Shown: positions 1 to 3,950 of the stretch, one piece after another
How positions within the stretch are numbered: the first letter of the stretch is position 1
Layout of the letters: every line of letters starts with the position of its first letter
Source of the DNA: a virus
Lineage: Duplodnaviria; Heunggongvirae; Uroviricota; Caudoviricetes
Reading direction: 5' to 3' (one strand)
DNA: 3,950 nt
Virus record (IMG/VR): IMGVR_UViG_2671180755_000021
Program-made: the position numbers and the translations under genes
The notes under the pieces: model-generated
Seen by the model: only the letters and a program-made list of their open reading frames with translations
Databases searched by the model: none
Told to the model about the DNA's origin: nothing

Positions 1-1119
1 TCAAATAACCAACTTAACCCATTCCTGACCTCGAGTATCGTTATAGCGATCGGTGGTTGCCTGGACTTTATGTCCTAGTAATGTTTTTGTATCGATACCC
101 TGTGCACGGTACAGCCGTTCTGATAGAGAGCGTTGTTCATGAAATGTTGGCGGAGTTTTTCCTGCTGGTGGAATTACCCCAGCCAGATCCCGTGCTTTGG
201 CAAAGTAGTCGCTCAGGTTGTCTTTACTCATCGGCTTCGGTTGTTTCTGGTGCCGACTATGGATTAGATATGGACTTAATATTCTGTCTCGGCACCCATC
301 AATAACTTCTTTTAACGTTATCCCAATGGCATCACAGCGTAGTGTAAGCGGTAACGCCAGACGCATTCCGGTTTTTCCCTGGGTGATATGCAAGTGTTCG
401 TTCCACACATCTGAAAAACGCATGTGGCAAATGTCATCACGGCGCTGACCAGTAACAATCGCAAGAAGCATTGCGTTACGGATAAAGTGTTTTTCAGGCG
501 TTGCATTGTAAATTTTTTGCCAGTCTTCCATGGTGAGCCTGGCTCTGGTTACTTTAGGGATCGGTTTACGGGTAGCCTCCGGAGGATTCCATCCAGGAGG
601 AACTTCCCCTGCATGCTGTGCTTCTTTATAAATATCAACCCATAATCCACGATTTACTCTCGCTGTACTGACCATGTCTTTATCCAGCCACTCATCCAGT
701 ATTAATGCAAAGTCTCTTACTTCCAGTTCTTTCAATGGGTGGTTTCCCAGACGGGAAACCAGGTATGCAGCCATTCGAGTTTTTTCTTTGTGAGTTGTAG
801 CTGCAATATCTCCATTTTTCAGTCGCGTGTCCTGTATTTTCAGATATCGATCAACCCATGCCTTTAATCTGATACCCCGACGTTTTGTTGCTGACGGACT
901 TTCATCAATTTTGCGCATGAAATATTCAGCTTCTGCTGCAGCTATTCGCTGATTGGCTGTGGAAGCGATTTTTTCTGCCTTACCTTTGTCTGTTCCGAGT
1001 CCGTGAAATTTTCCAGTCACAGGATTTTTATACTGGTAGTAAACTCTGCCAGTTCTGCGATCAAACTTTTCGTAAAGACCGGCTACGTCAGTGCTGTTTT
1101 TTCGTGGCCTCGGTGACAT
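1..1119 (-). CDS. int: Lambda-family phage integrase (tyrosine recombinase), complete, 372 aa
   Basis: Uninterrupted 372-codon minus-strand ORF, ATG at 1117-1119, TGA at 1-3. C-terminal half shows the lambda Int catalytic motifs by eye: TGQRRDD (Arg), QGKTG (Lys), TFHEQRSLSERLY (His-x-x-Arg), LLGHK (His), TDRYND (Tyr). N-terminus (YYQYKNPVTGKFHGLGTDK) resembles the lambda Int arm-binding region. Confidence 0.9.
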   Translation of the reverse strand: MSPRPRKNSTDVAGLYEKFDRRTGRVYYQYKNPVTGKFHGLGTDKGKAEKIASTANQRIAAAEAEYFMRKIDESPSATKRRGIRLKAWVDRYLKIQDTRLKNGDIAATTHKEKTRMAAYLVSRLGNHPLKELEVRDFALILDEWLDKDMVSTARVNRGLWVDIYKEAQHAGEVPPGWNPPEATRKPIPKVTRARLTMEDWQKIYNATPEKHFIRNAMLLAIVTGQRRDDICHMRFSDVWNEHLHITQGKTGMRLALPLTLRCDAIGITLKEVIDGCRDRILSPYLIHSRHQKQPKPMSKDNLSDYFAKARDLAGVIPPAGKTPPTFHEQRSLSERLYRAQGIDTKTLLGHKVQATTDRYNDTRGQEWVKLVI

Positions 1120-1357
1120 GAGTTAAAATCTCCTTCAGTGCATCATCATCGCCAGTATGAATTTCCGGCGCAATTCCCGTTTCACCAGGCCCAACAAATA
1201 CTGCTCGGCGATCTATCAGCCAACGCCCACGAATTTTTTGTGGTCTTGGAACGATGTATCCTAGTTTTCCGTATTTCACCAGGGTAGTGTTTGTTATTGG
1301 GAGACTGAACCGTTTTGGTTTCCACTCGTCGAGCGTTATCAGGTACTGTTCGCTCAT
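1088..1357 (-). CDS. xis: Excisionase (Xis-like), 89 aa
   Basis: Small minus-strand ORF directly upstream of int, 3-prime end overlapping the int start by 32 nt. N-terminus MSEQYLITLDEW resembles lambda Xis MYLTLQEW. GGAG lies 8 nt upstream of the ATG at 1355-1357. The ORF track's GTG start at 1364-1366 has no Shine-Dalgarno and is less likely. Confidence 0.75.
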   Translation of the reverse strand: MSEQYLITLDEWKPKRFSLPITNTTLVKYGKLGYIVPRPQKIRGRWLIDRRAVFVGPGETGIAPEIHTGDDDALKEILTHVTEATKKQH

Positions 1358-1375
1358 GGCTATCACTCCGGAACG

Positions 1376-1407
1376 CGCCAGTTGCAGAATATCAACGACA
1401 ACTGGCG
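1376..1407. repeat. 9-bp perfect inverted repeat CGCCAGTTG-N14-CAACTGGCG just upstream of xis
   Basis: Read directly: CGCCAGTTG at 1376-1384 and its exact reverse complement CAACTGGCG at 1399-1407, 14-nt spacer. About 20 nt upstream of the xis ribosome-binding site on the minus strand. Function unknown (protein-binding site or RNA hairpin). Confidence 0.5.
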
Positions 1408-1451
1408 ACGGTTGAACATTAAAAATCAGCCTGACTCGGGATCAGTTTTTG

Positions 1452-1576
1452 NNNNNNNNNNNNNNNNNNNNNNNNNNNNNNNNNNNNNNNNNNNNNNNNN
1501 NNNNNNNNNNNNNNNNNNNNNNNNNNNNNNNNNNNNNNNNNNNNNNNNNNNNNNNNNNNNNNNNNNNNNNNNNNNN
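1452..1576. other. Run of 125 N (assembly gap or masked sequence)
   Basis: Bases 1452-1576 are all n. Any ORF or motif called across this interval is unsupported. Confidence 1.
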
Positions 1577-1585
1577 TGCTTAAGC

Positions 1586-1600
1586 CACCATTTAATGGTG
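1586..1600. repeat. 15-bp palindrome CACCATT-T-AATGGTG next to the N gap
   Basis: Read directly: CACCATT (1586-1592), T (1593), AATGGTG (1594-1600); the arms are exact reverse complements. Lies in the presumed upstream region of the orphan plus-strand gene. Confidence 0.4.
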
Positions 1601-1668
1601 TCCCTCGCCGTGTGCTTTCGTGTTGTGTGCCTGCTTTTTACCACGTCAGGCGAGGTGGTCCCCGTTAT

Positions 1669-1714
1669 TCCCCAACAACAAGGATCTTGTTAATCTGGAT
1701 ATCCCCAACAACAA
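1669..1714 (+). repeat. Two perfect 13-bp direct repeats TCCCCAACAACAA, 33 bp apart, upstream of the orphan gene
   Basis: TCCCCAACAACAA at 1669-1681 and again at 1702-1714. The interval between contains a GATC and GATATC. Candidate regulatory sites for the downstream gene; no protein assigned. Confidence 0.5.
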
Positions 1715-1728
1715 TAAGAGTATTGAAT

Positions 1729-2244
1729 GTGATCGCTGAATTAACGGCAGCAATGACGGCTATTCGTGAAACCGCCCAGATTGCAAAACTAATGAACGAG
1801 GCAAAAACTCAAGCTGAAGTAAATGCGGCTATTGGTGAACTGAACTCAAAGCTTGCATCTATTCAGCGCGAATGCGTGTCTCTCGTTGAGCTGGTGGGCA
1901 CTTATCAAGAAATAAATGCTTCTCTCAAAGCTAAAATTGCAGAATTTGAAAACTTTGAGGCTCAGACGGAAGGTTATATCCTTAGCCAACTTGAGTCGGG
2001 AACTTTTGTGTACTCGAAGGAGGTAACCGTGAACGGCGGCAGCATAATCATGCATCTTTGTCCAAAATGTTTTGGACAAAAGATAGTATCGATACTTCAG
2101 CCATTCCCGGTTAGAGAATATGAATTTTTTCATAAAAGCAGGTGCCTGTACTGTGAAAATCAGTTTCTTATGAATAAAAATCCGGATTACGTATCACCTC
2201 CATCTATTGAAGAGTTGGCCAGAAAACTGAACGGCAATCTGTAG
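1729..2244 (+). CDS. Hypothetical protein: N-terminal coiled-coil plus C-terminal C-x2-C-x24-C-x2-C zinc ribbon (171 aa from GTG 1729, or 163 aa from ATG 1753)
   Basis: Long plus-strand ORF ending at TAG 2242-2244. N-terminal ~90 aa is alanine/glutamate/lysine-rich and heptad-like (TAIRETAQIAKLMNEAKTQAEVNAAIGELNSKLASIQRE...). C-terminal part carries CPKC and CLYC 24 residues apart. AAGAG lies 8 nt upstream of GTG 1729. The track's extension back to GTG 1612 translates to R/P/C-rich low-complexity text and is probably non-coding. Not recognised as any named family. Confidence 0.65.
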   Translation: MIAELTAAMTAIRETAQIAKLMNEAKTQAEVNAAIGELNSKLASIQRECVSLVELVGTYQEINASLKAKIAEFENFEAQTEGYILSQLESGTFVYSKEVTVNGGSIIMHLCPKCFGQKIVSILQPFPVREYEFFHKSRCLYCENQFLMNKNPDYVSPPSIEELARKLNGNL

Positions 2245-2358
2245 ATTTTTACTGTTATGGATATCCAGATTGTTAAAGAGCATGCCGGATGCTTGCTTGT
2301 GTCCGGCGCGTGTGCACCACTCTCCCCCCGTGGAGGATTCCTTAATTACCAGATTTCA

Positions 2359-2589
2359 TTAGTCAGAGTTTCTTGCTAACCAGCGACGCGCGCCAGATTC
2401 GGTTTTAAACGTTTTGCTTTTGGTATACGTCATCGCGGTGAACGTGCCGTCCTGGTTGGGAAACACGCCGCACACCAGAGATTCGTTGTTGCCAAGATCA
2501 AGAGTATCCATGCTGACCTCATATCCCCTTAACGCCGGGGTAGCGGAACAAAAACCTGCTGCATAGTTAAAGTTGAACCCTGCCGTCAT
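2359..2589 (-). CDS. Hypothetical small protein (76 aa), first gene downstream of the PL-like promoter
   Basis: Minus-strand ORF, ATG at 2587-2589, TAA at 2359-2361, with GAGG 9 nt upstream of the ATG. About 95 nt downstream of the predicted leftward promoter at 2690-2718. No recognisable motif. Confidence 0.6.
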   Translation of the reverse strand: MTAGFNFNYAAGFCSATPALRGYEVSMDTLDLGNNESLVCGVFPNQDGTFTAMTYTKSKTFKTESGARRWLARNSD

Positions 2590-2689
2590 GTTCTTACGCC
2601 TCGGGCTGGCTACTTAATCCCTGACCACTGCCGGGTAACTCTAGGTATTGCCCTGTATTGTGTGGGACGGGATGGGTTGGTATGGGAAA

Positions 2690-2718
2690 ACTATAGGAAA
2701 TGCCTAATTGCTTGTCAA
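2690..2718 (-). promoter_or_regulatory. PL-like leftward sigma-70 promoter, TTGACA-17-TATAGT
   Basis: On the minus strand: -35 TTGACA (plus coords 2713-2718), 17-nt spacer, -10 TATAGT (plus coords 2690-2695). Faces the 76-aa gene and is overlapped by operator-like sites. Confidence 0.6.
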
Positions 2719-2731
2719 TAGGCTACGCCTA
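2694..2731. promoter_or_regulatory. Left operator cluster (OL-like): two TAGGC-N3-GCCTA-type sites
   Basis: TAGGAAATGCCTA at 2694-2706 (one mismatch; overlaps spacer and -10) and TAGGCTACGCCTA at 2719-2731 (perfect; abuts the -35). Same half-sites as the cluster between racR and ydaS. A weaker relative TAGGTATTGCCCT lies at 2642-2654. Confidence 0.55.
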
Positions 2732-2790
2732 ATGATTTGGGTGCGACCTAATAGGTGATGGTTTGTGGGAGAGGTAGTAGGAGTTAACTA

Positions 2791-2812
2791 ACGGGAACTA
2801 GGAATTTCCCGT
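2791..2812 (-). terminator. Possible weak terminator hairpin just downstream of the racR-like stop
   Basis: ACGGGAA (2791-2797), 8-nt loop, TTCCCGT (2806-2812): 7-bp perfect stem, 15 nt past the repressor stop. No clean U-tract follows on the minus strand, so an intrinsic-terminator call is weak. Confidence 0.2.
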
Positions 2813-2826
2813 CGGACCATATAAGT

Positions 2827-3303
2827 TTAAGTTCCTGTCTTGGTGATGTTCTGGCTTTTCCGTTTTGATTCTTGATTTTTCAGATAGTTAGCTACCTTCA
2901 TTTCCATTGCGGCAATGTAGGCACGAACGTCATGATCAACCCAACTAGGCTCCGTAGCATTTCCAGATAAGAGGAAAGCCACAATTGCTCTTTTTTCATC
3001 AGAGGCGGCTTGATAAAGGCTGTTTATGTCTAAAAGTTCACTTTTTGTATCTGAAGTGGATGGGGTTGGTATGGGGTATTCGTTAAGCCCCCAATGCTCT
3101 GGACCAACCACATCAGAAAAGAAACGCCATAGTTCTGGAAGTTTGTCTTTACTTATCGAACCTTTCTTAATCCAGTCATGGATTGATGGTGGTTGGACTT
3201 TGAAATGACGTGCGATTTCCGCCTTTGATTTGACGGCTCCTGATGCAATTTTTTTGTTAATGGCCTGCTCTATCGCTCGGCCTAAGTCTTTACCACTAAG
3301 CAT
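2827..3303 (-). CDS. racR: RacR-like prophage repressor (HTH DNA-binding protein), 158 aa
   Basis: Minus-strand ORF, ATG 3301-3303, TAA 2827-2829, AGGAGA about 11 nt upstream. N-terminal HTH-like segment (SKAEIARHFKVQPPSIHDWIKKGSISKDKLPELW). Divergent from a YdaS/YdaT-like pair, matching the racR-ydaS-ydaT organisation and the 158-aa length I recall for E. coli K-12 RacR. Symbol assigned from memory of that organisation, not from a search. Confidence 0.8.
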   Translation of the reverse strand: MLSGKDLGRAIEQAINKKIASGAVKSKAEIARHFKVQPPSIHDWIKKGSISKDKLPELWRFFSDVVGPEHWGLNEYPIPTPSTSDTKSELLDINSLYQAASDEKRAIVAFLLSGNATEPSWVDHDVRAYIAAMEMKVANYLKNQESKRKSQNITKTGT

Positions 3304-3332
3304 TGCTTAATAGTCTCCTATGCGCATCGCAT

Positions 3333-3396
3333 TAGGCAATACCTACTCTCGAAGCGTTAGGCATAGCCTATTGACAATTGCATTAGGCTAAGCCTA
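3333..3396. promoter_or_regulatory. Right operator cluster (OR-like): three TAGGC-N3-GCCTA-type sites at 25-26 bp spacing
   Basis: O1 TAGGCAATACCTA 3333-3345 (one mismatch), O2 TAGGCATAGCCTA 3358-3370 (perfect), O3 TAGGCTAAGCCTA 3384-3396 (perfect). O3 sits inside the 17-bp palindrome ATTAGGCTAAGCCTAAT (3382-3398). Confidence 0.6.
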
Positions 3397-3400
3397 ATAT
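3371..3400 (+). promoter_or_regulatory. PR-like rightward sigma-70 promoter, TTGACA-18-TAATAT, for ydaS-ydaT
   Basis: -35 TTGACA at 3371-3376, 18-nt spacer, -10 TAATAT at 3395-3400. O2 abuts the -35 and O3 overlaps the spacer and -10. The ydaS start is about 28 nt downstream. Confidence 0.6.
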
Positions 3401-3427
3401 TATTGTGTGTTTTTTGGAGTTCATTCG

Positions 3428-3751
3428 ATGAAAAAAGATAACTATTCATTCAAACGAGCTTGTGCTGTTGTCGGTGGGCAATCAGCAATGGCTAGGCTTT
3501 TAGGTGTATCTCCTCCAAGCGTAAATCAATGGATCAAAGGTGTACGTCAGTTGCCTGCTGAGAGATGTCCTGCGATTGAACGAGCAACAAAAGGTGGTGT
3601 CCTGTGTGAAGAACTTCGTCCTGATGTTGATTGGACATACTTACGACGCTCGTCATGTTATTCGCAGAATATGTCGATGAAGCAACCAAATGACGAAAAC
3701 GATCATACCCGAAGCATCAAGAGGCAAATGATTCATGAAAATCAAACATGA
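3428..3751 (+). CDS. ydaS: YdaS-like Cro-type HTH protein, 107 aa
   Basis: ATG at 3428 with GGAG 8 nt upstream; TGA at 3749-3751. Segment SAMARLLGVSPPSVNQWIKGVRQLPAERCPAIE matches the Cro/YdaS-type HTH pattern as I recall it. The track's GTG start at 3407 has no ribosome-binding site and is unlikely. Confidence 0.8.
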   Translation: MKKDNYSFKRACAVVGGQSAMARLLGVSPPSVNQWIKGVRQLPAERCPAIERATKGGVLCEELRPDVDWTYLRRSSCYSQNMSMKQPNDENDHTRSIKRQMIHENQT

Positions 3752-3950
3752 GCACATCCGCATGGCGATGAATGCCTGGGCATATCCTGATGGTGAGAAA
3801 GTTCCTGCAGCTGAAATAGCCCGGACTTATTTCGAACTGGGGATGACGTTCCCGGAACTGTACGACGACAGCCATCCGGAAGCCCTGGCTCGTAATACCC
3901 AGAAAATTTTCCGTTGGCTGGATAAAGACACCCCTGATGCTGTTGAAAAA
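3735..3950 (+). CDS. ydaT: YdaT-like protein, 5-prime partial (first 72 codons; runs off window end)
   Basis: ATG at 3735-3737 opens a frame with no stop through 3950 (MKIKHEHIRMAMNAWAYPDGEKVPAAEIARTYFELGMTFPELYDDSHPEALARNTQKIFRWLDKDTPDAVEK). Overlaps the ydaS 3-prime end by 17 nt. MKIKHEH matches my recollection of the K-12 YdaT N-terminus. Absent from the ORF track because it is open-ended. Confidence 0.65.
   Translation, partial: MKIKHEHIRMAMNAWAYPDGEKVPAAEIARTYFELGMTFPELYDDSHPEALARNTQKIFRWLDKDTPDAVEK

What the first reader, a model, noticed from the sequence alone, without database searches (positions are those of the whole stretch)
1120..2826. Left arm between xis and the repressor is short and differs from what I recall of K-12 Rac
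Only about 1.5 kb separates xis from the RacR-like repressor, holding the orphan zinc-ribbon gene and one 76-aa gene. From memory, K-12 Rac carries ralR, recT, recE, racC, kilR, sieB and small yda genes in the equivalent interval. If that recollection is right, the recombination/kil module has been replaced by different cargo, the kind of mosaic swap that makes this slot a likely place for novel functions.
Basis: inference. Interest (0 to 1): 0.5.

Follow-up and report, generated by a model that had tools for sequence, protein, structure and literature searches.

The report
Deletion-shortened left arm of prophage Sp6
The short stretch between xis and the repressor is the known E. coli O157:H7 prophage Sp6 after a 3-kb deletion, and its "orphan" zinc-ribbon gene is an unannotated relative of Rip1, a recently described pore-forming anti-phage protein.

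Summary
The xis-to-repressor interval is short: 1.47 kb as given and 1.68 kb in finished genomes, against 6.3 kb in K-12 Rac.

- **Identity.** The window is prophage Sp6 of E. coli O157:H7, a lambda-like prophage at potC, not Rac. Only the RacR-YdaS-YdaT immunity region and the DUF1391 gene are Rac-like.
- **N run.** It hides 337 bp, most of a 3' remnant of a large exonuclease gene.
- **Deletion.** O157:H7 strain LSU61 carries the same Sp6 (99.8-99.9% identical flanks, identical proteins) with a full exonuclease, a DUF1482 gene and dicB. The window lacks exactly 2,960 bp, with a 2-nt microhomology. The arm is therefore shortened by deletion, not by a cargo swap. The junction occurs in 266 of 5,426 complete genomes; all named strains sampled are O157 strains.
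- **The 171-aa gene.** It predates the deletion. It is a homologue of Rip1 (PDB 9OOX; profile E=8e-24; Foldseek probability 1.0). It sits in the slot that holds sieB in lambda, P22 and Rac, behind a conserved PsieB-type promoter region.

The Sp6 recombination defect was already recorded in 2009. Overall this is ordinary, with one useful annotation gain.

The parts
1..1119 (-). Integrase of prophage Sp6 (ECs_1501), lambda-type with an Arm DNA-binding domain; potC lies just outside the window
   Evidence: ORF list. RefSeq annotation in L001 and Sakai. No nucleotide similarity to K-12 intR/xisR.
1088..1357 (-). Excisionase (ECs_1502)
   Evidence: Pfam Exc and phrog_629 excisionase. RefSeq annotation.
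1419..1608 (-). 3' remnant (pseudogene) of the ~823-aa lambdoid exonuclease, annotated 'ExoVIII'. True length is 402 bp, of which 337 bp are hidden by the N run. Its N-terminus and start codon are missing.
   Evidence: RefSeq pseudogene at L001 13419-13820. Pfam Rv2179c-like 3'-5' exonuclease domain, E=7.8e-46, covering only profile positions 56-177. Matches the C-terminal ends of phrog_2082 and phrog_20376 exonucleases.
1452..1576 (.). Run of 125 N that stands for 337 bp of real sequence, all inside the exonuclease remnant
   Evidence: Window against L001 and against Sakai L011. Sequence read.
1603..1605 (.). Deletion junction (1604|1605). 2,960 bp present in O157:H7 LSU61 are missing here. 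The junction has a 2-nt 'CC' microhomology.
   Evidence: Alignment of L001 with L097: flanks 99.945% and 99.807% identical, L097 3662-6621 absent. The same junction is seen against L006 and L094. A 70-bp junction probe is found in 266 of 5,426 genomes.
1617..1728 (+). Conserved PsieB-type regulatory region upstream of the slot gene. It has paired arms GCCTG 1629-1633 / CAGGC 1647-1651 and ACCAC 1640-1644 / GTGGT 1655-1659. It has direct repeats CCCCAACAACAA at 1670-1681 and 1703-1714. It has a -10-like TAATCT at 1691-1696, a predicted transcript start near 1702, and a Shine-Dalgarno AAGAG at 1716-1720.
   Evidence: Alignment A2 with lambda, P22, Rac, HK446 and HK620. The P22 record annotates the sieB promoter and RNA start inside the homologous stretch. 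Promoter function in Sp6 is inferred; the simple promoter scan did not call it.
1729..2244 (+). 171-aa Rip1-family gene (ECs_1504, WP_000559928.1): an N-terminal helical hairpin followed by a C-terminal four-cysteine zinc-ribbon beta domain
   Evidence: Profile against PDB 9oox Rip1, E=8.4e-24. Single sequence, E=3.6e-7. hhalign probability 99.0%. AF2 model pLDDT 91. Foldseek probability 1.00, TM 0.72 normalised to the target, 28% identity. C111, C114, C139 and C142 are invariant. phrog_1244, unknown function.
2284..2307 (.). Hairpin GCCGGA-N12-TCCGGC between the two convergent genes; possibly a terminator
   Evidence: Read directly from the sequence. Not called by the terminator scan because there is no T run. 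Untested.
2359..2589 (-). DUF1391 (YdaF/YdfA family) gene, the first gene of the leftward early operon. It is 76 aa from the ATG at 2589 (Sakai ECs_1505) or 50 aa from the ATG at 2511 (RefSeq PGAP).
   Evidence: Pfam DUF1391, E=6.6e-30. phrog_751 covers residues 9-76. Annotations. 83-89% nucleotide identity to Rac ydaF.
2690..2718 (-). pL-like promoter (TTGACA-17-TATAGT) inside the left operator region (2694-2737)
   Evidence: Promoter scan, 11 of 12 matches. 26-, 16- and 15-nt inverted repeats mirror the region at 3331-3396.
2827..3303 (-). RacR-type repressor (ECs_1506)
   Evidence: NCBIfam RacR equivalog, 246.8 bits against a cutoff of 200. 86% nucleotide identity to K-12 racR-ydaS.
3371..3400 (+). 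pR-like promoter with the right operator region
   Evidence: Promoter scan, 10 of 12 matches. Repeats.
3428..3751 (+). YdaS-like Cro-type regulator (ECs_1507). A YdaT-family gene starts at 3735.
   Evidence: Pfam YdaS_toxin, E=3.8e-30. Annotation.

Best explanation
The region is the early-left arm of lambda-like prophage Sp6 of E. coli O157:H7, integrated next to potC.

Shown:
- In typical O157:H7, one 2,960-bp deletion with a 2-nt microhomology removed several things. These are the first 84% of the large exonuclease gene, the DUF1482 gene, dicB and 417 bp of spacer.
- The deletion left a 398-bp exonuclease stub next to xis.
- What remains between xis and the RacR-type repressor predates the deletion: a rightward 171-aa gene and the leftward DUF1391 gene, which is the first gene after pL.
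- The 171-aa protein is a homologue of Rip1.
- The gene occupies the position that holds sieB in lambda, P22 and Rac, and Rip1/hkaP in HK446 and HK620. That position is a rightward gene set inside the leftward pL operon.
- The gene is preceded by the same conserved roughly 110-bp region that contains the mapped sieB promoter of P22. The deletion stops 124 bp upstream of the start codon and spares that region.

Inferred:
- The gene is expressed in the lysogen from this promoter.
- Like Rip1, the protein stays idle until a superinfecting phage makes ring-shaped small-terminase or portal oligomers. It then assembles around the ring and opens a membrane pore, so the infected cell dies early.
- pL transcription during induction runs antisense across the gene and may damp it, as the sas RNA does for P22 sieB.
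For: Identity of the prophage:
- 100% match to 266 complete genomes.
- Sakai annotates 'prophage Sp6; lambda-like phage', ECs_1501-1508.
- Sp6 is at potC (PMC8190617).

Deletion:
- LSU61 carries the same prophage at potC. Its xis, 171-aa, DUF1391, RacR, YdaS-like and YdaT-like proteins are identical, and it also has a full 2,472-bp exonuclease, DUF1482 and dicB.
- Flanks are 99.9% and 99.8% identical, with 2,960 bp absent.
- The same colinearity is seen with L006 (96% identity) and with NCCP 13918 (100% and 99.8%).
- The remnant lacks its N-terminus.
- The junction is in 266 of 5,426 genomes. The exonuclease 3' end is in 4,096 genomes.
- Asadulghani et al. 2009 score the Sp6 recombination function as disrupted.

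Rip1 homology.

Rip1 mechanism: review PMC13434031, summarising Patel et al. 2026.

Slot and promoter region.

Operators and promoters.
Against: - No expression or phenotype data exist for ECs_1504.
- Identity to the characterised HK446 Rip1 is only 25-28%.
- The PsieB-like promoter hexamers in Sp6 are weak and were not called by the consensus scan.
- PADLOC (2023) and NCBIfam have no model that names the protein.
- The amphipathicity of the N-terminal helix is moderate.
- The antisense-damping step rests only on analogy with P22.
- The primary Rip1 paper could not be read.
Confidence: 0.85

Rival explanations
1. One reading: a Rac-like prophage in which the recET/kil module was swapped by mosaic recombination for new cargo (the zinc-ribbon gene and the 76-aa gene).
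For: The immunity region is Rac-like, at 86% nucleotide identity and with a RacR equivalog match. The interval lacks every Rac left-arm gene except a DUF1391 homologue. Lambdoid prophages are mosaic, and the 171-aa plus DUF1391 module is indeed shared between unrelated prophages.
Against: int/xis and the attachment site are not Rac's. The stub next to xis comes from the large exonuclease, not from recE/recT. The undeleted Sp6 of LSU61 has exonuclease-DUF1482-dicB followed by the same 171-aa and DUF1391 genes, so nothing was swapped in. Other RacR-type prophages also carry exonuclease-DUF1482-dicB.
Confidence: 0.04
2. An assembly artefact: the N run hides a large collapsed region that holds the missing genes.
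For: An N run lies exactly where the genes would be expected.
Against: The complete genomes read through the gap, L001 and Sakai, show the same 337 bp there. The 30 listed genomes of the 266 have the same spacing across it. A probe across the deletion junction is found in the same number of genomes, 266.
Confidence: 0.01
3. The short form is ancestral, and LSU61, NCCP 13918 and the others gained 3 kb by insertion or recombination.
For: Only about 19 genomes carry the 100%-identical undeleted boundary, against 266 with the junction.
Against: The short form carries a promoterless, start-less C-terminal fragment of a gene that is full length in thousands of genomes. The long order recurs in many unrelated prophages and serotypes.
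Confidence: 0.02
4. The 171-aa protein shares ancestry and fold with Rip1 but does something else. Examples would be a SieB-like exclusion function with a different trigger, a regulator that uses the zinc ribbon, or an inactive relic.
For: Identity to HK446 Rip1 is only 25-28%. There are no functional data. Net charge differs, -4 against +3.
Against: Homology covers nearly the full length (profile positions 6-152 against chain residues 16-160). The cysteine quartet is invariant and the family is well conserved across Enterobacterales. It has the same slot and the same upstream region as HK446 Rip1. The gene is at least 99% identical in 286 genomes and intact in every record examined.
Confidence: 0.3

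Closest known systems
Prophage Sp6 of E. coli O157:H7 Sakai (ECs_1501-ECs_1508), a lambda-like prophage at potC
   Same: It is the same element. The window matches Sakai at 100% and 99.9% on the two sides of the gap. The Sakai record labels it Sp6. Asadulghani et al. 2009 describe Sp6 as having an ExoVIII-type recombination system that is disrupted, and a repressor without a peptidase domain.
   Different: Nothing structural. The published descriptions I could read do not give the deletion endpoints, do not name the undeleted form, and do not assign ECs_1504 to any family.
Undeleted Sp6 in O157:H7 strain LSU61 (NZ_CP038336), and in NCCP 13918 with an IS1203 in the exonuclease
   Same: Same site, and flanks 99.8-99.9% identical. 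The xis, 171-aa, DUF1391, RacR, YdaS-like and YdaT-like proteins are identical.
   Different: It carries 2,960 bp more: a full 823-aa exonuclease, DUF1482, dicB and 417 bp of spacer.
K-12 Rac cryptic prophage
   Same: RacR-YdaS-YdaT immunity region (86% nucleotide identity). A DUF1391 gene (ydaF) lies next to the repressor. A rightward accessory gene (sieB) lies in the same slot behind a related upstream region.
   Different: Rac sits at ttcA with intR/xisR. Its left arm is rcbA-ralR-recT-recE-racC-ydaE-kilR over 6.3 kb. The slot gene is sieB, not a Rip1 relative. In O157 Sakai the prophage at the Rac site is Sp10, not Sp6.
Rip1, 'ring interacting pore 1' (Patel et al. 2026, Nature 651:1060; PDB 9OOX, HK446 Rip1 with T6 small terminase)
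   Same: Similar size (171 against 164 aa). N-terminal helices followed by a C-terminal CxxC...CxxC beta domain. Significant sequence, profile and fold matches. Prophage-encoded. The HK446 gene is in the same slot behind the same upstream region.
   Different: Only 25-28% identical. It belongs to a distinct Enterobacterales subfamily (phrog_1244) that every source annotates as hypothetical. The trigger and activity are untested. The Pseudomonas Rip1 lies between terminase genes, not in the early-left operon.
The sieB slot of lambda and P22, with the PsieB promoter and the sas antisense RNA
   Same: A rightward, lysogen-expressed exclusion gene embedded in the leftward pL operon. The upstream ~110 bp are conserved, including the stretch that P22 annotates as the sieB promoter and RNA start.
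   Different: The cargo protein is unrelated to SieB. Whether a sas-like antisense RNA or an Esc-like internal product exists here is unknown.

Membership tests
K-12 Rac-type prophage | Integration at ttcA with IntR/XisR | tested here: not met
   The window's int lies next to potC in all finished genomes examined. There is no nucleotide similarity between window 1-1816 (finished-genome coordinates) and the K-12 Rac locus.
K-12 Rac-type prophage | RacR-YdaS-YdaT immunity region | tested here: met
   NCBIfam RacR equivalog, 246.8 bits against a cutoff of 200. Pfam YdaS_toxin. 86.4% nucleotide identity over 1.25 kb.
K-12 Rac-type prophage | Left arm ralR-recT-recE-racC-kilR-sieB | tested here: not met
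   None of these genes is present. Only the DUF1391 gene matches. The Rac-type arm is present in 1,464 of 5,426 genomes, at other loci.
Lambdoid early-left arm of the exonuclease-DUF1482-dicB type | Large exonuclease gene directly downstream of xis | tested here: met
   Only a 3' stub remains. It is 99.8% identical to the 3' end of the full gene in L002 and colinear with L006, L094 and L097.
Lambdoid early-left arm of the exonuclease-DUF1482-dicB type | DUF1482 (ydfD-like) and dicB genes | tested here: not met
   Both are absent from the window. They lie inside the 2,960 bp that LSU61 retains.
Rip1 family (pore-forming antiphage protein) | Sequence homology to a characterised Rip1 over most of its length | tested here: met
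   Profile A1 against 9oox_L: E=8.4e-24, positions 6-152 against 16-160. phmmer E=3.6e-7. hhalign probability 99.0%, E=3.1e-18. tblastn hits to the Pseudomonas DMS3, JBD30 and D3112 genes at about 30% identity.
Rip1 family (pore-forming antiphage protein) | Same fold: N-terminal helices plus a C-terminal ring-contacting domain | tested here: met
   AF2 model pLDDT 91: helices 2-24 and 28-79, then a beta domain at 84-150. 9oox is the only significant PDB match: probability 1.00, TM 0.72 normalised to the target, 120 aligned columns. The solved chains cover 124-126 residues, so most of the long N-terminal helix is not compared.
Rip1 family (pore-forming antiphage protein) | Four-cysteine zinc-ribbon motif | tested here: met
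   C111, C114, C139 and C142 are invariant in 39 family members. They align with C121, C124, C148 and C151 of HK446 Rip1. Metal binding itself was not tested.
Rip1 family (pore-forming antiphage protein) | Amphipathic N-terminal helix able to enter the membrane | tested here: inconclusive
   The hydrophobic moment peaks at 0.44 (residues 7-24), similar to 0.42 in HK446 Rip1. These values are moderate and the calculation is crude.
Rip1 family (pore-forming antiphage protein) | Prophage-encoded, expressed in the lysogen | tested here: inconclusive
   The prophage location is shown. Expression is inferred only from the conserved PsieB-type region.
Rip1 family (pore-forming antiphage protein) | Protects against phage by assembling on small-terminase or portal rings and forming a pore | not testable with these tools
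   This needs phage challenge, escaper mapping and biochemistry. The mechanism is known only from the review of Patel et al. 2026.
sieB-slot cassette of lambdoid phages | Rightward gene inside the leftward pL operon, preceded by the conserved PsieB region | tested here: met
   Gene orientation and position relative to pL. Alignment A2 with lambda, P22, Rac, HK446 and HK620 has 30 invariant columns. The P22 promoter and RNA start are annotated within it.

The most novel reading that the evidence does not exclude
Lambdoid phages may share a conserved plug-in cassette: the PsieB promoter region, possibly with sas-type antisense control from pL. Interchangeable abortive-infection genes (SieB, or Rip1-family proteins) would be dropped into it. 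On this reading the Sp6 copy, ECs_1504, is an active Rip1-type pore-forming defence fixed in typical O157:H7. It would shape which phages, including biocontrol phages, can grow on this pathogen.
Probability: 0.35. Interest if true: 0.5.

Novelty: new member of a known kind. Interest (0 to 1): 0.25.

Why it matters
The short arm itself is a routine decay event in a well-studied defective prophage, and it changes nothing conceptually.

The practical gain is annotation. A gene carried by typical O157:H7 strains (ECs_1504), and by 681 of 5,426 complete E. coli genomes, is labelled 'hypothetical' everywhere. It can now be assigned to the Rip1 family of single-protein, pore-forming anti-phage defences. 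This makes a specific test possible: does Sp6 limit the host range of therapeutic or biocontrol phages on O157:H7?

The deletion junction is also a clean marker. It separates typical O157:H7 from the LSU61, 493/89 and O55:H7-type genomes that keep the undeleted boundary.

Finally, the shared upstream region shows that SieB and Rip1-type genes use the same expression slot in lambdoid phages.

Tried and rejected
- **Rfam.** A search of the whole window at E<=1 found nothing. A search at gathering thresholds of the undeleted relative L006 (5500-10600) also found nothing. I therefore cannot say that a DicF-type sRNA was lost with the deletion.
- **Protein libraries.** PADLOC gave no real hit for the 171-aa, DUF1391 or RacR proteins. 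Pfam gave only a sub-threshold coiled-coil match for the 171-aa protein. NCBIfam has no model for it or for HK446 Rip1.
- **RNA pseudoknot idea.** I considered that the paired arms upstream of the slot gene form a structured RNA or pseudoknot. Folding energies on both strands are unremarkable, with z-scores from +0.15 to -1.3. Only the Rac lineage shows paired changes, and MAFFT misaligns that row. I did not run a covariation count and leave this open.
- **Simple deletion from vB_EcoS-640R1.** I considered a simple deletion from the potC prophage vB_EcoS-640R1 (L002). This is rejected: that prophage has a different immunity region and lacks the 171-aa gene.
- **Primary Rip1 paper.** It is not held in the library. 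The mechanism is quoted from a review.
- **File handling.** Early scripts failed because several loci are stored in one file. This had no effect on results.
Full report
**What the window is.**
- The 3,950-base window matches 266 of 5,426 complete E. coli genomes across both sides of its N run, the listed ones at 100% identity. All named strains among those listed are O157:H7 or known O157 strains.
- In the Sakai reference the stretch lies inside the feature 'prophage Sp6; lambda-like phage', immediately next to potC. The genes are ECs_1501 (integrase) to ECs_1508.
- A published survey also places Sp6 at potC (PMC8190617).
- So this is not the prophage at the Rac site. According to Asadulghani et al. 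2009, the Sakai prophage at that site is Sp10 (PMC2669165).

**Checking the observation.**
- The window reads, left to right: integrase (1-1119, minus strand); excisionase (1088-1357, minus); a 125-N run (1452-1576); a 171-codon ORF (1729-2244, plus); a DUF1391 gene (2359-2511 or 2359-2589, minus); a RacR-type repressor (2827-3303, minus); a YdaS-like gene (3428-3751, plus); and the start of a YdaT-family gene.
- The xis-to-racR distance is 1,469 bp in the window. It is 1,681 bp in finished genomes, because the N run stands for 337 bp rather than 125.
- K-12 Rac has 6.3 kb in the equivalent interval, with rcbA, ralA, ralR, recT, recE, racC, ydaE, kilR, kilS, sieB, ydaF and ydaG.
This is the C-terminal 133 codons of a large exonuclease (Pfam Rv2179c-like 3'-5' exonuclease domain, E=7.8e-46, only the distal two thirds of the domain), with no N-terminus and no start codon.

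**Why the arm is short.**
- The exonuclease 3' end is found in 4,096 of 5,426 genomes. In most of them similarity to the probe ends where the Sp6 remnant breaks off, and in the records examined the gene is annotated there as a full exonuclease.
- The sequence across the break is found in only 266 genomes.
- The decisive comparison is with O157:H7 strain LSU61. It has the same prophage at potC. Its excisionase, 171-aa protein, DUF1391 protein, RacR, YdaS-like and YdaT-like proteins are identical. Between xis and the 171-aa gene it carries a full 2,472-bp exonuclease, a DUF1482 gene and dicB.
- Over 8.8 kb the two versions are 99.9% and 99.8% identical on either side of a single 2,960-bp segment that the window lacks. 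The ends share two bases (CC), and the junction falls at window 1604|1605.
- Strain NCCP 13918 shows the same long form, with an IS1203 inserted in the exonuclease.
- A bovine strain (OkiPb01692) shows the long form at 96% identity with another immunity region.
- The undeleted right boundary is 100% identical in about 19 genomes. These include LSU61, 493/89 and several O55:H7 strains.
- The long form has an intact gene where the short form has a start-less stub, so the short form is the derived one.
- The deletion removed 2,074 bp (84%) of the exonuclease, DUF1482, dicB and 417 bp of spacer.

- Nothing was swapped in. The 171-aa and DUF1391 genes stand in the same order and position in the undeleted Sp6. 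They do so too in other prophages with different integrases and repressors: OkiPb01692, UC4315, and O55:H7 CB9615 at rspB.
- A prophage at ompW encodes an identical RacR protein. It also has exonuclease-DUF1482-dicB, with a different gene before DUF1391.
- The Rac-type arm (recET, kilR, sieB) is a separate alternative, present in 1,464 genomes.
- The Sp6 defect was already recorded. Asadulghani et al. list Sp6 among prophages with an ExoVIII-type recombination system that is 'intact only in Sp10', and they score its recombination function as disrupted.
- The 'ExoVIII' label is loose. The retained domain is a DEDD-type 3'-5' exonuclease domain, and no recT partner lies beside this gene in any relative examined.

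**The 'orphan' zinc-ribbon gene.**
- It is not an orphan. Its DNA occurs in 681 of 5,426 E. coli genomes.
- The protein has more than 100 cluster-level relatives across Enterobacterales, all labelled hypothetical. It belongs to phrog_1244, function unknown.
- An alignment of 39 members shows four invariant cysteines (C111, C114, C139, C142) and a conserved N-terminal helical half.
- A profile of that alignment matches one PDB sequence strongly: 9OOX chain L, 'ring interacting pore 1 (Rip1)', E=8.4e-24 over nearly the whole length.
- The single sequence gives E=3.6e-7, and hhalign gives 99.0% probability.
- An AlphaFold2 model (pLDDT 91) has two long helices followed by a beta-rich domain.
- Its only significant structural match in the PDB is the same entry, described as phage HK446 Rip1 bound to T6 small terminase: probability 1.00, TM 0.72 normalised to the target, 28% identity.
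- tblastn also links it to the genes beside the terminase genes of Pseudomonas phages DMS3, JBD30 and D3112. This fits the reported location of the original Pseudomonas Rip1.
- As summarised in a 2026 review of Patel et al. (Nature 651:1060), Rip1 is a prophage-encoded single-protein defence. It is harmless alone. Twelve copies assemble around an 11-mer small-terminase ring (or a portal), amphipathic N-terminal helices form a pore, and the infected cell dies prematurely.
- I could not read the primary paper.

**The slot and its promoter.**
- In HK446, Rip1 (gp37) is a rightward gene between N and the ral-like gene, inside the leftward pL operon. HK620 hkaP, noted in its record as a 'putative superinfection exclusion protein', is in the same place.
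- That is exactly where sieB lies in lambda, P22 and Rac.
- In Sp6 a strong pL-like promoter (2718 to 2690, 11 of 12 matches) and a pR-like promoter (3371-3400) flank racR. They lie within mirrored operator repeats of 26, 16 and 15 nt.
- pL therefore reads leftward through DUF1391 and then antisense across the 171-aa gene.
- The ~110 bp upstream of the slot gene are conserved across all these phages, whatever the cargo, with 30 invariant columns among 11 sequences.
- The P22 record annotates the sieB promoter and the sieB RNA start inside this stretch.
- By alignment, Sp6 has a -10-like TAATCT at 1691-1696 and a predicted start near 1702, 27 nt before the GTG, with AAGAG as ribosome-binding site. 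The hexamers are weak and the consensus scan did not call them, so promoter activity in Sp6 is inferred.
- The deletion ends 124 bp before the start codon and about 12 bp before the conserved stretch begins, so the cassette is intact.
- In P22 a 105-nt antisense RNA, sas, controls sieB translation (PMC12197685). Whether something similar protects Sp6 from its own Rip1-like protein is speculation.

**Most likely mechanism, with shown and inferred steps.**
- Shown: identity with Sp6; the size and content of the hidden sequence; the deletion and its endpoints; the lineage restriction of the junction; homology and fold similarity to Rip1; the shared slot and upstream region; and the promoter and operator layout.
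- Inferred: expression of ECs_1504 in lysogens; Rip1-like sensing of phage ring proteins and pore formation; and antisense damping during induction.
- I give 0.95 to the deletion account, about 0.9 to family membership, and about 0.6 to an active Rip1-type defence function.

**Novelty and verdict.**
- The finding as written describes a known defective prophage and a routine deletion.
- The useful new points are modest: the exact deletion and its undeleted counterpart, the assignment of ECs_1504 to the Rip1 family, and the shared PsieB-type cassette for SieB and Rip1-type genes.
- Interest 0.25. Novelty: new member of a known kind.

Noticed in passing
window 1617-1728; also L005 8555-8671, L092 ~595-682, L093 5650-5758, L009 3835-3940, L010 3890-3997: The ~110 bp upstream of the rightward slot gene are conserved across lambda, P22, Rac, HK446, HK620 and Sp6, although the cargo differs (SieB or Rip1 family). 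The stretch holds two overlapping pairs of complementary arms (GCCTG/CAGGC and ACCAC/GTGGT). In Rac the first pair reads CCCGG/CCGGG, so both arms changed together. Two direct repeats follow (CCCCAACAACAA in Sp6, ACCCCTACAG elsewhere), bracketing the P22-annotated sieB promoter and RNA start. Folding z-scores are unremarkable, and there is no Rfam match.
   Followed up: partly
L094 2528-3741 (NZ_CM167686.1, strain NCCP 13918): An IS1203 (IS3 family) sits inside the Sp6 exonuclease gene of this strain, within the segment that typical O157:H7 has lost. An IS-associated deletion is conceivable. The junction itself carries no IS and only a 2-nt microhomology.
   Followed up: no
L096 6620-7694 (O55:H7 CB9615, prophage next to rspB): The 171-aa gene plus the DUF1391 gene are 99% identical to Sp6's (both proteins identical). 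Here they sit in a different prophage with another integrase and a LexA-type repressor. This is a clear case of module exchange between co-resident lambdoid prophages.
   Followed up: partly
L001 13419-13820; full genes at L002 13419-15860, L097 3264-5735: The gene widely annotated 'exodeoxyribonuclease VIII' ends in an Rv2179c-like DEDD 3'-5' exonuclease domain. It has no recT beside it in any relative examined. Parts of it are about 86% identical to a stretch of K-12 recE, which may explain the name.
   Followed up: partly
window 2359-2589: The DUF1391 gene has two plausible starts, each with a GAGG upstream. The ATG at 2589 gives 76 aa (Sakai annotation) and the ATG at 2511 gives 50 aa (PGAP). 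phrog_751 covers residues 9-76 of the long form, and Pfam DUF1391 covers only the last 48.
   Followed up: no
window 2674-2686 and 3063-3075: An exact 13-nt direct repeat, GGGTTGGTATGGG. One copy lies just downstream of the pL-like promoter and the other lies inside racR. This is unlikely by chance in 841 bp, and its meaning is unknown.
   Followed up: no
window 2284-2307: A GCCGGA-N12-TCCGGC hairpin lies between the convergent 171-aa and DUF1391 genes. It has no T run and was not called as a terminator.
   Followed up: no
L003 4262-4990 (phage PhiR29_1) and L007 9109-9624: A 93-94% identical copy of the 171-aa gene lies between yfdP and cI in phages and prophages that carry a DLP12-type intD integrase; in L007 the prophage lies next to a tRNA-Arg gene. 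PhiR29_1 annotates it with a longer upstream start (243 aa), which the conserved promoter region makes unlikely.
   Followed up: no

Follow-up and report, generated by a model that had tools for sequence, protein, structure and literature searches.

A Rip1-family gene in the sieB slot of the Escherichia coli O157:H7 prophage Sp6, behind a predicted sieB-type promoter

The gene ECs_1504 of the Escherichia coli O157:H7 prophage Sp6 encodes a protein of the Rip1 family, occupies the slot that is held by sieB in other prophages and lies behind a predicted sieB-type promoter; by homology, its product is probably a pore-forming protein that is triggered by a phage protein ring. The stretch of DNA analysed, referred to as the window, is 3,950 nt in length. 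It represents the left arm of Sp6 and is 100% identical to the sequences of the strains Sakai and EDL933 and of many other O157 genomes. The annotated gene order in Sp6 is int, xis, the remnant of a recE-type exonuclease gene, ECs_1504, a DUF1391 gene, racR, ydaS and ydaT. In the window, int (1-1119) and xis (1088-1357) lie on the minus strand within 1-1357, as do the 3' remnant of the recE-type exonuclease pseudogene (1419-1608), the DUF1391 (ydaF-like) gene (2359-2589), which is the first gene of the early-left operon and is convergent with the Rip1-family gene, and the racR repressor gene (2827-3303). Most of the exonuclease pseudogene lies hidden under a run of 125 N at 1452-1576, in place of which Sakai has 337 bp. 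ECs_1504 itself (1729-2244, plus strand; WP_000559928.1) encodes 171 amino acids from a GTG start and is annotated as 'hypothetical protein' in both Sakai and EDL933; a literature search found no paper that mentions ECs1504.

An earlier reading of the window, made from the letters alone (the sequence-only reading), had pointed to a plus-strand ORF at this place, and the ORF is indeed present and annotated as ECs_1504. That reading had also called the protein an orphan without a named family and had suggested profile, structure and defence-library searches. In a single-sequence phmmer search against the PDB, ECs_1504 matched the chain 9oox_L, 'ring interacting pore 1 (Rip1)', with an E value of 3.6e-7. 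When a profile of 29 homologues (alignment A1) was used, the E value was 3.6e-24, the match covered residues 16-160 of the 164 residues in the chain, and the four cysteines were aligned; hhalign of the same profile against HK446 gp37 gave a probability of 98.9%. The relatives recovered from phage genomes by tblastn were HK446 gp37 (27% identity), HK620 hkaP (about 29-30%) and gp30 (30%) of DMS3, JBD30, MP42 and other Pseudomonas phages, and the identity of ECs_1504 to the characterised Rip1 proteins is 26-32%. ECs_1504, HK446 gp37, HK620 HkaP and JBD30 gp30 all match phrog_1244 (E 1e-51 to 1e-61), which is listed as of unknown function in PHROGs, and the four proteins have in common the four cysteines, Q46, L66 and a SILQ motif. 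An exhaustive HMMER search showed that the Rip1 family comprises 3,349 clusters at 50% identity, nearly all of them 145-180 aa in length and alike in architecture and size. The protein is thus neither an orphan nor without a named family: it falls in the Rip1 family by profile, fold and phrog_1244, and the cassette described below, which carries its gene, is found in 654 of 5,426 complete E. coli genomes. Scans of the protein against Pfam and NCBIfam gave chance-level coiled-coil matches only, and the defence-library search gave no more than a chance-level 9-bit match in PADLOC-DB v2 (2023), a library older than Rip1.

The predicted structure leads to the same family. The AF2 model, built on the 29 homologues, has a mean pLDDT of 86 and consists of N-terminal helices (about residues 2-79, resolved into 2-24 and 28-79) followed by a small beta/zinc-ribbon domain, which agrees with the helical N-terminal half that had been read from the sequence. 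The C-terminal four-cysteine motif proposed in the same reading was also confirmed; C111, C114, C139 and C142 form a CxxC-x24-CxxC pattern that is invariant in the 29 homologues and aligns with the cysteines of the HK446, HK620 and JBD30 proteins. When the model was compared with the PDB by Foldseek, 9oox_M/L alone reached significance (E 1e-5, probability 1.00, TM 0.73 for the target); the alignment to 9oox_M spans 118 columns, and the next-best PDB match has an E value of 0.7. The title of the entry 9OOX is 'Escherichia phage HK446 Rip1 in complex with the Enterobacteria phage T6 small terminase'. From these results we concluded that the whole length of ECs_1504 shares both sequence and fold homology with Rip1 from coliphage HK446 and from the JBD-type Pseudomonas phages.

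The sequence-only reading had offered, as another role, a nucleic-acid-binding regulator, and had named DksA/TraR as similar in architecture. The coiled-coil plus four-cysteine architecture is all that speaks for a zinc-ribbon protein, of the DksA/TraR type or another, that regulates genes of the prophage or the host. The DksA spacing is CxxC-x17-CxxC, which differs from the x24 of ECs_1504; neither Pfam, NCBIfam nor PADLOC gave a match to such a family, and Rip1 is the sole relative with a solved structure, both by sequence and by fold. We therefore rejected the DksA/TraR-type C4 zinc finger as a candidate and regard a regulator of this kind as highly improbable.

What Rip1 does was described by Patel et al. 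2026 (Nature 651:1060), whose work we follow here as summarised in a review (PMC13434031). Rip1 is a single prophage-encoded protein that is not toxic by itself (PMC13434031). Phages escape it by mutations that affect the portal, in the case of Pseudomonas phages, or the small terminase, in the case of coliphages (PMC13434031). In cryo-EM, 12 Rip1 subunits surround an 11-mer ring of small terminase; the ring is contacted by the C-terminal half, and the N-terminal half is an amphipathic helix (PMC13434031). The assembly is a pore, as dye leaks from liposomes, holes appear in cells and the infected cell lyses prematurely (PMC13434031). If ECs_1504 works as its characterised relatives do, it would be made constitutively at a low level in the lysogen from the sieB-type promoter and would do no harm by itself. 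Once the late genes of a superinfecting phage are expressed, the C-terminal four-cysteine domain would bind the packaging ring, that is, the small terminase or the portal; about 12 subunits would then gather round this ring, and their N-terminal helices would form a pore in the inner membrane. Death or lysis of the cell would precede the maturation of progeny, amounting to abortive infection. On induction of Sp6, strong leftward antisense transcription might, more speculatively, shut ECs_1504 off.

It is also conceivable, although unlikely in our view, that the Rip1 fold of ECs_1504 serves another trigger or output, for example by sensing a different phage oligomer, or by acting as an exclusion factor or adaptor without a pore. 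An identity of 26-32% means that the specificity of the trigger, and even the output, could differ. The C-terminal tail (about residues 150-171, with a predicted helix at 160-168) extends past the region aligned with HK446 Rip1, and the amphipathicity of the N-terminal helices is borderline: the maximum hydrophobic moment is 0.44, a value that about 5% of shuffled sequences reach for residues 1-24 and that is not significant for residues 28-79. Moreover, the defence protein RAZR couples a related way of sensing rings with a zinc finger to a different effector (PMC13434031). Against such a change of function, the full-length alignment takes in the N-terminal helical half, there is no extra domain that could serve as another effector, and size and architecture are the same across the 3,349 clusters. 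A scan for hydrophobic (membrane) segments in ECs_1504 found none, the maximum 19-residue Kyte-Doolittle mean being 1.13. We favour the ring-triggered pore, and because of the low identity and the borderline amphipathicity we infer its trigger and details from the relatives.

The length of the protein had been given as 163-171 aa, and the comparison favours the 171-aa form with the GTG start over the 163-aa form with an ATG start. In about 20 loci of other genera, including Salmonella, Citrobacter, Kosakonia, Symbiopectobacterium and others, the start codon is GTG (with one TTG and one ATG), and the N-terminus (V)IAEL is also kept. Since GTG and (V)IAEL are conserved across these loci and a Shine-Dalgarno sequence, AAGAG, lies 8 nt 5' of the GTG, we concluded that the 171-aa start is right. 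The suggestion that the gene is richer in A+T than int or racR holds only marginally, with a GC content of 0.419 for the ORF, 0.426 for racR and 0.453 for int.

Concerning its position, ECs_1504 is, as had been proposed, the sole plus-strand gene between int/xis and DUF1391/racR; it does not directly adjoin xis, because the exonuclease remnant intervenes. The proposed moron position was confirmed: ECs_1504 lies in the slot occupied by sieB in Rac, lambda, P22 and Sp15, antisense to the early-left operon. In K-12 Rac, sieB on the opposite strand abuts ydaF (DUF1391), and in Sp15 (VT1-Sakai) sieB is antisense between N and ssb. The Rip1 gene of HK446 is antisense between N and the anti-restriction gene ral, hkaP of HK620 between N/hkaQ and cIII, and gp30 of JBD30 between the small and large terminase genes (terS and terL). 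In an intact relative of Sp6 (strain 2013C-3181), the order is xis, a full-length recE-type exonuclease gene, DUF1482, dicB, the Rip1-family gene and DUF1391. More distant homologues lie antisense as well, in Salmonella behind cro and in Citrobacter between xis and cI. A prophage-borne single gene in antisense setting was seen in Sp6, PhiR49_1, O103, Salmonella, Citrobacter, HK446, HK620 and JBD30. The occupants of the slot differ between prophages, which answers positively the suggestion that it is a variable hotspot.

The gene is carried on a 661-bp block (1621-2281, plus strand) that is 93.6% identical to its counterpart in unrelated prophages of the yfdP type (PhiR49_1 and that of O103:H2 12009), where it adjoins cI. 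The recurring position, together with the presence of this block in unrelated prophages, led us to conclude that the slot is a variable exchange point and the gene a mobile cassette. It is worth mentioning that a true sieB lies behind a homologous promoter head in Sp15 of Sakai (locus L263, 1501-2186); the strain Sakai therefore holds both slot occupants, Sp15 sieB and Sp6 ECs_1504, in different prophages.

A BLAST search with the leader of ECs_1504 matched the sequence that precedes sieB in P22, in lambda and in many relatives, and the curated P22 record annotates the matched region as 'sieB promoter' and 'sieB RNA start site'. We carried these features onto the window by an alignment (A4). 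The promoter thus predicted by homology (1668-1703, plus strand) has a -35 element TTCCCC (1668-1673), a 17-nt spacer, a -10 element TAATCT (1691-1696) and a start at about 1702-1703. The 5' UTR placed by the P22 start (1703-1728, plus strand) would be about 26 nt in length and contain the AAGAG (1716-1720). Both hexamers are invariant or nearly so in 17 leaders, one homologue (L013) having TATAAT at -10; a consensus promoter scan did not call the sieB-type promoter at 1668-1703. Across genera, the 100 nt before the GTG (1629-1728) have a mean pairwise identity of 0.77, versus 0.60-0.68 for the coding sequence, and the homology of the leaders begins abruptly at GCCTG. Likewise, the first 30 nt of the leaders of HK446 Rip1 and HK620 hkaP are almost identical, and the proteins are only about 27-29% identical. 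Since P22 expresses sieB, among other functions, as a prophage (PMC10461980), the homology to its promoter is the best support for an expression of ECs_1504 in the lysogen, which we consider likely on these grounds. The weak -35 element and the GTG start fit a low level of expression.

Within this region, CCCCAACAACAA occurs twice, at 1668-1680 in the -35 region and at 1701-1714 at the predicted start, so that the second copy falls at the 5' UTR. P22, HK446 and Rac carry ACCCCTACAG at both places; therefore, the two copies change together between subfamilies. Two other functions were considered for the leader and rejected. A structured plus-strand leader (riboswitch or thermometer) is not indicated, as the MFE z-score is +0.56, RNAalifold gave no covarying pairs, and the greater part of the conserved block lies 5' of the RNA start that is annotated in P22. 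As for the CA-rich repeats being Hfq (ARN)n sites or mimics of GcvB targets like AgvB, the first repeat is the -35 region, and AgvB sits at the PR' moron site of Sp10 and Sp17. No entry for ECs1503-1505 was found in the Hfq-CRAC supplements searched, and an Rfam search with both strands of the leader gave no family match.

The 5' end of the conserved block, here called module 1 (1629-1658, about -74 to -44 of the promoter), contains two interleaved helices with the pattern GCCTG-N7-CCAC-GT-CAGGC-GAG-GTGG. It is also present in P22 (L152:901-931), K-12 Rac (L006:8056-8101) and HK446 (L007, about 3338-3368), and an exact-pattern scan of IMG/VR detected it in at least 120 contigs (loci L032-L151). 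The ORF downstream belongs to the Rip1 family in 12 of 110 cases, and the remainder make up more than 30 unrelated groups of small proteins, among them true SieB (PF14163), zinc-ribbon proteins of 76-81 aa, a family of 144-148 aa, a protein of 107 aa that has hydrophobic stretches and one of 136 aa that combines a coiled coil with CxxC. For the majority of these groups, Pfam gave no match; their genes are candidates for a role in exclusion or defence.

For the structure test, copies of module 1 were gathered with the help of the protein or of an anchor that lies outside the stems, which avoids bias, and 26 distinct variants, a small sample, were aligned by hand. Watson-Crick pairs were found at 244 of 248 stem positions, and both helices show compensatory changes: helix 1 occurs as GCCUG/CAGGC, GCCCGG/CCGGGC and GCCGGG/CCCGGC, and helix 2 as CCAC/GUGG, CCACC/GGUGG, CCACG/CGUGG and UCACG/CGUGA. 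Three of the four exceptions would be G.U on the minus strand and A.C mismatches on the plus strand. The loops, a short first one and a long A-rich third one, suit an H-type pseudoknot on the minus strand, which is the direction of early-left transcription. Module 1 may therefore be an H-type pseudoknot in the minus-strand RNA, a possibility that we regard as a good lead and not as a result, since the alignment was made by hand from a small sample. In P22, a 105-nt antisense RNA, sas, controls the translation of sieB. Inspected by eye, module 1 was a misfit on both strands for a CRP site, a sigma-54 promoter or an intrinsic terminator.

At the other end of the cassette, a tail (2259-2282, minus strand), GGATATCCAGATTGTTAAAGAGC, is kept in the family after the stop codon. 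Its minus strand at 2270-2282 reads TGCTCTTTAACAA, a 13-mer that recurs unchanged in E. coli about 130 nt before rrsB, in the leader of rrnB, and for which no match is expected by chance. This 13-mer, which we take to be the rrn boxA, would lie on the early-left transcript just before its entry into the antisense of ECs_1504, and its core is kept in cassette tails of other genera. The N-containing phages HK446 and HK620 have instead an 8-nt boxA core, GCTCTT[TA]A, between PL and N, which in HK620 is within the annotated nutL. On the leftward transcript, the boxA of the tail could protect the untranslated antisense passage from termination and, more speculatively, might help leftward transcription through ECs_1504; with the passage through the cassette protected, xis and int would stay expressible.

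Directly after the tail there is a hairpin, GCCGGA-N12-TCCGGC (2284-2307), without a T run on the plus strand. In Sp6 it replaces the canonical intrinsic terminator of most homologues, AGCGTCC-N4-GGGCGC-T6, and a terminator scan called none. The ORF is bracketed by an inverted repeat with arms of 26 nt (1692-1717 and 2246-2271) that are 81% complementary, and the tail is an inverted copy of the -10/+1 region of the promoter, AATCTGGATATCC. A convergent promoter at the tail was rejected as a candidate, because only the -10/+1 part is duplicated, without a plausible -35 element.

Further upstream on the leftward transcript, a near-consensus promoter (TTGACA-17-TATAGT, 11/12; 2690-2718, minus strand) is the candidate PL. 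The heptamer GCCTAAT occurs five times in the window (0.39 expected), at 2702, 2727, 3331, 3382 and 3392, flanking racR on both sides and overlapping this promoter and the racR-ydaS intergenic region; these heptamers are candidate RacR operators.

Compared with the intact relative, Sp6 lacks about 2.95 kb, and the junction is 124 bp upstream of the GTG of ECs_1504 (window about 1600-1605; L009:532-3484). The deletion, which is marked by the truncated 5' end of the exonuclease remnant, took most of the exonuclease gene, DUF1482, dicB and an intergenic region. In intact relatives, this intergenic region has sub-threshold Rfam matches to STnc100 (L009 and L013) and DicF (L013); an Rfam scan that included the unmasked Sakai stretch under the N run found no known RNA family in that stretch.

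The loss of so much DNA beside ECs_1504, the recE pseudogene, the replaced terminator and the outcome of the consensus promoter scan could mean that the gene is a decaying or silent leftover of the Rip1 family in a defective prophage, without a current function in O157:H7. We consider this improbable, because the dN/dS of ECs_1504 against three alleles is 0.14-0.23, which shows that the gene is under purifying selection, all 100 nt of the promoter head are preserved and agree with the consensus of the family, and 286 genomes have the cassette at 99% identity or more, with a related allele kept in a further 321. The evidence as a whole instead supports, by homology, the earlier proposal of a single-gene superinfection-exclusion or antiphage function expressed in the lysogen. 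Profile and structure searches gave Rip1 (9OOX) as a full-length profile match and the sole significant fold match, so that sequence, profile and fold all link ECs_1504 to a characterised single-protein defence; the exact sieB slot is occupied by it; and the region upstream is homologous to the promoter of the prophage-expressed P22 sieB.

Taking the head and the tail together, we tentatively propose, as a possibility that is more doubtful than not, a 'sieB-type moron cassette', in which the pseudoknot of the head and, in N-less prophages, the boxA of the tail, both on the antisense strand, would control the conflict of the cassette with its own prophage. If so, early transcription would pass the antisense gene without polarity and the toxin would be off on induction of the prophage, a parallel to the way in which sas and esc switch sieB in P22. 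In that case, the head would also serve as an inexpensive marker by which to find, in genomes, more than 30 families of small prophage proteins that are likely to act in exclusion or defence.

The Rip1 family, described in 2026, is already known, and ECs_1504 is an added member of it; the head with covarying helices, the many unrelated genes behind this head and the boxA borne by the cassette may be new. A hypothetical protein in about 12% of complete E. coli genomes thereby gains a name and a testable mechanism. ECs_1504 is in essentially all O157:H7 Sp6 prophages; this bears on phage therapy and on interactions between the prophages of EHEC. The sieB slot with its promoter is an exchange point at which abortive-infection genes of unrelated kinds take each other's place. 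With the promoter head as the sole query, the more than 30 further families of small proteins come to light, and new defence genes may well be among them; the possible antisense-strand pseudoknot and the boxA offer testable leads on how antisense morons coexist with the operons that they interrupt.

Among known systems, the closest to ECs_1504 is Rip1 itself (HK446 gp37 and JBD-type gp30), with which it shares full-length homology, phrog_1244, the fold, the four cysteines and the SILQ motif. The two are of the same size (164 aa in HK446 and 171 aa in Sp6), and both are encoded by a prophage-borne single gene that runs against the transcription of its neighbours; HK446 gp37 has, in addition, the same sieB slot and promoter head. 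They differ in that the identity is 26-32%, ECs_1504 has a GTG start and about 20 extra C-terminal residues, the repeated promoter motif is ACCCCTACAG in HK446 and CCCCAACAACAA in Sp6, and ECs_1504 lives in an N-less Rac-type prophage with a boxA at the cassette tail. HK620 HkaP, annotated as 'putative superinfection exclusion protein', resembles ECs_1504 in its phrog_1244 membership, about 30% identity, promoter head and slot between N and cIII antisense to PL, but belongs to another subfamily. SieB (P22, lambda, Rac and Sp15; PF14163) has the identical slot and orientation and a homologous promoter head, is expressed from the prophage and has a role in abortive infection, like the one proposed here for ECs_1504. 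However, SieB has no sequence similarity to ECs_1504 (the PF14163 profile gave nothing at E<=1 against ECs_1504 and 2.4e-22 against a true SieB behind the same promoter head). SieB sequences also have a hydrophobic N-terminus, whereas ECs_1504 has no hydrophobic segment, and ECs_1504 shows no sign of an internal Esc-type product. SieB is thus a positional and regulatory analogue of ECs_1504 and not a homologue. RAZR, finally, is likewise a single-protein defence, inactive until its zinc-finger domain wraps a second ring round the ring of a phage packaging protein (PMC13434031); its effector is a HEPN RNase and not a pore, and no sequence relationship to ECs_1504 was detected.

Follow-up and report, generated by a model that had tools for sequence, protein, structure and literature searches.

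The question raised by this locus is whether the repressor gene racR of a Rac-type prophage is flanked downstream, as it is upstream, by operators and an outward-facing early promoter, and which genes such a promoter would control. The window, by which we mean the whole stretch of 3950 bp that was analysed, is 100% identical to a lambdoid prophage located beside potC in many Escherichia coli O157:H7 genomes (Table 1). Its repressor shares 145 of 158 residues with K-12 RacR, and the 1.2-kb racR segment, covered to at least 80%, is present in 549 of 5426 complete E. coli genomes. A run of 125 N stands in the window for 337 bp of a recE pseudogene, so that the real distance between PL and xis is 212 bp longer than the window shows. 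To the right of racR, the Pfam matches YdaS_toxin/P22_Cro and YdaT_toxin identify the PR-side genes as Cro-type and CII-type, respectively.

Table 1. Positions of genes and regulatory elements in the 3950-bp window.
Feature	Position	Strand	Sequence	Remarks
int	1-1119	minus		
xis	1088-1366	minus		
Run of 125 N	1452-1576			Replaces 337 bp of truncated exonuclease VIII/recE pseudogene (identical genome record, L001 4991-5327)
ORF, function unassigned	1729-2244	plus		171 aa
First PL gene, DUF1391 (YdaF/YdfA family)	2359-2511 (or up to 2589)	minus		50-aa core; alternative start at 2589 gives 76 aa
PL leader	2512-2682	minus		Shares about 91% identity with heteroimmune phage leaders; contains ATG at 2589
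Predicted PL start	2683	minus	A	7 nt past the -10; inferred from canonical spacing
PL -10	2690-2695	minus	TATAGT	Promoter scan
OL1	2694-2706		TAGGAAATGCCTA	1 mismatch, in one half-site; spans spacer and first two bases of -10
PL -35	2713-2718	minus	TTGACA	Promoter scan
OL2	2719-2731		TAGGCTACGCCTA	0 mismatches to TAGGCN3GCCTA; directly adjoins PL -35
racR, repressor gene	2827-3303	minus		158 aa; PGAP annotation RacR; 92% identity to K-12 RacR
OR cluster, four sites	3297-3309, 3333-3345, 3358-3370, 3384-3396			TAGGCN3GCCTA scan
PR	3371-3376 (-35), 3395-3400 (-10)	plus	TTGACA, TAATAT	18-nt spacer; 10/12 consensus
ydaS-type cro gene	3428-3751			Divergent from racR
ydaT-type cII gene	from 3735			Start only

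What is known of RacR comes from K-12, where the protein was footprinted at OR on inverted repeats with the operator consensus (T/A)TAGGC-N3-GCCTA(T/A), one of which overlaps a near-consensus ydaS promoter with a mapped start (PMC9638921). The four OR sites of the window have the same order and spacing as those in the K-12 racR-ydaS intergenic region. No Pfam domain was found in the 158-aa RacR of the window, which is thus without a recognisable S24 cleavage domain; RacR has been placed among the Gifsy-type repressors, which were shown to remain uncleaved on induction and among which relatives are inactivated by antirepressors (PMC3121763). In size-exclusion chromatography K-12 RacR behaves as an octamer (PMC11014345). 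The recent accessible RacR literature deals with binding at the racR-ydaS intergenic region only and never mentions a left operator; the older Rac literature lies outside this coverage, and it is possible that the K-12 leftward promoter was described there.

Downstream of racR, the initial annotation had proposed a second operator cluster made of the same half-sites and overlying a minus-strand promoter, and its two principal sites are found where it had placed them, one adjoining the -35 hexamer and the other lying over the spacer and the -10. The promoter likewise has the hexamers and spacing claimed for it: TTGACA (2718-2713), a 17-nt spacer and TATAGT (2695-2690), together matching the consensus at 11 of 12 positions. 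The promoter scan returned only two strong sigma-70 matches in the whole window, PL and PR, against 6.4 expected in shuffled sequences. These two face outward on either side of racR (PL, 2718-2690, minus strand; PR, 3371-3400, plus strand), have a 15-bp identical core in common and are each overlain by operators of one kind, so that the motif count and promoter scan bear out the earlier view of operator sets flanking the repressor gene over near-consensus outward promoters. With at most two mismatches, TAGGCN3GCCTA occurs six times in the window, twice on the left and four times at 3297-3396, and nowhere else; shuffles of the window contain 0.94 such matches on average, and none of 200 reaches six. 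Both left sites fit the footprinted RacR consensus, OL2 perfectly and OL1 with one mismatch; TTAGGC occurs in each of them on the minus strand, at 2727-2732 and 2702-2707, and each 13-bp core is flanked on both sides by T or A. The left order is operator, -35, five bases and an operator overlapping the -10, and the operator centres are 25 bp apart at PL and 26 bp apart at PR. The "exact mirror" of the right layout that had been described is therefore correct as to the order of operator, -35, operator and -10, but not to the base, as the PL spacer is one nucleotide shorter than that of PR (17 vs 18). A hairpin at 2791-2812, considered as a racR terminator, has a folding energy of -10.9 kcal/mol (z = -0.79) without a T-run and is not significant.

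The cluster had also been taken to begin at 2642, and this part of the proposal found no support: TAGGTATTGCCCT (2642-2654), with three mismatches, is at chance level, and K-12 has not kept it; the CCTA half is missing there, as it is in the leaders of heteroimmune phages. At a threshold of three mismatches about 10 chance matches to TAGGCN3GCCTA are expected in the window. Two further candidates for a third left operator, TGGGTGCGACCTA (2738-2750) and TAGGAGTTAACTA (2778-2790), also have three mismatches each, and none of the three candidates is conserved outside Escherichia. The left cluster thus comprises two supported sites and not a lambda-like three. An 11-mer, GGCAATACCTA or its complement, is common to the PL leader (2642-2652) and the third OR site (3335-3345); judging from the sequences it is probably a coincidence lengthened by two lineage-specific substitutions, 9 of the 11 bases being found in the heteroimmune leaders as well. 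A palindrome with the half-sites in reversed order, ACCTAATAGGT (2746-2756), has its centre 26 bp from that of OL2 and is kept in the three compared Escherichia Rac-type loci (window, K-12 and E. ruysiae) but not shared by other genera; it may serve as an auxiliary contact or have no role.

In K-12 Rac the same operator pair and a TTGACA-17-TATAGT promoter are found downstream of racR, with TAGGTAATGCCTA as the counterpart of OL1. A scan of one genome per species gave 12 loci whose RacR relatives are 58-92% identical, and nine of these loci carry the OL/PL block; since three of the nine (L003-L005) repeat K-12 Rac, they amount to six non-redundant loci besides K-12 and the window, from E. ruysiae, Mixta, Proteus, two Achromobacter genomes and a Pseudomonadota metagenome bin. 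The block downstream of the RacR homologues consists of TTAGGC-N3-GCCTA, TTGAC(A/T), N5 and ATTAGGC-N3-G(C/T)(C/T)TA with an overlapping -10, the latter being TATAGT in Escherichia and TAATAT, TAACAT or TACTAT elsewhere. A distance of 25 bp separates the operators of the pair in the six non-redundant loci, and the position and register of OL1 are the same in K-12 and all diverged block-bearing loci. In an alignment of eight loci, 27 of 29 invariant columns fall within the two operators, the -35 and the -10, and the flanks are unalignable; TTGAC of the -35 is invariant in all eight (five genera and one unclassified metagenome bin), as are the OL2 columns. No operator pair was found within the 2.5 kb examined at the RacR loci of Klebsiella (L010), Nitrosomonas (L012) and Aeromonas (L014).

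Two heteroimmune phages, Tritos and vB_EcoS-689R5, have unrelated repressors (139 and 214 aa) and provide a natural comparison. Tritos has window positions 2366-2677 in common with the prophage and 689R5 positions 2366-2684, each at about 91% identity, and both homologies thus break at, or at most 6 bp from, the predicted +1. Upstream of the break, promoter and repeat motif are peculiar to each phage, and the motif recurs on the PR side of that phage's repressor gene; as the sequence reads, the 689R5 promoter (TTGACT-17-TAGATT) would place its +1 on the A homologous to A2683 of the window. A homology break at +1, with a separate promoter and operators in each phage, makes 2690-2731 the left edge of an exchangeable immunity module, and the same break indicates that transcription begins where the common leader begins. 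The leftward start that had been predicted near 2683 therefore coincides with a breakpoint common to the heteroimmune phages. In Tritos a TAGTACAT-type motif occurs on both sides of the repressor gene (L015 1728-1943 and 2300-2450), and in 689R5 a AATCTAAA-type motif does so (L017 2228-2423 and 3040-3200); these repeats are candidate operators of the respective repressors.

Published expression data from K-12 concern the same genes. When racR was shut off by a foreign regulator, ydaG, ydaF, kilR, ydaE and racC rose about 40-70-fold and racR mRNA fell, and this opposite course excludes the racR promoters as a source of read-through (PMC6765115). Lowered RacR raised xisR/intR about 100-fold (PMC11014345), and CRISPRi of racR gave the same derepression pattern (bioRxiv 2026.09.06.749655). 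In principle YdaS or YdaT could mediate this effect on the left genes, which would then be an indirect one.

We propose that 2690-2731 is very probably the RacR-repressed OL/PL of a Rac-type lambdoid prophage in E. coli O157:H7, and the OL/PL of this RacR-type immunity region is real and almost certainly functional. The layout, the non-random occurrence, the conservation across genera and the edge of the immunity module were computed here; the specificity of RacR and the derepression of the left genes are taken from the K-12 papers. Binding of the two left sites by RacR, the start site, the cooperativity and any looping between OL and OR are what we infer. In a lysogen, RacR dimers on OL2 and OL1 would exclude RNA polymerase from PL, as at the near-identical PR, and with centres 25 bp apart their binding would probably be cooperative. 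Loss of RacR, which could come from an antirepressor as in related Gifsy-type repressors (PMC3121763), would free PL to transcribe leftward from about 2683, giving an RNA with the conserved leader and the small DUF1391 gene; in intact relatives, transcription from PL would continue into the early-left genes (kil, recET, xis and int). Octameric RacR could also pair OL with OR about 640 bp away. A two-site OL on a strong PL could account directly for the 40-100-fold rise of kilR, recET and xis/int that has been published for falling RacR, and would complete the map of the Rac-type genetic switch; for O157:H7 it would say which genes of a decayed prophage stay under repressor control.

We give hardly any credence to the view that the resemblance arose by chance or is a relic without present function, for instance of a duplication of part of the PR region. 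The 15-bp core identical in PL and PR does make an origin by duplication conceivable, but the motif count is beyond the range of the shuffles, the block forms a conserved island between unconserved flanks in five genera and the metagenome bin, and the heteroimmune relatives carry a different promoter at the same place. A weightier reading takes the two left sites mainly as a remote auxiliary operator, from which a RacR octamer would form a loop of about 640 bp to OR, tightening PR repression and tuning racR autoregulation, with control of a leftward transcript being secondary. It is encouraged by the octameric state of RacR (PMC11014345), by lambda CI octamers bridging OL and OR, according to work cited in PMC8630535, and by the decay of most of the left operon in the O157:H7 prophage, where recE is a pseudogene and kil is missing. 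The -35 and -10 are nevertheless conserved like the operators across genera, which argues that the promoter itself is under selection, and the OL-OR distances of 614-641 bp across the homologue loci have no fixed helical phase, with the Achromobacter pair lying about 1.9-2.6 kb from racR. We regard this as a rather unlikely account of the main role of the sites, and one that would add to a RacR-repressed PL without excluding it. A compact loop switch, in which the RacR octamer bridges the two-site OL and OR across about 640 bp, can likewise be put forward only tentatively. If it is true, the left sites contribute to PR repression and racR autoregulation, and the published OL-less model of the Rac switch needs revision; the published octamer has so far been explained by the four racR-ydaS intergenic sites alone.

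How far a RacR-repressed PL reaches is a separate matter. By read-through the initial annotation had extended its control to xis and int, which is plausible, and a search of the minus strand from PL to xis showed no intrinsic terminator. The alternative is that the PL transcript ends early through Rho, in which case xis and int are not PL-controlled in the O157:H7 prophage; we think this somewhat less likely than not. From 2359 to xis about 1.2 kb is untranslated, comprising the recE pseudogene and sequence antisense to ORF 1729-2244, and such a stretch after a C-rich leader makes Rho termination a real possibility. The first 40 nt of the leader contain 17 C and 4 G, and in its composition this C-rich, G-poor start resembles a site of Rho loading. 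Expression of the Rac left arm is known to be silenced by Rho (PMC4150792), and neither N/nut nor another known antitermination RNA was found with Rfam. Against early termination stand the lack of an intrinsic terminator and the rise of K-12 xisR/intR when RacR falls, though the operon there is translated throughout (PMC11014345). A YdaT/CII-type box near xis/int was also sought as an independent int promoter; the only match, at 1412-1429, has three mismatches and is at chance level.

OL/PL is the expected counterpart of a known lambdoid design and not a new kind of element; the arrangement has already been shown experimentally in Qin (dicBp) and in CP-933P (PL933P). K-12 Rac, besides its 92% identical repressor, has the four-site OR with PR, the OL pair with its TTGACA-17-TATAGT promoter and, base for base, the YdaT-box. 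It differs in that ydaG lies between leader and ydaF and an intact left operon (sieB, kilR, racC, recET and ralR) comes after them, whereas the O157:H7 prophage lacks ydaG, has recE as a truncated pseudogene and has a different plus-strand ORF at the sieB position. The closest analogue is dicA/dicC/dicBp of Qin, where the short repressor DicA, in the Gifsy-type group with RacR, has no cleavage domain (PMC3121763). Just downstream of dicA, the DicA-repressed dicBp drives ydfA, a homologue of the DUF1391 gene, and operators flank the repressor gene (PMC10448788); DicC ChIP peaks also lie on either side of dicA (PMC11430063). The ribosome-binding region of Qin ydfA is the same as that of the DUF1391 gene in the window. 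Qin differs in repressor specificity and operator sequence, in the three operators reported at dicBp versus two supported here, and in a shorter leader without the upstream ATG. CP-933P of O157:H7 (PaaR2/YdaS/PL933P) is also a cryptic lambdoid prophage; its PL analogue has the same -35 and -10 as its PR, and OR-type operators lie downstream of the repressor operon, with about 100-fold repression in reporter assays (PMC8630535). Its PaaR2 and operator sequences are unrelated to those of RacR, and a toxin-antitoxin pair is embedded in its repressor operon. As in lambda, the repressor gene lies between outward early promoters, each with tandem operators about 2.4 helical turns apart, the repressor is an octamer (PMC11014345 for RacR) and a CII-type activator circuit is found on the right. 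Unlike lambda, the operator cores are 13 bp and not 17 bp, RacR has no Pfam S24 peptidase domain, the left sites number two and not three, and OL and OR are separated by about 0.64 kb as compared with about 2.3 kb (2317 bp, the figure quoted from PMC2685085). N and nutL, looked for as the first PL functions, were not found in the prophage: the first gene is DUF1391, and the leader has no Rfam element and no significant fold. The "full lambdoid immunity architecture" ascribed to the locus is thus apt for the OL/PL-repressor-OR/PR order with Cro- and CII-type genes, but goes too far where the two left sites, the missing N/nut and the missing S24 domain are concerned.

The first gene under PL had been described as a 76-aa gene. 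It is the first PL gene, but its conserved part is a 50-aa DUF1391 core: Pfam PF07151 matches the 76-aa ORF (phrog_751) with E = 6.6e-30 over residues 28-75 only, the gene as annotated by PGAP starts with the ATG at 2511 and encodes 50 aa, and distant phage relatives match this core only. The 26-codon extension from the ATG at 2589 is uncertain. Its frame is kept in close relatives across a 3-nt indel, and two phage records annotate 78 aa; Qin and the distant DUF1391 genes start at the inner ATG, and Qin has no upstream extension. The leader ORF (2512-2589, MTAGF...), which begins at the conserved ATG, runs in frame into the DUF1391 gene in the window, in Tritos and in 689R5; its K-12 Rac counterpart (L002 7460-7527) can be read as an ORF of its own, of 18 codons, which stops just short of ydaG. 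Several of the leader-ORF differences from K-12 are synonymous, a hint of translation. A structured or known leader RNA (nut, put-like or sRNA) was dropped as a candidate: no Rfam match at E<=1 was obtained in the window, leader included, the single-sequence fold has z = +1.26, and the alignment, with one compensatory pair, is too little varied.

On the right side, ATGATTCATGAAAATCAA (3728-3745) exactly matches the YdaT-box that was footprinted in K-12, and it overlaps the start codon of the ydaT-type gene at 3735. A CII-like, PRE-type circuit boosting racR expression is probably intact in the O157:H7 prophage. ORF 1729-2244, which lies antisense inside the PL operon and occupies the position of sieB in K-12 Rac, was considered as a defence system and set aside, having no PADLOC match and belonging to phrog_1244, a family of unknown function. 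The N-terminal half of its product resembles a coiled coil and a CxxC...CxxC motif lies towards the C-terminus; the ORF recurs at 93.6% DNA identity in four PhiR29/PhiR49 phage records.

Follow-up and report, generated by a model that had tools for sequence, protein, structure and literature searches.

The analysed window, a stretch of 3,950 nucleotides of viral DNA, very probably carries the immunity switch of a Rac-type lambdoid prophage, in which the RacR repressor would act on two operator regions flanking its own gene: a set of dyads between racR and the divergent ydaS gene, corresponding to the lambda OR, and a mirror-image set with a leftward promoter beyond racR, corresponding to OL/PL. 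The operator motif TAGGC-N3-GCCTA, the promoter PydaS and the lambda analogy are all already published for the Rac prophage of E. coli K-12, of which the window is another allele. The first-pass annotation of this DNA, which had proposed an operator with this consensus overlapping a rightward promoter, was correct, but its finding is already known, because the operators, the promoter and the analogy have been published for K-12 Rac with binding, footprint and reporter data. The putative OL/PL equivalent is the sole part that may add something.

Prophage context and gene content

Over positions 2200-3950 the window matches many E. coli O157:H7 chromosomes with 100% identity, and in them the repressor is annotated as racR. 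The window is part of a lambdoid prophage that in E. coli O157:H7 sits between potC and potB. In strain 10671 the prophage in the potC-potB interval is about 48 kb long and carries nleL, espN and espK as cargo. From left to right the window contains genes for a lambda-type integrase (1-1119, minus strand) and an excisionase (1088-1366, minus strand), a run of 125 N (1452-1576), a 171 amino acid ORF (1729-2244, plus strand), a DUF1391 gene (2359-2511/2589, minus strand), racR (2827-3303, minus strand), the ydaS-like gene (3428-3751, plus strand) and the start of a YdaT-family gene (from 3735, plus strand). The leftward arm is strongly deleted in the O157 prophage, where the DUF1391 gene, an exonuclease pseudogene, xis and int are all that remain. 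The run of N replaces 337 bp of strain 10671 (L001 5041-5377) within the truncated 3'-5' exonuclease pseudogene, and since the two stretches differ in length, the offset between window and reference changes across it.

The ydaS-like gene encodes a Cro-type HTH protein, 85% identical to K-12 YdaS, which matches the Pfam families YdaS_toxin (3.8e-30) and P22_Cro; the truncated downstream ORF matches YdaT_toxin. At 107 amino acids, against 98 in K-12, ydaS overlaps the start of ydaT by 17 nt (3735-3751), owing to a 12-nt deletion near the ydaS 3' end. The YdaT-box ATGATTCATGAAAATCAA (3728-3745, plus strand) straddles this overlap, has the ydaT ATG (3735) in its spacer and is the same sequence as the box footprinted in K-12 by the Mruk laboratory (NAR 2025; PMC11879457). 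A divergent operon of Cro-like ydaS and CII-like ydaT with a YdaT-box at the ydaT start, as expected of a RacR-type immunity region, is therefore present.

The RacR protein

Judged by its sequence, the repressor is a RacR orthologue: it is 92% identical to K-12 RacR over 158 amino acids and matches the NCBIfam equivalog NF049929 with 246.8 bits against a cut-off of 200. This equivalog is its only match, as neither a Pfam nor a PHROGs family was found for the 158 amino acid protein and a PDB sequence search gave no relative. Its predicted recognition helix reads PPSIHDWIKK and carries H42, the majority residue in the family, in place of the Y42 of K-12. Pfam detects in RacR neither the S24 autopeptidase domain of LexA/CI-type repressors nor an HTH_3 or CI-family match that would speak for homology to lambda CI, and for the N-terminal domain only a predicted fold similarity to CI has been reported (PMC11014345).

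Lacking an S24 domain, the 158 amino acid RacR of E. coli probably does not undergo inactivation by RecA-stimulated self-cleavage. Two antirepressor-type proteins are encoded in the same prophage (L098 7732-8301 and 24968-26623), one with a phage antirepressor N-terminal domain and the other an Ant protein accompanied by Arc-family regulators, and both are candidate inducers for a repressor of this kind. In Achromobacter-type relatives (L131 3195-4295; also L014, L016, L137, L154, L156 and L171) the RacR-type N-terminal domain is fused to a C-terminal Peptidase_S24 domain (LexA/CI-like), and both the operators and the layout of three OR and two OL dyads are unchanged.

Operators and promoters between racR and ydaS

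Three 13-bp dyads lie in the racR-ydaS intergenic region, where the first-pass annotation had placed them: TAGGCAATACCTA at 3333-3345, with one mismatch to the consensus, TAGGCATAGCCTA at 3358-3370, perfect, and the promoter-proximal TAGGCTAAGCCTA at 3384-3396, also perfect. Their start-to-start distances are 25 and 26 bp. The description of this operator as tripartite holds for these three dyads but not for the region, which has four; the fourth is the weak dyad TAAGCATTGCTTA (3297-3309), with two mismatches and the racR ATG in its N3 spacer, whose K-12 counterpart has been described (PMC9638921). A form with one mismatch, TAGGCAATGCTTA, is found at this place in other genera. The invariance of the fourth dyad is ambiguous because the dyad is partly coding, and may reflect the Met-Leu-Ser codons. 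All four dyads align column for column with the K-12 sites; as to numbering, dyad 3384 (O3 of the first-pass annotation) is the published O1, and dyad 3297 is the published O3.

The PR equivalent, PydaS (3371-3400, plus strand), is composed of a TTGACA -35 (3371-3376), an 18-nt spacer and a TAATAT -10 (3395-3400), and agrees with the consensus at 10 of 12 positions. Dyad 3358 directly abuts the -35, and dyad 3384 covers the spacer and shares its last two bases with the first two of the -10, so that the promoter is embedded in the operators just as the first-pass annotation had it. Between 2200 and 3950 there are two promoter-like sites only: PydaS and a leftward promoter described below.

With up to two mismatches allowed, the window contains six matches to TAGGC-N3-GCCTA, a number reached by none of 200 shuffles, where 0.94 are expected; all six sites flank racR. 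A scan for further sites, which the first-pass annotation had suggested, found dyads with at most one mismatch at the two racR flanks alone in about 60 kb of prophage and flanking DNA (13.7 kb around the locus and a further 49 kb holding the rest of the prophage). The same holds for K-12, where 35 kb spanning Rac contained no such dyad apart from the racR flanks.

For racR itself the first-pass annotation had seen no convincing leftward -10 and had suggested a weak or activated PRM-like promoter. In K-12, racR has three weak promoters, PracR1-3, of which PracR3 (-10 GAGAAT) is the main one and gives a leaderless transcript (PMC9638921). A counterpart of the PracR3 -10 is in fact present by homology, namely GAGACT at 3317-3312 (3312-3317, minus strand), one step weaker than the K-12 hexamer, and the -35, TTGCCT (3339-3334, minus strand), lies inside dyad 3333 as mapped in K-12 (PMC9638921). 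The K-12 PracR2 -10 (AGTAAG), which falls in a variable linker, is absent from the O157 allele in the alignment to K-12. An auxiliary reverse promoter activated by YdaT, PracR4, lies inside ydaS in K-12 (PMC11879457); the homologue of this PRE-like promoter is found at 3518-3550 (minus strand), with the -10 TACGCT kept and the -35 CTGACG in place of K-12 TTGACG. The surmise of a weak promoter, with an activated one as auxiliary, thus agrees with K-12, but RacR does not activate its own gene there: it represses it about 3-fold. Given the position of the PracR3 -35 inside dyad 3333, RacR at this site should likewise repress and not activate.

Experimental evidence from the K-12 allele

In the K-12 prophage, Krishnamurthi et al. 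(2017) described, in the 123 bp between racR and ydaS, three variant GCCTAA/TTAGGC repeats, which they compared to the lambda OR; in EMSA, RacR gave three complexes with the racR-ydaS region and one with a single-repeat fragment (PMC5700373). The Mruk laboratory (NAR 2022; PMC9638921) mapped PydaS, with -35 TTGACA and -10 TAATAT, by primer extension and abolished it by replacing the -10; the promoter was again mapped and mutated in later work (PMC11879457). DNase I footprints covered the repeats, the PydaS region being protected at the lowest RacR concentration, and led to a monomer site ATTAGGC and an operator (T/A)TAGGC-n3-GCCTA(T/A), with one operator over the racR ATG (PMC9638921). RacR nearly silences ydaST and shows the mild autorepression given above (PMC9638921). 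A subsequent paper (NAR 2023; PMC11014345) counted four inverted repeats and found RacR to be an octamer by size-exclusion chromatography, a result explained there by four dimers bound to the four dyads of the intergenic region.

Over positions 2600-3450 the two alleles are about 87% identical, and the roughly 13% nucleotide divergence falls mostly in the N3 spacers and linkers. The half-sites, the TTGACA/TAATAT hexamers with their 18-nt spacer, the dyad over the racR ATG, the ydaS-ydaT order downstream and the YdaT-box are shared. Binding, footprints, promoter mapping, repression, autorepression and octamer formation all come from the K-12 allele. RacR can be expected to bind the O157 dyads, because the half-sites are identical and the DNA-binding domain is near-identical to that of K-12, and the O157 allele presumably behaves in the same way throughout. 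The proposal of a lambda OR logic with a different recognition sequence is thereby supported, having been established experimentally on the K-12 locus.

A putative second operator and promoter unit downstream of racR

Beyond the 3' end of racR two further dyads flank and overlap a predicted leftward promoter. The perfect dyad TAGGCTACGCCTA (2719-2731) abuts the -35, and TAGGAAATGCCTA (2694-2706, one mismatch) lies over the spacer and the first two nucleotides of the -10; the PL-like promoter (2690-2718, minus strand) consists of TTGACA (2718-2713), a spacer of 17 nt and TATAGT (2695-2690), with 11 of 12 positions matching the consensus. The dyads are 25 bp apart, in the same geometry as at PydaS, and the two promoter-operator units around racR form a 26-nt inverted repeat, 88% complementary. 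The promoter reads toward the DUF1391 gene, xis and int; with the reduced leftward arm of the O157 prophage, the excision functions are about 1.3 kb away. By its sequence the unit repeats the layout of lambda, where a leftward early promoter past the repressor gene carries a further operator. We read positions 2690-2731, which lie outside the region covered by the first-pass annotation and were missed by it, as the OL/PL equivalent, and RacR would be expected to repress PL. This element is not mentioned in the papers on RacR that we found, and a search for work on sbcA, on recE and on a PL promoter of Rac yielded nothing relevant; an earlier description may exist, so no priority is claimed.

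Two more candidates were rejected as operators. The sequence CCTAATAGG (2747-2755), considered as a third OL dyad, has its half-sites swapped (ACCTA-A-TAGGT) around a 1-nt gap and misfits the operator model; it is centred 26 bp from dyad 2719 and is invariant except for one base in one of 34 alleles. The candidate left half-site TGGGT (2738-2742) and its K-12 version TGAGC each have two mismatches in five to TAGGC and differ between alleles. TAGGTATTGCCCT at 2642, 52 bp from dyad 2694, has three mismatches and was excluded from the count.

Two other features of this region may be recorded. A conserved hairpin of 7 bp is found 14 nt past the racR stop (2790-2813, minus strand); it has no U tail and shows one compensatory change in K-12 (GGGAA/UCCC to GGAAA/UUCC). 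Situated between racR and PL, it may act as a 3'-end or stability element of racR. A direct repeat of 13 nt without mismatches, GGGTTGGTATGGG, is present at the predicted PL start (2674-2686) and within racR (3063-3075, in the linker codons for PIPTP), and is probably due to chance because it is not conserved in K-12.

Conservation of both operator regions

The intergenic region was compared in 40 unique racR-ydaS alleles, taken from E. coli genomes, one sequenced phage and IMG/VR contigs. Three of the 30 half-site columns vary, as against 22 of the 28 columns in spacers and linkers (Fisher 1.4e-7), the latter made up of 6 of 9 in the N3 spacers and 16 of 19 in the linkers. The PydaS -10 never varies in these alleles, and the -35 varies in one column. 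The OL region behaves in the same way: across 34 unique alleles one of 20 half-site columns is variable compared to 16 of 27 in the adjacent spacers (Fisher 1.4e-4), and the PL-like hexamers are essentially fixed. These figures bear on the possibility that the intergenic dyads alone are functional and that the 2694/2719 pair with its hexamers is a decaying remnant in a truncated prophage. The heavy deletion of the leftward arm in O157 would agree with such decay, but half-sites and both hexamers have stayed near-invariant while neighbouring bases vary, the OL architecture recurs in Mixta, in Proteus and in most viral loci (see below) at OR-OL distances of 0.56-2.6 kb, and the leftward genes of K-12 rise 40-100-fold on RacR depletion (PMC6765115, PMC11014345). 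We consider a remnant unlikely.

More distant relatives, at 58-78% protein identity, were found in genomes of Mixta, Proteus, Klebsiella and Achromobacter and in metagenome bins labelled Pseudomonadota and Nitrosomonas. In these, TAGGC-N3-GCCTA dyads are kept at approximate positions -66, -41 and -6 relative to the repressor start; TTGAC abuts the middle one, the distal one contains TAATAT and the spacer of the third holds the ATG, and the predicted recognition helix PPSI[H/Y]DWIKKGSISKDKLP is near-invariant. The OL arrangement is kept in Mixta, in Proteus and in one Pseudomonadota metagenome bin.

A scan of viral contigs for a perfect extended dyad returned mostly RacR-type loci, the first 80 including 60 with a RacR-type helix. 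Among 83 unique RacR-type viral loci, 82 have the three OR dyads with at most one mismatch and 76 have the OL pair, counts that are somewhat inflated since the loci were retrieved through at least one perfect extended dyad; of the seven without an OL pair, three have less than 450 bp of sequence on that side. The OL pair is followed by TTGACA in 66 of the 76 loci that have it and by TTGACN in 75, and its second dyad contains the start of a -10-like hexamer.

Some loci deserve separate mention. An Aeromonas metagenome contig (L017 1350-1515) is an exception to the family pattern, as it encodes a RacR-type helix and has upstream no dyad with at most one mismatch, only scattered TAGGC/GCCTA half-sites. 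A 5.2-kb contig binned as 'Candidatus Nanosynbacter' (L008, JARKOR010000130.1) carries a K-12-type racR locus, with a RacR 92% identical to that of the window, as is K-12 RacR, and most likely entered the metagenome bin as contaminating E. coli DNA. In loci with OR and OL 1.2-2.6 kb apart (L103 7500-8669; L131 4322-5620), cargo genes occupy the interval from the repressor gene to OL, where lambda has rexAB; one of them encodes a protein of 389 amino acids whose N-terminal domain is that of a type I restriction HsdR. PADLOC gave no match for this HsdR-type protein, for a 174 amino acid zinc-ribbon ORF (L131 5096-5620) or for two small leftward-arm proteins.

Across alleles and genera, the comparison gives strong evidence for recognition of the dyads by the N-terminal domain of the RacR repressor family. 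A different assignment, in which the dyads are mainly operators of the Cro-like YdaS (or of YdaT) and RacR acts elsewhere or indirectly, has several facts behind it: YdaS is a Cro-family HTH protein, K-12 YdaS autorepresses PydaS and ydaS inactivation raises PydaST 16-fold, the YdaT footprint spans 100 bp (-60 to +40) around the ydaS ATG and overlaps PydaS (PMC11879457), and in lambda the repressor and Cro use the same sites. Against it, purified RacR alone shifts and footprints the K-12 repeats (PMC5700373, PMC9638921), the occurrence of the dyads goes with that of the RacR-type recognition helix in different genera, in one case with a repressor whose C-terminal domain is another, and the recognition sequence of YdaT is a different one (ATGATT-N6-AATCAA). 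This assignment is accordingly held to be quite improbable, and sharing of the dyads by YdaS would complement RacR binding rather than replace it. As for the palindromes being RNA or DNA hairpins, a terminator scan did flag 3382-3398 (7-bp stem, 3-nt loop, T-rich tail), but this segment lies upstream of the mapped PydaS start and is not transcribed rightward, its leftward strand has no T tail, one terminator-like match is below the shuffle mean of 1.4, Rfam finds nothing in the whole window at E<=1, half-site changes are uncompensated (ACCTA, CCCTA, GCCTA) and all six dyads have one common sequence beyond mere self-complementarity, so that a terminator is ruled out by position, strand and conservation of sequence and not structure, and hairpins in general have next to no probability as an explanation.

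Proposed mechanism

With RacR as the reader of the dyads, its dimers would bind the 13-bp TAGGC-N3-GCCTA sites through the N-terminal helix-turn-helix domain. At dyad 3384, over the -10 and spacer, and at dyad 3358, flanking the -35, RacR would occlude the very strong PydaS and keep it off. At dyads 3333 and 3297, placed over the -35 and the start site of the weak, leaderless promoter of racR, its binding would result in mild negative autoregulation. Bound to dyads 2719 and 2694, RacR would occlude the near-consensus PL equivalent, which is predicted to drive the early genes of the leftward arm as far as xis and int.

The K-12 data on the leftward genes are consistent with this last step. When RacR falls, ydaG, ydaF, kilR, ydaE, racC, recET and int/xis rise (PMC6765115; 2026 bioRxiv preprint), and xisR and intR are derepressed 100-fold (PMC11014345); from ydaG to intR all genes of K-12 Rac are on the leftward strand, sieB excepted. 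Repression of PL would be the simplest account of the control of excision by RacR, because the leftward genes rise 40-100-fold and Rac has no other dyad.

It is possible, though doubtful, that all of the following hold together: that OR and OL form a conserved two-part system, that the RacR octamer bridges them by a DNA loop of about 0.6 kb, and that PL derepression directly causes the rise from ydaG to intR and excision. Reasoning from the layout alone, an octamer bridging OL and OR as in lambda would be as natural a reading as four dimers on the intergenic dyads. OL-OR distances are 614-641 bp in different relatives, within a family range of 556-2567 bp, and show no constant helical phase, which neither supports nor opposes looping.

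Comparison with lambda and CP-933P

The locus shares with lambda the divergent repressor and cro genes with a multi-dyad operator between them that overlaps both promoters (the racR promoter being placed by homology), the spacing of the dyads at about 25 bp centre to centre, the strong rightward and weak leaderless leftward promoters under the operators, and the second operator on the leftward early promoter. A CII-like activator, YdaT, drives a reverse promoter in the cro-like gene, and the repressor oligomerises, an octamer having been reported. The differences are equally clear. RacR has no detectable homology to CI and no S24 domain, and the core of its operator is the 13-bp TAGGC-N3-GCCTA; the RacR system has four OR and two OL dyads, compared to three and three in lambda, and OL and OR are about 0.64 kb apart here and 2.4 kb in lambda. 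RacR is reported to autorepress and not to activate, and YdaS, unlike lambda Cro, is reported not to repress racR (PMC9638921).

The PaaR2/YdaS/YdaT switch of CP-933P (PMC8630535, PMC9986795) also comes from E. coli O157:H7, has the same cro-like and cII-like families downstream and, as summarised in PMC9638921, an intergenic operator region with four inverted repeats, a likeness drawn from that description. It differs in its repressor, PaaR2, and in an extra toxin-antitoxin module under the control of PaaR2.

Significance

The practical value of these results is in annotation: the O157:H7 prophage carrying the effector genes nleL, espN and espK is almost certainly homoimmune with K-12 Rac. 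A conserved OL/PL would further provide a simple mechanism for the control of the leftward operon and of excision by RacR, and may give the RacR octamer an alternative meaning.
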